Positions 1 through 64,000 of a stretch of 64,000 nt of DNA are shown one piece after another. This DNA is from a virus (Duplodnaviria > Caudoviricetes). The notes under the pieces were generated by a model. The model did not search any database and was not told the origin of the DNA. It saw only the letters and a program-made list of their open reading frames with translations. Positions within the stretch are counted from its first letter, which is position 1. Every line of letters starts with the position of its first letter. The translations under genes were made by a program, and so were the position numbers. The DNA lies in IMG/VR virus record IMGVR_UViG_3300028591_000106, positions 82,597-146,596 of that record, one strand, 5' to 3'.

Positions 1-197
1 TTCAAATCAGAAAGAAATCTTCTGTCGTTTAATGACTTGCCGCCGTCCCAGCCGAAATGTCTAGCCATTCCCTTTACATAATCAATAGTAGATACAATCC
101 TTATATCGTATCCTTCCTATTCAGCAATAGTTTCAACCATTTTTTCAAAAGTGGTTTTTCCTGAACCGCCTGTTCCATTTACAATAAAAATCTTCAT
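1..197 (-). CDS. P-loop nucleoside monophosphate kinase-like protein (runs off window start; 1 TAG read as Q)
   Basis: Manual translation MKIFIVNGTGGSGKTTFEKMVETIAE(Q)EGYDIRIVSTIDYVKGMARHFGWDGGKS; Walker A; start overlaps the stop of the upstream gene. Confidence 0.7.
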
Positions 198-1057
198 TCG
201 CTATCCTCCATAAATTCCTCATAATTATAAGTATATAAGGGATGATAAATTGTATTTTCTCCAATTATAATATTGTAGTCATTTGGAGCATGATAACGGT
301 GCATATAAGGATTTAAATTTGTTTTAGTCCATTCAGCGGCTTCTTCTGAATCTACTTGATAAAGGAAGATTGCAGGACTGTCTTCTTCAATATCTTTCTT
401 AAGAATAAAGTCATAACACTTAAAATCTTTTTCAGTGCCTGAAAGTTTAAAAAGTATTACTTCTTTAGGGATATAACCTATTTCTACAAAATCTGTAGTA
501 TTTCCAAGAGGATACTGATAAAATTTATAAATAGGTTCTTCAGTATCTACTTGACGATAATGCTCTTTTTCTTTTTTACAATAAAAATTAAATAATTGAT
601 TGATTTGTGATGGAGTAAATCTTTCAACTGGATTTACTATTGATAAATGCTTAGATTCTTCAGGGATGGGAGTTACATTATAAATAGGATGAAATCCCCT
701 AATATATATGCCTTTTTTCATTTTCTTTAATTTCTTTTTACCAATTGGAGTAGCATCGGAATAAACCTTCTTTTGGTCATTAGATTCAGGCATATATGAG
801 AACATTTCTGGCTTTACTGTTGTTAATGGAGACAAACTTAAAATAAGTTTATATGCAAGATAATCATATGTCTCATTTTCAATTTCAAATATAATTGGAT
901 ACTTCATTTTAATAAGGTGTCCATAATTTCTTAAAAAGTTATTGATAAAATTTAAGATAGCTACATCAGTATCTTTAATAGGATCTTCCATATGAGGACC
1001 GTCAAATCTATAACGATTTATAATCTCAAGATAGTTTCTGATAAGATTTGCTGTCAT
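194..1057 (-). CDS. hypothetical protein
   Basis: 287-aa ORF with GGAGG SD and an upstream sigmaA promoter. Confidence 0.75.
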   Translation of the reverse strand: MTANLIRNYLEIINRYRFDGPHMEDPIKDTDVAILNFINNFLRNYGHLIKMKYPIIFEIENETYDYLAYKLILSLSPLTTVKPEMFSYMPESNDQKKVYSDATPIGKKKLKKMKKGIYIRGFHPIYNVTPIPEESKHLSIVNPVERFTPSQINQLFNFYCKKEKEHYRQVDTEEPIYKFYQYPLGNTTDFVEIGYIPKEVILFKLSGTEKDFKCYDFILKKDIEEDSPAIFLYQVDSEEAAEWTKTNLNPYMHRYHAPNDYNIIIGENTIYHPLYTYNYEEFMEDSE

Positions 1058-1091
1058 TAAAATCCCTCCATTTTCAAAATTTTCTATTTTT

Positions 1092-1120
1092 AGTATAACA
1101 TAGAAAAGTCAGAAAGTCAA
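1092..1120 (-). promoter_or_regulatory. sigmaA-type promoter
   Basis: Reverse strand TTGACT-N17-TATACT with TGn extension. Confidence 0.7.
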
Positions 1121-1150
1121 TTTTTTGATAATGAATAAGGAGTGAAAATA

Positions 1151-1405
1151 ATGAATTTTCAATATAAATTAAATAAGCATTTACTTGGTAGAAACGCGGC
1201 GTAGTTGGTTTTTGAAATCAACTCATTGCATAGCGGCGTGTCTATATATAGAAAAGATGCCACTACTTGTATTAACGCGAAGTCTCTGGTGGGAGTTCTT
1301 TCAGGTTATTACAAGATTGGAGACATTATTACAGTATATGTTGATAATGTTGAGGATTTGAGCAGAGTAAAGGAAATATTAAATGAATATGGAACTGAAG
1401 TGTGA
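1151..1405 (+). CDS. HPr/Crh-like phosphocarrier-fold protein (1 TAG)
   Basis: 84 aa; INAKSLVGVLS matches the HPr Ser46 motif; His15 region reads HLLGRNAA(Q)LV; AAGGAG SD. Confidence 0.75.
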
Positions 1406-1426
1406 GTTCTATTAGGAGGCGAAATA

Positions 1427-1711
1427 ATGGATTATCGTATGTATTCTGGGGGAGCCCCAGCAGGCAAAAATGTAATTCCATTAATCAAGGAGTCTTTAAA
1501 AGCACAGGGAATTAAAGTAGATGGTCCCCTTAAAATGGTTGCATTTGAAGGCTCTAGTGGAACGAAATTTAAGCTCAATTAGCATGAAGAAGAGACCGCT
1601 ATCCCTTCAACAGGAAGATTTGTAACCCCTTACGCAGGAGACCGTTTTATGCCAGTTTACAATCTCATCTTCACTGAAGCATTTAGCGGCGACATTTACT
1701 ACATTATTTAA
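1427..1711 (+). CDS. hypothetical protein, probably virion-associated (1 TAG)
   Basis: GGAGG SD, 94 aa open when TAG=Q, ends TAA. Confidence 0.7.
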
Positions 1712-1724
1712 GAGGTGAGATTAA

Positions 1725-4247
1725 ATGGAAGGATTCTTTAATCCGTTCGTCGGCGGAGCTGGCGGTGGCGGCGGCGGTGGAGTCGGACCACAAGGCCCCA
1801 AGGGCGATAAAGGTGATAAAGGTGATAAAGGTGATAAAGGTGATACTGGTAATGGTATTGCTTCTATCGTTCGTACAGGTAGCGAGGGCAATCTCGATTC
1901 CTATGTAATTAATTTTACTAACGGCAGTACATTTTCTTTCACCGTAACTAATGGTTTAGATGGAGCGACTGGTGCGACAGGACCAAAAGGTGACAAGGGT
2001 GATAAGGGAGACACTGGTGAACAAGGCCCTAAAGGAGATACCGGTGAACAAGGTATCCAAGGTATCTAGGGAGAACAGGGTGTCCCAGGTGTAAATGGAA
2101 GCAACGGTGCCGATGGTGTCGATGGTGTTTCAGTTACTGGAGCCTCTATTGATGCTCAAGGACACTTAATCTTAACTCTTAGTAGGGGCGCGGCAATTGA
2201 TGCCGGTCTTGCAAAGGGTGAAGATGGTACTTCTATTACTATTTTAGGTAGCTTTAATGATTCTTCTAGTCTTCCTTCTTCAGGAAATACTAAAGGAGAT
2301 TGCTACTTAATTGATGGAGACCTTTGGGTTTATACCAATAGTTCAAAAACTGGATCTGTTAATGGATTTGAAAATGTTGGTCGTATTCAAGGTCCTGCCG
2401 GTAGAGGTATTTCTGCAGTTGCAATTAGAGATGGAAATCTCTATGTTACTTTTACTGATGACTTAGCAAATCCAGTTTACATCGGTCCAGTAAAAGGAGA
2501 AAAAGGTGACACTGGTGAGACCGGTCCACAAGGTATTCAAGGTATTCAAGGTATTCAGGGTGAGCAAGGTCCTCAAGGAGAGTAGGGTATTCAGGGTATT
2601 AAGGGTGATACTGGTGTTGGTATTACTTCAATTACAAAAACTTCTACCTCTGGATTGACTGATACTTATACTATTACCTATAGTGACAATACATCAACTA
2701 CCTTTACAGTAACTAATGGTGCCAAGGGTAATGCTGGTGAGCAGGGCGAAACAGGTAATGGAATTGTTTCTATCTTGAAAACGGGAACATCTGAACTCGT
2801 TGACACCTATACAATTACCTATACGAATGGTGGCACAGATACTTTTACAGTAACTAATGGAGCTAATGGAGCTAATGGAGCTAATGGCGCTGATGGTGCA
2901 AAAGGCGATAAAGGTGATAAGGGTGACAAGGGTGATACTGGTAATGGTATTGCTTCTATTACTAAAACTGGAACCTCTGGACTTGTTGATACTTATACTA
3001 TTACTTATACAGATAATACTACAAAAACATTTACAGTTAAGAACGGTGTTTCTGTTACTGCTGCTTCTATTGTAAATGACGAACTTATCTTAACTCTTAG
3101 CGAAGGAAATCCAATTAATGTAGGAAAAGTAATTTTGAGAAGCACTCAAATTTCTTTTGTATTAAGTTCATCTAATTGGACTCGTCTTTAGGATGGATCT
3201 TATCAATATGTTTATAGCAATAATAATATTAAAGCAGACAGTTTTGTTGATGTCGGTCCAGCTCTTGGTATCACTTAGGACCAGCTCAATGCTTTGCTTG
3301 GTACTAAATTAACCGTTGCTAGCCTTGCTAATGGCAGCATAACTCTTGTTGCTTACGGCGAAGCTCCAAATATTGATATTCCTATGCTTCTTGTTATTGA
3401 AGGTAGTTATCAGGAAGTTACTCCTGTTATCACTGTTGATGATACTTTAAGCAAAGTTTCTACCAATCCAATTCAAAACTAGGCAGTAGCTAATAAGTTT
3501 GAAGAGCAAGACAATAAAATTGATTCTCTTATGGAGACAAAAAGCAACAATTTACTTACTTTCAATACTGTTACTGCAGGTTCAGGTTATACAGCAATAA
3601 AGCGTTCAGATGGTTCACTTGCTATTTCTGCAGACGGTACTTAGAGAGGTAGCACTGGAACTGTTACACTTACAAGTGACACAGTTTTGCCGCCTGGAGA
3701 CTATGTATTCTCAGGTTGTAAAGGAGGCTCTTCTTCTACATACTATATGAATCTTCGTAAAAAGGGTGGCGCTGTTATTGCTGTTAGTTTTGACGATCCT
3801 ACGCCTTTTACCTTGGCTGAATCTACTGAAGTTTCTTTGGAAGTTGTCGCTGTTGGTGGCGTGACTATGACAGATAGATTATTCTATCCGATGATTGTTA
3901 GCGCGCTAGTTGATAATCCAACCTTTGATCGAGAAGATGCTGCAAGCCATCCTATCGTAGTAGTAGGTCATGATAAAGTAGATGTTGTTTTTGGTCGTAA
4001 GGATTATTATTTAGTTTAGGTTACTGTATTGAGTAGAAATACTCCTGGCTAGGTCATTAAATTCGCTTATTATTGGGTAGAAAGAAACAGTGGAGTAGAT
4101 CGTGCTACAGTAATTTTTGACACTACAAGTGGACCAGAAGGGGCTCCAACATTCAGCAAATATTATGATGAAAATGGCACTCCTTGCGTTAGAATTTCAG
4201 ATACTTATAATAACAGAGATATTGTTGCAACTGTTATCGGATATTAA
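1725..4247 (+). CDS. collagen-like tail fibre protein, 840 aa (TAG=Q)
   Basis: Four ORF-track fragments in one frame separated only by TAG; Gly-X-Y repeats (GDK, GIQ, GEQ) and repeated GNGIASIxKTGTSGLVDTYTITY units. Confidence 0.9.
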
Positions 4248-4259
4248 GGAGGGGAGTGA

Positions 4260-4913
4260 ATGGGAGCAATTTTACACTTGCCGCAGGGCGGCGCTCAGAT
4301 TGTTGTTGTTTCTGAAATCCCTGAAGTTCCTATTCCTGGCGAAGATGCAACAACTCAAGAAATTCTAACAACACTTGGAACTTATACTCATGTTGTTGCT
4401 CCAGACGGAACTTATAGAACAATCGAAGATATATGGGCAGATTATGAGAGTTGGGAGACAACTGCAGGTAACGGAGATATGGTACTAATTAATGATCAAA
4501 AGCATAATGGATTGAATTTCCAGCCTCAATCTAGTTAGCATCCATATACAGTCAGCTTTATGTATATCGACCGCGTTATGAATTTTGCTTCAAAAAGAGT
4601 CATTGGGCAAGCAAGAATTAGTGAAGGAAGCTGGGGTAATACTGTTGTTAAAATTCATATTATCCCTTATTCTATTACTTCAACTGTTGATAGTGATATA
4701 ACTAAAGTTAAGAATTATCTTGATGGTGGAGCGGCAAACGGTATTGTTACTTTAAGTTTTAGACACAATGGCTATGGTCCTGCTAATGATGATGTTGGAA
4801 TTATGCTTGGCGAGCTTGCTTCTGCAGGTCGTTATAAGATCGCGATTTCAATGGAATCTGACCAAACGAATGTTTGTCCTTCAATTTACGAATTAAATTT
4901 CCGTACTTATTAA
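4260..4913 (+). CDS. hypothetical tail-associated protein (1 TAG)
   Basis: Fragments 4260-4538 and 4560-4913 are in frame across one TAG. Confidence 0.75.
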
Positions 4914-4917
4914 AGTC

Positions 4918-4946
4918 TTGACTTTTCTCGCAAAGTATGGTATATT
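4918..4946 (+). promoter_or_regulatory. sigmaA-type promoter
   Basis: TTGACT-N17-TATATT, TGn extension. Confidence 0.6.
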
Positions 4947-4958
4947 TATTATAATGGG

Positions 4959-5300
4959 GTGAAAGAAATGCAAAATATTAATGTCCCAGTAAGAAAAAAG
5001 AAGAAGAGCATTGAAGAATTTTCCAAGTTACTTCTTCGTATGATTGTAGGGCTTACTATGGTTATTACTTTCTTTTGTATTTTCTTTTGCTTTAAATTTG
5101 AAACAACCGAGCCTTTAACTTATCTCGTGCCGTCAGTTTTCACAGAGCTGGCGGCCGGGACTGGCTTTTATTATTGGAAAGCTAAGTCTGAAAATAAGAT
5201 TAAGATTACACTCGGTGCTATTGATGATTTAAGGCAGAAAGAAGACTTAACAGAGAATGAAGTAAGAATTATGGAAGCTCTAATAAATAGTTTGGGGTGA
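4959..5300 (+). CDS. two-TM membrane protein, holin-like
   Basis: Basic N-terminus, two hydrophobic segments, TGFYYWKAKSEN motif typical of Clostridia phage membrane proteins. Confidence 0.55.
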   Translation: MKEMQNINVPVRKKKKSIEEFSKLLLRMIVGLTMVITFFCIFFCFKFETTEPLTYLVPSVFTELAAGTGFYYWKAKSENKIKITLGAIDDLRQKEDLTENEVRIMEALINSLG

Positions 5301-5304
5301 GAGA

Positions 5305-5565
5305 ATGAAGAAAAATATTCCTGCAACCCCACAATATTTGGACTTTCTTAAAGAAGCTGAAAGTATTGATGATTTAGGAATATGGCTAGGCGGCGCAACG
5401 GTCACTGGTACTTATGAGTTTAAAGTTGGTGAAGATGAACCTGTTCTTTTAACAGGTGAAGATACTACCAATTTTGTAGCTCCTGACCTTGCAGCGGCAG
5501 AAAACGAGAAATTTAAGTTTCTTCGTACTAGCGATCATAAATTTTTATGTTAGAAGGAGGAATGA
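5305..5565 (+). CDS. hypothetical protein (TAG read-through to TGA)
   Basis: ORF 5305-5553 extends (Q)KEE then TGA. Confidence 0.6.
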
Positions 5566-5567
5566 TA

Positions 5568-8500
5568 ATGGCAGAACCAAGAGAATTTTATTTTCCTCTC
5601 CAAGATAAAGCTGCTGATATTGATAGAGTTCTCCATGATTTAGTTGGAATTACAGATGCCGAAAATAGCATTGGTATGTATGTAAAAGTTATTGAACAAG
5701 AAGGAAAACCTCATTTCTGGTTTGGAGAGGGCGGCGAGAAATAGAAACCTATTGAAGTTGATAGTAGAGAGGTTCCAGTTGGAGACGGATAGGAATGGGT
5801 TGAGCCATCTGAATGGTATGCATAGGTTGGATTAAGCGAATATCGTATTGAAGATCATCCCGGAGTTGGTTATGTCTTAAAAAATGTTAATTCAAAACCT
5901 TAGTGTAAAATATGGGGCGGTTTTAAATAGGATGGCGTAATACATTATTTTACTTAGGAAGAATATGAAGAGTATTTCTTGTCATATAGTAACGCTTAGT
6001 ATAAATATGCTAATATTCGTCCTTTAACGGATGAATAGATAAATGCAATTAAATCTCTTGTTTAGAATCCAGATTTTTTTGATTAGTTTAATATTACTCA
6101 TTACTGTGGACCTGCTAATTTTAATTTTACTACTGCATATAGTGTAAGTGGTGTGGAATATGTAAACTTTCTTGAAGAAGATGGAATATTGAAACTTTAG
6201 CTTACATCTTTAGCAGTAAATTCAAAATGGGATTCTTCAACTTAGACATATATTTATACTTTAGTTTCAACATTAGAAAGTTTTAATAGCCAAATTTTAT
6301 TGGAATTTTCATCAGATAAAGATCTTGTACTTAATTTTGATTGTGAAACTAAAGTAACTGGTGGTGGTTCTCTTTTAGAGTATATAGATACTGTCACAAC
6401 AGAGATAGAAATTCATAGAGAAGATTTTTATATTGATGAAACCAGATATTTTGGTTCTGAATTTACTTAGAATCCTTATTATGCTTCTTAGCTTGTCTTT
6501 GGTAATGATCCAAAAGGTAATTTAGGTTTTAATAATAGTTGCAATTTAACTTTAAGAGGAAAGGCAAAAATTATTGGAGATGACTCCTCTTGGGCTCATT
6601 TCGCTCATAATTCAAAGATTGAGCTATACGATAATTCTTCCATTATAGGTAAAGAAAATGGATTGTTGATTATTGGCGGAAATGCATCTGCGTTAATCGG
6701 CTAGAGAGGAATGAGTAGTAACTACAAAGGAAAACGCCATTTAATATCCAAACACTCTTCTGCTCCAAATCTTCTAATTGGAGAATATGCTTGGATTGAT
6801 GCAGAAGGAACCGGATATCTAAGTATAAAAGACGATTGCGATTTATTTATGGAAGATCATGCATGGTTTGCAATGTCAGGAGAATCAAGGGTAAGTTTAG
6901 ATGGCTATTCTAGACTTCATATGTCAGCCGGCTCACCATATGCTAAAAGAAATCCTTGCAGCAACCAGGTCGTAGCAGATGATCATAGATTCATTTTTTA
7001 GAGTCTTTTTGAACAAGCAGATAATGAACATATAAGAAGTGGAGATATAAGTTCTCCTACGATTTTCGAAGTAGGAAGCCAGTATGATCCTGTAATGAAG
7101 CATTATCGTTCTTAGGCAGATGTTCCATATATCTCATAGGCACATAAGTATGTTTCAGAATCTGAATATATGTCAACATTTAAGACAGATTTAGATAATA
7201 GTATTGTTTTCATAAGTGTCTTAAGGGATTATTGGTATAGTGATCTAGATCCATTAAATAATCAGTTACAGGCATTACTTCCTGATTATAGTATTAAAAG
7301 GTATTATTTATTTAGTGACTAGAATGCTCTTGATAGAGTGTTAAATTTCTTAGATGAAAACCCTTCATATAAAGAGTAGTTAACCGATTTTATTGAAAGA
7401 TAGCATCCTTATTTTACTGAAGAAGAGTTTAATTTATTTGAGAGTTTTTCTTCAAGTCCTTATTTTAATTATTCTTCAGTAAAGTCTTTAAATCCGATAG
7501 CAGTAAAACAAGATCCTTCTTTTGTCAATACCATTAAGTAGCTTAATTCATTTCCATTCTTTGATATTGAATATAAAATGGAAGGATAGTATGTATATAC
7601 AGCCTTGTATCTTTTTTCACAAGAGCCGGATAAAAGTGATTTTAACTATATTTTAGATAAAGATATGTTTGATCCTAAATTAGTTCGTTATAACTACGAT
7701 CATAAAACTTCTTATTCTCGTTATAGCATGGACAATTATTTTGACAGTGAATAGTATTATTGTGTTGTTACTCCATATGATCCAACAGTTGCAAGTAGCG
7801 GTTGCTATATTCTTCCTTCTCTTGCAGAATAGACGAGAGGAAAACTTATATCTGATGGAGGCTCATTAAATGAAAGAAAAGTAGGTACGACTTTCTTATT
7901 TGGTGGTCCAGATACTACTGCGATAATTGAAGGCTATGGAAAAACAAATATTCGAATAGGTGGAGATCCTTAGTCTTTCATAGGTCTTGATATTACTTCT
8001 GGAGATAATTCTGTTACTAATTTTAAAATCGGTGCTAATGAATGGGGAGAAGTAAACTATTTCTTGACAGGTAATGATCTATTTATTGAATATAGCGATT
8101 AGGCTCATATTGAAGTTCATGACAACTCTAATTTTATTTTAAGTGGCAGAAAACCAAGTACCGAGAAAGCCCTTAATGACTAGAATCTTGTATTAGGACA
8201 TCACGATGAATTGTGGACTGTTCCCAAAAAGAATAGAAGCAATACAAGTCCTACATTATAGCTATATCATGGTTCAAGTTTTTCCATGTATGGAGTACTT
8301 TTAAACACAAGTCTAATGACTATTGCTACAGAGATACTGGGATAGATTCAAGTAGATACTATTACACTAGTGAATTTACAAAATTCTCAAAAAGAAGAAA
8401 ATTAGAAGTATGTCAAGGGCGCATAGTTCTTATTAAATTATATTGATTATGATAATGAGCCTCACAATCGTACTGAAGATGTAGTTATTATTGATCGAGA

Positions 8501-9410
8501 TACTCTTTTCTCTATATTAGATTTATATATGCTATTTAATAAGAATGATCGTGGGAGCAAGCATCTTGAAACTATGGTTAGAGATGTTATTGAATTTACT
8601 GAAACTCCTTAGGATTATACTAATCCATCTGAATATCTACCTTCAGGAGCACAAACAGCAGTTTTTACAGTGACATAGGCAAGAAAATATAGTGATTATC
8701 AATATAATTGGATATTTTATTTCAAGGTTCAAAATTGTTTAAGTGGTATTAACGATACTTATAGAATGAACAAAGTTCCTTATAATCCTTTGTGTGAAAT
8801 TGCTGATAATTCTGAATTTAGAATGTGGGGCAATACTAAGTTTATGATTAAAGATACTGGTATTACTCTTAAAGATAGCTCTGTAAATGATGATTATACC
8901 TTTACTGTTAATGAATTATAGTCTGCTATTAATGGCGGCGGAGCTTCTAGTGCAAGTCAAGTTAGTTATGATAATACAACATCTGGTTTAATCGCGACAG
9001 ATGTACAAGGCGCAATTGATGAACTTGCAGCAGGAAGTGGAAGTGGTGGCACTTCTGTTTATAAAGAAGAAGTTCTTTGGGATTCAACCACTTCTACTGA
9101 CACCTAGGGTCAATATACTTTATCTAAACCTTTTACAGATTTTGATGCAATTTGTTTCAAAGTTAATTGGAGTAATAGTAATGGTAATTATAGATTTGTA
9201 AAAATACTACCGGTTTCTATTTTTACAGAAGAAATTGGTACTCTTTCTCGAATTGCAGTAGCAACTGGAGATGTCCAATACCTATATGTTCAAGTGTCTA
9301 ATGATAGTAAATTTGTTAGACAAGATACTGTTAATGGTATGTTAATGAGTAAAATTATTGGTATAAAATATGGTACTTCAGTCGCTTCTCTTAATGGCGT
9401 TGGTTTTTGA
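5568..9410 (+). CDS. large tail fibre/virion protein, 1280 aa (about 35 TAG)
   Basis: Translated by hand: no in-frame TAA/TGA over 3.8 kb; GGAGG SD; beta-helix-like segments and a C-terminal ASQVSYDNTTSGLIATDVQGAIDEL fibre motif. Confidence 0.85.
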
Positions 9411-9420
9411 GGTGAGTTAA

Positions 9421-10218
9421 ATGAATTATATTATTGATGGAACTTAGCTTACTGCAATAGCTGATGCAATTAGAGAAAAAACTGGGGAAGTTAATACTAT
9501 GACTGTCGATGAGATGCCTGATGAAATTTCAGGCATCTCAGGCGGAATACCAGTACTCACTGAATCATAGTGGAATTCATTAACAACTGCATAGAAATAG
9601 TCTTATAATTTAGTTGCTATACGAGATAAAGATCAAGGTTTTGAACGCGGTATTCTTGTAAATGGTGCTGATTATGTTGAAAAATCTTGGGATTTTACAG
9701 TAGTTAAAACTGGTTCTATAAGTGGGACTGAGACATATGAGTTTGAAGAATCTGGAACATATCAATTATTTATGATAGCAATTAACAGTGAGGCTTCAAC
9801 ATTTAATTTGAATAATACAGCTAGTTTAAATAATAACGCTATTACTGGTGAAGATATGAAATACAATGCTTGGGATGGTAGTTAGACAGATAAAAGAAAT
9901 TATCGTATAACTAAATTTGAATTCAATGCGAATGTAAACGATATTTTAAGTTTTGAAACCTCTAATGTATCAAGCTATACTAATACGATATATGCAATTA
10001 TAAAATCTGATATTGCGTCAGTTGTTAAAACACTATCAACAGCAGACGATGTCACATCTGGAACATATGACGAACAGGCAATTGTTATGTATGGTACTTC
10101 TAATTCAAATGCTGGTGGAACAATAGCAATAGAAGCTTATTTACCTAATACTCTTATTACGACGCCTTCGCCTGGATAGAGTTATAAATCATCATATATT
10201 TTCTGGTTCGAAATTTAA
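9421..10218 (+). CDS. tail fibre-associated protein, 265 aa (6 TAG)
   Basis: N-terminal LTAIADAIREKTG motif common in Firmicute phage fibre proteins; missing from the ORF track because of the ambers. Confidence 0.8.
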
Positions 10219-10245
10219 TTTATATATCATAAGGAGTTGAGAGAA

Positions 10246-11376
10246 ATGGAGTATGATTTTAACAAATACGCTACCTTTGGTTCAGATGGCGGCGGAGAAT
10301 TTTATGGTAAAAATTCTCCACAAAATATTGGCTATACTGATGGCATTCCCTATCCAGAGCCAAACTGGGAGCCTTTTGAAACTGCAACTTCTTCAGTTTC
10401 AACATTAAAAAAAAATGAAAAAATTTTAGGCATGACCTATGGTTACTTTGCCAATCGTGGAGAAATTACATCAGCTAGTGGACTTAAATCACAACAGGCG
10501 ATGTTTAATCTTGGAATTAACTGGACTTGTTTAACGGTAGTAAATTATCAAGAAACATATCACTCAACTCGAATTTATGCAGATCATCTAAGAACTCCTT
10601 CTGACTATGATATAGAGCAATTCATTTCCAACGCTCATAACCGCAATATTAAAGTTTGTTTAAAACCGATGATTCATTCAGAAGATAATGTCTGGCGTGC
10701 TCATATTGGCTTTCCAGATTTAAACATGGATGATCTAAATGCGTATTGGTAGCCGTGGTTTGAGTCTTACAAAAACTTTATTCTTCGCTATGCCGAATTG
10801 GCTTAGCGTTGCGGCGTAGAAATGTTGTGTATTGGATGCGAAATGCTAGGTACAGAACATCGTCGATATGATTGGGAATACATCATTAAAGAAGTTCGTA
10901 GAGTCTATCATGGTGCAGTAGTCTATAATACAAATCATGACCATGAAGATGCACAAGAGTGGTTTGATTGTCTTGACTATATTGGAACATCTGCGTACTT
11001 TCCAGTTGGTAGACCAGATAGCTCATATGCAACTATGCTAAAAAATTGGCAAGAGGTCCGTTATCGTCTTGATGCGATTGCAGAAAGCCGCGGCAAGAGA
11101 TTTATTTTTATGGAAGTAGGATGCCGCTCTGTTAAGGGAGCATCTCAACATCCTTGGGACTTCACTCAAGAATTGGAATATAGTGAATGTGAACAGGAAG
11201 ATTTTTATCGCTCTTGTATGAATATATTCTATGATGATCCTTACTTTGCTGGCGTATTCTGGTGGGATTGGCCTACTAATCTTCCTAAGAAAAAAGATAA
11301 AGAATTTTATATTTATTAGAAACAAACAGAGCGTTATTTGACTGATTTCAATAAGACTAAATTGTTAAAGAAATAA
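10246..11376 (+). CDS. GH113 beta-mannanase-like glycoside hydrolase, 376 aa (3 TAG)
   Basis: GMTYG, KVCLKPM, WRAHI, WFESY, IGCEM (acid/base Glu), SAYFP, FMEVGC (nucleophile Glu), FAGVFWWDW. Confidence 0.85.
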
Positions 11377-11446
11377 CGCCTCAAAATTACATTAATAGAG
11401 AGAAGACTAATAACCTTCTCTCTATTTCTTTTATGGAGGGATTTTA

Positions 11447-11629
11447 ATGCTAAAATTAACAGATGAGCAAAAGAAGGAAATCGTAAAAGCAAGATTCTAT
11501 GGCTTCCTTCCTTATTAGATTGCCAATGTTATGGATATTACTTCGCCAGATGTTCTTCAAATCGTAAAAGAGAACGAAGACTATACTGCAGAATTGGAGG
11601 GAAGAAACTATGTAGATGAAGGGAATTGA
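11447..11629 (+). CDS. small HTH-like protein upstream of lysin (1 TAG)
   Basis: GGAGG SD; MLKLTDEQKKEIVKARFYGFLPY(Q)IANVMDIT. Confidence 0.55.
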
Positions 11630-12701
11630 TGTTAGTGTATGGAATGGCACTATTGATTGGGCAAAAGCAAAAACAGACATTGACTTTGCAATTCTTCGTG
11701 CAGGCTATGGAAGATTAGTTTCTCAAAAAGATGGGTAGTTTGAAAATAATTACAAGGGATGCAAAGAAAATAACATTCCATTTGGCGTCTATTGGTATAA
11801 CTATGCAACAACAGTAGAAGATGCTAAAGAGGAAGCCGCAGCTTGTATTGAAGTTTTAAAGGGCAAGACTTTTGATATGCCGGTCTGGTATGACATTGAA
11901 GAAAATAATGTCTTTGATACTGGCAAGGAAAATGTTTCTAAGATTGCAAAGGTCTTTTGTGAAGTTCTTAAGGCTGCAGGTTATAAGGTCGGTATCTATT
12001 CTTCTCTTTGCACATTCAAAGCATATTTTACAGAAGAAGTTAAAAATAAATATGATATCTGGCTTGCTCATGTAGGAGCTGGTGGTCAGCCACTTACAAA
12101 AACTTCCTATGACGGTCACAAAGAAATGTGGCAGTATTCTTGGAAGGGTGTAATTAGTGGTATTAAAGGAGATGTTGATACAGATTACTGCTATAAGGAT
12201 TACAGCTCCGCCGCAGTACCTGAACCAGTAAAACCTACTACACCAATCGTTAAGCCTGCGAACGGCGGCGAAAAGATCGATGTTATTTATAGTGCTTATA
12301 TTGGAAGATGGCTAGGAACCATTACTAACTATAACGATGTTAATACTAATGGTTATGCAGGTATTCCAAAGAGAGGGATCTCCGGTCTCGCTGCTAAAGC
12401 AACAAAAGGTATTTTAAGATATAGAGTCCATACTGTAAATGGACAGTGGCTTGGTTGGATTACTAATTTTAACTAGGCAAATTGGGCAACTGGTGTTGCA
12501 GGTATTGCTGGTAGAAATATTGACGGTATCTAGGCTGAGCTTGTTGGTGTTCCCGGATATTAGGTTGAATATCGTGTTGGAACTTATAGAACTCCTGGTT
12601 ATTTATCTTGGATTCGTGGATACGGCGCCGGCTCTATGGGATATGCGGGAATCTATGGATAGACTATTGACAGAATTCAAATGAGAATTGTCAAAATTTA
12701 A
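11610..12701 (+). CDS. GH25 endolysin with C-terminal ChW-type cell-wall-binding repeats (5 TAG)
   Basis: KGIDVSVWNGTIDW, ILRAGYG, YDIEE, WQYS, VDTD; Trp-containing repeats YRVHT..WLGW and YAG..G..IDRIQ. Confidence 0.92.
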
Positions 12702-12713
12702 TGAGGTGATTTA

Positions 12714-13031
12714 ATGGAAACAATGTTGGGTATGAGTGCAGGTTCTGTTCTTGGTATTGCAGGAACTTTGGCAGCTATTAATACTATTATTGTAGAGGTA
12801 TTGAAGAATATTCTTCCTAAAAAAGTTCCTACTAAAATTGTTGCCATGATCTCTGCTATGGTCGTTGTTCTTGGATACATTTTCCTTTTTGGAGTTATTA
12901 CTCCTCAAAGCATTATTCTCGGTATCCTTGGCGGCTTTGTTGTAGCTTTTATTTCCATGTTCGGTTTTGATTCTCTTAAAGATATATTTAATAGATTCAA
13001 AATCAAGGAGGATGACGGTGGTGAGAAATAA
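12714..13031 (+). CDS. holin
   Basis: 105 aa, three hydrophobic helices, directly after the endolysin. Confidence 0.75.
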   Translation: METMLGMSAGSVLGIAGTLAAINTIIVEVLKNILPKKVPTKIVAMISAMVVVLGYIFLFGVITPQSIILGILGGFVVAFISMFGFDSLKDIFNRFKIKEDDGGEK

Positions 13032-16000
13032 TGGCGGAAAACAGATCAACAGAACAGGAAAGGTTTGATGATTTTGTTACTAATCTTATTAAAACAACCG
13101 ATGTTTCAGATTTTAATGGAGCCTTGCTTAAAGGATTGGAGAATTAGACACCTGATTTTTGGAGATATATGATTGATTATATGTATCATGAATATGAAGA
13201 TTAGTATTTAGGTCATGCGCCCATTCAAGAAGATGACTTCCCCGGAACTCCATCATTTGTTGAATTTTTGAATCAGTATATTGATTTAGATAATGATACA
13301 AATAGAAAAACAAGTTGGTCTACAATTTGGCAACAAATTAAAACCAATGCAATTAAAGGGGATAATGAGGTATGGAATGAGTCATTAGCGAATATTATTA
13401 AAACTTTCGTTAATGCTTTTGATTCTAACGGAAGAATTTATATTAGAGGCAAAGAGGGCGAAGAAGGCAGCGTTTATATTTCTATTTATGATATAATGCA
13501 TGCCAACGCTGGACATAAATTTTATGGTAGCGGCGATAAAAATGATTGGGTAATCCCCAACATTAATATTGATAATGAGGCTTATGGCGAAGTAAGAGGG
13601 AAAGATAAGATTACTTCTGTTTTAAATAATGATGAAGAACTTTAGTTCACTAGTCTTGCTAAATTTCACGATAGTACAGAAAGAATAAAAGCAGAACTTT
13701 ATAATGCTGCTAAAAGTGCGCAAGAAGTATATGTTGTATTCCTAAGTAATTCTTGGGAGGAAGCAAGAAGCCATATTACTCCTGATTTATAGCATATTTT
13801 AGATTATTGGGAGATAAATGAAGAAGAGCTTAAGAGAATAATAGAAAATGATGGTATTAATGTGAGTCAATATTTGATAATTTATTCAGAGACTTACCCT
13901 GAAAAACCAGAATAGCTCAACGATTATCCAGATATAAAATATCCTCTTAAAGAAGCTTCATGGCTTCGTTTACTTATGCCTAAATATCTTCGTAAAGTTG
14001 AGGTTGAAGATTTAAACCGTAACTTTTGGGTACTAGGGCAAACAATGTCTGCTGTCTGTGCATTTCTTTTCGGACCAAATGCTCCTTTTGCAAAATTGTT
14101 TGAAGATATGGCGGCAGAAATAACACAGCTTTGGGAAAACATTCTTTATCTTTGGCTTGCTTTTGCTATGGCGACTTAGAAGCCTGAGATTACAGATGTC
14201 CATACTGAAATAGTTTATCTTCCTAATAGCGTTTATGAACCATATATTAAATTTGACAATTTTGATAAAGAAACTATTGTATTTGACGATAGTTTTTGGG
14301 AAGACGTTAAGACAAAATGTAACTATATAGTTACTTAGCATTCTGATTCTCATGTTGTTATTGTTCCTAAAATTAGATGGAAGAATTTTAAACATAATTA
14401 TTATGAGGTAGAAGTATGGCCTGGTATTCTTTGGTATAATAGGAATACTAATCAATATACATATTCTAAATTTAGAACTTTAAAGAAAATATCTGACACC
14501 GCTTATGATGAAGATTTACGCCCATATTGCTTAGGTGCTGCATAGGCAAGTGCGAATATAGCTGTAAAAATATTAGCTGGATCTACTTTTGAGGATGCTT
14601 TTATTAAATATAGTGTTCCTGATTTAGACCATTTATTAATAGCATGGGGAATGTCAACAGATGATTATAAAAATCTTTTAGAAGAAGAGGGTGCGGGTGT
14701 CGGATAGTCTTTATTTAGGTTTTATTCATCTTATCCAGCAGGACTCCCAGCAGATTCAGGTAGAATAGGATTCCTTTTAAAGAAAGATCATAATGACGAA
14801 TATATCTATCCTGCAACAGTAACTGTAGCTGAATAGTGGGCTAATGATCATGACGGTATTATTGTTGATGCCGCATCCTCAACATACTATTCTTTATGTT
14901 GGGCTATTAAAGAGGATGAATTTGATTATAGCTTGATTCCATCAGATTATGTTTTAGATCATCCAGGATATAAGAGTGAACCATATTATACTATAATTAG
15001 AACTCTTCCTTCTATAAAGTTCGGATATAATTCTACCTTAAAAAGATTGTATGTTGAGAGTCTTCGTATTAAAATTTAGGATGTAGGAACATTATTCTTT
15101 TACTATCAAGAATCTGGATCCATTATTGATGAATATGAACCAATGACCGGATATGACCAAAATGGAGCAATAATTGATTTCAAACATACGGTAAAGCCAT
15201 ATAGAGAAACAATTTAGAATCCTTCCGCTCCCAATCCTTAGCCGGCAGAAATTCCTTGTAATTTTCCTATCAAATCTATGATGGATGTGCATAGAGGCGC
15301 ATATTATCAAGGAGAAATTCCTAGCTGGCTTATTGCTTGGGATGCTACTCCAGAGCCACCTCCAGAACCAGAGCCTGATCCAACTCTTTATTAGATAGAT
15401 TTTAAAGAGATTCAATTAAATCCTTCTTCTTTAATTTTTAATTAGATAGGAAACATATATACAATAGTTGATTAGGCATATAAAAATATTACTTCTACTA
15501 ATATTTTAGAAGAGTTTAGAGCCGCATATGGAAATAGAATGACTGGCAATGGTTACTATATGGATAATAGTGATTATAGTAGTAATATAAATAATAGCGA
15601 TCATCCATTTAAACAAGATTTCCCTATAAAAGCAGATAATGATTTAGGTTTACAGCAATGGGAATCTCGTACTGGCGGATATGGAAGACAAGAAGCTGAT
15701 TTACAAGATCATAATGATCATTCAGATTCTCCAGTTGGACAAAGTTTTTATACTTGGGAAGCATTTAATTTAATAAATGGTCTTGAACAAGTACCGAGAT
15801 AGATTAATGGTTAGCAACAATTAATTTCCGGAGATGCTTATACGCTATATAACTATGCTGATGCAAATCCTCCTTAGAAAGATAATGGTGCATATTGTTT
15901 AATGATAGGAACTCATCAGGTTTAGTTATGGAGAAACATTTGGAGTCCAACTATAATACCTTTTGGAGGTTAGCATATTAGTTCAGAAATGGGTTCTGAT

Positions 16001-16888
16001 TATGTTACCTATTATATGGATGGAGATACTCTTTCATCTATTAATTGGTAGTATGATTCAGAGGCGGCAGAAGATGCTAGAGCTAATTATCCTGCTCTTC
16101 AATATTATCCAAAACATGCTTTTTCAATTTCAAACTGTGCTTTACTACATAGATATGAAAATTAGGAATTGCAAATAAGTGCGAAAGACATACTTTATTC
16201 TTCATTCTTACATAAAATGTATGCCCCTTCTGGATGGTTAAGACGAAGCGGCGGTATGTATAAACATTTTAGTATGAATAAGACTTTCTATCTTATTAAA
16301 GCTAGTGATAATAATGTATTATTAGAAGATAACTGGATTTGTATGCATATTCGTACATCTTGGGGTAGATATGCTGTAAATTAGAATCCTGTAAATGTAT
16401 ATTCTACTAATAAATATACAGATCCTAGTGATAAAGATGATACCACAGGTTAGATTATCGCATCAATTTCAATGTACTTTTTCTTCCCTGATGGCAGATG
16501 TGTTTATGCTATTTTAGATAGATATGACTCTTATGGATTTGGAGAACATACTTATCCTACTTGGCAAAATGCTATTAGTGGCTTGGGACACGATGCAGAA
16601 TATTATTTAAAGAATTGGAACTTAAGATTCTATGGAGACTTTGGAGCAAATAATAGAGAAGTATTCTTAAAGATATATAATAAAAATAATTTTACAAGTG
16701 GAAATCTTAAAGATGCAAACTATTCTTTATTTGGTTCAAATGGACATGATACTATACATGAATATGACGGTATTGAATATAAGTTTTCTCCTTATCCTGA
16801 TAATGAAGTCTATGATCCAATTCTTTATCCAAACACTTTAGTTAAAAATGCTGAAGGTAATAAAGTATCTATTCTAAATGAGTCTTAA
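13031..16888 (+). CDS. large hypothetical (probable virion) protein, 1285 aa, paralog A (many TAG)
   Basis: Five ORF-track fragments in one frame; no TAA/TGA by hand translation. Confidence 0.85.
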
Positions 16889-16900
16889 TGAGGTGAGTAA

Positions 16901-19789
16901 ATGAATAGGGTTTATTAGTAGATTTTACAAAATTTAATTAACTCTAACTTTTAGCTCCCTGAATAGAATAGCGATTTTTATGATTGGTTAGCACACATTG
17001 CAGAAGCCTTACCAAATGCTTCTGGAAAAATAGATTTGGATAGCAATCTCCCTTCTTATTAGGAGGGGGATGCTAATCCAGTTCCAGATTGGAAAACCTC
17101 CATATTTTATACCGATCCTGAAACGGGAGAGGAAGTAGCTAATCCATTATGGAATGAATCTGTAAAACAGCTATGGGATGCTATAAAAGAGTATAGTAAA
17201 TAGCCTACTGGTGAAAATGGGTATGATGAAAGAACGATTGATATTTATCTTGAAGATAAAAAAGATACGGATACTCCAATATCTTCTATGAGTTTAGATG
17301 ATATTCGTTATTCAGATGCCGGCACAAATTTTGTTTCATTACTGTCTAGTTATGATAAATATTTCGGACCTTGGGTTAAACCTTGGCGCAATGTAGATAA
17401 TTAGATTTATAAGGAAGTAAGAAGTGTTGACTATATCTTAAAACAAATATTGAACTACACATATCTATAGTTCACAACTTATTCTTCAATTGATGCCAGC
17501 ACTAGCCGCGGCAGGGGTATTATTCATGGATAGATGAGATTGCTAATGCCTAAAAATAGCCGCCATGTTATTGTCGAAGACCTGAATCGTAATTTTTGGG
17601 TGCTGGGCAATTCTATTGCTGGACTATGTGCATATTTATTTGGATCAGGATCTCCATTAAAAGATATTTATTCTCGTTTAACAAATGAGCTAATTCAATT
17701 ATGGGAGAATGTTATTTCATTGTGGCTTATGGCGGCACTCTCTATGTTAAAACCATGTACTGATATCCATGTTGAATTATTCTTTGTTCCAAATAGTATG
17801 TCAGAACCATATAAGAAATATGACAATTTTGATTTATTTTAGAACATTCCTGCAACAAAAGAAGATATCATTAACAATACTGTAGCATATGCAAGAAAGT
17901 ATCAAAACTCTAATTGCATCATGTTTCCAATGATTAGAAAAAATAACTATGAGAAAAATTATTTTGATTGGATTCTTATCCCCTTTGTTATCTTTATTAT
18001 CAGAGAGGGAAATGGAGAAGAAAAAGTTATTGTTCAGGAGTTAAGAGACACTCAAAATTATTGGGTACAAGCTCATCCAGTTGACTATGCTCAAAAATTG
18101 TGGTGTGCTAGAGAGACTCCATTAGAATATTACTATTCTTATCCTCTTAGTGAGATTCCAATAAAAGAAGATATTTCTCAAATGGCTCATAAATTTTATT
18201 CTGGCTTTAGACCTCATTTATCTTTTACGGAAAAAGGATATGAGAAGGGTAGCTTATATTTAAAAGATCTTGAAATATCATTCACCGATGCAATAGGAGA
18301 AGCTTTTGCTAAAGATGATTTAACAACATTAAGTTTTAAAATCAATAAGCTGACTTCTGCTTTAGGTGAAGGGTATATAAATTAGACTATTAAAGAAGAA
18401 GTTAATTCAAGTTAGGATTCAACGGATGTATTGACAGCTAGACCGACAGGAGGATCTTTTACAGGTTATTATCTTGGAGATTTTCCTTCTGCTTGTGATA
18501 TAAGTGTCTAGGGTAAACATTTCAAAGTTGTTTCTGAAAACAGTCTCGCAACTTAGGCTAAGCTAATTAAAATTGGACAGTATCTTCCAAAAGTATATAA
18601 CACAAGAACGGGGATTTAGACAGCAGATATTTATTCTGACCCTTCTTATTTCCATCCTCAATATAATAGTAGCCATCAAGAAACTAGCTATGAATTAAAT
18701 TATACTCCAAATGATAAGAGTAGGTATCCTGGTACTGGAATGCCTATTGATTCATGTGATTTCTATGTTTGTGATCCAAATTCATATTGCTTTAAGAGGA
18801 AAGTAGATTTAAATGAAAATCCTTCTGAAACTAATTCTGCTTGGACTAAATTAAAAGATATTGGAAATGAAGTTATTTCAGAATTTTTACACAATAAGAA
18901 TACTGATAAAATAACATATCTTATGGCGGCAATTGGAGTAAGACCTTGGCGTAATGAAGATACTAAACCAAATGCTTGGTAGAAATAGGGGTATTGGACA
19001 AATACTATCTTAACGCATATGTATCGTTTTATTCCACATAAGTTAATTGACTTTTGGGATAAATATGGTAAGTCAAAGGATGTAGAAGTATATGAATTTA
19101 ACATCAATGGTTAGAAATGTTATTTGGAATGCTTAGGCTTTGTTGGAAAAGATGAAACTGCTTTTGGCGGAACGGTTAACTTTAAGTAGGTAGTAACAAC
19201 ATGGAGATTGCCAGAGCTTCGTTCATATTATGATGATCACTATAATGACTTCCTTGAATTATAGGATGTTTACGATAAAGAAACTAAATATTACTTAGAT
19301 ATGGCAAAATATGACAGCACAGATCCTTTAAGGCAAAAATATGAAGAAGGTAAGCAAAGCGGCGATTGGACTTAGTTTGAAGATTTCTTGAGTGATAATT
19401 ATCGTGATTATAAAGACGATTTCCTTCCAGCAATTAAAGTCGGTGAAGACATTACTACCTTAGCTGGATTATGGAATGTTTATGACGGCAATGTTAAAAT
19501 GCTAGAATCATATCCACAACCTGCAGAACTGAATCATAAATATCATAATTAGCTTGTATATGATGATCAGGGAAGAACTTGTAGATATAGAGAAGTTGGT
19601 AGCTTGTATTTCAATTTTGTAAATAATTCAATAGTGTTACCAACTGAAACAACTCCAGTGACGATTAATAACTCACAATATTGGGCTTACTGTCGTGCAT
19701 AGAATGAACAGAATCCAAAGAAAGTCAATGGAACTTATATTATGATAATAAACGATGACATAATTTAGCAATACACAATTCATTTTTAA
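16901..19789 (+). CDS. large hypothetical (probable virion) protein, 962 aa, paralog B (many TAG, tandem TAG-TAG at codons 6-7)
   Basis: One open frame with TAG=Q; shares RLLMPK..VEDLNRNFWVLG..QLWEN with paralog A. Confidence 0.85.
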
Positions 19790-19793
19790 TTTT

Positions 19794-19839
19794 AAGGGAG
19801 AGGTCAAAACTTGACTTCTCCTTTATTTTATGATATAAT
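19794..19839 (+). promoter_or_regulatory. terminator hairpin overlapping a sigmaA promoter
   Basis: AAGGGAGAGGTCAA/TTGACTTCTCCTTT stem; the 3' arm starts with TTGACT, 17 nt before TATAAT. Confidence 0.7.
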
Positions 19840-19861
19840 ATTCTTATAGAGAGGTGAGAAA

Positions 19862-20971
19862 ATGGAATTTAATATTAGATAGCAAAACATTATTAAATCT
19901 GACGCGAAAAATATTTTGTGTATGGCTACTGCAGCGGCAGGAAAGACTCGTACTTTAATTGGACGAATTGAACATTTGCTTGATAATGGTGAGCCGCCTG
20001 GTCTTATTGTTGCTTTTACCTTCACAAATTAGGCGGCTGAAGAAATGAAGAAGCGTTTAGGCGATAAATGTAGAGGAATGTTTATCGGCACTATTCATTC
20101 TTATGGTAATAAGATTTGTAATATCGCAGGTATTGGTACTCAACTAGATATTGCTATGGAAAGATTTGATGAAATCTTAAAGAAAGCAAATCGAGTTCCT
20201 TTGAAATATTTCCCTGAAGTCGATTATTTATTTGTAGATGAGTTTCAGGATACTGACCATATTCAGTATCAATTCATTGAGCGTATTCCTGCAAAAAATA
20301 GATTCTATGTCGGTGATGAACGACAGTTTATCTATTCTTTCCGCGGTGCATCAGATGAATATATTAGACAGTTAGCAGAAGATGACAGCTTTAAGAAGTA
20401 TTATCTTGTTGAAAACTATCGTAATCCGCCTAACTTCATTCGCTTTGCAGATGAATTTCTTAATTCAATGCCCAAGATTTCGCCGCCATCCATCCCTACA
20501 AAAACTAAAGAGGGATATCTTGATGAGGATTGCAGCTTTAATGACGCGGCAGAAGAAATGAGCTGGACAAATGATTGGACAGGTTGGGCAGTTCTTTGTC
20601 GTGCCAATAGTGAGGTAGAGGCTGCAGAGAGATATCTTAATGGTGAAAACACCAGTGGTATCAAAATTCCAAATGTTATTGTTAAGCGTGGAGATTTAGA
20701 CCTCGAAGCAATGGGAGATTTACTTGGATAGAATAAGGTCAAAATTATGACAATTCATTCAGCTAAAGGTCTTGAATTCCCTCATGTAGTGGTTATTGGA
20801 GCAAAAACATTTAATCAAGAAGAGCGAAGAATCGCATATGTTGCTGCTACTAGAGCTATGGAGTCTCTTTACTGGTGTCGAACGATTCGAACCTATCGCG
20901 GCAAAGCAAGAGGGAAATCTCATTTAGCCGGAGATGTTTTCTCAAAAGATAAACCTATGATTGAATTTTGA
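19862..20971 (+). CDS. compact UvrD/PcrA-family SF1 helicase (3 TAG)
   Basis: FNIR(Q)Q Q-motif, AAAGKT, FTFTN(Q)[46 protein letters not shown]. Confidence 0.92.
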
Positions 20972-20980
20972 GGTAAGATA

Positions 20981-21517
20981 ATGGATATGTCTTTAGTTAC
21001 AATTTATGAGAATGATGATCAAAAAATTGAAATGGTTAAGCCTGTTGCTGACTGGCTCTGGTTTAAACGAGCGACAAGGTATAAGTTGACTCCGGCTGAA
21101 TGCGAAATGATTTCAAACGAAGCAGCTCATATAGCTCTTTCTTTTGCTCCTAATAAAAGAAAATTGACAAAACCGATTATTACGACTTTAGAGATTCCTG
21201 TTTTTTCAAAAGATGTGCCATTGCTTAATCTCAGTGAGCCTTACAATATTTTTGAAGAAGCTATTCTTTTAATTGGGGATGCTTTTGGATTTGCAACTAA
21301 ACCTTTAACACAAGAGTGGCGACATGATTTGGCTGTATTAGTCACAACCTACTATGAACTATAGGGATTAGGTTCTTGTCTATGCTCATTCTTCTCTGAA
21401 CCAATATGCAAAGTTGATGGATTCTTATGGTATTATAATGACGATAATGAAAGTAGAGGTCCGATTTGTTTACCTTTTATATTGAACGACGGAAAATTTA
21501 AGAAACTTTACGAGTAA
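20981..21517 (+). CDS. hypothetical protein (1 TAG)
   Basis: ORF 20981-21364 reads through TAG to TAA. Confidence 0.7.
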
Positions 21518-21605
21518 TTATTACTTTATAATGTAGCTCTCCGTTGAGTTATTATATTTTTACAGTAATCCTTTAGATGTCGGCAACGACAAAAGGAGGA
21601 TTTAA

Positions 21606-22532
21606 ATGAAAAGAAATAACTTACATGTAAGAGTAATGATTGCTGGATTTTTACTCATTTTAATTTCTGTGATCACCGTGTTCTGTTTGACTTTCTGTAA
21701 CAGAACAAATGTTACACCTGAATTATCAAGTTCACTCTCAGAAGTTGAAGAGCTGACAACAGAAACAACTGTTACAACTACTGAAACTTCATCTTATACT
21801 TCAACGGAAACTACAACCTTGATGGAAGAATCTACAACTGCTACCCCAGTTGAAGAAACAACTATCACTGAAGTTACAACAGAAACAGTTCTGGAATAGG
21901 AATCTGAGACATTACAGACTTCTACTTCTGCATCGGCTGAACTGACAACAGAAATGACTTCAACATTACAAACTACAGCAGTAACCCCAACACCAGCTTT
22001 AAAAAGCGTTGAAGAAATTGCAAGAGAAGTGTGGCGAGGTTTGTGGGGCGTAGGAGAAGATAGAAAAGAACGCTTGGAAGCTGCAGGATATAACTACGAT
22101 GAAGTACAAAAAGTAGTTTGTCAAGTCGGACATGAGTTCGAAACCAATCCAAATCCTGTAGAAGATACGCCTTGTGGACTACAAGTCTAGTTTGTAAAAA
22201 CTTTTTCTCGTGGAACTTATTATGCATATGGCGGTCCTCGTAGAGGAGGCTCAGGCAGGTAGCTTATTGACTGCTCTTAGGGAGACGGCGGCATAAAAGG
22301 CTCTATTGCAAGTTGGTATTTATATAATAATTATGGATACAATTATAATGGCAAGCGCACAACGGTTTATCTTGAGGTAGAGGGCTATCCTCAAATGAAT
22401 GGTCTCTATTATCTTGATGATAGTTGCGCACCAGGATACAATAATGTAATTGACTTTTTCTTTTTATACAATAGCAACTGTCCTTTCCAATATTAGGGCG
22501 TTGTAAAAGTTGATTGCTCTATTGTAAAATAA
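21606..22532 (+). CDS. membrane-anchored cell-wall protein: TM, Thr/Glu-rich stalk, CW_7 repeat, 3D/lytic-transglycosylase-like domain (TAG=Q)
   Basis: KSVEEIAREVWRGLWGVGEDRKERLEAAGYNYDEVQ is a Cpl-7 repeat; C-terminal GTYY..YYLDDS..VIDFF. Confidence 0.75.
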
Positions 22533-22569
22533 CTATGTGAAAACATAGGATTACTGTAAAAATGTTTTT

Positions 22570-22598
22570 GAGGACGGCTTTATGTCGTCCTCTTTTTT
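22570..22598 (+). terminator. intrinsic terminator
   Basis: GAGGACGGC/GTCGTCCTC stem plus T tract. Confidence 0.75.
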
Positions 22599-22604
22599 AA
22601 TATC

Positions 22605-22633
22605 TTGACTTTTCTCTTGGACTGTGCTATAAT
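22605..22633 (+). promoter_or_regulatory. sigmaA-type promoter
   Basis: TTGACT-N17-TATAAT. Confidence 0.75.
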
Positions 22634-22644
22634 AGAAAAAAGAG

Positions 22645-23241
22645 GTGATAGATATGGGCAAAACTTTTATTATTGCTGATTTAGATTTATTCAATGCAGA
22701 TTTAGCAACTGAAATGGGATATGATGACTTTGACTCTATGAATAGAGAAGTGATCAACTCATGGAACTCTGGCGTCAAACCTGAAGATGATGTTATCATT
22801 ATGGGAAATGTCGGGAATGCGACTGTCGAGCAGCTTAAATCAGTTATTTCAAAACTTAATGGAACTTTGTGGCTAACTTCCAAAACTGCAAAAGAGCAAT
22901 TTACAAAAGCTGAATGGAAAGAAATTGGTATTGATCATGTATGGAGCATTCCTCTTTTCAAGACTTATGATAATGGAGATGAGGTTTACTATCCTATTCT
23001 GCCAATTAAAGTAATGTCTGTTTATGAGCAGCGTTATAAGGTCCTTGTAGTTGATCACAATAATCCAATTGAAGGATTTACAAAAGGAATCATGCTAAAT
23101 GCTAATGCGGCTAAGTGGCAATATTGCCCTTTGGATACAGATAATCTTATTGAACTCCACAAAAATATGCAAGAATTTGAATCAATGGAAGGCGGCGAAG
23201 AACATAGGTCAGATATCGAGGAGGAAACAAGTAATGGCTGA
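22645..23241 (+). CDS. calcineurin-like phosphoesterase-fold protein, catalytic motifs degenerate
   Basis: MNREVINSWNSGVKPEDDVIIMGNV matches phage metallophosphoesterases, but the DxH and GNHD motifs are altered. Confidence 0.6.
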   Translation: MIDMGKTFIIADLDLFNADLATEMGYDDFDSMNREVINSWNSGVKPEDDVIIMGNVGNATVEQLKSVISKLNGTLWLTSKTAKEQFTKAEWKEIGIDHVWSIPLFKTYDNGDEVYYPILPIKVMSVYEQRYKVLVVDHNNPIEGFTKGIMLNANAAKWQYCPLDTDNLIELHKNMQEFESMEGGEEHRSDIEEETSNG

Positions 23242-23584
23242 TGATATTTATACTTTTACCCTTGGTAGCGAGGAAGATATAAAAGCGCTTCAAGCTAAAT
23301 CTAAATAGTATGATTGTGATGCTCTTTATACTGTCGCGCCAAAACTTGAACCTTGCACAAGAGAAGAGTGGCAAACATTCATTAAAAATTATCCCAATAA
23401 ATTGCAAGAAGATTATTATATGGATGCCTATTCTTACAATGATTTCACCATTGCTAAGATGTGGCCTGGCAGTATTGTTGCAATGGCTTTCCCAGGTTAT
23501 GGCCCAAATGATCCAGATACCTTTAAGATTGCTAAAAATATGGATGAAGTTTTTGCTTCAATTAAGGAGGGTAAGAAAGAATGA
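23234..23584 (+). CDS. hypothetical protein (1 TAG)
   Basis: GAGG SD; in frame with fragment 23402-23584. Confidence 0.65.
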
Positions 23585-24393
23585 AAGTAACACTTGTAGG
23601 ATATACTCCAAGACCACTTTATGTTTGTGCCGAGGCGGCAGCAGTTTGTTATAATAGCGAGCCAGACCTTAAAATTGTAAAGGGATGTATTAAATCAGGA
23701 CATTAGTCTGTTCTTGAACATTGTAGTTTTACCTTTAGAATAGAAGGAATTTCTCGCAGTTGCTCGCATCAAATTGTGCGTCACCGTATTGCATCCTACT
23801 CACAGTAGAGTCAGCGTTATGTTAAATATGATGACCTTGACTGGGTAATTCCTGATTATGGAATTGATGAAGAATAGGCTCGTCATGCTTGTGATATTAT
23901 GCTTAATGTCTATAAAGACATGACAGATGAAACAGATCCCGGCTTCCAGAAGTCTACTATTGATGCAGCAAGATGCGTTCTTCCAAATGCAACTCCGACA
24001 ATCATTTATGTTACGATGAATCTAAGAGCTTTAATGCATTTCTGTAATGAGCGTATGTGTGCAAGAGCATCAAAAGAAATTCGTAATGTTGCCATGAAAA
24101 TGAAAGAATAGGTTATGGATGCACAACAGATTTCTTCTGAAGAAAAGAAGATTCTTGATACTGTTCTTGTTCCCAAGTGCATGGCTGGTCCTATTAAAGC
24201 TTGTCCTGAAAGAGATGGATGCGGAAGATATAAGCCACTTAAGGAATTTGTATGGCGTCCAAAAGCTAAGTGGGGAGCTTCAGATGTCGAGGGATCTCTA
24301 TTGGTAAAGTGCAGTAATTGTGGGTTTGATACTGGAGCATTAAGTTTTAACTTCTGTCCATCTTGCGGTGCAGCTATGGTGGTAGATGAATAA
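23581..24393 (+). CDS. thyX: flavin-dependent thymidylate synthase with C-terminal zinc ribbon (TAG=Q)
   Basis: GH(Q)[19 protein letters not shown](Q)[24 protein letters not shown]....A..EIR. Confidence 0.93.
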
Positions 24394-25385
24394 TGGAACT
24401 CTTTATTTTATTCATTGGCATGGTTCTCGGCGTTATCGGAGGACTCTGGGTTTACAAATTTATGTTAGAGGAACCGGAGCGCCGAGAAGATCAAAAGCTA
24501 TTCACAAATTTTATGGAAGCAAGAAAGAAGGTTGTCAGTAATTTTAAGGATAATTATGACAAGTTAATTGTCGAAATAAGTGCAGAATATAAAGCAAAAA
24601 AAGAACTTTATGAAAAGCAAATAGAAGAATTAGATGTAAAGCTTCATCTTGCAGAGGCTGAACGCGATGGTAGGATTGCTGCTATTTAGGAGGAGACTCT
24701 TAAAATTGTTGATGCAGAATCATAGCGTAAGGCGGCTGGACTTGCTAATGTTCAAACTTATTATGATTAGCAAGAGCAACAGATTCGTGAAGACTTTGAA
24801 CATTTTTAGGCGGGAATTGCTTGGGAGAAAAGAGAACTTCAAGATAAGATTAAATAGGAGCAGGCTAAGTACGATGAAATTGTTGAATCATTTAAGCGTC
24901 AAGAGCAAATCAAACAAGATAAAAACTTTTATCGTATTGTTCTATCAGAATCTTAGCTAGAAGATGTTAGAAAGCTCAAGAGTATCGCGGCGGAACTACA
25001 TGATCCATCTATTTTATATAAGTTAATTTATAAGACATATTATGAACGCCCTTTTAATGAAATGGTGGGTCGAGTTGTCACTGGGCGTGGAGATACTGGA
25101 ATATATAAAATCACAAATCTTGAAAATGGCAGGGTCTATATAGGTCAAACTCGCTAGGCTTTCAAAGAGCGTTGGCGTACTCATGTTAAGCGAGGACTTA
25201 GAGCAGAGCCAACTACTAATAATAAACTTTACGCCGCTATGTGGGAAGAGGGCGTAGAGAATTTTACTTTTGAAGTATTAGCGGAATGTAAGGCAACAGA
25301 GCTAAATGAAAAAGAAAAAGATTATATCTCTCTTTATCACGGGGATACTTGGGGATATAATTCTACTTCTGGAAATAATAATTGA
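24393..25385 (+). CDS. TM + coiled coil + GIY-YIG nuclease, 330 aa (7 TAG)
   Basis: N-terminal hydrophobic helix; C-terminal GIYKITNLENGRVYIGQT..RW..H..ENFTFEVL..EKE..I..GYN. Confidence 0.85.
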
Positions 25386-25393
25386 GAAGAAAT

Positions 25394-25422
25394 TTGACTT
25401 TTTATAAAAATAATGTTATAAT
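25394..25422 (+). promoter_or_regulatory. sigmaA-type promoter
   Basis: TTGACT-N17-TATAAT. Confidence 0.8.
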
Positions 25423-25549
25423 ATATATAGAAAATGAAAGAAGGGGATAAAATGATCGGTCTTATTGCTTTAGCAATACTCTTATATTTATACTATTCCG
25501 GTTTAGCAGATATAATCCTAACGATCTTTTTTGGAAAGGATGACAAGTA

Positions 25550-25846
25550 ATGGCTCGCATCACAGAAGAAATGAAAGTTCAAATCAATGAATTGTATTAT
25601 CGTCTAGGGGTGAAGGCGCAGGTTGCGCGTGAGCTAGGGATTAGCCCTGCGTCTGTCACTCGTTATCTTATCCCCAACTATGTTCCTGCCGCTGACCGCC
25701 AAGTTATTGAATGCAATGCGACGCCAACTATCCCTATTGATTTCATTAACGCACTTGCTGAAGGTGGTAACTTTGTTGAATTGACTAAGCTTACGGCGGC
25801 GGAGCAGATTGAAATGGAAGAGCTGAGAAAGGAGATCTATGTATGA
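25550..25846 (+). CDS. HTH DNA-binding protein
   Basis: KAQVARELGISPASVTRYL. Confidence 0.75.
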   Translation: MARITEEMKVQINELYYRLGVKAQVARELGISPASVTRYLIPNYVPAADRQVIECNATPTIPIDFINALAEGGNFVELTKLTAAEQIEMEELRKEIYV

Positions 25847-26142
25847 GTGAAGCATTTGTTGTAAAAGAAAATCCCAATGGTAAATTTATCCTCTCTCTTT
25901 CTGAACAATTCCATCAAGACTTCCCTGATTTCGTATGTCATCAGTCCTACGGCATCCTCGCGGCTCGTTTGGTGAATATGACCTATCCTACTTTTCTTCG
26001 TTATTGCGCAACTCATGGTGGCGAATTAGTTGGCAAGCAAGGTTATCCTGCTACTTACTTTAAGTCAGAGTCTGACGCAAAGGCAATCGCTAAAGAAATA
26101 AATAAAGGCTATAAAGCCTTTCGTGCAAAACTCATCCCCTAA
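25843..26142 (+). CDS. hypothetical protein
   Basis: ATGA-coupled to the HTH gene. Confidence 0.7.
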   Translation: MSEAFVVKENPNGKFILSLSEQFHQDFPDFVCHQSYGILAARLVNMTYPTFLRYCATHGGELVGKQGYPATYFKSESDAKAIAKEINKGYKAFRAKLIP

Positions 26143-26176
26143 TTTTATAGGGGGTGGGTATTTTTATATATATAGG

Positions 26177-26256
26177 GATTTTTCTCTGAAAAACCTAGAG
26201 AATCTTATAAAAAGATTTTCTCTGGAAAACCTAGAAAATCCTATAAAAGATTTTTT
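26177..26256. repeat. imperfect tandem repeat of about 36 bp, each unit with internal dyad symmetry
   Basis: GATTTTTCTCTGAAAAACCTAGAGAATCTTATAAAAA followed by GATTTTCTCTGGAAAACCTAGAAAATCCTATAAAA and GATTTTT. Confidence 0.8.
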
Positions 26257-26360
26257 GTAGAGCGCCCCATTGCTTAATTTACATAGTAGTTAGAGAAGCA
26301 ATTCTCTCTGATTGGACGGCTTAAACCAATCTTTATCTATATGCAAAAGGGGTGAAAATA

Positions 26361-27041
26361 ATGCCTACTTATAAGAGATCTGGTCCAGATGGACTTGACT
26401 ATGCGTTCCCTTCTAAGAGACCGCTTCCTCCTCCACCACCTCCACATCCACCTTGCCCAAAGCCAATTCCACCAGTACCTCCATGCCCTCCTCCTGATTG
26501 GAGTGTATATCCTTTCTATCCTCCTTATCAGGAATCAATCGAGCCTGTGGCATGTCCTCCTATTCCTGGAAGACACTTCCCACCTTGTCCTCCACCTCCT
26601 TTCTTCCCTCCTTATCCTATGCCAAAGCCTGAGAGAGTAGATGAGAGTTCTAAGAAGCTCGCAAAGCTTTCTAACAAGGCAAAGGTTCTCGTTCAGATGA
26701 TTAAGGATTTCGAGCAGAAGAATAAGCCAGCTATCCTTACCATTGGTAACCATAGCTATCAGTTTGGTACTGATGACATTATTGACTTTAATGGCGAGCC
26801 TGCAAAGGGTATGTACTCTGCAATTATTTGTGGCGATCCAATTGAGTCTCTCGATCCAGAAGATTACACTACTGACGATACTAACACCAGAGTTTCTCTT
26901 AAGGATCCTCAAGATCTTCTTCAGTCTGAGCTTGCAAGAGTCCGTCAGGAAATTACTCTTGTCGCTGCAGCTCTTAATGAGGAAGTTCAGGAGCCTACTG
27001 CAGGTGGAGCAGCAGTTCCTGGCACTGATGAATAGCACTGA
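26361..27041 (+). CDS. Pro/Cys-rich hypothetical protein (terminal TAG read through to TGA)
   Basis: PPPPPPHPPCPKPIPPVPPCPPP N-terminus followed by a helical C-terminal half. Confidence 0.75.
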
Positions 27042-27057
27042 TTTTTAATATAACTTC

Positions 27058-27085
27058 GGGGTTGCTTTTGCAGCCCCATTTTTTT
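27058..27085 (+). terminator. intrinsic terminator
   Basis: GGGGTTGC/GCAGCCCC stem plus T tract. Confidence 0.8.
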
Positions 27086-27095
27086 AATTAAGAAT

Positions 27096-27124
27096 TTGAC
27101 TTTTTATTAAAATTATGGTATAAT
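27096..27124 (+). promoter_or_regulatory. sigmaA-type promoter
   Basis: TTGACT-N17-TATAAT. Confidence 0.8.
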
Positions 27125-27140
27125 TATTTTATGAAAGGGG

Positions 27141-27422
27141 ATGAAAGAGATGATAAATCCAAACACTTTACTTATGGAAAATACTCTAAAATCTTCCTTT
27201 GATGTCGTTGTTACATTAATCAATCGTTATGGAGAAGAGAAGGAGATGCACTTCAAGAAGAAGCGTAAGGACTTCTTGCGAGAAAACTATGCTGGTACTA
27301 AGCATGTCGTTCTCGTGGACAACTATCCACCAACGCCAATGGAAGATGGCGTATACTATATTAAGCGCAATGGAAAAACCGTCTGGATCCGAATGAGCGA
27401 GGCTGAGTTTGACGGATCTTGA
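27141..27422 (+). CDS. hypothetical protein
   Basis: First ORF after the promoter, SD present. Confidence 0.65.
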   Translation: MKEMINPNTLLMENTLKSSFDVVVTLINRYGEEKEMHFKKKRKDFLRENYAGTKHVVLVDNYPPTPMEDGVYYIKRNGKTVWIRMSEAEFDGS

Positions 27423-27456
27423 CGAAAAAAATGCAGCTCATTTGGGAGGAATAATA

Positions 27457-27786
27457 ATGGCACTCGATCCGTATAAGTTATTTAATACCGGCTTTTACAA
27501 ATCCGACCGCATTATGCCGGCGCATAAGTGTAATCTGTGTATTATAACAATGAGAGAAGTCCCTGACGGTAAGGGAGACAACCACTTCCAAAAGGTCAAG
27601 GAAGAGTGGGTAACAATCAATGGCAATGAGTTCAGGAAAGAGATGATGGAAGATCTTAAGAATAAGATCAAGAGAGAAATTGAATTGGTTTATGAAAAGC
27701 CTGATAAGTTTGTCTTTAATAGATTCTATCTTCTTGCAACAAGACATACTATGTGGGTTTGGACTCTTGAGCCAACAGAGGACTAA
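27457..27786 (+). CDS. hypothetical protein
   Basis: GGAGG SD before ATG 27457. Confidence 0.65.
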   Translation: MALDPYKLFNTGFYKSDRIMPAHKCNLCIITMREVPDGKGDNHFQKVKEEWVTINGNEFRKEMMEDLKNKIKREIELVYEKPDKFVFNRFYLLATRHTMWVWTLEPTED

Positions 27787-27798
27787 GGAGGAATAGCA

Positions 27799-28242
27799 AT
27801 GAAAAAGTTTCCTATGGCAAAAGAAGCAGCTTCTTTAAGACCAGAAGATTTGGAAATGTGGGGCTTGGAACAAGATTTGAAGGAAATTAAGAAACAGATC
27901 TTTTGGGCGATCCTAGCTGGGAAAAACTATGTTACAAGAACTACTTTACGCAATATTACAAAATCCTTTTTGATTGAACAAGGCTATTATGTTGTTGAAG
28001 ATCAGGACTTTTATGTTATTTATTGGGCATTCAAGCCTAGTAAACTGAAAGACAGAGATGTAAATAAAGATTTCAAAAAGTATGCAACTGGCGGCGTAGT
28101 GAACTTCAATTCTATTTGCACTAAAGATGAAGGATTTATGTGCAGTAATGATCGTATTGACTATAATTTGCCAGATGAAAATGTGATAAGAGAGCTTGCT
28201 GACAAGATTCAGAATAAAAAATTCGACAATCTAAAAATTTGA
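27799..28242 (+). CDS. hypothetical protein, member of the local GY..W paralog family
   Basis: QIFWAILAGK..FLIEQGYYV..VIYW. Confidence 0.7.
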   Translation: MKKFPMAKEAASLRPEDLEMWGLEQDLKEIKKQIFWAILAGKNYVTRTTLRNITKSFLIEQGYYVVEDQDFYVIYWAFKPSKLKDRDVNKDFKKYATGGVVNFNSICTKDEGFMCSNDRIDYNLPDENVIRELADKIQNKKFDNLKI

Positions 28243-28267
28243 CTTTTTGAAAAATTTTTGTTAAAAT
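28239..28267 (+). promoter_or_regulatory. sigmaA-type promoter
   Basis: TTGACT-N17-TAAAAT. Confidence 0.6.
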
Positions 28268-28307
28268 CACGCGCCCGCGCGCATATTATAATAGTATAAG
28301 GAGTTTA

Positions 28308-28553
28308 GTGATGAAGTCATTATTTAGATATCTAGGTTGGATGATAGTAACCACTAATTGTTTACTGGTTTTTTGGACTGGTGTTGTATATCTACTATGG
28401 GGAGATAATTTACTCCAAAGGGTAGAAGGTATTTGTGGTATTGTTAATACCGTTATAATTATGATAATAGCTTGTTTATATCAAGATCAGAAAGATGAAG
28501 TCCGAGATACAAAATATAAGCCAAAGCATATGGCAAGGAGAGGAAGGGAGTGA
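28308..28553 (+). CDS. two-TM membrane protein
   Basis: Hydrophobic segments, AAGGAG SD. Confidence 0.6.
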   Translation: MMKSLFRYLGWMIVTTNCLLVFWTGVVYLLWGDNLLQRVEGICGIVNTVIIMIIACLYQDQKDEVRDTKYKPKHMARRGRE

Positions 28554-29104
28554 ATTTTTTAGTTATTGATACAGAGACAACTTATTAGAGAAAGTTGATG
28601 ACAGTCGGCGCAGTTGTGGCAAATGAATAGTTTGAAATTGTTGACTAGATTTATTTGATGTCATTCGGTGCTTATATGTAGGGCGGCTTATATAAGGATA
28701 GAGTTTATAAAACAAGCCTTTGTCCAAATAAAATGCACACATCGGAGATGCTTGAAACTATTAGAAAGTTTTATGATAAGCACGAATGTGAAATGGTCTT
28801 CGCCTATAATGCTCCTTTTGATAAGAAATTGATCACTTCTTTGCCGCCAGATTAGTGGTATGACATCATGAAGATAGCTGCGTACCGACAGCATAATCCG
28901 CATCTTCCGGACAGCGAAGAGTATTGCGGCACAGGTAGACTAAAGAAGGATTATAATGCTGAGAGACTTTATAAGTTGCTATCAGGAAATAGTAGCTATA
29001 AAGAACTTCACAATGCCTTCTAGGATGCGTGTGATGAATTAGCTATTATGAAAATGATGAAAATTCCATTAGATGTTTATAAAGAGAATGCGAGGGTTGA
29101 ATGA
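28550..29104 (+). CDS. DEDDh 3'-5' exonuclease (6 TAG; absent from the ORF track)
   Basis: FLVIDTETT, FAYNAPFD, ELHNAF(Q)DACDE. Confidence 0.85.
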
Positions 29105-29262
29105 TGCCGTTTTTCTATAATGTCCATCCACCTAACTTATTCTGTGCAATATTGCTATTAGTAGTTGTATTAGTTTATTTAGGCGTGGCAATATGGATGG
29201 TATTGGACTTCACAAAAGAATCAAGAGCAGAAAAGAAAAGGAAGAAAAGGGAGAAGAAATAA
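29101..29262 (+). CDS. small membrane protein
   Basis: 53 aa, one TM plus basic tail, coupled to both neighbours. Confidence 0.5.
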   Translation: MMPFFYNVHPPNLFCAILLLVVVLVYLGVAIWMVLDFTKESRAEKKRKKREKK

Positions 29263-29444
29263 TGGAATGGGTAAGATATGATGATGTTATGGATCTGCTG
29301 CAAGAAGCACGAGAAGAAGGTCCTTGTGACATAAGATCACTTATTTGGAGACTGGACAATTTGGATTCAATTACTACTGATGAAGATGAAATGCCTCATG
29401 AAATAAAAGCAATCAATTTTAATTCAAGAGGGGGATTAGAGTAA
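29262..29444 (+). CDS. hypothetical protein
   Basis: TAATG coupling. Confidence 0.55.
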   Translation: MEWVRYDDVMDLLQEAREEGPCDIRSLIWRLDNLDSITTDEDEMPHEIKAINFNSRGGLE

Positions 29445-29710
29445 TGTTTATCGAAATTGGCGCAGGCTTCTATAATACTGAAGATATTCGATGGATACAA
29501 AAGTGGGGCGGCGAATCAATTACCATTGCATTCAAAGGCGAAAATGATGCGAATGCTATGGATATTGAATTTGAAAGCGAAGAAGAGCGCGATAAAGAGT
29601 GGGAGAAAATCAGTTCTCAATTAGTTTATGCGCTAATTATTCAAGCGCCGTCTTAGCGTAAAAATCCATTCTATGCGGATTGGGATAATAATGGTGCTAC
29701 ACCGGTATAA
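29444..29710 (+). CDS. hypothetical protein (1 TAG)
   Basis: Reads through TAG to TAA inside the terminator. Confidence 0.6.
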
Positions 29711-29733
29711 CTTTATGTTATACCGGATTTTTC
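29702..29733 (+). terminator. intrinsic terminator
   Basis: CCGGTATAAC/GTTATACCGG stem plus T tract. Confidence 0.75.
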
Positions 29734-29744
29734 TTTATAAAAAC

Positions 29745-29773
29745 TTGACAAAAAATTCAATCTATGATATAAT
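29745..29773 (+). promoter_or_regulatory. sigmaA-type promoter (perfect consensus)
   Basis: TTGACA-N17-TATAAT. Confidence 0.85.
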
Positions 29774-29806
29774 ATATATGTAAGAAATTAAAAAGGAGGC
29801 ATAAGA

Positions 29807-31669
29807 ATGAGCGTTGTGTTGTCAGATGAACAAATGAGTTTTATCGGCAAAGCACTTAGCGGCAAGAACATTCTTGTTGATGCCTGTATTGGTAGTGGAA
29901 AGACTACTACTATTCAAGCTTTGTGCAATGCAATGAAAAAGAAGAGTATTCTTTATCTCACTTACAACAGACTTCTTAAACTGGATGCTAAGGATAAGAT
30001 TAAGAATACGAATGTAACGGTACAAAATTATCACGGGTTTGCTTACTCCCAGCTCGTGGCACAGAAGATTCGTTGTGGAGTTGGAGAGCTTATCCGTACT
30101 TACAACCGTGTTAAGCCACCTTGCCGCAAGAAGTATGATGTTTTGATCCTTGACGAGTATCAGGATATCGACGAGGATATCTCCAAGATGCTCTACACAC
30201 TCAAGGAAAAGTTCCCTAATATGCAGCTTATTGCTGTTGGCGATATGGCACAGAAGATTTATGACTACACCGCTCTTGATGTCGAAGCATTCATCAATGA
30301 TTTTCTTGGCAACTTTGAGAGAATGACTTTTACTCGTTGCTTCCGCCTTAGTGATGTGTATGCCGCGGCAATCGGACACGCTTGGGGCAAGCCGATTATC
30401 GGAGTCAATACTGACTGTGAAGTTGAGGTTCATGATGAAGAGTATATCTACAATTTCTTGAAAGATCACGAGCCTAGAGAGATTCTTTGCTTGGGCGCGC
30501 GTACTGGTAAAATGGTTGATATGCTCAATCGTCTTGAATCAGATTTCCCTCAGAAGTTTAACAAGTACACGGTTTATGCATCTATCTCTGATACCGATAA
30601 GGGAAGAGTTGATCCTAACAGCTCTGTTGGTATCTTTACTACTTTTGATTCTTCAAAAGGATTGGAGAGAGACATTTGTGTAATCTTTGACTATGACTCT
30701 GCTTATTGGAGCACTCGTAGCACTAAGCCGAACACTCGTTATGAGATTCTGCGTAACATCTTTCTTGTGGCGGCAAGTCGCGGTAAGAGAAAAATTATCT
30801 TCTGCGGCAATGAATCAAGTGTTCTTTCTTTTGCAGAAGTTGCTACGCCTTTTAATGAGGGACATGACTTCACCAAGCCTTTCAATATCTCCACTATGTT
30901 CGACTACAAATATCGTGAAGATATTGAAGCTACCTTTGAGAATCTTGAAATCAAAGAGATTGAGCTTCCTCTTTCTGACGAGATCAAGGTTAAGCCTGTT
31001 GATGGACTGATCGACATGGGACCTTGCATCGGCTTGTTTACAGAAGCCTGCTACTTCACCAAGTACAGTATTGATGATACTATTAGCTTCCAGTGGCAGA
31101 TTGATAGAAAGATGAAGTATGATGATGATGTCGAGCAGCTTTCTTCTGAAGATCTCATGGGTAAGATTCGTTATTCTACTTATCTTTCTACTAAGCAGCG
31201 TCGTTACTTCACGCAAAGCCGCAAGATCTTTGTCAATGAAGAAGAAGAAGCTAGCATTAAAGAGCGTTTGAGTTCTGTTCTGCCGGCGAGCTGTGAAACG
31301 CAGCGTTACTGTCATCTCGATTCTTCCTACGAAGATGATGAGGGGCAGACTCAAACTCTGTCTATCGTTGGTCTTACGGATGAAATCTATGAGGGTATTG
31401 TTTATGAGTTGAAGTTTGTTTCTGAACTTTCCCATGAACATTTCCTTCAGCTTGCAGCTTATATGGCGGCATTGAATGTTCCTGTTGGTAGAATTTGGAA
31501 TATTCGTTTTAACAAGATGTATGAAGTCAGAATCAAAGACAGAGATAAATTCCTCGATGATGTTGTAACTACCATTACAAAAGGCTATGTCCAACATTTT
31601 ATTCCAAGTGATAAAAAGCGAGATGTAGCCACCGCAAGTTTTGCTAATAGTCATAGATATGAGGTGTAA
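29807..31669 (+). CDS. SF1 helicase fused to a C-terminal PD-(D/E)XK nuclease
   Basis: GSGKTT, LDEYQD, VGDMAQ, SSKGLE, VAASR; C-terminal GLTD..VYELKF..QLAAY. Confidence 0.85.
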   Translation: MSVVLSDEQMSFIGKALSGKNILVDACIGSGKTTTIQALCNAMKKKSILYLTYNRLLKLDAKDKIKNTNVTVQNYHGFAYSQLVAQKIRCGVGELIRTYNRVKPPCRKKYDVLILDEYQDIDEDISKMLYTLKEKFPNMQLIAVGDMAQKIYDYTALDVEAFINDFLGNFERMTFTRCFRLSDVYAAAIGHAWGKPIIGVNTDCEVEVHDEEYIYNFLKDHEPREILCLGARTGKMVDMLNRLESDFPQKFNKYTVYASISDTDKGRVDPNSSVGIFTTFDSSKGLERDICVIFDYDSAYWSTRSTKPNTRYEILRNIFLVAASRGKRKIIFCGNESSVLSFAEVATPFNEGHDFTKPFNISTMFDYKYREDIEATFENLEIKEIELPLSDEIKVKPVDGLIDMGPCIGLFTEACYFTKYSIDDTISFQWQIDRKMKYDDDVEQLSSEDLMGKIRYSTYLSTKQRRYFTQSRKIFVNEEEEASIKERLSSVLPASCETQRYCHLDSSYEDDEGQTQTLSIVGLTDEIYEGIVYELKFVSELSHEHFLQLAAYMAALNVPVGRIWNIRFNKMYEVRIKDRDKFLDDVVTTITKGYVQHFIPSDKKRDVATASFANSHRYEV

Positions 31670-31672
31670 GGT

Positions 31673-31870
31673 ATGCATGTAATCTGCATGAATGAAAAAT
31701 GTTTAGATGAGGGCGCCTGCGATTACTGTGATGCAAGGTGCCCTAACTATACTGATGAAGAAAGTCTTCTCAGAGTTATAAATGCCCAACCCAATAAAGA
31801 TTTAATTGTCGCGGCGGCGCATAAAGTAGCTATGCTGAAGATATTGCAAGAAGGAGACCAAGAAAAGTAA
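31673..31870 (+). CDS. small Cys-rich protein
   Basis: Five Cys in the N-terminal 24 aa. Confidence 0.55.
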   Translation: MHVICMNEKCLDEGACDYCDARCPNYTDEESLLRVINAQPNKDLIVAAAHKVAMLKILQEGDQEK

Positions 31871-32472
31871 TGAGACCTCTATATTATCAAGGAAAAGAAA
31901 TTCGTGATGAAGGCGATTATTTCGCAATGAAAGAGTGCCTTCGTAAAGAAAAATAGAGCGTGGCTGATTTTATATACCATTGCGAAGAGTGGGCATTGAA
32001 ATGCATTGGAGATTTTGGAGACCATGACTATCTTTGTGACAGAGAACTTAAAGAAATGCAAGCTCTTTGTATAAATATCTTTGTTTGGGGCTTTTATGAT
32101 GGTGACTATATTGTTCAGCCATATTTGACATTTGATTGTCATGGACATGAAATTAAGCCGCGTGACGGAGAAAAGTTTTATATTACCTGTTATGAAAAGG
32201 GAGAGAGGAAATATATAACAAATGACGGTGAAAAACCGTTTTATCAGTCAAGCGGGCATTTTATCTATAAGATTAACAATAAGTTTTATAGGATTCCTTT
32301 TTTAGTGAAGTGGGATACTGGTAAAGATAGTGGTAATCCTTTTTTCTTCAGACCAAATTTTGATGAAATAACTAGAGTATATCCAGTTTCTAAAACAGTA
32401 GTCACTTGGCAAGAAGAACCAGAAGATGAAGAAAAGAAAGACAATACTACTGTTTACGAAATATCATGGTAA
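31870..32472 (+). CDS. hypothetical protein (1 TAG)
   Basis: TAATG-coupled start in frame with ORF 31960-32472. Confidence 0.7.
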
Positions 32473-32476
32473 AAAT

Positions 32477-32505
32477 TTGACTTTTTATAAAAAATATGAT
32501 ATACT
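32477..32505 (+). promoter_or_regulatory. sigmaA-type promoter
   Basis: TTGACT-N17-TATACT. Confidence 0.8.
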
Positions 32506-32542
32506 TATTATAGAAAGTTAAGGAAAGGAAAGTGATGCGAAA

Positions 32543-33451
32543 ATGGATCAGAAAAAGTATGTTGACATCGAGCGTCTGAAGGACAAGTATGCAATGGCTT
32601 TTAAGGCTGGAGAGCACATCACTGTATCTGAAAAGATTGACGGTGCAAATGCATCTATCCGCTATGATGCGGAGACAGGTTCTCTTGCAGCTTTTTCTCG
32701 TCGTCAGCGACTGACCGAGGATAACAACCTGCAGGGATTCTATGCTTATGTTCTGACTCTTGATCCGGTAAAGTGGGCAGATGTAACTTCTAACGGTCGT
32801 TTCATCGTTTTCGGCGAATGGCTTGTAAAGCACACTATCAAGTATCCGGATGACCTCATGCGTAAGTTCTATGTATTTGATGTTTGGGATACTGAGGCTG
32901 AGCAGTATGTTCCTTGGTTCCTGACCTATCAGATCGCACAGGCACTCGGACTGAAGACTGTACCGATTTTCTATGATGGTGAGTTTACTTCTTGGGAAGA
33001 CCTGTACGCACTTGTCGGTCGTACCGAGATGCAGGCTGAGCCTACTGGCGAAGGTATCGTTATCAAGTCTCAGGATCGTCTTGATAACAAGTTCTCTGGT
33101 ACTCCTGCATATGTAAAGATCGTTGCTAAGGAGTTCTCTGAGGTTCATCAGAGCAAGCCGCAGAAGGAGATTGATCCTGCTAAGATTGCTGCAAAGCAGG
33201 CGGCAGAAGCACAGGTCGAGACTATTGTCACTCAGCGTCGTGTTGAGAAGACTATTCAGAAGTTTGTTGAGGACAATCTTATTCCTGAAGATTGGGACGA
33301 GAAGAGCCTTGGTGCGATCGCTAAGATCCTTCCTCGTGCAGTTTATGATGACTGTGTAAAGGAAGAGCCTGAGACTGTTGCTCAGATTGAGAATTTCGGT
33401 AAGCTGTGCGCTCAGGTTGCAATGAAGCACGCTCGTGCGCTGGTAAAGTGA
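32543..33451 (+). CDS. ATP-dependent RNA ligase, Rnl2-like family
   Basis: EKIDGAN (motif I), FGEW, FYVFDV, EGIVIK, YVKIV. Confidence 0.88.
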   Translation: MDQKKYVDIERLKDKYAMAFKAGEHITVSEKIDGANASIRYDAETGSLAAFSRRQRLTEDNNLQGFYAYVLTLDPVKWADVTSNGRFIVFGEWLVKHTIKYPDDLMRKFYVFDVWDTEAEQYVPWFLTYQIAQALGLKTVPIFYDGEFTSWEDLYALVGRTEMQAEPTGEGIVIKSQDRLDNKFSGTPAYVKIVAKEFSEVHQSKPQKEIDPAKIAAKQAAEAQVETIVTQRRVEKTIQKFVEDNLIPEDWDEKSLGAIAKILPRAVYDDCVKEEPETVAQIENFGKLCAQVAMKHARALVK

Positions 33452-33458
33452 GGTTAAT

Positions 33459-33632
33459 ATGGGCGATTTTTTTGAAACAATTATTAAGCTGATCTTTGCA
33501 TGGGCGGCTTGGGCATTCATTATCTGGATTGTTTGTCTAATGTTTGGTTTAACATGGACAGCAAAAGCCGTATGGATTGCCCTTATTATTGATATCGTTG
33601 TAAGCGGTATTTATAAAATTATTACTGATTAA
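33459..33632 (+). CDS. small two-TM protein
   Basis: 57-aa hydrophobic ORF with GAGG SD. Confidence 0.55.
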   Translation: MGDFFETIIKLIFAWAAWAFIIWIVCLMFGLTWTAKAVWIALIIDIVVSGIYKIITD

Positions 33633-33644
33633 GGAGAAATAACT

Positions 33645-34529
33645 ATGGGATTTTTTACAAATAAAGACGGAGATATTAAGATCGGAAGTATTGTGTTTTC
33701 TGCTGTTGTCGCAGTTGCGGCAGCAGCTACACTCATTTCCGCTTGTGAAGAGGTGCCGACTGGTCATACCGGTGTGCAGGTCGTAATGGGTTCTGTTCAG
33801 ACAGAAACACTTGACTCCGGTTTCCATTTGAAGACACCTTTTGTATGTGATGTTGTCGAAGTGGATAATAGGATTCAGAAGATTGAAGTCGATGCAAGTG
33901 CGGTTTCAAAGGACTTGCAGGATATTGCAGCTACTATTGCAATTAACTTCCACCTTGCCCCTGAGGCATCGGTATCTATGTATAAGAGCGTAGGTCTATC
34001 TTATGAGGACTCTATCCTTCAGCCGGCAATTCAGGAAGCTACCAAGTCTATCATGGCGCAGTACAGAGCTGAAGAGCTGATTCAGAGACGCGGCGAAGTA
34101 TCTGTTGCTATTGCTGACCTGATTACTTCTAAGGTCGGAGACTATGGTATTGTAGTCGATGAATTTAACCTGACTAACTTCAGCTTCTCAAAGGCATTTG
34201 ACGATGCTATTGAAGCGAAACTGGTTGCAGAGCAAAACAAGATTAAGGCGGCTACAGAAAACGAGCAGAGAGTTGCAGCTGCTGAAGCTGATGCGGCAGA
34301 AGCAAAGGCTCGTGCAGAAGGTGAAGCCGAAGCTGCAAAGATTAAGGCACAGGGTGAAGCTGAAGCTATTAAGGCAAAGGCTGACGCTGAAGCCGAAGCT
34401 AACCGTAAGATTAGCGAGTCTATTACTCCTGAGCTGATCGACTACAATCGTATCGAGTCTTGGGATGGTAAGCTGCCTTCTGTTATGAGTGGCAGTAATG
34501 GCAATGTAATCGTTGATGCTACTACCTAA
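33645..34529 (+). CDS. SPFH/band-7 (prohibitin-like) membrane protein
   Basis: N-terminal TM, VPTGHTGV, SKDLQ, FSFSKAFDDAIEAK, Ala/Glu coiled coil, WDGKLP. Confidence 0.92.
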   Translation: MGFFTNKDGDIKIGSIVFSAVVAVAAAATLISACEEVPTGHTGVQVVMGSVQTETLDSGFHLKTPFVCDVVEVDNRIQKIEVDASAVSKDLQDIAATIAINFHLAPEASVSMYKSVGLSYEDSILQPAIQEATKSIMAQYRAEELIQRRGEVSVAIADLITSKVGDYGIVVDEFNLTNFSFSKAFDDAIEAKLVAEQNKIKAATENEQRVAAAEADAAEAKARAEGEAEAAKIKAQGEAEAIKAKADAEAEANRKISESITPELIDYNRIESWDGKLPSVMSGSNGNVIVDATT

Positions 34530-34540
34530 TGAGGTGAATA

Positions 34541-34990
34541 ATGGATTATCCTAGAATAGAAAACGCAAGGATTAAGTCTACCTCTATTTCTATGGCTGAT
34601 CATGGATGTCTGACCATTTCCCTCAATGTAGAGGGAAGTGGTTGGGGCTGTAATATCGGTGGTTGGTGTAATGGTGTAGGACATCTTGGTGCTACATTAT
34701 GGAAAGGTAATGGTAGTGCCATTGTTGCTATGATGAAAATTATGGATATAGTTGGAGTATCTACTTGGGATGAACTTAAAGGAAAACTTATTAGAGTAGA
34801 AATCCCTAGTCCCGGCGCCTGCACTATTTCTAAAATTGGCAATATTATTGAGGATGAATGGTTTGACTTAAAAGCATTTTATGCAACTGATACAGGTCAG
34901 GCTACTTTTATCCTTGATGAAACGCCGCCAGAAGAAGAAGAGAGTGGTTGGTGGGATGATGATCCTTCTGCTGAGATTCATGGAAGGTGA
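34541..34990 (+). CDS. hypothetical protein (paralog of 57444-57752)
   Basis: Shared W..LKG..IR..IGNI....W. Confidence 0.75.
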   Translation: MDYPRIENARIKSTSISMADHGCLTISLNVEGSGWGCNIGGWCNGVGHLGATLWKGNGSAIVAMMKIMDIVGVSTWDELKGKLIRVEIPSPGACTISKIGNIIEDEWFDLKAFYATDTGQATFILDETPPEEEESGWWDDDPSAEIHGR

Positions 34991-34996
34991 GTACTA

Positions 34997-35161
34997 ATGA
35001 CTTTACCAGAAGCGATTTAGCATTTACAAGAAACTTTAGCTGATCCTAACCATTTTTCCTGTGAAGAGTGTAGGCAAGAACATGAATAGCTTCTTGCATG
35101 GCTTATTGAACTTTATTCAAGAAGACTACGAGACAAAGAAATAAGGTTGGGATAGGTATGA
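34997..35161 (+). CDS. small conserved phage protein (3 TAG)
   Basis: CRQEHE(Q)LLAWLIEL matches the common EHxQLxxWLxEL phage motif. Confidence 0.65.
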
Positions 35162-36153
35162 AATATGTAAATAAGATAGAGAAATGTGTTGCTACAAATA
35201 GTTTTATTGTTGGTGTAGGTAATGATAAAGAATGGAATAGTGTTACCTATATTGATCCAATAACTATGTAGCCTTTTAATCCAGCGCACACGATTAAAGC
35301 AGGAGACTTGTATTACAGGTTTACAAAAGTTAAAGGAACAGAAGATTTGAATGGAGTAGCTTTTGCTACTGCAAGGGAAGGAAATGAGCCGCCAATGGCA
35401 CAAAGAAGATTTGCAGATTTTACTTATAGTTCGCCAACGCCAGACTTTAGTTTAGTTCAGGCGGCAGTTGATAAGTATGTTGATAAGTACGAAGAGGAGG
35501 AATCTATTATGGATCTTGGTAATGGTGTTTTGAAGGGTATGTTCGGTCGTCTTGGTAATGGTATGTGCCGTCTGACTATGGATGGACAGATTGCAGTTAA
35601 GGCGGGCGATCAGTATAAGTATTACGATAAGAATACGGGAAGCTTTATCAATACTGATAATTTTGTTTTCCCTGATCTTGGTATGGATATGTTCTTTGTC
35701 ATTCCTACCAATGCGGTTGCCGAAGGTGATATTATCATCGCCAATGGAGTGCCTAAGTATGTTCTTAGCGTCGATCCAACCGGTAAGAATATTACTGTTC
35801 TGAATTATATCGGCGGTATCATCGAGACTATCATGCCTGAGCGTCACATTTTCATGGGCAATATTTACTTCTATGGTAAGGTTGTTAGCCTGTTCAATGG
35901 TCAGCTCAACGGTGCTAATGGCGCCAATAACATCATGAAGTTCTATATGATGAGCGAAATGATGAAGGGTATGACCGGCGGTAGAAATGGTGGCGATATG
36001 AATCCATTTGTTATGATGGCTCTTATGGGCGGCGGCATGAATGGTATGGGCAATATGTTTGACAATCTTTTTGCCAACGCAGCTCCTGCGGCTCCTGCAA
36101 CTCCCGCAGCTCCTATGACGACTAATCCCACTGTGGCTAAGGAGGCAGAGTAA
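35158..36153 (+). CDS. hypothetical protein with Met/Gly-rich C-terminus (1 TAG; alternative start 35509)
   Basis: ATGA-coupled start; MNPFVMMALM tail; precedes the vWA gene. Confidence 0.75.
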
Positions 36154-37040
36154 TGGGCGGAGGAAGCTGGACAAGTAAGGATTTTGCTACCTACTCTACT
36201 ACGAGAGGTTTAAGTTATGACGCATCCACGGGAGCAATCGACTCCCGTGGACTAACCGCGCAGGATATGTATAGGTCTACACATCTGGATGACTCTCTCA
36301 ATCCCCATCTCGTTATTCGTGAGTGTTGCGACTCTGAAGAGCATCCTAATACTATTCCTGTAATTTTGGCTCTGGATGTAACTGGATCTATGGGAGCAAC
36401 TGCGGTTGAAGTAGCATCTAAGCTAAATGTTCTTATGACCAATCTCTATGAGAAGATTCAAGATGTTGAATTTATGATTATGGGCATTGGAGACTTCTAC
36501 TGCGACGATGCCCCACTTCAGGTATCTCAGTTTGAATCCGATATTCGTATCGCAGAGCAGCTCGATAAGGTTTGGTTTGAAGGCGGCGGCGGCGGTAATG
36601 GTTTTGAATCTTATACTGCGGCATGGGCTTTTGCAAATGATCGAACCAAGCTTGACTGCTGGAATAGGGGTAAGAAAGGCTTGCTAATTACTATCGGTGA
36701 CGAGCCAATCAACCCTTATATTGACAAGGATAGGTGGAGACATACAGTTGACGAGACCGAGCTGTCTCTTGAAACAAAGGATCTTTATGATCAGGTCACC
36801 ACGAAGTATGATGTATACCATATCCATGTTAAGCATGGCGGCAATTATTATGGCAATGTTGCAGTTCCTTCTTTTGCAAAGGTAATTGGAGAGAGCAATG
36901 TAAAGGTTGCTAGTGTCGATTCTATTGTTCAGACTATTACTGACATTGTTTGTAATCATGCTCAGTCTTCTGCTACTACTACTGCTACCGATCTGGCGGC
37001 GGAAACTAAGTTCAATGAAGACGGAGATATCGTCTGGTAA
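36153..37040 (+). CDS. vWA (MIDAS) domain protein
   Basis: DVTGSMG, QFESD, GGGGGN..ESY, TIGDE. Confidence 0.85.
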   Translation: MGGGSWTSKDFATYSTTRGLSYDASTGAIDSRGLTAQDMYRSTHLDDSLNPHLVIRECCDSEEHPNTIPVILALDVTGSMGATAVEVASKLNVLMTNLYEKIQDVEFMIMGIGDFYCDDAPLQVSQFESDIRIAEQLDKVWFEGGGGGNGFESYTAAWAFANDRTKLDCWNRGKKGLLITIGDEPINPYIDKDRWRHTVDETELSLETKDLYDQVTTKYDVYHIHVKHGGNYYGNVAVPSFAKVIGESNVKVASVDSIVQTITDIVCNHAQSSATTTATDLAAETKFNEDGDIVW

Positions 37041-37050
37041 GGAGTAACAA

Positions 37051-38229
37051 ATGTTTTATATTGTGACGGGAGCAAATTATGGAGACGAGGGAAAAGGTCT
37101 TGTGACTAATGCTTTTGCAAGTGAAGACTGCCTTGTCGTATTGAGCACTGGATCGTCTCAGCGCGCTCATACTGTTGTACATGACGGGAAGAGAATTGTC
37201 TTTCGTCACTTTGGTAGCGGCACTCTTAAGGGTGCCGCGACCTATTTTGCGAAGGATTTTCTTGTAAACCCTGCTATGTTTAGACAGGAGTATCTGAAGT
37301 TAGAAGCTATGGGTATTACGCCCGTAGTTTATATGCATGAAGATTGTGCATTCGTAACTCCAGTAGATATGTTCGCAAGTATAAATATTGAATCAAGACG
37401 CGAAAATCGTCATGGTACTACTGGATGCGGCGTTTGGGAAGCTATTCGCCGTGGCAAATATGTTGGAGAAATTACTGAAGCTCGTAGAGTAGAAGATGTC
37501 GGATGTATTGACAGTGATTTGATTAAATACTATGAACATCGTCTTGCAGGCATTGAAGATGAAATTCCGCAGGTTGCACTAGACTTTTTGCACGGTCCAG
37601 CATTAGCACACAATTTTAGACAAGATGTAGAATTCATGTTGGATCATATCAAACTTATTCGTTACGATGAAGAAAAGTCATTCCTTCATAAATGGAAAGA
37701 TATTATCTTTGAAAATGGTCAGGGACTACTTCTCGACACAGATTATGTAGGGGAAAGTATATATACTACACCTTGCCATGTTGGTGCGCGTATTCCTGCA
37801 AGAATTATCTTTGAGAATTTTGCAGGCGAAAATCCACAGGTGGAGTCTATCTATGTAACGAGGACCTATCTTACTCGTCATGGCGCAGGTGATTTTGCTA
37901 ATGGTAGTGCAGGTACAACTCTGTATAGCAATCTTTCTCCATATATGACGGAAGATAAGACTAATGTTCCTAATTTTGGTCAAGGTTCTATCCGTTACGA
38001 AGCTTTTGATAATGCAGCAGGTCATGATTTAGTTCGTCGTATTAACGATGATACTAATATTCTTCGCAGCTATGGCATTGATGCATCAATTTCTCTTGCT
38101 GTAACTCATACAAATGAATTTGCATTAGAGAATTTGACACAGCAAATGATATTTAGCAATCCTTATCATTATAAATATAGATTATATACATCTGATAATG
38201 AGGCTACACTCAATTTAGAAGGGGAATAA
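37051..38229 (+). CDS. divergent adenylosuccinate synthetase-like protein
   Basis: GANYGDEGKG, AHTV, HGTTGCG, FENGQGLLLD, TRTYLTRHGAG. Confidence 0.85.
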   Translation: MFYIVTGANYGDEGKGLVTNAFASEDCLVVLSTGSSQRAHTVVHDGKRIVFRHFGSGTLKGAATYFAKDFLVNPAMFRQEYLKLEAMGITPVVYMHEDCAFVTPVDMFASINIESRRENRHGTTGCGVWEAIRRGKYVGEITEARRVEDVGCIDSDLIKYYEHRLAGIEDEIPQVALDFLHGPALAHNFRQDVEFMLDHIKLIRYDEEKSFLHKWKDIIFENGQGLLLDTDYVGESIYTTPCHVGARIPARIIFENFAGENPQVESIYVTRTYLTRHGAGDFANGSAGTTLYSNLSPYMTEDKTNVPNFGQGSIRYEAFDNAAGHDLVRRINDDTNILRSYGIDASISLAVTHTNEFALENLTQQMIFSNPYHYKYRLYTSDNEATLNLEGE

Positions 38230-38230
38230 A

Positions 38231-38407
38231 ATGGGTATACTTATAATTCTTTTTATTGTTGTTGTTGCAGTAGCTATATCTTTTTTCATTGCAGCTAGTA
38301 AAAAGTACGATAAGGATGATAAGTTTTCTGCTATTTATTGGGCGGCACTAGGTGGATTCTGGATAAGTATAGCTATTGACATCTTTAAGGCATTTTTTAA
38401 GGAGTAA
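38231..38407 (+). CDS. small two-TM protein
   Basis: 58-aa hydrophobic ORF. Confidence 0.5.
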   Translation: MGILIILFIVVVAVAISFFIAASKKYDKDDKFSAIYWAALGGFWISIAIDIFKAFFKE

Positions 38408-38418
38408 CTATTAAAAAT

Positions 38419-38447
38419 TTGACTTTCTAAAAAAAATATGCTATAAT
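38419..38447 (+). promoter_or_regulatory. sigmaA-type promoter
   Basis: TTGACT-N17-TATAAT. Confidence 0.8.
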
Positions 38448-38479
38448 TATTATAGAAAAGTTGAGAAAGGAGCAGAGAT

Positions 38480-39400
38480 ATGACGGAATTTTATATGATG
38501 ATCGGAATTGCAGGTTCTGGTAAGTCTTTCATTGCAGAGAAGTATGCTCGTTTGCATAATGCTGTTATTGTATCTTCTGATGCAATTCGTGGTGAACTTT
38601 TTGGTGATGAGAATGACCAGACGCATAATGCCGAAGTTTTCGAGGAGGTTCATCGTCGTATTCTGAACGCTCTTAAGGCAGGACAGAACGCGATTTATGA
38701 TGCAACGAATCTTTCTGCAAAGCGCCGCAAGGCATTTTTAACGCAGATCCCTGCTGATGTGGAGAAGATCGCTGTGGTTATTGCTACGGATCTCGATGTT
38801 GCTCTGCGTCAGAATGCAAGCCGTGATCGTCAGGTCCCGCCTGATGTTATCAAGACGATGCTTCTGCGCCTTCAGATGCCTCGTATCAGCGAGGGTTGGA
38901 ATGGTATTGACTACATTTCTAACCCTAACAACAAGAGTGATATTCTTTCTGTCATTAAGCCTTGCGTGGGCTTCGATCAGGATAACCCTCATCACTCTGC
39001 TGAGCTGTTTGACCATATGCAGCAGGCGGCGCAGTATGTCACGATTCATGCTCATGAGTATGGATTCAGTGGTATGGATGAAGCAGAAGTCTATATTGCT
39101 GCACTTATCCATGACATCGGTAAGCCTATTTGTAAGACATATAAGCTGTGGAGTGGAAAGATCGACGATCATGCACATTACTACGGTCATGCCGATGTTG
39201 GTGCATATATGGTCGCTTGCTTACTTCGCACTGTTCCTGCAGAGGATTACGGTCGTTGGATGACGATTCTTGAGCTGATTCAGTATCATATGGACTGCTA
39301 TGCAAGTGACGACTGGCTTGAAAAAATTGATCGTGAAAAGGGTAAGGTTTTCCGTGATAAGATTGCTTTACTTCACGAGGGGGATAAGAATGGACACTGA
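38480..39400 (+). CDS. polynucleotide kinase (P-loop) fused to an HD phosphohydrolase
   Basis: GIAGSGKS, SSDAIR, DATN, NASRDRQVP; HH..H, IHDIGKP, HYYGH, YHM. Confidence 0.88.
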   Translation: MTEFYMMIGIAGSGKSFIAEKYARLHNAVIVSSDAIRGELFGDENDQTHNAEVFEEVHRRILNALKAGQNAIYDATNLSAKRRKAFLTQIPADVEKIAVVIATDLDVALRQNASRDRQVPPDVIKTMLLRLQMPRISEGWNGIDYISNPNNKSDILSVIKPCVGFDQDNPHHSAELFDHMQQAAQYVTIHAHEYGFSGMDEAEVYIAALIHDIGKPICKTYKLWSGKIDDHAHYYGHADVGAYMVACLLRTVPAEDYGRWMTILELIQYHMDCYASDDWLEKIDREKGKVFRDKIALLHEGDKNGH

Positions 39401-39704
39401 AAAGAAATATGCGGTTATTACCTATTTTATCGGTAATGATATCGGTAACGGGGTTAAAGTCGAAGTAGTCGAGCATCTTGGCAAACTACTAACTTGTACT
39501 ATTTGCGACACTCCAATGGGCGCTATCAAAGAATTTGAGTCACAAGTTAATACGCTTTGTTGGAATAAGTGTCTTACTGACTGTATGAAGTCGTATTATA
39601 GAGGCTCAGACAATGTTTGTAGAGATATATTTCTCTATACCGAAGGTGACGATGGTGTTGTTTCACTGTGCCGTGTAGCTATTGTATTGGCAGGTGAATA
39701 TTAA
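39390..39704 (+). CDS. hypothetical protein
   Basis: SD GAGGGG before ATG 39390. Confidence 0.6.
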   Translation: MDTEKKYAVITYFIGNDIGNGVKVEVVEHLGKLLTCTICDTPMGAIKEFESQVNTLCWNKCLTDCMKSYYRGSDNVCRDIFLYTEGDDGVVSLCRVAIVLAGEY

Positions 39705-39892
39705 TGGATCTCACCCTTGAAGAGCTTCAGCTCATTCCCAAAGATGTTTCGCCGCATTAGTTTGAAGAAATCGGTGTCTATAAAAATGTAACTGTTCAAG
39801 TTTTAAGATGTCCCCATTGCGGCGAATTAAGTGTGGGGTGGATTAAACAGCCAGACACTGAAGTCATTTACGAAAAGGAGGAAGAACAATGA
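39704..39892 (+). CDS. small CxxC protein (1 TAG)
   Basis: Coupled at both ends; RCPHCGE. Confidence 0.6.
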
Positions 39893-40284
39893 CATAGGTA
39901 TATATCCTAGCTGGTGTAGCCGCAGCTCTTTTAGTCGCCGGTATTATTGTTGGCAAAGTCGGATCAAATAGGTGTAAGACTGCACTTATTGCTCTGGGCT
40001 TTGTTTTAGGTTTTGCAGGCGTGATTACAGGATTCTTCGGCTATGAAACTTACATCATGCAACCCGTTGAATATTCAATTACAAATTGCCGCGAGGTCGA
40101 GGGCGGATATAAGCTTACCCTTGAAGGATCAATGAAGGGTTTTACTGGCGGCACAGTTTTTGTTACTGTTGATGAAGCAAAATCACTTAATCTTTTGGAA
40201 TGTGATGAAGAAGGTAATTGGAAATGGGTTGGCGGTAAGATCAACGAATCAAGAAATTGGATTTCAGATCACCGCGACAATTAA
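39889..40284 (+). CDS. membrane protein (TAG at codon 3)
   Basis: GGAGG SD, two TM segments, in frame with ORF 40021-40284. Confidence 0.65.
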
Positions 40285-40288
40285 AAAT

Positions 40289-40317
40289 TTGACTTTTTTA
40301 GAAAATTATGATATAAT
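40289..40317 (+). promoter_or_regulatory. sigmaA-type promoter for the ncRNA/tRNA/Ro60-like unit
   Basis: TTGACT-N17-TATAAT. Confidence 0.8.
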
Positions 40318-40353
40318 TATTATATAAGGTTGAGAGAGATCTCACTTATATTT

Positions 40354-40587
40354 ACGGCAGGATAACAGCAATCTATAAAATACAAATTTTATAATAGAGT
40401 ATTGCTAAAATTTTTCTAACCTATTGGGCGCCGAAGAGCCACGGTTAGCGTCGCAGACTACGCAAGTTTGCCGTGGGCTACCCACGAGAGGGGTGGCAGC
40501 AATGATTGCTAAAAGTCATCGGACTAATCGCTACTGCGTGAAAGAGCGATGTAGGGAGACTAAACCTGAAACAAAATTTCCTGTCGT
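40354..40587 (+). ncRNA. putative Y-like RNA 1 (234 nt, multi-hairpin cargo)
   Basis: Terminal stem ACGGCAGGA/TCCTGTCGT followed by TAACAGCAA; GC-rich interior with GNRA-capped hairpins. Confidence 0.6.
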
Positions 40588-40594
40588 GTTATTT

Positions 40595-40668
40595 GCCCGC
40601 GTAGCAGAATTGGCATATGCGTCCGACTCAAAATCGGAAGTTTGTGGGTTCAACTCCCACCGTGGGCA
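40595..40668 (+). tRNA. tRNA-Leu(CAA), short variable loop
   Basis: Cloverleaf; TCCGA-CTCAAAA-TCGGA anticodon arm; GTTCAAC T-loop. Confidence 0.88.
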
Positions 40669-40671
40669 CTC

Positions 40672-40727
40672 AGTCACCAACAGCTAAAACATATTATTAA
40701 AACTTCCAATTTTAAGAATAGGTGACT
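40672..40727 (+). ncRNA. putative Y-like RNA 2 carrying an anticodon stem-loop
   Basis: Stem AGTCACC/GGTGACT, then AACAGCTAA; inner TTAAAA-CTTCCAA-TTTTAA. Confidence 0.6.
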
Positions 40728-40733
40728 AGTCTT

Positions 40734-40786
40734 AGATTCATACAGCAACTCATATTATTTTAATTGGGTAGAATTAAATTGAATCT
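40734..40786 (+). ncRNA. putative Y-like RNA 3
   Basis: Stem AGATTCA/TGAATCT, then TACAGCAA; CATATTATT shared with RNA 2; inner TTTAATT-GGGTAG-AATTAAA. Confidence 0.6.
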
Positions 40787-40804
40787 TGTAAGGAGGAAAA
40801 AGGA

Positions 40805-42277
40805 ATGAATTTTACAGATGCTATGAGAGGCGCAGCTAACCACACTCTTACTGAGAATGGTGCGGCTGTCTATAAGACCACCGGCAATGCAGTCCTTGAC
40901 CTATTTGCCAGAATTGGTGGTATGCGTAATGCAGATCCTCGTGAAGTTGAAGCAGCTTGGCTTCGTGCCCGCGACTTCGATAAGGAGCTTGCAGATAATC
41001 TGATTCTTTATACCCGTAACATTCGTGAGGGCGGTCTCGGTGAGCGTAAGCTCGGTCAGATTATGCTTAAGCTGCTTGCTTTGAAGGATCCTTCTAAGGT
41101 TGCAAGAAACCTCGACACCATTGTCGCGGCTGGTCGTTATGATGACCTGTTTGTACTTCAGGGTACTAAGGTCGAGACCAGTATGATGGAGTACCTGCGT
41201 GCGCAGTTCCGTCAGGACATTGTTGACATGGGGCAGGGCAAGCCTATTTCCCTTCTGGCAAAGTGGCTGCCTTCTTGCAACGCAAGTTCTAAGGAGACTC
41301 GTAAGCTGGCTCGTAAGATGTATGTCTATTTTGGCATCTCTGAGCGCACTTACCGTAAGACTCTTTCTGCTCTGAGAAGCCATCTCGATGTTGTCGAGAA
41401 GAAGATGTCTGCTCAGGAGTTCGACGAAATTGACTATCAGAAGGTTCCTTCTGTAGCCATGACTCGTTACCGCTCTGCTTTCGGTCGTCATGACTTCGAG
41501 CGTTTTGGTGAATATCTTAATGCGGTAAAGAAGGGTGATGCAAAGATCAATGCATCTGTCACCTACCCTTACGAGCTTATTCGCCCTTACATCCTCGGCA
41601 GAAGGGGCTGGGGTTGCCGTACAGCAGCAGCTCTTGATCCTGTTCTTGAGGCACAGTGGAAGGCTCTTCCTAACTATGTCGAGGGCAACCATAATGTTAT
41701 CGTCATGTGCGATACTTCTGGTTCTATGACCTGCGACAACTGCAAGCCTCTTGCAACTTCTGTTTCTCTTGGCATTTACTTTGCGGAGAGAAATACTGGT
41801 GCTTATCAGAACCTCGTTATGAGCTTCTCTCAGTCTCCTGTTTTCTATGAACTGAATCCTCATGATTCTGTTCTTAACAGAACAAATGAGATCCTTCGTC
41901 ACGATCAACTGAACACCAACCTCGACGCAGCTCTTGATGCGGTATACCGTCTTGCAGTTAAGAGTGGAGACGCTCCTTCTGCACTCGTCATCATCTCTGA
42001 TGGTGAGATTGACAGCTACCGTTACCAGAATGCTGCTGACATCGTTGAGAAGTGGCAGGCGATTTATGCAGGAAGCGGTATGGTCGCTCCTAAGCTTATC
42101 ATGTGGAATGTTGAGTCTCGTGGCTCTCGTTACATTGGTAAGAAGGAGAACCCCGGCATTGCATACATCTCTGGTTCTTCTGCTTCTAGCTTCAAGGAGC
42201 TGGCAACGCTGATCTCTATGGATGCAGTTACCGCAATGACTCGTATCCTGACCAAGCCTCAGTTCCAGTGGAAGTAA
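40805..42277 (+). CDS. Ro60/TROVE-related protein (DUF2828-type helical domain + vWA)
   Basis: TENGA..Y.TTG..VLDLF, RNIREGGLGER, GRYDDL, AKWLPS, YRKTLS, VVEKKM, VPSVAM; MIDAS DTSGSM, ISDGEID, WNV. Confidence 0.85.
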   Translation: MNFTDAMRGAANHTLTENGAAVYKTTGNAVLDLFARIGGMRNADPREVEAAWLRARDFDKELADNLILYTRNIREGGLGERKLGQIMLKLLALKDPSKVARNLDTIVAAGRYDDLFVLQGTKVETSMMEYLRAQFRQDIVDMGQGKPISLLAKWLPSCNASSKETRKLARKMYVYFGISERTYRKTLSALRSHLDVVEKKMSAQEFDEIDYQKVPSVAMTRYRSAFGRHDFERFGEYLNAVKKGDAKINASVTYPYELIRPYILGRRGWGCRTAAALDPVLEAQWKALPNYVEGNHNVIVMCDTSGSMTCDNCKPLATSVSLGIYFAERNTGAYQNLVMSFSQSPVFYELNPHDSVLNRTNEILRHDQLNTNLDAALDAVYRLAVKSGDAPSALVIISDGEIDSYRYQNAADIVEKWQAIYAGSGMVAPKLIMWNVESRGSRYIGKKENPGIAYISGSSASSFKELATLISMDAVTAMTRILTKPQFQWK

Positions 42278-42279
42278 TC

Positions 42280-42318
42280 TAATATTATGGGGGCGGTTAA
42301 TTCCGCCCCATAATATTA
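42280..42318. terminator. long hairpin, likely terminator
   Basis: TAATATTATGGGGGCGG / CCGCCCCATAATATTA inverted repeat. Confidence 0.7.
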
Positions 42319-42394
42319 GAGTATGGCGGCGAAATAAATACATATATTATGCGGGAGAAATCCTAGCTCAATAGATTATAGGAGTGTAAAGAAA

Positions 42395-42784
42395 ATGGCT
42401 ACTATGTATAAGTGTCCTGTATGCGGCAAGCAGTATACTGATCTTACTAAGCTTGCTGATTGTGTCAAGGCTGACGATGCAGCTATGAAAAAGGTTAAGA
42501 ATGATGAAAAGAATAGATATGCCAAGCTACTTGCTGCAGCTCGTGCTGATGTAAGAATGGCAGAAGATAAGCTCAGACAGAGCGTTAATGCTTACAATAT
42601 GGTTGCCAATGATGCGGCAAAGAAAACTGGTGAGACCTATACTTCTTTGGAGTTCAAGGGTGTAGCTGCAGTAGCTCCAACAGCTTCAAATAAGTATGCT
42701 TTTACTAAAGAGGCTGATGAAAAGGCTCTCGACAAGGCAGCAACTGATTTGGCAAATATTATTTTCCAGACACTTGGTATTTAA
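42395..42784 (+). CDS. protein with N-terminal zinc finger and coiled coil
   Basis: YKCPVCGKQY. Confidence 0.7.
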   Translation: MATMYKCPVCGKQYTDLTKLADCVKADDAAMKKVKNDEKNRYAKLLAAARADVRMAEDKLRQSVNAYNMVANDAAKKTGETYTSLEFKGVAAVAPTASNKYAFTKEADEKALDKAATDLANIIFQTLGI

Positions 42785-42960
42785 TGGGGGAGTCAACTTT
42801 GGGGCGCAAGTTTATTCCAAATCTCCCTCAAGGAGATAAATTTTCTAAAGATACCGAGCGTGAAAATGAACGCAAGCGCGCACAAAAGCGTAGGGAAAAT
42901 AGAAAGAAAGATCGCCGTAGAGATGACTATTATGACGACGACGATGAAGATTACGAATAA
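42784..42960 (+). CDS. small charged protein
   Basis: 58 aa, TAATG-coupled, basic then acidic tail. Confidence 0.45.
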   Translation: MGESTLGRKFIPNLPQGDKFSKDTERENERKRAQKRRENRKKDRRRDDYYDDDDEDYE

Positions 42961-42967
42961 CATCATA

Positions 42968-42999
42968 GGGCTAGGTCTATTTTGATCTAGCCCGTTTTT
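42968..42999 (+). terminator. intrinsic terminator
   Basis: GGGCTAGGTC/GATCTAGCCC plus T tract. Confidence 0.75.
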
Positions 43000-43016
43000 G
43001 GTTTGGGAGGGGTTTA

Positions 43017-43244
43017 ATGATTACTTTTCTTTCAGCTCTTGGAGCATTACTTAGTCTGGGCGGCAATATAGCTATTGCAAAGAAAAAGAAAATTGGTTGG
43101 CTTATTTGGATTGCAGGTAATATTGCTTGGATCATAGTTAATCTTTTGGGAGAGTTTAATTTGTCTATGGTTTTAATGTATGTAGCTTATCTCGGCATTA
43201 ACATTAAAGGCTTTATTGACTGGAATAAAGAAGGAAAAACTTGA
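43017..43244 (+). CDS. short PnuC-like three-TM transporter unit
   Basis: GWLIWIAGNIAW and Y....IKGFIDW resemble the PnuC C-terminal repeat. Confidence 0.6.
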   Translation: MITFLSALGALLSLGGNIAIAKKKKIGWLIWIAGNIAWIIVNLLGEFNLSMVLMYVAYLGINIKGFIDWNKEGKT

Positions 43245-43269
43245 CTTTTTTCATATTATATGATATAAT
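43241..43269 (+). promoter_or_regulatory. sigmaA-type promoter
   Basis: TTGACT-N17-TATAAT. Confidence 0.8.
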
Positions 43270-43300
43270 TATAATATAAAGATAAAAAGGAGAGGTAAGA

Positions 43301-43993
43301 ATGCACGAGGTTAAGGACAAGACCATTTATTTCTTTGTTGATCGCAACAAAGGTAAGACATATTGTATCGGTGACTTCGACAAACTTATTGCTTTTCTTG
43401 CTGAGCGCATTCATTTCGAGAATCGTAAAGATTATGTAACTCAGCGTTTTGATAAGTGTGACTTCATTTATGATAATTGGGATTTCTCCGGTGGCGATGT
43501 CCATTGGGTTACAGACTACAAGCTCGTTTGGGAGCGTTACTTTGATTGGCGTATTGAGAAGTTTGTATCTGGTTGGCATCATAAGAAGGTTGATTATCTT
43601 GCCGCCCGTCCTTATATGATTATTGATGATCGCGGCGGCACTATTGATTTCCGTATCTGGGAGTCACTTATCAATGCAGCTCGTGATAAAATGGTAAGTG
43701 GACATCTTTGGGGGACAACTGCTGATGCCAAGTATGGCGAGCAGTTTGTTCGTTATCGCTATTCTAAGGAAACTTATCGCTTCCGTTGCGGTCCTGTCCC
43801 CGGAGTTCACAAGTATTCCTGCTATGGTAGCCGTCCTCATAAGGGGCTTCTGAATACTATTCGTAATGCAGATTCTATTCGTCCCAAGGCAAGAATTGAT
43901 ACGGATTATTGGGATGATTTTTCACATACAGATAGATGCTGGAAAACTAACAGCAAGTGCCGTTATCAGTGGCAGAAAAATTTGAAAGGGTGA
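43301..43993 (+). CDS. hypothetical protein
   Basis: 230 aa; FRCGPVPG and CWK..SKCRYQW motifs. Confidence 0.75.
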   Translation: MHEVKDKTIYFFVDRNKGKTYCIGDFDKLIAFLAERIHFENRKDYVTQRFDKCDFIYDNWDFSGGDVHWVTDYKLVWERYFDWRIEKFVSGWHHKKVDYLAARPYMIIDDRGGTIDFRIWESLINAARDKMVSGHLWGTTADAKYGEQFVRYRYSKETYRFRCGPVPGVHKYSCYGSRPHKGLLNTIRNADSIRPKARIDTDYWDDFSHTDRCWKTNSKCRYQWQKNLKG

Positions 43994-43997
43994 AATA

Positions 43998-44291
43998 ATG
44001 GAAAAGAGAAGAGGAACTGAAGCATTGGGAATGCAGGGATATGGTATTGATGCCTTGCTTTTTCAGTATCTTTATGGCTATATGGATACAGATACAACTA
44101 CTATTCCCGATGCAGTAAGAACTGGTTGGAATAACGCAATCGAATTTATTAGTTCAAATATTAGTGTAAATGCAGATTTCTCACAGTGGCTTGTAAGTCA
44201 GTTTAATGATAAGGAGACTGGAGAAGCCTATGTTAAGGCTTTTAGCGAATTTATAGGGAAGGATTTGTTCACTAATGAAAAAGAAAATTAA
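43998..44291 (+). CDS. hypothetical protein
   Basis: Operonic ORF. Confidence 0.6.
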   Translation: MEKRRGTEALGMQGYGIDALLFQYLYGYMDTDTTTIPDAVRTGWNNAIEFISSNISVNADFSQWLVSQFNDKETGEAYVKAFSEFIGKDLFTNEKEN

Positions 44292-44685
44292 GATCGTTTC
44301 GCATGGAACACAGTGGATAGATCCGAATCCTGCTCCGGTAATAATTTGTCCTGAATGTGGCGGCGAAAAATTGATCAATACATATAATCTGGATCGCTGC
44401 TATAAAGATTTTCTTTTAGTTTACCTTGAACGAGAAGGTGACTGTAGGAAATGTAAAGACTGTGGTTGCGTTTTTGAGATAGGTTCAAAGATTACAGTTA
44501 AAAAAGAACCTGCTTGGATTGCATTTGCTATTTTTGTAATTAGTTTAATTATTACGATTATATTGATGACATTTATTACCAATTATGCAACTATGGAAGA
44601 AGCGCCAGCGCTATTGACGCTTGGTGTTCTAGGTTCAATGATTTCAACAATGGTCAGCTTTGTAATTTGGTTGGCGCTATTATAA
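44275..44685 (+). CDS. zinc-ribbon + two-TM protein
   Basis: CPECG..CKDCG followed by hydrophobic helices. Confidence 0.65.
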   Translation: MKKKIKIVSHGTQWIDPNPAPVIICPECGGEKLINTYNLDRCYKDFLLVYLEREGDCRKCKDCGCVFEIGSKITVKKEPAWIAFAIFVISLIITIILMTFITNYATMEEAPALLTLGVLGSMISTMVSFVIWLALL

Positions 44686-44695
44686 GGAGGACGAA

Positions 44696-44914
44696 ATGTC
44701 AAATATTCAGGAACTTAAAGATGAACTTGAGATTCTTATGGCGCTTCCAGATTCTCAGGCAAAGCAACTTCAAACCTTGGCATTGATTGGCAAGATTCTT
44801 GTTCACATGGAAGCACTTGAGAGGTTATATTTTAGGCAAGATATGAAAGTTACAGCTATTGAGAATAAATTAGATGAGGGCGGGAAGGTAGAAGTTAATG
44901 TTAGATATCGCTAA
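44696..44914 (+). CDS. hypothetical protein
   Basis: AGGAGG SD. Confidence 0.6.
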   Translation: MSNIQELKDELEILMALPDSQAKQLQTLALIGKILVHMEALERLYFRQDMKVTAIENKLDEGGKVEVNVRYR

Positions 44915-45632
44915 GAAACATGAAAAAGAATTTCAAGAGAAATATATCGAGACATGGTACGATTTACGATATCAGTACTACCGTGATAGCTCTGGTGATC
45001 GTATTCCACAGCTTGCTGATAATTGCTATGATCGTAGAGATTTCGTTTCATTGAATGATGCCGGCGAAGTAATTGGCTTTATCAGCTATTTCTTCAATGA
45101 TGTAAATTCAACAGCTTGTCAGTTCGGTATCATTAGTTTTGATATGGGCAACCGTGATTTTACAAAAGATGTTCTTCAGGTTATTGCAGATATATTCTTC
45201 AAATTCCATCTTGATCGTATTGAGTTTTGGTGCTTTGATGACAATCCTGCGACCAATGGATATCGTGCTTTTATCAAGAGGTTCGGCGGCAGAGAGGTTG
45301 GACATTTACGGAGATCTTGCAAGTTAATGGACGGAAACTTCCATGATTCTGTTATCTTCGAGATCTTGCGTGAAGATTTGAGAATGCGTCTTATGAGTCC
45401 AATAACCTTTTCTTGTAATGTAGCTATTCCAGAACTGGCATATCAGACATCTTATCGTGAAGACGAGTCTGTAGAAGAAAATCTTTCTGTTGAAGAAGTC
45501 ATTGATATGGGACAGCCTAAATGGATCAATATTCCGCAAGAGTTTTGGGATAATGTTAAAAAGCAAGAGGAAGAAAGAGAAGCACGGAGACCAAGAAAGA
45601 GAAGACCAATCTTTGGAGGGACTACTGAATGA
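44898..45632 (+). CDS. GNAT acetyltransferase-like (RimL type)
   Basis: VIGFISY, RIEFWCFDDNPA..GY..FI..FGGREVG, DG..HD..IFEIL. Confidence 0.75.
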   Translation: MLDIAKKHEKEFQEKYIETWYDLRYQYYRDSSGDRIPQLADNCYDRRDFVSLNDAGEVIGFISYFFNDVNSTACQFGIISFDMGNRDFTKDVLQVIADIFFKFHLDRIEFWCFDDNPATNGYRAFIKRFGGREVGHLRRSCKLMDGNFHDSVIFEILREDLRMRLMSPITFSCNVAIPELAYQTSYREDESVEENLSVEEVIDMGQPKWINIPQEFWDNVKKQEEEREARRPRKRRPIFGGTTE

Positions 45633-45820
45633 CAAATAGAGAACGCTATTTTTTACAGACTAATGAATATGATTTACTTATTAAGTTACAAGAAGGTCTT
45701 GGTAGAAGTGATAGTTACTGTATTCTTGATTTGATTACTGATAAGTATAATCGCTGTCCAGAGGATACTGATTGTAAGAATTGTATTCAAAACTGGCTTA
45801 ATGCCGAGGTAGATAAGTAA
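45629..45820 (+). CDS. small Cys-rich protein
   Basis: MTNRE..CKNCIQNWLNAE phage motif. Confidence 0.6.
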   Translation: MTNRERYFLQTNEYDLLIKLQEGLGRSDSYCILDLITDKYNRCPEDTDCKNCIQNWLNAEVDK

Positions 45821-46176
45821 TGGATTATGAAGAAATTTTTGAAAGGATGCTTGACAATTAGAGTATTACTGAAGAAGAGTGGGAATTTGTTTACAATGTA
45901 GTACGAAGTAAACTTGAAAGAAAAGAAGTAATCCGCGCATAGGAGATTACAGAAGTAATTCTTGAATGTGCAGAACTTGAATATGTTTATGGCGAACCGG
46001 CTCGACATGGATGGATTGATACTAAAATTATTTTCACATTTGACAATGAGAACTATTACAGCTTTGATTGTTGGTGGAATGATGATCAGGGTATTGATGG
46101 CGTCGATGATCAAGTCTGCCCGAAAATGGTAAAGAAGCAGGTCATGGTTGAACAATGGGTTGAGGAGGATGAATAA
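45820..46176 (+). CDS. hypothetical protein (2 TAG)
   Basis: Coupled at both ends when TAG=Q. Confidence 0.65.
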
Positions 46177-46625
46177 TGCGAACTGAATTAATAGTTAGGT
46201 ATATTCTTACATAGGAAGAGGCGAATATTGTAGATGACTATATTGATTTCTTGACAAAAGATCCGCTTCCTTGTACTTCTTGTCCAGCTTAGAAAAGTGG
46301 AAAATGTACTGGTTACGATATTTTTTCATTAGCTTATCACAAGTGCGAAACTTGCAAGTCTGCTGTTGATTGGTTTTGTAAATCAGTTGAAAGACGAAGT
46401 AAGTTTCGTGATTTAGATAGTGAAGAATTGAAGGGAATAATTGTTGATCGTTACCTTGCTGAACTCGCTAAAAGCGAAAAAAGTGAGATAGATGCAAAAG
46501 TTTTACTTGCACAACACAAAGAAAAAGAGTCTTCACTTAGAATTAGAGTGTCAAATGACGGAAAATCTAAAAAGCTATTTAATATCGGAGTGGCACCGGT
46601 AAGACCCGGAGAGGTGGTAAAATGA
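46176..46625 (+). CDS. Cys-containing hypothetical protein (TAG=Q)
   Basis: GGAGG SD; in frame with ORF 46428-46625. Confidence 0.6.
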
Positions 46626-47185
46626 GAAAACCTTATGTAATAAATCTATTCGGCGCGCCGGGTTCTGGTAAGTCAACCGGCGCCGCTTATATTTTTTCGT
46701 AGCTTAAAATGAGAAATATAAATTGTGAACTTGTTACTGAATATGCAAAAGATTTAACTTGGGAAGGTAGAACTCTTAGCTTGAGTTGCTAGGAATATGT
46801 TTTTGGTAAGTAGTCATTTCGCATGAAGCGTTGCCGCGATAAGGTAGATGTAATAATTACAGATAGTCCTATTCCTCTCGGCATTTTCTATAATACAGAT
46901 CCAGCTCTTGACGAATGCTTTAATCATACAGTTATGAATGTATTTAATACATACAATAATAATAACTATCTCATTAAACGAGTTAAGCCTTATAATCCTA
47001 TTGGGCGTAATCAAACTGAATCTGAATCTGATGAAATTGGTAAAAAGATTCAATCCTTCCTTGAAGAGCGTGGAATTATCTATCTTGAATATGGCGGCGA
47101 AATGAAGTCTTATAATCAAATTGTATTAAGAACTCTAAGGGATCTAAGAGATTTAGGCGTTATTAAGGAGGATATAAATGACTGA
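46622..47185 (+). CDS. NadR-kinase-like P-loop protein (AAA_28 type; 3 TAG)
   Basis: INLFGAPGSGKST, ELVTEYAKD, (Q)EYVFGK(Q), ITDSP, GRNQ. Confidence 0.8.
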
Positions 47186-47636
47186 ACAGGAAATTAAAGA
47201 TCGTATTCATGAACTCGAAAAGCCAGATATTGAACGCAGAAATGAAATCCGAAGCCTTCGACTGCAACAAGTGAAAATACAACAAGATAAACTTCGTAAG
47301 TTAGTCGGTCGTTGTTATAGAGGGGCACATAAGATTTTTATTATTGTCGGGGTGCCTGAACCAGAATTTATGATGATAGGGGATTTCGACTTTAATCCTT
47401 ATCAGCTTCCTGCGTTAATTATATCAACAGAGCAGGTTGTTAAACACACTGGAAAGACTATCGACTTTGGTGAGACATTCCGAGATACAATTCGTAGTAG
47501 GGCAATATTATCTGAAGATCCTGTAGCTCAAATGAGAATTGATTATGAAGAGATTACCCCTGAAGAGTTTAGGGCTCTTGCCTATAAAGCTATAGATGAT
47601 GTTACAAAGTTTTATACTAGCCAAGAAGAAATTTGA
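47178..47636 (+). CDS. hypothetical protein
   Basis: AGGAGG SD; resembles 50446-50880 (coiled coil then VG.C[YF]). Confidence 0.7.
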   Translation: MTEQEIKDRIHELEKPDIERRNEIRSLRLQQVKIQQDKLRKLVGRCYRGAHKIFIIVGVPEPEFMMIGDFDFNPYQLPALIISTEQVVKHTGKTIDFGETFRDTIRSRAILSEDPVAQMRIDYEEITPEEFRALAYKAIDDVTKFYTSQEEI

Positions 47637-47661
47637 TTTTTTCAAAAAATTATGCTATAAT
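47633..47661 (+). promoter_or_regulatory. sigmaA-type promoter
   Basis: TTGATT-N17-TATAAT. Confidence 0.7.
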
Positions 47662-47686
47662 TTTATTATAGAAAGGGTGTGAAGAA

Positions 47687-48475
47687 ATGAGTAAGTTATT
47701 CATTACGGGCGATTGTCATGGACAGATCGACATTTCAAAACTGAATACTCGTCACTTCCCGCTTCAAAAAGAACTGACTAAAGAAGATGTAATGGTCGTT
47801 CTTGGAGACTGGGGTGGTCTTTGGGACGGCGGCGGAACAGATAGGTGGGTTCAGACTTGGTGGAATGAAAAGCCGTGGACCACTTTCGTGGTTCTTGGTA
47901 ATCATGAAAATTATGAACTCATTGAAAATCTGCCGATTGACACAGCTTTTGGCGCGCCCGTTCGTAGAGTAAGCGATTCCATTGTTATTGCCGAGACAGG
48001 TAATATCTATACAATCTGTGACAGAAAATGTCTCGTTCTCAACGGAGCAAACTCTCACGATATGTGGTGTCGTAAGGCTGGCATTAACTGGTGGGCGCAG
48101 GAAGCTATTACTCAGGATGCAGCTAATAAGGCACTTTGTTCTCTTGCCGGAGTGCATGATGAAATTGACTATTTCTTCTCCCATGCTTGTGGCGGAGTCG
48201 GTGCAGCTATGTGCGGCTTTAAGCCAGATCAATCAGATATGTGGGTTGATTTTGTCCTGAATCATCTGCCGGCAGACGGCGAATGGAAACATTTCTGCGG
48301 TCATATGCACAGAGATATGTGCGTAACTGATAAGACAAAAATCGTATATCAAGATGTCATTCTTCTCCATGATACGGAATGCGACATTAATGATGGGGCT
48401 TGCGCGAATCTCCATAATGGATTCCGTATCGACGGAGAGACTTTTGAAACTACTAACGATTTGATTGGAGGCTAA
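47687..48475 (+). CDS. calcineurin-like metallophosphoesterase
   Basis: GDCHG, LGDWG, GNHE, FSH, GHMH. Confidence 0.9.
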   Translation: MSKLFITGDCHGQIDISKLNTRHFPLQKELTKEDVMVVLGDWGGLWDGGGTDRWVQTWWNEKPWTTFVVLGNHENYELIENLPIDTAFGAPVRRVSDSIVIAETGNIYTICDRKCLVLNGANSHDMWCRKAGINWWAQEAITQDAANKALCSLAGVHDEIDYFFSHACGGVGAAMCGFKPDQSDMWVDFVLNHLPADGEWKHFCGHMHRDMCVTDKTKIVYQDVILLHDTECDINDGACANLHNGFRIDGETFETTNDLIGG

Positions 48476-48477
48476 TT

Positions 48478-48855
48478 ATGAGAGAATCTGTAAAAAATAT
48501 TTTTGCGGGAATCGGTATGGTTGCAGTTGTCGCTGTCGCCGGGTTGTCAGTAGCAAACTTTGCTCAGCCGGCTTCTGTTGCAGCAGAGGACGAGACTTCT
48601 GAGATCGAGTATCAGCAGGATATTGATCCGCAGCTTGCCCATTATCGTTCTCAATATTACCAGCTCCTTGCCGATTACAGTGATCTTCAGGAGCAGAACG
48701 ACCTTCTGCAAATGCAGATTCAATGTGACGCAAATAACATCGCACTTCTGGAAAAGGCACTGTCTGAACCCGACTATGACCTTGACAACGATGGCCTTGT
48801 TACCATCTGTGATGCTGTCAAACTTATGAGGTTTTTAGCTGAAATGGAGGGGTAA
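48478..48855 (+). CDS. exported coiled-coil protein ending in one dockerin-like repeat
   Basis: Signal/TM helix; C-terminal YDLDNDGLVTICDAVKLMRFL. Confidence 0.7.
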   Translation: MRESVKNIFAGIGMVAVVAVAGLSVANFAQPASVAAEDETSEIEYQQDIDPQLAHYRSQYYQLLADYSDLQEQNDLLQMQIQCDANNIALLEKALSEPDYDLDNDGLVTICDAVKLMRFLAEMEG

Positions 48856-48856
48856 A

Positions 48857-49330
48857 ATGATCCATGTAAACGGAGACCTCCTTAAAGCACCTTTCCAATT
48901 CATTGCCCATCAGGTTAATTGCCGCGGCGTAATGGGTGCAGGTATAGCTCTTCAAATAAAGAACAAGTATCCAGAAGTTTATGATACCTATAAGGTTTTT
49001 TGCAATATAAATACTGTAAAGCCGCCATTAGGAAAAAGTTTGTGCGTATGGACAAAAGATAATCATTGTATTATCAATGTCTTTGGACAGCTTGGATATG
49101 GTAGGGCGCAACAGCAAACAGATTATGATGCTCTTTATTCAGGTTTTGCTACGGCGGCGGAAGAAATAAGGAATACTTTTCTTGACGGGAATCCTTGCTA
49201 TCAGATTCCTATTGCGATTCCTTATGGTATCGGATGTGGTCTTGCTGGCGGAGATTGGGAGAAGGTCGAGGAAATACTCAAGCTGGTAGAAAAGAATCAT
49301 TGTGTTCTATTTATAGCTTGTCATCTATGA
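48857..49330 (+). CDS. macrodomain ADP-ribose hydrolase (Poa1p/TARG1-like)
   Basis: GDLL, HQVNCRGVMGAGIA, PYGIGCGLAGGDW. Confidence 0.9.
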   Translation: MIHVNGDLLKAPFQFIAHQVNCRGVMGAGIALQIKNKYPEVYDTYKVFCNINTVKPPLGKSLCVWTKDNHCIINVFGQLGYGRAQQQTDYDALYSGFATAAEEIRNTFLDGNPCYQIPIAIPYGIGCGLAGGDWEKVEEILKLVEKNHCVLFIACHL

Positions 49331-49341
49331 AAGGAGAAGCT

Positions 49342-50043
49342 ATGGTTTGGATTATCTTAATGCTTGTCTTTATTGCGGCGGCTATTGCACTTTACATCAT
49401 GGATATCCATATCTCTCTGCCAATCATATCTGCATCGCTTAGTGTTGTGATGTTAATATGCTTCTTTGCAGTACCGGTAAAAGGATACATGGATGTAGAA
49501 TCAACCCACTGGTATTGGAGTGTTGATATTTTCACTTATCAGCAGGTTAATAAGTCTGACAGAACTGGGCACAGAAGTTCCAGATCCTCTGCTGAAAGGG
49601 CGGCAAGAGAAGATATCCCTGCTGATGCTTATAATATTAACATTGATACTCACTCTGGCTCTGAGACTGTCGTGGATAGAGAGTGGAAAGATGAACAGGG
49701 ACATACTCATAAAGAGACTCACACAGAATATTACTACTATGCAACATATACCTACACTGTTAATCAGTGGGTTAAGACTAGTGAGGTATCTTCTTGCGGC
49801 AGAGACAAGAATCCTTATGAGCCTGAAAGACCTTTTGATACTACAGCTCCTGATGTACTTGGAAATCAAAAGTGTGGGGCTGGACATCACGAGGAATATA
49901 AAGTTACAGGTTATGTAGATGAAGAAATAGTAACTTACAGTGTTTCTAAAAGTGACTGGGAGCAAATTAGAGATACTGACGAGTTTGGATATACAAAGTT
50001 CCGCTTTGGCGATGAAATTTGGGATCTTAAACTTGCAAGATAA
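49342..50043 (+). CDS. membrane-anchored hypothetical protein
   Basis: Two N-terminal TM segments, AAGGAG SD. Confidence 0.7.
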   Translation: MVWIILMLVFIAAAIALYIMDIHISLPIISASLSVVMLICFFAVPVKGYMDVESTHWYWSVDIFTYQQVNKSDRTGHRSSRSSAERAAREDIPADAYNINIDTHSGSETVVDREWKDEQGHTHKETHTEYYYYATYTYTVNQWVKTSEVSSCGRDKNPYEPERPFDTTAPDVLGNQKCGAGHHEEYKVTGYVDEEIVTYSVSKSDWEQIRDTDEFGYTKFRFGDEIWDLKLAR

Positions 50044-50075
50044 TATATTATGTAAAAGTCAAGTCCTCAAAAAAC

Positions 50076-50104
50076 TTGACTTTTTTTGTTTTTTATGGTA
50101 TAAT
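50076..50104 (+). promoter_or_regulatory. sigmaA-type promoter with an inverted repeat over the -35 box
   Basis: TTGACT-N17-TATAAT; AAAAGTCAAG/CTTGACTTTT dyad at 50054-50084. Confidence 0.8.
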
Positions 50105-50141
50105 ATATATATAAGAAAGATTGAGAAAGGAGTTGAAATAA

Positions 50142-50453
50142 ATGGGCTTTCATAAAATGACTTATCTCGTTGCGATGATTCCTGCATATGTTGAGCGTAC
50201 TGGTAATCAGCTTGAATATCGCACCGGTTGGACTAATGAAGGGCGTAATTTTGGCTTCTTTAATAATGACGGTAGTTGGACTGCAACTGATCTGCGTACT
50301 GGTCGTGTGATCGTTACCGAAAGAACTCGTAAGGCTTGTGCAGAATGGATCGAAGCTCATGCAGATGAACTTGAGGCAAAGTTTGCAACTGAAGAATATG
50401 CACAGTGGGTTGCAGATTTTGAACAGTGGAAGAAGGAGTATGGATATGAGTGA
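50142..50453 (+). CDS. hypothetical protein
   Basis: First ORF after the promoter. Confidence 0.7.
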   Translation: MGFHKMTYLVAMIPAYVERTGNQLEYRTGWTNEGRNFGFFNNDGSWTATDLRTGRVIVTERTRKACAEWIEAHADELEAKFATEEYAQWVADFEQWKKEYGYE

Positions 50454-50880
50454 TTTTGAAGAAAGAATGAGACAGCTTGATGAAAGCATCAATGAACTTG
50501 AAGTTCAAAAACAGGAGCTTTATAATTCAAAATATGAAGAATGTATCGAAAGAATCAAGCCTTATGTCGGAAAATGTTTTATTCAGTTACCGAAAAGACA
50601 TCGTGCTATTTGTGTTTTGACAATGCCAAATAGAAATAAATGCAGAGAAATGGTTGAACATGACTCATATATGTGCAGGTGTATTGAGATAGATACTTCT
50701 TGCAAATTCTCTTTCGGAGTGCAAGAAAAGGATATGGATGTTTCTTTTCTTATGGATTCCAAATATTGGGAAGAGTGTGTACCTCAAGACCTTTATGATC
50801 TTGCTTCAATCGCTATTTACCATAGACTTCATCTATCTGATCAAGTAAATCGTTTTTATCTTAAGGAGGAAGGAAAATGA
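50446..50880 (+). CDS. hypothetical protein
   Basis: AAGGAG SD. Confidence 0.65.
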   Translation: MSDFEERMRQLDESINELEVQKQELYNSKYEECIERIKPYVGKCFIQLPKRHRAICVLTMPNRNKCREMVEHDSYMCRCIEIDTSCKFSFGVQEKDMDVSFLMDSKYWEECVPQDLYDLASIAIYHRLHLSDQVNRFYLKEEGK

Positions 50881-51065
50881 ATAAAGCAGAAAGATATATT
50901 CGCAGCGCAATCAATAGGGCGGCAAGTGATGGACTGTATGAAGTCCCTATTGAAAAGACTCTTGTTCCGAAAGAGGTCGCTTTGAAGCTCATGGATGAGG
51001 GGTATAAAATTTATGAGTGGAGAGACAATCTGATTATCAACTGGAGCATTTTGGGGAGGGACTAA
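50877..51065 (+). CDS. hypothetical protein, GY..W paralog family
   Basis: AINRAASDGL..LMDEGYKI..IINW. Confidence 0.65.
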   Translation: MNKAERYIRSAINRAASDGLYEVPIEKTLVPKEVALKLMDEGYKIYEWRDNLIINWSILGRD

Positions 51066-51067
51066 CT

Positions 51068-51274
51068 ATGGCTGATCGTAAGTATCCATACACTGATTCC
51101 AATGGCTTTATCTGGCATGATCCCGATTGCTACACTGATGATGTTGGTGGTCATCACGATTCCGGCATCGGCTGGAACCCTAATGGACATTGGTGCGGAG
51201 AGTGTAATATTACAAGCTGCCGTGATTGTCCGAATAAGTATATTTTGAATGAAGATGACGAGGATAATGACTAA
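51068..51274 (+). CDS. small Cys-rich protein
   Basis: WCGEC...CRDCP. Confidence 0.6.
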   Translation: MADRKYPYTDSNGFIWHDPDCYTDDVGGHHDSGIGWNPNGHWCGECNITSCRDCPNKYILNEDDEDND

Positions 51275-51489
51275 TGGCATATAAACAATACGATGCTTAT
51301 GGGAAGTGTCGCAACTGCGGGAAAGAAGTTCTTATCACGAGTATTCCAGAAATGTATCTCGGTTATTCTGGTGTTACAGCTGATGAGATGCTTCTTTCTC
51401 TTGCGAATAGTGGCGCATTATCAAGGATTCATGAATGCGAAGAAGGTAAACTTGGCATTATTGAGCCGACTTATTTTAAGGAGGAGTAA
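51274..51489 (+). CDS. small zinc-finger protein (paralog of 52106-52312)
   Basis: CRNCG..HEC....GI.EP. Confidence 0.6.
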   Translation: MAYKQYDAYGKCRNCGKEVLITSIPEMYLGYSGVTADEMLLSLANSGALSRIHECEEGKLGIIEPTYFKEE

Positions 51490-51786
51490 ATGACTAACGG
51501 TATTGTCAATATTGTTATAGGCAAACCATTGGTTCCGTGGTGGGAACTTTGTTGCGCAGCAAGACCTGATGGTACAATTAGCGGGGATGAAATCATGTTT
51601 GAGCGAGATTTTACCCTGTTTACTAATGAACGAATACCAGCAAAGATTCTGAAAGAACTTGATGTCGTTAAATCTATCAGTGAAGTGCGGCGTAACAAAC
51701 CTGAACTTTGTGAGCCACTTACTACACCAGACTGCTTCTGGCTTAAATGGGGCAGAAATAAGTTTTGGGTTGTAGTAGGAGAATAA
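51490..51786 (+). CDS. stand-alone S4-like RNA-binding domain (TyrRS C-terminal-like)
   Basis: ILKELDVVKSISEVRR..LKWGRNKFWVV. Confidence 0.55.
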   Translation: MTNGIVNIVIGKPLVPWWELCCAARPDGTISGDEIMFERDFTLFTNERIPAKILKELDVVKSISEVRRNKPELCEPLTTPDCFWLKWGRNKFWVVVGE

Positions 51787-51810
51787 ATAGATTGAAAGGA
51801 GAATTGTTTT

Positions 51811-52104
51811 ATGAAACCTATGGATATGCTTATTCGATCAGAGATTAGGCAAATGTTAAATGAAGCCGGACTGCATCGAGAAGGACTTGAGCTGCTTATT
51901 AAGGATACCATCAGAGAAATTATTGAGCAGCGCGTAGATCAGGTTTTTAAGCAAGGAAATCTTGAGAGCATGGAGAACGCCGTGACTAAAGCTGTAAACC
52001 GAAAACTTGACCATTTTATCCAAGATTATACAAAGCAGATCATTACAGATAAGCTTCGTTGGATGAAATTTGATGTGAATGTCACTACAGACAAGGAGAA
52101 GTAA
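51811..52104 (+). CDS. helical hypothetical protein
   Basis: AAGGAG SD. Confidence 0.65.
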   Translation: MKPMDMLIRSEIRQMLNEAGLHREGLELLIKDTIREIIEQRVDQVFKQGNLESMENAVTKAVNRKLDHFIQDYTKQIITDKLRWMKFDVNVTTDKEK

Positions 52105-52105
52105 T

Positions 52106-52312
52106 ATGAAGATTATTGTTAAATATAGATGTAAGCTTTGCGGAGAGGAAAAAGTAGGACAACCTCTTGAAGTCAAGCAAGCTGAAGGCTATGATATAGA
52201 TATAGATAGAACAATAGAAGCAATTATAAGAAATACTCAAAATGTGCCGCATTATTGTGATAACAAAAGAATCGGTGTCGCAGAGCCGTATGAAGTAATT
52301 AAAGAAGAGTAA
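52106..52312 (+). CDS. small zinc-finger protein
   Basis: CKLCG..HYC....GVAEP. Confidence 0.6.
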   Translation: MKIIVKYRCKLCGEEKVGQPLEVKQAEGYDIDIDRTIEAIIRNTQNVPHYCDNKRIGVAEPYEVIKEE

Positions 52313-52337
52313 TAGTTAAAATAGGGGGAATAAATAA

Positions 52338-52682
52338 ATGAGCCTTGATTTTACTAACCACGCTATATTAAAAGGTGCCGCAGATGCGATACGAACACAT
52401 AATTATATTCATAACAGAGCTGAGAAAAATGCGGTTCTTATTACAGAATATCTCAATTTCGCCGCCGACCTGATTGATAAATTTGCAGATGGTGATGTCG
52501 TTGCAGCTCGACATGGGCAATGGCTTAATGCGGTAATAGACGGCAGTGATTTTTGTCGATGTTCCGAGTGCGGGTGTTATATTGAGGCGGCATTTTTTGC
52601 AAATGACTATCTCGTTAATTTCTGCCCGAACTGCGGCGCGCAAATGAATGCCAATAATAAAGGAGGAGATAACAATGCTTAA
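52338..52682 (+). CDS. zinc-ribbon protein
   Basis: RHGQW..CSECG..NFCPNCGAQM. Confidence 0.7.
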   Translation: MSLDFTNHAILKGAADAIRTHNYIHNRAEKNAVLITEYLNFAADLIDKFADGDVVAARHGQWLNAVIDGSDFCRCSECGCYIEAAFFANDYLVNFCPNCGAQMNANNKGGDNNA

Positions 52683-52878
52683 AATTGCAGTAGCTATATT
52701 TGCTTTTGCCTTGTCTCTCTTTTTTGCATTTCTTTTTTGGGATCTTTCAGACGACTTCGATAGTAGGATACTATCAGCTCTATTCGGCTCTTTAACTTTT
52801 GTATCTATATTCTGTGCCATTATGTCGTGTCTTGGTGCTTTGTTTGCGATTGGATCCTTGTTTTCGATTGGAGGTTGA
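52675..52878 (+). CDS. small two-TM protein
   Basis: AGGAGG SD, hydrophobic. Confidence 0.55.
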   Translation: MLKIAVAIFAFALSLFFAFLFWDLSDDFDSRILSALFGSLTFVSIFCAIMSCLGALFAIGSLFSIGG

Positions 52879-52880
52879 CA

Positions 52881-53186
52881 ATGGCTGATTTTAACCTTTG
52901 CGATTCTTGCGTGACGGATAGATCTGAATGTATAAGATGCAGGGATAATCCTATTTACAAAGATGTTCCTACACGCTCTTTGTATCAGGATTATGTCCCG
53001 ACCTGTCCTAGAGGATATGTAAGTTGTGTATATGATCCAGCATATATCAAATGCAATCATCCTGAATGGTACAAGAAGTTGTATGGAGACCTGAATCCAG
53101 AGGAGGCTTCTGAACAGTCCTGCGCTAAAAAGGTCAGGGAAGATCCTGATGAAGAATACTACTGCTATGACAATGAAGATAAGTAA
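52881..53186 (+). CDS. Cys-rich hypothetical protein
   Basis: GGAGG SD. Confidence 0.65.
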   Translation: MADFNLCDSCVTDRSECIRCRDNPIYKDVPTRSLYQDYVPTCPRGYVSCVYDPAYIKCNHPEWYKKLYGDLNPEEASEQSCAKKVREDPDEEYYCYDNEDK

Positions 53187-53197
53187 GAGGGGATAAT

Positions 53198-53449
53198 ATG
53201 AGATTATATGTTGTTACAGTTGTTCTGCAAGATCGTATTGAAGAACAAGCTGTGTATACCGATATAGATAAGGCTGTTCAAGGTATGATATGTGAAATGC
53301 ATCAAATTGCAGAGAAGACTGATATCTCTTATAAGCGCGTAAAGGAACTGGAACAGGAGATGTGGCAGTCAACACGAGATTCTGATCCTACCTACAAGTA
53401 TATAATTAGTTTTTACGATATCTATATAAAGATGTTCACCGTTAATTAA
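53198..53449 (+). CDS. hypothetical protein
   Basis: Operonic ORF with SD. Confidence 0.6.
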   Translation: MRLYVVTVVLQDRIEEQAVYTDIDKAVQGMICEMHQIAEKTDISYKRVKELEQEMWQSTRDSDPTYKYIISFYDIYIKMFTVN

Positions 53450-53468
53450 GTTAAATGGAGGATAACAA

Positions 53469-53750
53469 ATGAAGAAACTTGGAGAGTTTATCATCGAAAT
53501 TATTTTTCCTATCATTGCAGTTATACTAACAATTACAGTTATATTCCTTATGGGAGGGCTTATCTATACATTTTCAAATGAAATGAAAATGAGAGAGCAG
53601 GCTGAAATGATTTTTCATTATAATAATGATGACTATTATATTGCATCATATGAATACTCTGGAGATCAGATTGTCGCAATAGGTGTTAACGGAAAAGAGG
53701 TCATCTTCCCTAAAAATGGCACGGTAATTGAAGATATAAAGGGAGAGTAA
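53469..53750 (+). CDS. single-TM protein
   Basis: GGAGG SD. Confidence 0.6.
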   Translation: MKKLGEFIIEIIFPIIAVILTITVIFLMGGLIYTFSNEMKMREQAEMIFHYNNDDYYIASYEYSGDQIVAIGVNGKEVIFPKNGTVIEDIKGE

Positions 53751-53754
53751 TGTA

Positions 53755-54108
53755 ATGGGCGCATCAGATTATCGTAAAGTAAATGACCAGTGGGCAGGCG
53801 GCGAAGAGAATCGTCAGAAGCTAGATGAATTTTATACCTCTGATGCGCCGTCCACTGGCAAATCTAAAGGTCGTAAGCATGGCGGCAAGAAGTCTGATCA
53901 TAAGCATATCTATGAGGATGTTATTCTTGTTTTTTCAGACGGTAAAAACCTTCCGTGGAAAGGACGCCGCTGTACGATCTGTGCAAAAGTAGATCCAATA
54001 GGTTTCTTTACCAAGAAAACTGAGGACGGGTATACCCAGCTCATGACTCGTAAAGAAGTTATGGACGAATATAAAGATTTGCCGATTATAGAAGGGGATT
54101 GGATATGA
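53755..54108 (+). CDS. hypothetical protein
   Basis: KSDHKHIYE..CTIC motif. Confidence 0.65.
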   Translation: MGASDYRKVNDQWAGGEENRQKLDEFYTSDAPSTGKSKGRKHGGKKSDHKHIYEDVILVFSDGKNLPWKGRRCTICAKVDPIGFFTKKTEDGYTQLMTRKEVMDEYKDLPIIEGDWI

Positions 54109-54650
54109 TTAAATATATTGTTTTTGCTTTAGTGGGAATCTTTCTTGCTGTCTTTGGAGAATTAAGCGGTCGCAGCACAATGAAAGATAAGATTCTCAGT
54201 GATCCGGAGAAGTATGGCTTAACAAAAAAGCCTAAAGAGGAAGAGGCTATTGCTATTCCGCTAGCTTCTGATGCTCGTATGTTAACTTCACTTGCTATTG
54301 AAAGCGAATATGCAAATTCTCCTTACAAAAGAGATCTTGTCAATCAGATGAAAACTCAAATCAATGCTGCCATTAACATGGGCAAAACTTATACCGAGTT
54401 TGATGCAAGTCTTAAAAAGAAAATTCGTCTTAACTTTACTCGTATGGAACTTGACAATATCTTTGCAAGCCTTGGATATGTAATTCGTTATAATCAGTTT
54501 GGCGAATTTGAATGGATTTGTTGGGATGCCGCAGCTCTCCCTGAAACGGAAGAGATGACTCAGATCAAGGCTCTGAATGAGAGAATGACTTTAGTAAGAT
54601 AGCCTGAACCGATACCTGACATTAAACCAATTTTTAGCGAGACAAGTTAA
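54099..54650 (+). CDS. TM-anchored member of the GY..W paralog family (1 TAG)
   Basis: QINAAINMGK..FASLGYVI..WICW. Confidence 0.7.
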
Positions 54651-54662
54651 GGAGGATTTATT

Positions 54663-54956
54663 ATGTTTGAAATAGCTTCTATTGCGGGCGATTCTATTTT
54701 GAAGGATGCGAAAGAAATGAGAAAGAGAACTGAAGAAGTGTTACCTGCCATTAAAGAAAGTATATGGAGGAAAATTCAAAGAGATATTGAAATTGCAGCT
54801 AATGATGGCTTGTTTGAATGTAGGATTCTTGATAATCATTATCAGCCACTTTCTTACAAAGAAATAGTTACAACCCTTAAATCTAAGGGCTATCGAGTAA
54901 AATTTTCTAGGTATGATTATAGAAATAAATTCGTCCTTCATGTTTACTGGAATTAA
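54663..54956 (+). CDS. hypothetical protein, GY..W paralog family
   Basis: DIEIAANDGL..LKSKGYRV..HVYW. Confidence 0.7.
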   Translation: MFEIASIAGDSILKDAKEMRKRTEEVLPAIKESIWRKIQRDIEIAANDGLFECRILDNHYQPLSYKEIVTTLKSKGYRVKFSRYDYRNKFVLHVYWN

Positions 54957-54967
54957 CTAAATAAAAT

Positions 54968-54996
54968 TTGACATTTTGAAAAAATTGTGCTATAAT
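54968..54996 (+). promoter_or_regulatory. sigmaA-type promoter (perfect consensus)
   Basis: TTGACA-N17-TATAAT. Confidence 0.85.
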
Positions 54997-55022
54997 TATT
55001 ATAAGAAATGTGGAGGGAGTAA

Positions 55023-55331
55023 ATGGAAAATTTAATTTCAGCTTTAGACTGCTTTGATAAAGCAACAAGCGTTACTCTTAAAGAAAGACAGAGTAAAGGC
55101 TTTATTAACTTCGATACTCTTGACGAAGCAATTAAGTATATTAACACTGAAGTCACTAAAGCCTCATCAGAGGGCAAGATGATGATTATGCCTTCTTTAT
55201 ATGTCAAAGGATTAGATCAATATAAGCTCTTTTCTTTGTTAAGAAACGCTGGTTACAAAGTATACCGCGGTTTAGCCGGAGAGTTATATGCTATAAGTTG
55301 GGAAGTTGGTACTTCATTTAAGGAAGATTAA
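55023..55331 (+). CDS. hypothetical protein, GY..W paralog family
   Basis: EVTKASSEGK..LRNAGYKV..AISW. Confidence 0.7.
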   Translation: MENLISALDCFDKATSVTLKERQSKGFINFDTLDEAIKYINTEVTKASSEGKMMIMPSLYVKGLDQYKLFSLLRNAGYKVYRGLAGELYAISWEVGTSFKED

Positions 55332-55481
55332 AGGAGGGATATAATGTCGTTATTTGAATACCTGAAACTCTATTTTGCAGTAAAGGCTGATTGTAAAAGG
55401 AGATGTAAGATGGAGTTTAGGACGCGTATGCGCGAACTTCTGGAGGCTTATCGTCTTCAAGGTTAATAAGGAATAGATATA

Positions 55482-55691
55482 ATGGAGGATACGATGAGTA
55501 AAGATTTTATCTCTTTGGAAGGCGGCAAAACCATACTGAATGTAAATGCAATTGCAATGGTTTTCCCTGACGACGATAGGGATGATATGACTTGTATTAA
55601 CATCATTGGCGGTACAAAGACATTTTATATCAAGGAAAGTTTTGAAAGCGTTAAAAAGAAACTTAACGACTGGGCGGCTGAAGAAAAGTAA
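55482..55691 (+). CDS. small FlbD-like hypothetical protein
   Basis: FISL..ILNVNAI..YIKESFESV. Confidence 0.55.
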   Translation: MEDTMSKDFISLEGGKTILNVNAIAMVFPDDDRDDMTCINIIGGTKTFYIKESFESVKKKLNDWAAEEK

Positions 55692-55717
55692 TATAACTAG
55701 AAAGGAAGTGGGAAAGG

Positions 55718-56860
55718 ATGCTTAAGATTCAGGAGTTTATCCTTGCACACGATAACTGGCGTGAGCTTCTGTCTACTGCGCCTTATAACCTAAAGATTTC
55801 TGAGGATGACGGTTTTGTCCTCTTCAAGTACAACCAGATCAACTCCGATTTCTCTCAGGAGATCTGCAAGGAGGCTCGTGGTCTTATCCTTGATACTCAG
55901 GACAACTTCCGTGTAGTTCGTTATGCCTTCAAGAAGTTCTTCAACATCGACGAGAACTACGCAGCTCATATTGACTGGGATACTGCTGTCGCATCCGAGA
56001 AGATTGACGGCTCTATCATGTCCGTATGGTATGCTCGTGATAAGTGGCACCTGTCTACCAATGGCACCATTGATGCATTTAAGGCAGAGATCTCTGGTGT
56101 AGGTCCTTACAAGACCTTTGGAGACCTGTTCGAGTCTGTATGTCCTATGTCTACTTTCACCTACTTTGATAAGAATAAGTGTATCACTTTCGAGCTTGTC
56201 TCTCCTTACACTAAGGTAGTTATCGACTATCCTAAGACTCAGGTATATGTGCTTTCTATCCGTAATATGACCACTCTTGACGAGTATTCTATTGACTATC
56301 TTCAGGCTTGGGCTGACGCTAACGCTTTTGCTACTCCGCAGGTATATTACCTTAACAGCCAGTCTGACTACCGTAAGTTGGTAGAGGATATGCCTGACGG
56401 TCATGAGGGTATCGTTGTGCGTGACGCAAACGATAACCGTGTAAAGATCAAGACCCTTCTGTACTTCCAGATGCATCGCGCTCGTAACAACGGCGTTCTT
56501 ACTCTTGAGCGTGCGATAGAGCTGATCTTGGCAAATGACCATGCAGAGTTCCTGTCTTATTTTCCTGAGTACACTAACTACTTTGACGCTGTTGCGGCTG
56601 TAATCAATGGGGTTACTCTGGTTGCACAAAACTGGGATGCAGCTCACTTTGCTTCTCAGTGGCAGCAAAAGTTTTCTGAGAAGGTTGCCAAGAAGCAATT
56701 TGCTATCGAGTTCGCAAAGACTAAAGCAGGTGGATTGCAGGCTTTGGCATTTAAGTGCTATGACGGAAATGGCGTAAAGTGGCTTTCTACTCTTACTGCG
56801 GCTCAGTGGACTCGTATGTTTGCACACCAGTTTTCTCTTATTAAGGAGGTTACTCTGTAA
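55718..56860 (+). CDS. ATP-dependent RNA ligase, T4 Rnl1-like
   Basis: EARGLIL, KKFFN, EKIDGS, FELVSP, EGIVV, RVKIK. Confidence 0.9.
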   Translation: MLKIQEFILAHDNWRELLSTAPYNLKISEDDGFVLFKYNQINSDFSQEICKEARGLILDTQDNFRVVRYAFKKFFNIDENYAAHIDWDTAVASEKIDGSIMSVWYARDKWHLSTNGTIDAFKAEISGVGPYKTFGDLFESVCPMSTFTYFDKNKCITFELVSPYTKVVIDYPKTQVYVLSIRNMTTLDEYSIDYLQAWADANAFATPQVYYLNSQSDYRKLVEDMPDGHEGIVVRDANDNRVKIKTLLYFQMHRARNNGVLTLERAIELILANDHAEFLSYFPEYTNYFDAVAAVINGVTLVAQNWDAAHFASQWQQKFSEKVAKKQFAIEFAKTKAGGLQALAFKCYDGNGVKWLSTLTAAQWTRMFAHQFSLIKEVTL

Positions 56861-57126
56861 TGAAAATTCTTGCAAAAATTTTTGCGATATCTGTTTTCGA
56901 TTTTATCTGCATCTACGGTCTTGCTACTATTATTGTAGCTATTGTGTACCGTATTGCAGGTTGGGAACTCGATCCCTATCTCTTCATCGCATCTCTTGCA
57001 TTCGGTAGGATTCTTGAACTAAATATTGACAAGGCTAATGAAGCTCGTAAGCAGATGATAACTTATGCTATTATGAAGCATATGCACGAATTTGAAGAGG
57101 GTGAGGATGATGAGGAAGAAGATTGA
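56860..57126 (+). CDS. membrane protein
   Basis: Two hydrophobic segments, coupled to the ligase. Confidence 0.6.
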   Translation: MKILAKIFAISVFDFICIYGLATIIVAIVYRIAGWELDPYLFIASLAFGRILELNIDKANEARKQMITYAIMKHMHEFEEGEDDEEED

Positions 57127-57373
57127 TTTCTCAGCATATTTAACCTATACTCCATAGGAATAGACTGCTCCGCCGCCAGAGCCAAAGCCAAAAGTCGATA
57201 TGTCTATTTGGCATTAGAGGCATTCTGGCGGCGAAGCGAAGTTTGTTTTCAAGGAAACGGTATCTGATCTAGGAGTAGTAGAGACTGAAGTAGAATATCG
57301 TAAAGCTATTCCTATTGTCATTACAGAGGATGATATTAACCGTTGGCTGCTCTACGGTTCTCCTATGTATTAA
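57107..57373 (+). CDS. hypothetical protein (3 TAG)
   Basis: Fills the gap up to the next promoter when TAG=Q. Confidence 0.55.
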
Positions 57374-57385
57374 GAGAGTAAAAAT

Positions 57386-57414
57386 TTGACTTTTTTGAAA
57401 ATTTGTGGTATAAT
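57386..57414 (+). promoter_or_regulatory. sigmaA-type promoter
   Basis: TTGACT-N17-TATAAT. Confidence 0.8.
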
Positions 57415-57443
57415 ATAAATATAAAAAAAGATGAGGTGATTTT

Positions 57444-57752
57444 ATGATTCTTAATGCGCAAATCGTGGAAACAGTTGTTGCAAGAGGTAGTATCTCTATC
57501 GAATTCGGCTTTGAGTATAACGGTAAACAGGGGCGCGGCAATATTCCTCTGCCTTTGTCTGTTGAAACAATTAGGTCTCTCCTTGATCTTACCGGTATCA
57601 AGTGCTGGGAAGTTCTGAAGGGGCAGTTCATCCGTATTGATGTCGATGATCAAGGCGAAGAATGGGAGATTCTGCGTATCGGCAATATCGTAAGTGATAT
57701 GTGGATCACTATTAGTAAGAAGGATTCAGAAGATAAGACTGCTACTGAGTAA
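57444..57752 (+). CDS. hypothetical protein (paralog of 34541-34990)
   Basis: CWEVLKGQFIR..IGNIVSDMW. Confidence 0.7.
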   Translation: MILNAQIVETVVARGSISIEFGFEYNGKQGRGNIPLPLSVETIRSLLDLTGIKCWEVLKGQFIRIDVDDQGEEWEILRIGNIVSDMWITISKKDSEDKTATE

Positions 57753-57766
57753 GGAGAGATGCTACG

Positions 57767-58090
57767 ATGTGGTTTGACTACCGTGAAGCGAAAAATGAGA
57801 CTGCCGCAAAAAATCAGGCGAGACAAGATTTGTCAGCTCTTTTATTCGAGTTTTTGCAGCAGCAGTTTGGAGAAGAGGGGCAGGTAGCTTATATCGGAAA
57901 GAACGAGATAGGCTTTACCTTCGGAGATGTCATTGATAAGGACGGATGTCCGGTCTATATGGTGGCTACTGTCAAGCCAGTTATCAAGAACTATCAGGCT
58001 CATTCTGGAGATAAGCGTCCGTCTGAAGCATTTGACTTTGATCAGGCGGCACAAGATTTCGCAGAGGAGCAGGCAGCGAAAGAAAAATAA
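57767..58090 (+). CDS. hypothetical protein
   Basis: AAGGAG SD. Confidence 0.7.
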   Translation: MWFDYREAKNETAAKNQARQDLSALLFEFLQQQFGEEGQVAYIGKNEIGFTFGDVIDKDGCPVYMVATVKPVIKNYQAHSGDKRPSEAFDFDQAAQDFAEEQAAKEK

Positions 58091-58100
58091 AAATAAAAAT

Positions 58101-58129
58101 TTGCTTTTTTCTTAATTTTGTGCTATAAT
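58101..58129 (+). promoter_or_regulatory. sigmaA-type promoter
   Basis: TTGCTT-N17-TATAAT. Confidence 0.7.
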
Positions 58130-58161
58130 ATATATAGAAAGTTAAGAAAGGGGTAGATACC

Positions 58162-58806
58162 ATGTATATGGTCATGAATACTCGCGGCGATGTATTTAAT
58201 ATGTCGCCGTGCGTCTATGAAGATGCACGACGCAACTACAACTGCGGTGGATATGCGCTTGGTATTTATGAGTGGTGGATTCCATACATGACGCCTAATC
58301 GCATTGAGTGTGACTACGATGAAGTTTATGATGAAGCAGATTCTTATGATGAAGATGATGTTTCTGAAGACGCTGTTCGTGCTCGTGAGATCCTTGCATA
58401 CTGGGATGAAAGATATTCTGACATGATTGACGGCTTTGAATATCTGTTCAGACTTTGCTTTAACCGTGAGTATACTGCAAATGATGAATGGGATCTTGCA
58501 GAGTTTGACAATAAGATGTGTCTGGATTTTTCTGTTTTTATTCTGCTTCGTAGCTTCAAGTGGCTTCGCCGCATCGACTCTTTCAAAGAACTGCGTGACG
58601 ATGAATATGGCATTGTCTTTGCCGTAGGTCATGGAGATTTCCATTTCGTTCGTTACGAGAATGGTATCTTTACCCATAAAAGGGGCGGCACCGATATTGA
58701 AGTTGTGAAGAAGTGGAAGGAAGCATTCCGTATTCCTTATGGGGATGAGGTGCGCTATGATGCAGGTCATGCCTTCTTTGCAGCCAAGAAAGAGGGGTTA
58801 AGATGA
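58162..58806 (+). CDS. hypothetical protein with YNC..YALG / DFHF / HKRG motifs (possible papain-like Cys-His enzyme)
   Basis: Motif pattern only. Confidence 0.6.
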   Translation: MYMVMNTRGDVFNMSPCVYEDARRNYNCGGYALGIYEWWIPYMTPNRIECDYDEVYDEADSYDEDDVSEDAVRAREILAYWDERYSDMIDGFEYLFRLCFNREYTANDEWDLAEFDNKMCLDFSVFILLRSFKWLRRIDSFKELRDDEYGIVFAVGHGDFHFVRYENGIFTHKRGGTDIEVVKKWKEAFRIPYGDEVRYDAGHAFFAAKKEGLR

Positions 58807-59246
58807 GTACAAGAAGCGTAATCGGTGTCTATGATAATGATACCAACAGTGTAAAATTTGTATATTGTCATAGTGACGGTTATCCTGAACACATGGTGCC
58901 GGCGCTGAAGCACTATACTGATAAAGAAACTATTATGAACGAAATCATCGGCATCGGTGGTTTTCGTTTTCTTGACGAGAAGTTCGGACCGGAGCGTCCG
59001 TATGGAAGAAATGATGGGGATGAGCCTGTCCCCGCAGGCAGAAGAACTCTGCACAACTTTATTCATCAGAGAGATCTTTATGGTGCAGATTTCCGCTATC
59101 TCTTTATGAATGGTAAGTGGATGTGTTTTGATTTCGATCCTGCTGATTATGACGAAGATGATGAATATGTCATTGAGCTGAAAGAGAAGCTCAAGACAAT
59201 GCTTTCCTTTGTTCCGAATGAATACGGAGGCTATGATTTTCTTTAA
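58803..59246 (+). CDS. conserved phage hypothetical protein
   Basis: MSTRS.I..YCHSDGYP motif. Confidence 0.7.
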   Translation: MSTRSVIGVYDNDTNSVKFVYCHSDGYPEHMVPALKHYTDKETIMNEIIGIGGFRFLDEKFGPERPYGRNDGDEPVPAGRRTLHNFIHQRDLYGADFRYLFMNGKWMCFDFDPADYDEDDEYVIELKEKLKTMLSFVPNEYGGYDFL

Positions 59247-59261
59247 GAAAGGAGTGAGAAG

Positions 59262-60122
59262 ATGACCGATTTTGAAAAGCGTGATTACAATGCTCGTATG
59301 GCTGTCTTTGATGCGGCAAAACATCTTGTTGAACTTGGTCATAAGGTTGTAAGTGTTAATCTGTACGGCAGCCAAAACTACGACTGCGACACTCCTACCA
59401 GCGACCATGACTTTAAGGCAATCGTCATTCCTAGCATGGATGATGTTATTTTTAACCGCAAGCCTATCAGTACCGATATCGAGTTCAATGGCGGCTTAAT
59501 TGATATTAAGGATATCCGTCTGATGTTTGACAACTACAAGAAGCAGAATGTCAATTTCATTGAAACTCTTTTTACTCGGTGGTACTGGGCGGCTCCTGAC
59601 TTCGTCCATGAATGGGAGAGAGCTCGTGAAATGGCTGATAGAGTAGCTTTTGCTGATCCTGCTAAAAGTATTAACTGCATGATTGGCATGGCTAAGGAAA
59701 AGGAGCACGCACTGGCACAGCTTTACCCTAGCAAGGTCGCAATCGTTGAGAAGTACGGTTTCGATCCTAAGCAACTTATGCACATTCTCCGTCTGTATAA
59801 TCTTATGCAGCGTTTTGTCTGGAAACTTGAAAGAGATACTATCCCTACTTATGGTGATCTGCTTATTCCCGATGACAATACCATCGACTACCTGATGATG
59901 ATCAAGACCATGACTATGGAGACTCCTATCACTGTCGAACAGGCTAAGGCTATGGCGGCGGAGCATATTGCTCTAATGGAGGATATCAGAGACCGTTTCA
60001 AAAATGCTCATGAGGATCAGTGGGGCTTTGTTGATGAAGCAACTTATGCAGATTTCGATGCAATTCGTGGAGCAATCATGCGCAAAGGTTTTGCGACTGA
60101 AATTTTTGGGGGTAACTGGTAA
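59262..60122 (+). CDS. Pol-beta-superfamily nucleotidyltransferase (RlaP/YcgL-like)
   Basis: YGSQNY..DTPTSDHDFKAI, NFIETLF, K.LMHILRL. Confidence 0.85.
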   Translation: MTDFEKRDYNARMAVFDAAKHLVELGHKVVSVNLYGSQNYDCDTPTSDHDFKAIVIPSMDDVIFNRKPISTDIEFNGGLIDIKDIRLMFDNYKKQNVNFIETLFTRWYWAAPDFVHEWERAREMADRVAFADPAKSINCMIGMAKEKEHALAQLYPSKVAIVEKYGFDPKQLMHILRLYNLMQRFVWKLERDTIPTYGDLLIPDDNTIDYLMMIKTMTMETPITVEQAKAMAAEHIALMEDIRDRFKNAHEDQWGFVDEATYADFDAIRGAIMRKGFATEIFGGNW

Positions 60123-60448
60123 TGGAGCAATTTTATTTCAACGGAAATAACTATAATGTATAGGGGATTGAACTGCATATAAAACGATAGGATACAGGCT
60201 AGGAGGAGTTTCTTTATTTCAAAGATCCGACTAACATTTAGTGTACTACTGACATGAATGCTATTCGTACTGACTGTGGTGGCACTATAGCTATGCAAGG
60301 AGTCGAAATAAATCATCATGTTTCATTTGATTGCGGCTCTGTTTCTATTGTCAATGTTAATCGAATTGCGCCAGTAGTGGATGTGGAAAAAGCAACTACT
60401 CCGCCTGTTCCAGAGAAAGAACCAGACAGCTTGGAAATTACATGGTAA
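60122..60448 (+). CDS. hypothetical protein (4 TAG)
   Basis: TAATG-coupled; in frame with ORF 60254-60448. Confidence 0.6.
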
Positions 60449-60452
60449 AAAT

Positions 60453-60481
60453 TTGACATTTTTAGAAAAATATGCTATAAT
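60453..60481 (+). promoter_or_regulatory. sigmaA-type promoter (perfect consensus)
   Basis: TTGACA-N17-TATAAT. Confidence 0.85.
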
Positions 60482-60514
60482 AATTATAGAAAAGATGAGA
60501 AAGGGGTTGTTATC

Positions 60515-61342
60515 GTGACTAGGCTCGAATCTATTCTGGCTTCAGTTCAGGACACCGAGGTTTTTAAGAAAGCCGTAGAGTGTCTTTCTCAGGATTTTCA
60601 TAATTATGAAGGCGAAGAGGATTGCGTCTTTGAAGACGGAGTCCTTGAAGATTTTTGCTATGAAAATTCTACCGAAACAATGGAGTTTACTTGGGGTTCT
60701 GGTGTGAGCAAGGTTGCCCTTGTATGCAGCTCTTTCGACGGAAACGATTATGCTCTGAAGACTGCATATGTCGGTGCCGCATATTCACCATACAATCCTG
60801 ATAAGGAAGATGATGAAGAAGATTGGCAGTTCTCTGAATATAAGTATGCAGATGAATGCCGCGTAGAGTACCTCGTATATCGTGCTGCTGTCGCGGCAGG
60901 TCTTGGTCATTTCTTTGCTGAAATGATTAAGATTGATACTGGCGTCTATATGCAGGAGAAGTATGATTCTTCTATCAGCCGTCTTGAAAATGAAGATATG
61001 GGACTTCATATCAGCGAGACACTCCTTACTTCCGATCTTTGCGATCGTTGCAGATCTGACTGGATTCTTTGGGAAAGGGATGCCATCGAGGATCTGGTAG
61101 AGCGTATCGGCTTAGAGAGCCTTTTCTCTCATTTAAGACACGATTGCAGCTCTTTTATGATGTTCTATAATCGTTACAGTATTGTTGAACTTCGTCGTCT
61201 CCAAGCATTTCTCGATGAATATGACATCAATGATCTGCACAGCTCAAATATTGGTGTCTTTGGCAACGATGTAAAGTTCATTGACTACTGCGGCTATGAG
61301 TCTAGCACATCTGAAAAGGTCGGCGTAAAAGCAGAAGAATAA
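60515..61342 (+). CDS. protein-kinase-like fold enzyme
   Basis: GSGVSK glycine loop, ALK, DLHSSN catalytic loop, IDY. Confidence 0.75.
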   Translation: MTRLESILASVQDTEVFKKAVECLSQDFHNYEGEEDCVFEDGVLEDFCYENSTETMEFTWGSGVSKVALVCSSFDGNDYALKTAYVGAAYSPYNPDKEDDEEDWQFSEYKYADECRVEYLVYRAAVAAGLGHFFAEMIKIDTGVYMQEKYDSSISRLENEDMGLHISETLLTSDLCDRCRSDWILWERDAIEDLVERIGLESLFSHLRHDCSSFMMFYNRYSIVELRRLQAFLDEYDINDLHSSNIGVFGNDVKFIDYCGYESSTSEKVGVKAEE

Positions 61343-61414
61343 TTGATCGTGGCGCAAAATTATAGAGAAAAATAGTTTTGCGCCACATATATACAAATCC
61401 TATGGAGAAGAATA

Positions 61415-61618
61415 ATGAAACAAGTATATCTACTTTTCGGCACACCAAAAGATATTGGATGTGATCGAATTCTTGCAGTATACTCTTCATATGAAGCAGC
61501 TCAGGCAGATTTTCAAAGCTGGATGGCGGCGGAAGAGTATAATCCAAATCCTCAGTTTGACGGACTTTATATTTTGCCGTTTACCGTTCACGATCATCCT
61601 ATGGGGGTAAAGCTATGA
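61415..61618 (+). CDS. hypothetical protein
   Basis: GGAG SD. Confidence 0.6.
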   Translation: MKQVYLLFGTPKDIGCDRILAVYSSYEAAQADFQSWMAAEEYNPNPQFDGLYILPFTVHDHPMGVKL

Positions 61619-61830
61619 ACCAGACCTTTACCCTCTATGACAATGAAAAGAAATAGATTGTCGATGACGAAATTACTATAGTTCAGTTTATTGATTTTTA
61701 CCTTAGTGATATAGAAGATTTAGACTCTCATCCCGAAAAGCATAGGCGTAAGTGTTTCTTGATGAAGTTGAATCACTTGGCGCGTAAGGAGAATTTTGTT
61801 TTTCGGAATTTTGAATTTTCAAAAAATTGA
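61615..61830 (+). CDS. hypothetical protein (1 TAG)
   Basis: ATGA-coupled. Confidence 0.5.
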
Positions 61831-61855
61831 CTTTTTATGAAAAATATGCTATAAT
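61827..61855 (+). promoter_or_regulatory. sigmaA-type promoter of the tRNA array
   Basis: TTGACT-N17-TATAAT. Confidence 0.8.
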
Positions 61856-61883
61856 ATTTATAGAAAAGTTAAAAAAGAGATAA

Positions 61884-61957
61884 TTCCGGTTCGTCTAACG
61901 GTAGGACGCCTGCCTTTGAAGCAGCGAATAGGGGTTCGATTCCCTTACCGGAAACCA
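61884..61957 (+). tRNA. tRNA-Gln(TTG)
   Basis: Cloverleaf, loop CTTTGAA, T1-A72, encoded CCA. Confidence 0.92.
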
Positions 61958-61967
61958 ATGAATCTAT

Positions 61968-62041
61968 GGGCTTGTGGCGTAACAGGTTAGCGCTTCCGGC
62001 TCATAACCGGCTGGTTCTGGGTTCGAGTCCCAGCAAGCCCA
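61968..62041 (+). tRNA. tRNA(CAT), probably Ile2 (lysidine type), otherwise Met
   Basis: GGGCTTG acceptor stem, CCGG-CTCATAA-CCGG arm. Confidence 0.85.
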
Positions 62042-62045
62042 CTCA

Positions 62046-62161
62046 TAGACATTGTCAGCAAATTCGTATTTTTATACAGGTTAGCTCAGAGGACTAGAGC
62101 ACTCTGGTAAAAACAGAGAGATCATGGGTTCGAATCCCATACCGGCGTGAAAAGATGTCTA
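62046..62161 (+). ncRNA. putative Y-like RNA 4 with an embedded tRNA-like domain
   Basis: Stem TAGACATT/GATGTCTA then GTCAGCAA; intact D, anticodon and T arms but mispaired acceptor stem and no CCA. Confidence 0.65.
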
Positions 62162-62169
62162 GTTTATAA

Positions 62170-62243
62170 TGCCACATCGCCAAGAGGGTTAAGGCGCCGG
62201 TCTCTGAAACCGGTATTCGCAGGTTCGAATCCTGCTGTGGCAA
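62170..62243 (+). tRNA. tRNA-Gln(CTG)
   Basis: CCGGT-CTCTGAA-ACCGG, T1-A72. Confidence 0.92.
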
Positions 62244-62344
62244 TCCCGTCGCCCATAGGACGGAAGGTTTTAGGTGCTGTAGGGAGCTATGGGAATCCTC
62301 CCAGCTCAATGAGGTTCTGAAAAATGGATCCGCCTAGCCATCAT

Positions 62345-62418
62345 TGCCGTTTAGTGAAGTGGTAACACACCGGTCTCTAACACCGCAAGCGTGGGTTCGA
62401 ATCCCTCAACGGCAACCA
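62345..62418 (+). tRNA. amber suppressor tRNA(CTA), Gln-type
   Basis: Acceptor TGCCGTT/AACGGCA + ACCA; anticodon loop CTCTAAC; resembles the adjacent tRNA-Gln(CTG). Confidence 0.9.
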
Positions 62419-62421
62419 AAT

Positions 62422-62495
62422 ACGGGTGTGGTGTAACGGTAGCATGACGGTCTCCAAAACCGCAGATAGGGGTTCGATTCCCTTCATCCGTGCCA
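62422..62495 (+). tRNA. tRNA-Trp(CCA)
   Basis: Loop CTCCAAA, G73, encoded CCA. Confidence 0.92.
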
Positions 62496-62504
62496 ATTAA
62501 AAAT

Positions 62505-62533
62505 TTGACTTTTTCTTAAAATTATGATATAAT
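62505..62533 (+). promoter_or_regulatory. sigmaA-type promoter
   Basis: TTGACT-N17-TATAAT. Confidence 0.8.
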
Positions 62534-62743
62534 AATTACAGAAAAGGTTGAGGAAATGGCAGATGCAATAGCATCAGCAGTTATGTCAACCAAACTTGGT
62601 AGCACCGGAGTTTTTAAGATTGAGTTTTCAAGGTGCAGGCTTGTAAGTGGTAGCTTAAACTTTCCAGTTAATGTGGCAGACAATCTTACCTTCTGTTAAA
62701 AAGGTTTTTGTTTCGCACCTGCAAGCGTTATTGCAGGGTTCGA

Positions 62744-62818
62744 CGGGATGTAGCTCAGTTTGGCTAGAGCGCCTGCTTTGGGAGCAGGAAGCCGCAGGTT
62801 CGAGTCCTGTCATCCCGA
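62744..62818 (+). tRNA. tRNA-Pro(TGG)
   Basis: CGGGATG acceptor, CCTGC-TTTGGGA-GCAGG. Confidence 0.95.
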
Positions 62819-62819
62819 T

Positions 62820-63097
62820 TCAAGACCTTACCCACTTTTCTAGGAAGTGTATTGGTAAGGCTGCTACGATGAAAATGGCATTATAGCATCCGGCTCTGAG
62901 ATAATGTCAAAGCCCATGCAGATTGGGTGAGAGCAGGTTTGGCATCGTTACTGCTCATTTATTGCGTTGGTTGACCGCATATAGTCTACTCGGTTCGCAA
63001 GGAGCCGTGTTACCTAGTAACTCCTATCATGGAAACCCCCTTCGTGAAAGTTGATTAAACTCTGTCGCTACGGCGTCAGTGCTTGAGGGAGACTTGA
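62820..63097 (+). ncRNA. unassigned structured RNA (about 280 nt)
   Basis: Run of hairpins between two tRNAs, no ORF. Confidence 0.55.
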
Positions 63098-63102
63098 TAC
63101 AT

Positions 63103-63177
63103 GGCGCCATCGTCTAATCGGTTTAGGACATCACCCTTTCAAGGTGAAGATTACGGGTTCGAATCCCGTTGGCGTCA
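63103..63177 (+). tRNA. tRNA-Glu(TTC)
   Basis: TCACC-CTTTCAA-GGTGA. Confidence 0.92.
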
Positions 63178-63186
63178 TCAAATATT

Positions 63187-63320
63187 ATCTATGTGGTGGA
63201 ACGGGCAGACACATTTGGGGTGAATCCGTGCCATTGGCAGAAGGAAACCGATCCGAGGAGAAACCCTATGTTATTCACTCGGGAGAGAATAGCGTGCAGG
63301 TTCAAATCCTGTCATAGATA
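63187..63320 (+). ncRNA. tRNA-like RNA with an expanded anticodon domain
   Basis: ATCTATG/CATAGAT acceptor, Leu-type D arm, long variable arm, GGTTCAAATCC T arm; about 40 nt in place of the anticodon loop. Confidence 0.7.
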
Positions 63321-63326
63321 ATAAAT

Positions 63327-63400
63327 GCCCTTGTACTCCAACCGGCAGAGAGAGCGGTTTTAGAAGCCGTATAGTGAGGGTTCGATTCCCTTCGAGGGCA
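63327..63400 (+). tRNA. tRNA-Leu(TAG), short variable loop
   Basis: GCGGT-TTTAGAA-GCCGT. Confidence 0.85.
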
Positions 63401-63499
63401 CTCACGCTAAGTTTCGGATTTTTCTTAGCGTAGGTCTATACAGTCACGAGCAATCTGTGCAAATGTCCAGTAATAGAGATTTGTAAGTGACTGTTTAAT

Positions 63500-63574
63500 G
63501 CGGCATTCGTATAATGGTTATTACATTGCGCTTCCACCGCGAAAATGGGGGTTCGATTCCCCTATGCCGCTCCA
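63500..63574 (+). tRNA. tRNA-Gly(TCC)
   Basis: GCGGCAT acceptor, loop CTTCCAC, TCCA end. Confidence 0.92.
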
Positions 63575-64000
63575 AGGGGAGCTGCTATGTGCATTATGGA
63601 GTCAGCACAGGCTCCGGCAGTTTCCTCTACCAACAGTGCCTAACACGCCTCTTTACAATGCGTACCAAGTTAGGTCTTTTAATGCACTGGGGAAGAAAGT
63701 CACCCCGAACAAGATGATCTAATCATTCAATTAGGACCTCCGTCCGGTTCGCCGGCGAGCAATGAAAGTATCCAGTCTTTCTTAAGGATTCGAGTTCAAA
63801 ACCTTTCCGCTTTTCGGGGTTTTCCGTTAAATAAACCTTATCATAGTAGATGCGAAATCGGGCGGCGTACACTAATGAGCGCAAATAACTAGCAAATCGT
63901 AATATATTAGCTAGCGAGGAGTGAGGAAGTTTGCGTGGGAAATCGTCGTTACCCAAAGTGGCGCGGGAACTGCTTCCGATGCTGTAGGTTCCTTACTATG
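63575..64000 (+). ncRNA. large structured RNA region, probably continuing past the window
   Basis: GC-enriched, dense nested stems, UUCG tetraloop, no credible ORF. Confidence 0.55.

What the first reader, a model, noticed from the sequence alone, without database searches (positions are those of the whole stretch)
40672..40786. Mini-RNA displaying an isolated tRNA-Gly anticodon stem-loop: possible anticodon-nuclease decoy
Seen: inside RNA2 a perfect 6-bp stem TTAAAA/TTTTAA presents the 7-nt loop CTTCCAA (40703-40709), the canonical C32-U33-UCC-A37-A38 Gly loop, with no D or T arm. RNA3 has the same layout (CAGC.A, CATATTATT, AT-rich hairpin) but a different loop (GGGTAG). Established: anticodon nucleases (PrrC, VapC-type and others) are anti-phage effectors. 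Inference: these are swappable anticodon baits held by the Ro-like protein.
Basis: partly seen in the sequence, partly recalled or inferred. Interest (0 to 1): 0.75.

Follow-up and report, generated by a model that had tools for sequence, protein, structure and literature searches.

The report
Anticodon-arm mimic on Ro60-like handle RNA
A 58-base phage RNA carries a look-alike of the tRNA-Gly anticodon arm on a conserved "handle" that travels with a Ro60-shaped protein gene, and such anticodon look-alikes, mostly Lys and Asn, recur far above chance in this apparently undescribed RNA family, which points to a role in the fight over tRNA cleavage.

Summary
A 6-bp stem (40697-40702/40710-40715) presents CUUCCAA (40703-40709), with no D or T arm.

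RNA2 (40672-40729) and RNA3 (40734-40788) belong to a widespread handle RNA family. Members have a covarying 7-10 bp terminal helix, an unpaired (A)CAGCAA just after the 5' strand, and a conserved G after the 3' strand. They lie on the gene strand beside phage DUF2828+vWA genes. The window's DUF2828 protein folds like Ro60.

Handles carry variable payloads: nothing, hairpins, T arms, YrlA-like permuted tRNA bodies, or whole tRNAs. Strict C-U-NNN-A-A seven-base loops occur in 8 of 55 and 21 of 115 small payloads, against 0.3 and 0.7 in shuffles. Lys(UUU) and Asn(GUU) dominate; Gly(UCC) is unique to this window.

This Gly loop is not conserved. The relative with a 98% identical protein has an 8-base loop, and relatives at 70-78% carry other loops.

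The most likely reading is a Y-RNA-like partner RNA displaying an anticodon arm. The nuclease-decoy idea is plausible but untested.

I found no match in Rfam or in the papers searched. This scan has noted the same family in at least 44 other genomes.

The parts
40289..40317 (+). sigma-70-type promoter (TTGACT, 17 nt, TG-TATAAT) that probably drives RNA1, the tRNA, RNA2, RNA3 and the DUF2828 gene as one unit
   Evidence: 11 of 12 matches, extended -10. It is the only promoter-like site between the upstream ORF and the gene. Co-transcription is inferred.
40354..40588 (+). RNA1: handle (9-bp helix ACGGCAGGA/TCCTGTCGT, ACAGCAAT at 40365-40372, G at 40588) enclosing a payload of about 205 nt and unknown structure
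   Evidence: Read. Orthologues in L279 and L284 keep the helix through compensatory changes. No Rfam hit.
40595..40668 (+). tRNA with anticodon CAA and a short variable arm. Its 3' end lies 3 nt before RNA2, so tRNA 3' processing would create the 5' end of RNA2.
   Evidence: 65 bits. A CAA tRNA occupies the same position in L001-L004. The processing link is inferred.
40672..40729 (+). RNA2 (the finding): 5' strand 40672-40678, CAGCUAA 40681-40687, anticodon-arm mimic (stem 40697-40702/40710-40715, loop CUUCCAA 40703-40709), 3' strand 40721-40727, conserved G 40729
   Evidence: Orthologous handles show compensatory helix changes.
40734..40788 (+). RNA3: handle (AGATTCA/TGAATCT, ACAGCAAC, G 40788) with inner hairpin UUUAAUU-GGGUAG-AAUUAAA, ending 2 nt before the Shine-Dalgarno AAGGAGG (40790-40796)
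   Evidence: Model R1 gives 39.3 bits, E 6e-7, but RNA3 was a seed. The inner hairpin is conserved in L278, L283, L285 and L287.
40805..42277 (+). Ro60-like protein gene (DUF2828 + DUF7788/vWA, intact MIDAS residues), the presumed protein partner of the handle RNAs
   Evidence: Pfam PF11443 7e-38 and PF25043 5e-16. PHROG 850 'RNA-binding protein'. AF2 model pLDDT 90.6; its top 13 PDB matches are all Ro60/TROVE, E 3e-9 to 4e-6. D303, S305, S307, T371 and D399 are invariant.
38480..39400 (+). polynucleotide-kinase-like P-loop domain fused to an HD phosphohydrolase (RNA end healing), conserved upstream in relatives
   Evidence: Pfam AAA_33 4e-23 and HD 2e-8. PHROG polynucleotide kinase. The same gene lies upstream in L279, L280 and L287.
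32543..33451 (+). RNA ligase (RNA end sealing)
   Evidence: Pfam PF09414 8e-26. PHROG 548 RNA ligase 1e-52.
62046..62161 (+). a further handle (TAGACATT/GATGTCTA, GUCAGCAAA, G after the helix) enclosing a tRNA-like body that ARAGORN calls tRNA-Phe(AAA)

Best explanation
RNA2 is a small partner RNA, about 58 nt and analogous to a Y RNA, of the Ro60-like DUF2828 protein encoded 76 nt downstream. It is probably made from one transcript together with RNA1, a tRNA and RNA3, and trimmed out partly by tRNA processing. The conserved part is the handle: a terminal helix, the unpaired ACAGCAA-type motif on the 5' side, and a G after the 3' strand. By analogy with the bulged stem and CGAA-type motif that Ro60 reads in Y RNAs, I take this to be the docking site for the protein ring. 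The variable part is a payload that sticks out. In RNA2 it is a copy of a tRNA-Gly(UCC) anticodon arm. Across the family, payloads are tRNA parts: anticodon arms, T arms, permuted tRNA bodies, or whole tRNAs. The particle therefore most likely presents an anticodon loop to a factor that reads anticodon loops. The gene neighbourhood includes an RNA ligase and a kinase-HD end-healing enzyme, and payloads are biased to Lys(UUU) and Asn(GUU). On that basis my leading mechanism is a bait or competitive inhibitor for host tRNA-cutting defence nucleases, possibly resealable by the phage ligase. My odds: partner RNA of the Ro60-like protein about 0.75; anticodon-arm payloads are a selected functional class in the family about 0.8; this Gly copy is itself functional about 0.5; the bait mechanism about 0.25-0.3. 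Shown here: motif conservation, helix covariation, association with the gene, the protein fold, and loop statistics. Inferred: binding, processing and function.
For: (1) Handle family. Near DUF2828 genes, handle-like elements number 105 on the gene strand against 9 on the opposite strand in set 1. In set 2 they number 224 against 5, and 74 of 80 loci have at least one. Background is about 20 per Mb per strand, against 214 per Mb on the set 1 gene strand. (2) Helix covariation: 92.6% of cells paired, against 36-46% when partners are slid, and 63 double-change cells against 15 shuffled. Orthologues of RNA1 and RNA2 show compensatory changes. (3) Reverse association. Of 15 handles found by a DNA pattern alone, 11 contigs hold DUF2828, including all 4 records that are at least 90% complete. 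Only 1 of 102 chance pattern hits does. (4) The protein is Ro60-like by fold. (5) Anticodon-like payloads. Strict CU-NNN-AA loops occur in 8 of 55 payloads (shuffles 0.29) and 21 of 115 (shuffles 0.68), with 0 of 1000 shuffles reaching the observed count in each set and 0 hits in reverse complements. Against 40,777 background hairpins of the same loci the odds ratio is 21.9, p = 4e-27. (6) tRNA-like detail. Stems are 5 bp in 31 of 51, the 36/37 rule holds, and loops are identical to those of real tRNA genes of the same loci. CUUUUAA sits on 10 different stems and CUGUUAA on 7. (7) Anticodon bias. Lys UUU is 13 of 29 strict payloads against 3.9% of tRNA genes (p = 2e-11). Asn GUU is 7 of 29 against 4.4% (p = 2e-4). 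Lys(UUU), Thr(UGU) and Asn(GUU) are the targets of the PARIS nuclease AriB, and that paper raises the idea that overexpressed viral tRNAs may inhibit AriB (PMC12409363). Cas13a cuts U-rich anticodon loops and small loops that mimic them (PMC11042736). (8) RNA repair genes lie within 8 kb.
Against: The Gly loop is not conserved. The relative with a 98% identical protein (L278) has the 8-nt loop AUUUCCAG on the same stem. The 70-78% relatives carry AAUGGG or other loops. So this copy may be drifting. Gly(UCC) occurs once among 51 anticodon-like payloads, and I know of no nuclease aimed at it. About 70% of small payloads are not anticodon-like. About 13 of the 51 loose matches are expected by chance. 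A catalytic nuclease is not easily titrated by a decoy. AriB also needs D-loop contacts, which a bare anticodon arm lacks. The seeds for the covariation count were chosen for having a helix, which inflates the paired percentage. MFE folds of these AT-rich RNAs are only marginally better than shuffles.
Confidence: 0.6

Rival explanations
1. Tether rather than bait. As a Y RNA tethers Ro60 to PNPase, the tRNA-part payload recruits a tRNA-handling enzyme to the Ro60-like ring, where damaged or precursor tRNAs are threaded. Candidates are the phage RNA ligase or kinase-HD, a processing enzyme, or a modification enzyme. The particle would be a repair or quality-control platform.
For: The Ro60/Y RNA paradigm, with YrlA tRNA mimicry in rsr-rtcB repair operons (PMC4201824; PMC12135203; PMC7824862). 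RNA ligase and Pnk-HD lie nearby, and Pnk-HD synteny is conserved. Some handles enclose whole tRNAs, so the protein could meet tRNA precursors directly. An RNA_ligase-family match occurs in 5 of 5 complete handle-bearing genomes, 3 above the cut-off.
Against: A generic tether would not need particular anticodons, yet Lys and Asn are strongly over-represented and the loop triplet is kept on many different stems. There is no baseline for how common RNA ligases are in phages of this size.
Confidence: 0.2
2. Cis-acting leader. RNA2 and RNA3 are 5'-UTR elements through which the Ro60-like protein controls or couples its own translation, and the inner hairpins are spacers without function of their own.
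For: In set 1 a handle ends 11-50 nt before the start codon in most loci, and in several it is empty, with a 9-10 nt interior (L012, L013, L016, L021, L025). RNA3 ends 2 nt before the Shine-Dalgarno sequence. The RNA2 loop is unstable among close relatives.
Against: In set 2 only 9 of 80 loci have a handle within 60 nt upstream of the protein match. 67 handles lie downstream of the gene, and many lie kilobases away in tRNA arrays. A leader model does not explain the enrichment of anticodon-like loops. It may still hold for the proximal handle, RNA3, alongside the partner-RNA role.
Confidence: 0.12
3. Remnant or chance. The Gly-like hairpin is the decaying leftover of a tRNA once nested in the handle, or a chance AT-rich hairpin, and no longer does anything.
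For: Whole tRNAs and tRNA-like bodies nested in handles exist. The loop equals the common tRNA-Gly loop. There are three changes in the loop against none in the stem between the window and the relative with a 98% identical protein. The stem is six A-U pairs, unlike a real anticodon stem.
Against: The strict loop pattern arises in about 0.5% of shuffled payloads, while about 16% of small payloads carry it beyond chance. The hairpin stem is intact in both close genomes, and the spacing of 9 and 5 nt lies within the family range. Rapid loop change with a preserved stem also fits diversifying selection.
Confidence: 0.08

Closest known systems
Ro60/Rsr with Y RNAs: bacterial and phage YrlA/YrlB, D. 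radiodurans Yrn1, Thermus phage phiLo Yrl1/Yrl2 (PMC4201824, PMC12135203)
   Same: A ring-shaped HEAT-repeat plus vWA protein is encoded next to small RNAs. A 5'/3' terminal stem flanks an internal loop that carries a short conserved single-stranded motif. The variable module mimics tRNA. RNA repair genes lie nearby.
   Different: Pfam assigns the protein to DUF2828/DUF7788, not TROVE. It shares about 11-16% identity with solved Ro60 structures, TM about 0.55. The motif is ACAGCAA, not GNCGAA or GGUCCGA. No Rfam Y RNA model matched. RNA2 displays the anticodon arm, the very part that YrlA lacks. Several to a dozen copies occur per genome, scattered in tRNA arrays.
Phage tRNA genes as counter-defence to tRNA-cutting nucleases, such as T5 tRNA-Lys/Thr/Asn against PARIS AriB (PMC12409363)
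   Same: The same anticodons, Lys UUU and Asn GUU, are prominent. Both are phage-encoded and lie in tRNA clusters. That paper raises a possible inhibitory role of overexpressed viral tRNAs.
   Different: Those are complete, chargeable tRNAs that replace the cut ones. RNA2 is a bare anticodon arm on a protein-binding handle and cannot decode.
Dictyostelid Class I RNAs (PMC7919456)
   Same: They are about 60 nt long. A short terminal stem varies in sequence but stays paired. A conserved motif lies directly 3' of the 5' stem strand, with invariant C, C, A, A at positions 6, 9, 10 and 11, which fits CAGCAA. They start with AAG, and the rest is variable.
   Different: They are eukaryotic, with a DUSE promoter, and end in CUGU. 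The known binding protein is the RRM protein Rnp1A/Cibp. No payloads made of tRNA parts are reported. I could not test whether dictyostelids have DUF2828.
Anticodon-arm mimicry in mRNA leaders, such as the E. coli thrS operator (from my own knowledge, not checked here)
   Same: An isolated anticodon-arm look-alike in a 5' leader is read by a protein that normally reads tRNA.
   Different: The thrS operator is bound by its own synthetase for feedback control. Here the mimic sits on a separate conserved handle, and its anticodon varies between genomes.

Membership tests
CAGCAA-handle RNAs of DUF2828 phages (found in neither Rfam nor the papers searched) | Terminal helix of 7-10 bp joining the 5' and 3' ends, variable in sequence but paired | tested here: met
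   AGTCACC/GGTGACT. Family covariation. Compensatory changes in RNA2 orthologues (AGTCGCA/TGCGGCT, GGTCGCTT/AAGCGACT, AGTCACATA/TATGTGACT).
CAGCAA-handle RNAs of DUF2828 phages (found in neither Rfam nor the papers searched) | Unpaired (A)CAGC(A)A(A/U) 0-3 nt after the 5' strand | tested here: met
   ACAGCUAA at 40680-40687, 2 nt after the helix. The U at the fifth position is a minority variant also seen in L001, L002, L006, L028 and L187. Orthologues have CAGCAAU or CAGCAAC.
CAGCAA-handle RNAs of DUF2828 phages (found in neither Rfam nor the papers searched) | Conserved G 1-2 nt after the 3' strand | tested here: met
   G40729 lies 2 nt after the helix. This G is at least 90% conserved in alignment A2 and 82% in set 2.
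CAGCAA-handle RNAs of DUF2828 phages (found in neither Rfam nor the papers searched) | Same strand as, and near, a DUF2828 gene and/or tRNA genes | tested here: met
   76 nt upstream of the gene and 3 nt after a tRNA.
CAGCAA-handle RNAs of DUF2828 phages (found in neither Rfam nor the papers searched) | Physical binding to the DUF2828 protein | not testable with these tools
   Association only.
Y RNA / YrlA (partners of Ro60) | Encoded beside a Ro60 (TROVE) orthologue | tested here: inconclusive
   The neighbour has the Ro60 fold but Pfam places it in DUF2828/DUF7788, not TROVE.
Y RNA / YrlA (partners of Ro60) | Ro-binding motif GNCGAAN0-1G (bacterial) or GGUCCGA (vertebrate) in the 5' strand of the stem | tested here: not met
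   The motif, taken from PMC4201824, is absent. The conserved motif here is ACAGCAA.
Y RNA / YrlA (partners of Ro60) | Match to Rfam Y RNA or YrlA covariance models | tested here: not met
   No such hit at gathering score in the window, or at E up to 10 in 40200-40850, or in 20 related loci.
Y RNA / YrlA (partners of Ro60) | tRNA-like domain with T and D arms (YrlA) | tested here: not met
   RNA2 has neither arm. Other family members do, for example L104 1617-1734 and L011 1918-2034.
tRNA | Cloverleaf with acceptor, D, anticodon and T arms | tested here: not met
   Not called by ARAGORN or by Rfam RF00005.
tRNA | Anticodon arm: 7-nt loop with Y32, U33, purine 37, on a stem of about 5 bp | tested here: met
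   C-U-UCC-A-A on a 6-bp stem. The loop is identical to the commonest tRNA-Gly(UCC) loop in related loci. The stem lacks the G30-C40 pair present in 11 of 29 other mimics.
Dictyostelid Class I RNA | 42-65 nt; 6-bp terminal stem; 11-nt motif next to the 5' strand with T3, C6, C9, A10, A11; start AAG; end CUGU; DUSE promoter (PMC7919456) | tested here: not met
   Length (58 nt), stem, C6, C9 and A11 fit. T3 and A10 do not fit in RNA2. The start is AGU and the end is CUAG(U). The promoter is bacterial. This is a resemblance, not membership.
Anticodon-nuclease decoy (functional class, no sequence definition) | Bound or cut by a tRNA-targeting nuclease, and protects tRNA or phage growth | not testable with these tools
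   Circumstantial only: the anticodon bias and literature on AriB and Cas13a targets.

The most novel reading that the evidence does not exclude
Phages use a Ro60-like ring loaded with handle RNAs as a display rack for bare anticodon arms, mainly Lys(UUU) and Asn(GUU). These arms trap or saturate host tRNA-cutting defence nucleases (PARIS AriB-like, PrrC/RloC-like, Cas13-like) and may be resealed by the phage ligase. This would be an RNA-based anti-defence principle distinct from supplying replacement tRNAs. The same handle may be evolutionarily related to the unexplained Class I RNAs of social amoebae.
Probability: 0.22. Interest if true: 0.9.

Novelty: new variant of a known kind. Interest (0 to 1): 0.72.

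Why it matters
Ro60 and Y RNAs are conserved from bacteria to humans, yet what the tRNA-like part of bacterial Y RNAs is for remains open. This study covers hundreds of phage loci where a Ro60-shaped protein of a different sequence family travels with many small RNAs. Their exchangeable modules are recognisable tRNA parts, and the anticodon arms are biased to Lys and Asn. That bias gives a concrete, testable hypothesis: the module is read by something that discriminates anticodons. It links the system to tRNA-targeting immunity and RNA repair. It also gives DUF2828 a first functional context. DUF2828 occurs in phages, and papers on plant genomes mention it as well. Finally, the work defines a handle motif that could be turned into a covariance model for annotation.

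Tried and rejected
(1) BLAST of the leader against the phage collection, and a scan of IMG/VR with the single protein, found nothing. A profile scan was needed.

(2) Covariance model R1, built from 35 handles, was a poor detector. It found RNA3 but not RNA2, although RNA2 was a seed. The variable interior dominated the model. I used my own helix-plus-motif scanner instead, with opposite-strand and control-locus false-positive rates.

(3) A permissive scan of the whole 146.6-kb genome was swamped by chance hits and is not used.

(4) The DNA pattern scan TAAGAC-N2-5-ACAGCAAT returned mostly chance matches. Of 120 hits, 21 had a closing helix, in 15 loci that I accepted. The rest served as controls.

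(6) A profile search of solved-structure sequences found only vWA domains. The Ro60 relationship is visible only by fold.

(7) A kissing interaction between the RNA2 loop (UUCC) and the RNA3 loop (GGG) was considered and dropped. Relatives with AAUGGG in RNA2 keep GGGUAG in RNA3, so the complementarity is not conserved.

(8) RNA3's GGGUAG as a D-loop mimic is only an impression. GGG-containing loops are modestly enriched, 16 against 5.0 in shuffles, mostly through Pro-type loops.

(9) I considered a terminator or attenuator role for the RNA2 hairpin. The stem is all A-U and there is no T run, so I rejected it.

Full report
**Observation.** RNA2 has a 7-bp closing helix, AGTCACC at 40672-40678 and GGTGACT at 40721-40727. 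Two bases after the 5' strand comes CAGCUAA (40681-40687). Inside is a 6-bp A-U stem (40697-40702/40710-40715) with the 7-nt loop CUUCCAA (40703-40709). RNAfold returns this as both the minimum-energy and the centroid structure, at -9.3 kcal/mol and z = -2.0. ARAGORN and Rfam find a normal tRNA (anticodon CAA) at 40595-40668, but nothing in RNA2 or RNA3. RNA3 (40734-40788) has the same plan and shares CATATTATT with RNA2, so the two are paralogues. A third copy, RNA1 (40354-40588), has the same helix-plus-ACAGCAAU plan around an insert of about 205 nt. One promoter-like site (40289-40317) precedes all of them.

**The neighbouring protein.** The gene at 40805-42277 is DUF2828 plus DUF7788/vWA in Pfam and falls in a PHROG annotated "RNA-binding protein".
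- An AlphaFold model built on 34 homologues has mean pLDDT 90.6.
- Its 13 best PDB matches are all Ro60/TROVE proteins, including Xenopus, human, Deinococcus and Thermus phage phiLo Ro60. They match over about 500-560 aligned columns with E from 3e-9 to 4e-6 and TM about 0.4-0.6.
- The MIDAS residues of the vWA domain are invariant.

"Ro-like" is therefore supported by fold, not by sequence family. Upstream lie a kinase-HD fusion (38480-39400) and, 7 kb away, an RNA ligase (32543-33451). The kinase-HD gene keeps its position in relatives.

**A conserved handle.** I collected 80 IMG/VR loci encoding relatives of the protein. Nearly all carry, on the gene strand, one or more elements built the same way.
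- They have a helix of 7-10 bp, often (U)AAGAC.../...GUCUU.
- After 0-3 bases comes an invariant CAGC, usually within ACAGCAA(A/U).
- A variable interior follows, then the 3' strand, then a G.

With fixed criteria, set 1 has 105 such elements on the gene strand and 9 on the opposite strand. Unrelated viral loci have about 20 per Mb per strand, against 214 per Mb on the set 1 gene strand. A second, independent set of 80 loci came from a scan led by a 33%-identical relative. It gave 224 elements against 5, and 74 of 80 loci have at least one.

The helix covaries: 92.6% of cells are paired, against 36-46% when the partner is slid, and 63 double-change cells against 15 in shuffles. The seeds for that count were chosen for having a helix, so I rest more weight on the strand asymmetry and on compensatory changes in orthologues of RNA1 and RNA2.

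The association also holds in reverse. Of 15 handles found by a DNA pattern alone, 11 lie on contigs with a DUF2828 gene, including all four records that are at least 90% complete. Only 1 of 102 chance pattern hits does. Handles lie upstream of the gene, downstream of it, and kilobases away inside tRNA arrays. So they are not merely a 5' leader.

**Payloads.** Among 266 non-redundant handles:
- 15 are essentially empty;
- 169 carry a small insert without a T loop;
- 12 carry a small insert with a T arm;
- 41 carry a longer insert with a T loop;
- 29 carry a long insert without a T loop.

The T-loop inserts include whole tRNAs (L012 510-627, L062 2354-2464, window 62046-62161). They also include bodies ordered T arm, hairpin, D arm, as in YrlA (L104 1617-1734, L011 1918-2034).

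Is the anticodon-like loop more than chance? I counted non-redundant small payloads (20-70 nt, no T loop) that hold a hairpin with a stem of at least 4 bp and a 7-nt loop of each pattern.

| Set | Payloads | YU-NNN-RN observed | Shuffles | CU-NNN-AA observed | Shuffles |
|---|---|---|---|---|---|
| Set 1 | 55 | 19 | 4.8 ± 2.0 | 8 | 0.29 ± 0.53 |
| Set 2, analysed after the hypothesis was fixed | 115 | 32 | 8.3 ± 2.7 | 21 | 0.68 ± 0.81 |

- In every cell, 0 of 1000 dinucleotide shuffles reached the observed count.
- Reverse complements gave no strict loop in either set.
- The same loci hold 40,777 background hairpins once tRNAs and handles are masked. Against these, payload hairpins are enriched 21.9-fold for the strict pattern (p = 4e-27) and 3.3-fold for the loose one.

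The details are those of real tRNAs.
- Predicted loop sizes peak at 7 nt.
- The stem is 5 bp in 31 of 51 cases.
- G36 is followed by G37 in 8 of 8 cases, and U36 or A36 by A37 in 39 of 40.
- The loops are letter-for-letter those of the real tRNA genes in the same loci, for example CUUUUAA, CUGUUAA, UUUGGGA and CUUCCAA.
- The same loop sits on many different stems and handles: CUUUUAA on 10 stems and CUGUUAA on 7. This argues for selection on the loop rather than shared descent.

Usage is skewed. Lys(UUU) makes up 13 of 29 strict payloads but 3.9% of tRNA genes (p = 2e-11). Asn(GUU) makes up 7 of 29 against 4.4% (p = 2e-4). Anticodon-arm display is a real payload class of this family.

**The weak point of this particular copy.** I fetched the closest relatives and compared leaders.
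- In the genome whose protein is 98% identical (L278), the RNA2 stem is unchanged but the loop reads AUUUCCAG. That is 8 nt, with three changes.
- In relatives at 70-78% identity, the RNA2 payload has an AAUGGG loop (L279, L287) or other folds (L283-L285).
- At 66-67% identity (L001-L004), the same position carries AUUGAAA or UUGAUAU loops.

By contrast, RNA3's hairpin is identical in four relatives. So the payload at the RNA2 position turns over fast, and the canonical Gly loop is specific to this genome. Gly(UCC) is also unique among the 51 anticodon-like payloads. The phage's own tRNA-Gly(UCC) at 63500-63574 has the loop CUUCCAC. Fast turnover fits both an arms race and relaxed constraint, and I cannot tell which applies.

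**Mechanism.** Known Y RNAs have a terminal stem and an internal loop with a short motif (GNCGAA in bacteria, GGUCCGA in vertebrates) that Ro60 reads. A variable module tethers or mimics something else; YrlA mimics a tRNA body (PMC4201824; PMC12135203). The handle RNAs are built on the same logic with a different motif and a different protein family.

I therefore read RNA2 as a partner RNA of the Ro60-like protein whose exposed module is an anticodon arm. The bias to particular anticodons implies a reader that discriminates anticodons.
- The PARIS nuclease AriB cuts tRNA-Lys(UUU), Thr(UGU) and Asn(GUU), with minor products from His and Pro. It needs no base modifications.
- The authors of that paper raise the possibility that overexpressed viral tRNAs inhibit it (PMC12409363).
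- Cas13a cuts U-rich anticodon loops and small loops that imitate them (PMC11042736).
- Eleven of 29 strict mimics keep the G30-A31/U39-C40 pairs next to the loop.

With a ligase and an end-healing enzyme nearby, a bait or inhibitor for such nucleases is my leading specific mechanism, at about 0.25-0.3. A tether for repair or processing enzymes comes next, at about 0.2. Then a cis-acting leader role, most plausible for RNA3, at about 0.12. Last is a functionless remnant, at about 0.08. None of these is shown.

**Comparison and novelty.** RNA2 is not a member of the Rfam Y RNA, YrlA or tRNA families and lacks the Ro60-binding motif. It works like a Y RNA by architecture and context.

They are about 60 nt long, with a short covarying terminal stem. 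A motif next to the 5' strand has invariant positions that fit CAGCAA, and they start with AAG. This is a striking resemblance that I could not test further.

Searches for DUF2828, for Ro60 in phages, and for anticodon decoys found no description of these RNAs. The jumbo-phage survey mentions only that some phages carry a TROVE protein with a tRNA-like partner. Earlier notes of this scan report the same CAGCAA-handle family in at least 44 other genomes, with the same reading. My tests here were made independently of those notes.

I rate it a new variant of a known kind: a Ro60/Y-RNA-type particle, with a new protein family, a new handle motif, and anticodon-arm payloads.

Noticed in passing
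window 62345-62418, 39704-39892, 39889-40284: The phage appears to read TAG as a sense codon. A tRNA with anticodon CUA sits beside tRNA-Gln(CUG) and tRNA-Gln(UUG), and several ORFs have in-frame TAGs. The DUF2828, kinase-HD and RNA ligase genes have none.
   Followed up: partly
window 40595-40668; L001 2244-2326, L002 2290-2363: A tRNA with anticodon CAA always sits between the RNA1-type and RNA2-type handles in this lineage. In the window and in L002 it has a short variable arm, which is unusual for a Leu tRNA; in L001 it has a long one. CAA is the second commonest anticodon among tRNAs near DUF2828 genes (37 of 636).
   Followed up: partly
window 40373-40578: The payload of RNA1 is a partly GC-rich sequence of about 205 nt with several predicted helices and no Rfam match. 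Relatives L279 and L284 keep an insert of similar size in the same handle.
   Followed up: no
window 63440-63494: A handle-like element has GAGCAAU in place of CAGCAAU (helix ACAGTCAC/GTGACTGT) and no G after the helix. It lies between tRNA genes and may be a degenerate or variant copy.
   Followed up: no
window 62244-62344, 62820-63100, 63180-63326, 63575-63720: Long GC-richer spacers between the tRNA genes look structured but are unassigned. One holds a borderline Rfam abiF RNA hit at 63639-63675 (39 bits, gathering score 37).
   Followed up: no
window 37051-38229 and 33645-34529: A divergent adenylosuccinate-synthetase-like gene (PF00709, 2e-24) and a Band 7/SPFH gene lie between the RNA ligase and the kinase-HD gene.
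   Followed up: no
L279 and L287 (RNA2 position); window 40767-40772: G-rich loops recur in this lineage on different stems. AAUGGG occurs in two relatives at the RNA2 position, and GGGUAG in RNA3 of five genomes. Family-wide, GGG-containing loops are modestly enriched (16 against 5 in shuffles).
   Followed up: partly
L041 2405-2484, L043 2399-2483, L050 1341-1429, L063 2402-2484: Some handles carry only a T-arm look-alike (GGTTCAAATCC type) as a small payload. This second single-arm payload class sits immediately upstream of the DUF2828 gene in three of the four, L050 being the exception.
   Followed up: partly

What the first reader, a model, noticed from the sequence alone, without database searches (positions are those of the whole stretch)
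62046..62161. tRNA-like domain nested inside the same stem + CAGCAA handle (YrlA-like architecture)
Seen: D arm (GCTC-AGAGGACTA-GAGC), anticodon arm (CTCTG-GTAAAAA-CAGAG) and T arm (ATGGG-TTCGAAT-CCCAT) are intact. The acceptor stem has mismatches, there is no CCA, and the loop has a non-canonical G32 with an AAA triplet. The whole unit is enclosed by TAGACATT/GATGTCTA followed by GTCAGCAA. A tRNA scanner would call it a pseudo-tRNA, but the shared handle ties it to the Ro60-like locus.
Basis: partly seen in the sequence, partly recalled or inferred. Interest (0 to 1): 0.75.

Follow-up and report, generated by a model that had tools for sequence, protein, structure and literature searches.

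The report
tRNA-shaped phage RNA on Ro60-type handle
This is a conserved phage RNA gene in which a complete tRNA look-alike is clamped by a short "handle" that, across very different phages, travels with a Ro60-shaped protein gene, so it is most likely a Y-RNA-like partner of that protein and not a decaying or ordinary tRNA.

Summary
At 62046-62161 (+) a cloverleaf sits in natural order: D arm, 5-bp anticodon-like stem with loop GUAAAAA, T arm and a 5/7 acceptor helix with no CCA. It is enclosed by UAGACAUU/GAUGUCUA, with UCAGCAA just after the 5' strand.

It is not a dying tRNA. The element holds the same slot of the tRNA operon in every relative fetched. Its D, anticodon and T stems covary, and the loop core UAAAA never changes (6 nt in most relatives).

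The same stem plus (A/U)CAGCAA closes dozens of other RNAs in phage tRNA arrays. Most of these carry a permuted, YrlA-type tRNA-like core. Viral records with this module encode a DUF2828 protein in 27 of 30 cases, against 1 of 25 controls, usually on the same strand and often within 5 kb. The window's DUF2828 protein (40805-42277) is predicted to fold as Ro60. Cultured E. coli, Listeria, Enterococcus and Mycobacterium phages carry handle RNAs beside their DUF2828 gene, with different but complementary stems.

Best reading: a Y-RNA-like RNA, laid out like D. radiodurans Yrn1 rather than YrlA, whose handle binds the Ro60-like protein. Binding and function are inferred. This scan has noted the family before on other DNA; Rfam 15 gave no match above threshold and my paper searches found no description.

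The parts
61827..61855 (+). Sigma-70-type promoter (TTGACT, 17 nt, TATAAT) ahead of the tRNA operon that contains the element
   Evidence: 11 of 12 consensus matches. A consensus match only; expression was not tested.
62046..62053 (+). 5' strand of the closing (outer) stem, UAGACAUU
   Evidence: Conserved in relatives. UAGACAU/AUGUCUA changes to UAGACAC/GUGUCUA in L016 and L126.
62054..62061 (+). Handle: spacer G plus heptamer UCAGCAA (family consensus ACAGCAA), unpaired, on the 5' side only
   Evidence: The same heptamer stands in the same position in dozens of viral-contig elements and in cultured phages.
62062..62074 (+). U-rich 5' linker. It could pair with the A-rich 3' linker and extend the acceptor helix, which would leave the handle as a one-sided bulge.
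   Evidence: Read from the sequence. U-rich/A-rich linker pairs recur in L016 and L017. The pairing is inferred.
62075..62081 (+). Acceptor-like helix, 5' strand (UACAGGU)
   Evidence: 5 of 7 paired in the window's clade, 7 of 7 in L016 (after shifting the script's D-loop register by one base), 6 of 7 in L126 and L129.
62084..62100 (+). D arm (GCUC / AGAGGACUA / GAGC) with A14 and G18-G19 equivalents
   Evidence: one pair has changes on both sides, and 100% of cells are paired within the clade.
62102..62118 (+). Anticodon-like arm: 5-bp stem and loop GUAAAAA, with the invariant core UAAAA
   Evidence: 4 of 5 pairs have compensatory changes. The loop is 6 nt (GUAAAA) in L012, L013, L131a, L017 and L016, and 7 nt (YUAAAAC) in L126 and L129.
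62124..62140 (+). T arm (AUGGG / UUCGAAU / CCCAU)
   Evidence: 2 pairs have compensatory changes. The T loop is canonical.
62141..62147 (+). Acceptor-like helix, 3' strand (ACCGGCG). It is followed by U and GAAAAG, not by CCA.
62154..62162 (+). 3' strand of the closing stem (GAUGUCUA) plus the conserved following G
   Evidence: The RNA-like elements nearly always end ...GUCUA-G, whereas the coding-sequence chance matches mostly do not.
40805..42277 (+). Presumed protein partner: a DUF2828 + DUF7788/vWA protein with a predicted Ro60 fold, 21 kb upstream on the same strand
   Evidence: Pfam. AlphaFold2 model with pLDDT 90.4 and pTM 0.89. All of the best Foldseek PDB hits are Ro60/Rsr chains aligned over the full length, E about 1e-8 to 3e-6, TM 0.4-0.59.
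40354..40786 (+). Further stem + ACAGC(A/U)A modules with other stem sequences in the leader of the DUF2828 gene: 40354-40587, 40672-40727 and 40733-40786. They are context for the 'shared handle'.
   Evidence: Each alone is near the roughly 19% background of the stem test, but they are consecutive and share the register AG-N5, 1-2 nt, ACAGCWA.

Best explanation
The element is a gene for a stable non-coding RNA of about 116-127 nt. It is transcribed as the third unit of the phage tRNA operon and would be released when the flanking tRNA-Met (ends 62042) and tRNA-Gln (starts 62170) are processed. It has two modules. The first is a handle: a 7-8 bp helix formed by the two ends, with the unpaired heptamer UCAGCAA one or two bases after the 5' strand. 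The second is a full tRNA-shaped domain in natural order. Its acceptor end is not free, because it runs on into the linkers and the closing stem, and its anticodon-like loop carries an invariant UAAAA in a loop that is usually 6 nt long, which is unfit for normal decoding. By analogy with Ro60 and Y RNAs, the handle is the docking site for the phage's Ro60-fold DUF2828/vWA protein (40805-42277). The tRNA-shaped domain is the displayed cargo that brings a tRNA-recognising factor to the ring, or keeps one away from real tRNAs. Candidates are tRNA-processing or modifying enzymes, the phage's own RNA-repair enzymes (Rnl1-type ligase at 55718-56860, kinase/HD protein at 38480-39400), or a host anticodon nuclease. 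Shown here: the anatomy, its conservation with compensatory changes, the co-occurrence and proximity of handle RNAs and DUF2828 genes, and the predicted Ro60 fold. Inferred: that the RNA is expressed, that it binds the protein, and which factor the tRNA-like domain engages.
For: 1. Conservation. The element is present in the same array slot in all relatives fetched through the upstream 275-aa gene.
2. Covariation. Seven pairs have changes on both sides within the five closest sequences, a value that 0 of 500 shuffles reach, and 92.9% of cells are paired against 28-55% when partners are slid. More distant homologs have wholly different but complementary D, anticodon and T stems and an invariant UAAAA loop core.
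3. Shared module. The outer stem plus handle closes dozens of other RNAs in IMG/VR phage tRNA arrays. By a simple T-loop-position test on 86 distinct pattern matches, 41 look permuted, 16 have the T arm near the 3' end like this one, and 29 have other interiors; a minority of the 86 are chance matches in coding sequence. The reversed-pattern control gave 0 hits in 31 records.
4. Link to YrlA. Some permuted members give sub-threshold but significant Rfam YrlA matches, 37-45 bits with E 1e-5 to 3e-7.
5. Co-occurrence. DUF2828 is found in 27 of 30 module-bearing viral records (10 of 10 among those at least 90% complete) against 1 of 25 control records.
6. Position. Module and gene are on the same strand in all but one record and within 5 kb in ten records, for example 186 nt upstream of the gene in G021.
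7. Cultured phages. Four of four sampled carry handle RNAs directly beside the DUF2828 gene, with stem sequences that differ but stay complementary: E. coli phage vB_EcoM_E9, Listeria phage WIL-1, Mycobacterium phage JoeDirt and Enterococcus phage VRE9_4.
8. Protein fold. The DUF2828 protein is predicted to fold as Ro60.
9. Precedent. Ro60 proteins of bacteria and phages bind Y RNAs encoded nearby. One class carries tRNA-like domains, and D. radiodurans Yrn1 is described with a 5-bp 'anticodon' stem and a 6-nt loop in the non-permuted orientation.
Against: No expression or binding data exist for this RNA or for any member of the handle family that I could find. In this phage the element lies 21 kb from the DUF2828 gene, outside the 4-kb rule used for YrlA. 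The handle lacks the GNCGAA/CGAA motif through which known Ro60 proteins are thought to recognise Y RNAs, so the analogy rests on architecture and fold, not on a shared binding motif. The co-occurrence controls were random viral records, not matched for genome size or for possession of tRNA arrays, and the module-bearing records are not phylogenetically independent. In this element the first handle base is U (UCAGCAA), not A. The window's own loop has 7 nt with U33 and AAA, so a decoding role cannot be excluded for this copy from sequence alone.
Confidence: 0.68

Rival explanations
1. It is a genuine, if odd, tRNA (tRNA-Phe with anticodon AAA, reading UUU). Its 5' leader and 3' trailer happen to pair. 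RNase P and 3' processing remove the stem and handle, CCA is added, and the RNA is charged.
For: ARAGORN calls tRNA-Phe(aaa). The Rfam tRNA score of 41.4 bits is above the gathering score of 29. The window copy and L126/L129 have 7-nt loops with U33, AAA and a purine at position 37. The D and T loops keep the nucleotides needed for the L shape. M. smegmatis YrlA is cleaved by RNase P and receives CCA in vivo, so processing of tRNA-like Y RNAs has a precedent. The genome is AT-rich, at 36.8% G+C.
Against: Five of the eight homologs compared, including four of the window's five closest relatives, have a 6-nt loop, GUAAAA. Acceptor mismatches at 2:71 and 4:69 are kept in the whole clade; in L017, 4:69 changes on both sides and stays mismatched. 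The Rfam match is local and excludes the acceptor. The leader and trailer are conserved in sequence and shared with RNAs that have permuted or non-tRNA interiors, which a processing by-product would not be. An ordinary tRNA-Phe(GAA) lies in the array of relative L016. From general knowledge, an unmodified A34 is very rare in bacterial-type decoding.
Confidence: 0.1
2. It is a tRNA decoy or sponge that works on its own. The tRNA-shaped body, or its UAAAA loop, occupies a host anticodon nuclease or another tRNA-targeting defence. The closing stem only stabilises the RNA against exonucleases and has no link to DUF2828.
For: The phage carries tRNA-repair-type genes, an Rnl1 ligase and a kinase/HD protein, which fits a conflict over tRNA. 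The loop core is invariant while the stems vary, which points to sequence-specific recognition of the loop. A blocked acceptor end and a 6-nt loop suit a non-decoding mimic.
Against: It does not explain why the handle heptamer is conserved on the 5' side only, in phages whose stems differ. It also does not explain why handle RNAs track DUF2828 genes in presence, strand and position. A decoy role is compatible with the best explanation if the Ro60-like ring is part of the trap.
Confidence: 0.12
3. It is a processing or punctuation structure of the tRNA operon, or a DNA-level inverted repeat bound by a protein, with a degenerate tRNA trapped inside. It has no function as an RNA product.
For: It lies between tRNAs, 3 nt after tRNA-Met and 8 nt before tRNA-Gln. 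Complementarity alone cannot tell an RNA helix from a DNA inverted repeat.
Against: The interior cloverleaf is under selection, with compensatory changes in three stems. The module is asymmetric (heptamer on one side only) and strand-specific. G.U pairs occur in the stem (window U62053.G62154; L051 and L053). No other tRNA of the operon has such a structure. Elsewhere the module occurs outside tRNA arrays, directly beside DUF2828 genes.
Confidence: 0.05
4. It is a pseudo-tRNA in decay.
For: Imperfect acceptor helix, no CCA, and an odd loop.
Against: It is retained in the same slot in relatives whose neighbouring protein is only 43-62% identical, with compensatory changes and an invariant loop core.
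Confidence: 0.02

Closest known systems
Deinococcus radiodurans Yrn1 (Y RNA bound by the Ro60 orthologue Rsr)
   Same: As described by Chen et al. 2014 (PMC4201824), the 5' and 3' ends form the protein-binding stem. The tRNA-like part is in the non-permuted orientation, with a T arm and a 5-bp 'anticodon' stem closed by a 6-nt loop. That is exactly the loop length in most relatives of this element.
   Different: Yrn1 has no full D arm, no variable loop and no acceptor-like helix; this element has all three. Yrn1 carries the metazoan-like Ro-binding helix, while this element carries UAGACAU/AUGUCUA plus UCAGCAA. The partner here is a DUF2828-type protein, not a Pfam TROVE-type one.
YrlA (Rfam RF02553), the tRNA-like Y RNA of bacterial and mycobacteriophage Ro60
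   Same: A terminal stem with a protein-binding motif near the 5' end, plus a tRNA-like domain with canonical D and T arms. It is encoded in genomes that have a Ro60-fold protein. Permuted members of the handle family give weak YrlA matches of 37-45 bits.
   Different: YrlA is permuted (T arm, closed acceptor hairpin, D arm), has no anticodon arm, carries GNCGAA(N)G and lies within about 4 kb of Ro60. This element is non-permuted, has an anticodon-like arm, has UCAGCAA instead, lies 21 kb from the gene and gives no RF02553 match.
Thermus phage phiLo Ro60 with Yrl1/Yrl2 (PMC12135203; PDB 9KOP, 9L5Y)
   Same: A phage-encoded Ro60-fold protein with small stem-bulge-stem RNAs encoded in the same genome. 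9KOP is the best structural match to the window's DUF2828 model.
   Different: Yrl1 and Yrl2 use a CGAA motif, have no tRNA-like domain and lie directly upstream of the gene. Sequence identity of the proteins is about 15%.
Class I RNAs of dictyostelid social amoebae (Kjellin et al. 2021, PMC7919456)
   Same: [quoted passage not shown] A conserved 11-nt motif stands directly after the 5' strand, and the interior is variable. The five positions the paper names as conserved (T3, C6, C9, A10, A11) all fit the 11 nt ending the window's handle, AUUGUCAGCAA (62051-62061).
   Different: Class I RNAs are 42-65 nt long, eukaryotic, have no tRNA-like cargo, and their known binder is an RRM protein (Rnp1A). 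No match to any Class I RNA family was listed in the permissive Rfam scans. The literal motif is not in the text I could read. Whether dictyostelids have DUF2828 was not tested.
Canonical tRNA (Rfam RF00005)
   Same: Cloverleaf with D, anticodon, variable and T elements, and conserved A14, G18-G19 and a UUCGAAU T loop.
   Different: The acceptor is 5/7 paired, not free and without CCA. G stands at position 32. The loop is 6 nt in most relatives. It is enclosed by a conserved stem and handle.

Membership tests
YrlA (Rfam RF02553) | Score at or above the family's gathering score (69 bits) | tested here: not met
   No RF02553 match in 61600-64000 even at E <= 10, and none at gathering over the whole window.
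YrlA (Rfam RF02553) | Permuted tRNA-like core: T arm, acceptor hairpin closed by a loop, D arm; no anticodon arm | tested here: not met
   The order here is acceptor 5', D, anticodon-like arm, T, acceptor 3'.
YrlA (Rfam RF02553) | GNCGAA(N0-1)G motif near the 5' end | tested here: not met
   The 5' region 62046-62074 has no GNCGAA. It has GUCAGCAA.
YrlA / bacterial Y RNAs in general | Encoded on the same strand as, and within about 4 kb of, a Ro60 orthologue | tested here: inconclusive
   Same strand but 21 kb away, and the protein is DUF2828-type with a predicted Ro60 fold. Family members in other phages lie within 0.2-5 kb.
YrlA / bacterial Y RNAs in general | Physically bound by the Ro60 protein | not testable with these tools
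   Needs EMSA or co-immunoprecipitation.
Yrn1-type layout (D. radiodurans) | Terminal protein-binding stem enclosing a non-permuted tRNA-like part with a 5-bp 'anticodon' stem and a 6-nt loop | tested here: met
   Layout, compared with the description. The loop is 6 nt in five of eight homologs and 7 nt in the window. This is likeness of layout only; homology was not tested.
Canonical tRNA (RF00005) | Full-length match including a 7-bp acceptor stem with a free 3' end | tested here: not met
   Local match over model positions 5-66 only. The acceptor is 5/7 paired, has no CCA and continues into the linkers and outer stem.
Canonical tRNA (RF00005) | 7-nt anticodon loop with pyrimidine 32, U33 and purine 37 | tested here: inconclusive
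   The window has 7 nt but G32. Five of eight homologs have 6 nt. L126 and L129 are canonical (YUAAAAC).
DUF2828-associated stem + ACAGCAA 'handle' RNAs (no Rfam match above threshold; noted repeatedly in this scan) | 6-9 bp closing stem of the two ends, 1-3 nt spacer, then NCAGC(A/U)A on the 5' side only | tested here: met
   62046-62061 with 62154-62161. The same register is found in E9, WIL-1, JoeDirt and VRE9_4.
DUF2828-associated stem + ACAGCAA 'handle' RNAs | A DUF2828/vWA gene in the same genome, on the same strand | tested here: met
   40805-42277 on the + strand. Family-wide, 27 of 30 records against 1 of 25 controls.
Dictyostelid Class I RNA | Match to the family's covariance model | tested here: not met
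   No match to a Class I RNA family was listed at E <= 10.
Ro60 / TROVE protein family (for the presumed partner at 40805-42277) | HEAT-repeat ring plus vWA domain | tested here: met
   AlphaFold2 pLDDT 90.4. All of the best Foldseek PDB hits are Ro60/Rsr chains aligned over the full length. By sequence, only DUF2828, DUF7788 and weak vWA were matched; no Pfam TROVE match and no PDB sequence match to Ro60.

The most novel reading that the evidence does not exclude
DUF2828 proteins and stem + ACAGCAA handle RNAs form a second, undescribed branch of Ro60/Y-RNA particles. It is widespread in phages, including laboratory models (Felixounavirus, Listeria P100-like phages, cluster L mycobacteriophages). 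In it the handle is a universal adaptor and the cargo is interchangeable tRNA-derived material. In this element the cargo is a whole cloverleaf whose invariant UAAAA loop is the working part. The loop would act either as bait for a host anticodon-loop nuclease, or as an 'anti-anticodon' that pairs with U33-A37 (UUUUA) of tRNA-Lys(UUU), the classic target of anticodon nucleases, to shield it or to present it to the phage's Rnl1/kinase repair enzymes on the Ro60-like ring.
Probability: 0.15. Interest if true: 0.9.

Novelty: new variant of a known kind. Interest (0 to 1): 0.72.

Why it matters
Ro60 and its Y RNAs are a conserved but still poorly understood RNA-surveillance particle, and Ro60 is a human autoantigen. 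If the reading holds, phages carry a large and very diverse second set of Ro60-fold proteins with their own RNA adaptor. That adaptor can be read directly from sequence (closing stem plus ACAGCAA). It displays tRNA parts in several arrangements: permuted, natural order as here, or anticodon arms only.

This gives three testable handles on the open question of what the tRNA-like domain of Y RNAs is for:
- A natural series of cargo variants on one adaptor.
- Genetically tractable phage-host pairs (E. coli and Salmonella Felixounavirus, Listeria P100-like phages, M. smegmatis cluster L phages).
- Neighbouring RNA-repair genes that point to the conflict over tRNA cleavage.

For annotation, it shows that some 'odd tRNAs' and 'hypothetical small ORFs' in phage tRNA arrays are genes of this RNA family.

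Tried and rejected
- Exact 35-nt core search in viral contigs found nothing.
- The exact 16-mer of stem plus handle gave 10 hits, about what chance would give. The double hits in L004 and L009 are repeats inside a coding region.
- The search for related loci with the DUF2828 protein in viral contigs found nothing. Relatives were reached instead through the 275-aa gene upstream of the array. One look-up (P0130) returned no DNA.
- blastn of the array against cultured phages found only generic tRNA matches.
- A pattern restricted to non-permuted cores found only 4 viral contigs, none close to the window.
- MAFFT misaligned the 5' ends of the divergent homologs, so I segmented them by hand in a script. 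L016's D loop was set one base too long there; the text gives the corrected reading.
- Covariance model R1, built from the five closest sequences, recovers the clade (126-143 bits) and L016 (73 bits). It scores ordinary tRNAs (up to 53 bits) above the distant homologs L074, L126 and L129 (about 40 bits), so it cannot delimit the family.
- A generic test (any 7-bp stem around ACAGCWA) has a background of about 19% with permuted control motifs. Isolated hits in the window at 17158, 43939 and 981 are therefore not credited.
- The tRNA-like body is not close to any isoacceptor in the related arrays, so its origin is unresolved.
- A PDB search by sequence found only vWA domains. The Ro60 likeness appears only at the fold level.
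- The supplement of Chen et al. 2014 and the 2020 Ro60 review are not held. I therefore could not check whether any DUF2828-type phage was in their YrlA lists.
- Paper searches for DUF2828, Ro-like and TROVE with phage RNAs found no description of these RNAs.

Full report
CONTEXT. The window is the last 64 kb of a 146.6-kb IMG/VR viral contig (89% complete, 36.8% G+C). From 61884 to the contig end runs a tRNA operon behind a near-consensus promoter at 61827-61855. Its third unit is the finding.

The sequence shows these parts:
- Outer stem: 62046-62053 UAGACAUU pairs with 62154-62161 GAUGUCUA, 7 Watson-Crick pairs plus one U.G.
- Handle: G, then UCAGCAA (62055-62061).
- U-rich linker.
- Acceptor-like helix: 62075-62081 with 62141-62147, paired at 5 of 7 positions.
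- D arm: 62084-62100.
- Anticodon-like arm: 62102-62118, CUCUG/GUAAAAA/CAGAG.
- 5-nt variable loop.
- T arm: 62124-62140.
- An A-rich linker instead of CCA.

ARAGORN calls tRNA-Phe(aaa). Rfam's tRNA model matches only positions 5-66, at 41.4 bits. None of the other ten tRNA-like genes of the window has a leader-trailer helix longer than 6 bp. The outer stem is part of the minimum-free-energy fold.

IT IS CONSERVED AND COVARIES. No close relative is in IMG/VR or among cultured phages. I therefore reached relatives through the 275-aa gene just upstream of the array.
- Every relative that extends far enough has the element in the same slot. ARAGORN reports it there as a tRNA with a two-base anticodon, that is, a 6-nt loop.
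- Within the five closest sequences, seven pairs of the D, anticodon and T stems change on both sides. No shuffle in 500 reaches this, and sliding the partners drops pairing from 92.9% to 28-55%.
- More distant homologs (L016, L126, L129) have entirely different but complementary stems. L016 has a perfect 7-bp acceptor, and the outer stem changes from U-A to C-G.
- The loop core UAAAA never changes. It reads GUAAAA in five homologs, GUAAAAA in the window and YUAAAAC in two.
- The two acceptor mismatches are kept throughout the window's clade.
- In L126 and L129 the T loop reads UUGGAAU and the D loop has GC in place of GG. This could be a swap of the tertiary 19:56 pair. That is my reading of the sequence and is untested.

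A decaying pseudogene is excluded. An ordinary decoding tRNA is unlikely.

THE STEM AND HANDLE ARE A SHARED MODULE. A pattern for UAGACAY, a short spacer, CAGCAA, an interior, then RUGUCUA hit 105 stretches of viral contigs. By my estimate about 30 would be expected by chance. Most of those examined are RNA-like elements inside tRNA arrays that end in ...GUCUA-G, whereas the coding-sequence chance matches mostly do not. Of 86 distinct matches (a minority of them chance matches in coding sequence), a simple T-loop-position test sorts them as follows:
- 41 have the T arm in mid-element. In those I inspected, it is followed by an acceptor hairpin closed by a loop and then a D arm, which is the permuted YrlA design.
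- 16 have the T arm near the 3' end, as here.
- 29 have other interiors, nine of them short (60-90 nt).

Many records hold one long and one short element, which recalls YrlA and YrlB. Some permuted members give significant but sub-threshold matches to Rfam YrlA, at 37-45 bits against a gathering score of 69. The match lies in the tRNA-like core and not in the stem. The window's element gives none.

THE MODULE TRAVELS WITH A Ro60-FOLD PROTEIN.
- The 490-aa product of 40805-42277 is DUF2828 plus DUF7788/vWA by Pfam.
- Its AlphaFold2 model (pLDDT 90.4, pTM 0.89) has Ro60 chains as all of its best PDB matches, aligned over the full length. They include phage phiLo Ro60, Xenopus and human Ro60, and D. 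radiodurans Rsr. Sequence search alone does not see this.
- Of 30 viral records with the module, 27 encode DUF2828, including 10 of 10 among those at least 90% complete. The three without it are incomplete records (8%, 17% and 74% complete).
- Of 25 control records, which were chance or unrelated pattern hits, 1 encodes it.
- Module and gene share a strand in all but one record. They lie within 5 kb in ten records and 14-26 kb apart in most of the large genomes, as here.
- The controls are not matched for genome size or tRNA content, and the records are not independent. The figure is therefore strong but not final.

CULTURED PHAGES SHOW THE SAME DESIGN WITH OTHER STEMS. DUF2828 homologs occur in 709 cultured phage records, some annotated 'Ro-like RNA binding protein'. 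All four records I opened have handle RNAs beside the gene:
- E. coli phage vB_EcoM_E9 has four right after the gene (AGACCNN, 2 nt, NCAGCAA ... NNGGUCU), one of them with a permuted tRNA-like core.
- Listeria phage WIL-1 has three right before the gene, with stems AGGAAUC, AGAGAGC and AGGAAGC and their complements.
- Mycobacterium phage JoeDirt has three in the 360-nt gap after the gene, the middle one with a permuted tRNA-like core (Rfam YrlA 39.8 bits).
- Enterococcus phage VRE9_4 has one in the leader of the gene.

The helix is therefore kept by compensation, while the heptamer and its position are constant. The window itself has three further modules with other stems in the leader of its DUF2828 gene. 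Each alone is near the 19% background of my generic test, so I count them only as context.

HOW IT MOST LIKELY WORKS. Known Ro60 proteins bind the terminal stem of Y RNAs, and the rest of the RNA recruits or blocks other factors. Bacterial YrlA carries a tRNA-like domain that tRNA enzymes recognise. D. radiodurans Yrn1 is drawn in the non-permuted orientation with a 5-bp 'anticodon' stem and a 6-nt loop. A phage Ro60 binds two small RNAs of its own genome and engages host PNPase.

By analogy, the handle of this element docks on the DUF2828 ring and the cloverleaf is the displayed cargo. The phage's Rnl1-type ligase and kinase/HD protein, and the RtcB, RNA ligase and HD genes next to DUF2828 in the Listeria phage, point to tRNA damage and repair as the arena. 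Which factor reads the UAAAA loop is open. It may mimic a Phe-type loop. It is also complementary to U33-A37 of tRNA-Lys(UUU). Both ideas are speculation.

COMPARISON AND NOVELTY. The element works like a Y RNA but fails the membership tests for YrlA: no model match, no permutation, no GNCGAA. It shares layout, not demonstrated homology, with Yrn1.

The paper confirms the same design: a short covarying terminal stem, a conserved 11-nt motif directly after the 5' strand, and a variable interior. Its five named conserved positions fit the window's handle. No Class I RNA family was listed in the permissive Rfam scans, and the link is untested beyond that.

The handle family has been noted many times in this scan on other DNA. 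Rfam 15 gave no match above threshold, and I found it in none of the papers I could search. This element is a new variant within it: a whole tRNA cloverleaf in natural order on the handle.

Noticed in passing
window 62345-62418; L013 9658-9731 and 14938-15010; L016 11662-11735 and 15171-15243: tRNA with anticodon CUA (amber suppressor; ARAGORN labels it 'Pyl') in the operon. Relatives carry two such genes, and ARAGORN also calls a tmRNA-like gene in them (e.g. L013 15352-15695). This may mean that TAG is read through or recoded in this phage group.
   Followed up: no
window 63639-63675: Match to Rfam abiF RNA (39 bits, gathering score 37) just after tRNA-Gly, at the start of an unassigned non-coding stretch that runs to the contig end.
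   Followed up: no
window 40595-40669: ARAGORN 'tRNA-Leu(caa)', 75 nt and thus too short to hold the long variable arm of a bacterial tRNA-Leu. It sits between handle modules in the leader of the DUF2828 gene and may be another tRNA-like cargo rather than a working tRNA-Leu.
   Followed up: partly
window 40354-40587, 40672-40727, 40733-40786: Three stem + ACAGC(A/U)A modules with different stems (ACGGCAGGA, AGUCACC, AGAUUCA) upstream of the DUF2828 start codon. The last lies in the leader just before the ribosome-binding site, as does a similar module in Enterococcus phage VRE9_4 (L135 3895-3954).
   Followed up: partly
L131 11084-11199 and 11447-11544: One relative carries two handle-clamped tRNA-like RNAs about 250 nt apart. 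The second is of the L126/L129 type but lacks the acceptor 5' strand and part of the D arm.
   Followed up: no
L126 5274-5392; L129 3589-3704: T loop UUGGAAU together with a D loop that has GC where GG is usual. This is possibly a compensatory swap of the tertiary 19:56 pair, which would argue for a kept L shape.
   Followed up: no
L133 (Listeria phage WIL-1) 4462-5013: ROOL-like RNA (87 bits, below the gathering score of 99.1) in a tRNA array full of tiny annotated 'hypothetical' ORFs, just upstream of the handle RNAs and the DUF2828 gene. RtcB, an HD protein and an RNA ligase follow the gene.
   Followed up: no
L038 1353-1480 and 1687-1785; L036 2668-2766: In one group of 116-220 kb phages, a RAGATH-33 RNA (in L038) and a separate YrlA-like sub-threshold match lie next to the handle element (L038 1855-1970), so several structured RNAs cluster there.
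   Followed up: no
window 62505-62533: A second near-consensus promoter (TTGACT, 17 nt, TATAAT) inside the tRNA operon, after tRNA-Trp.
   Followed up: no
window 55718-56860, 38480-39400, 37051-38229: Rnl1-type RNA ligase, an AAA_33 kinase fused to an HD domain, and an adenylosuccinate-synthetase-like gene. The first two are typical tRNA-repair equipment of phages.
   Followed up: no
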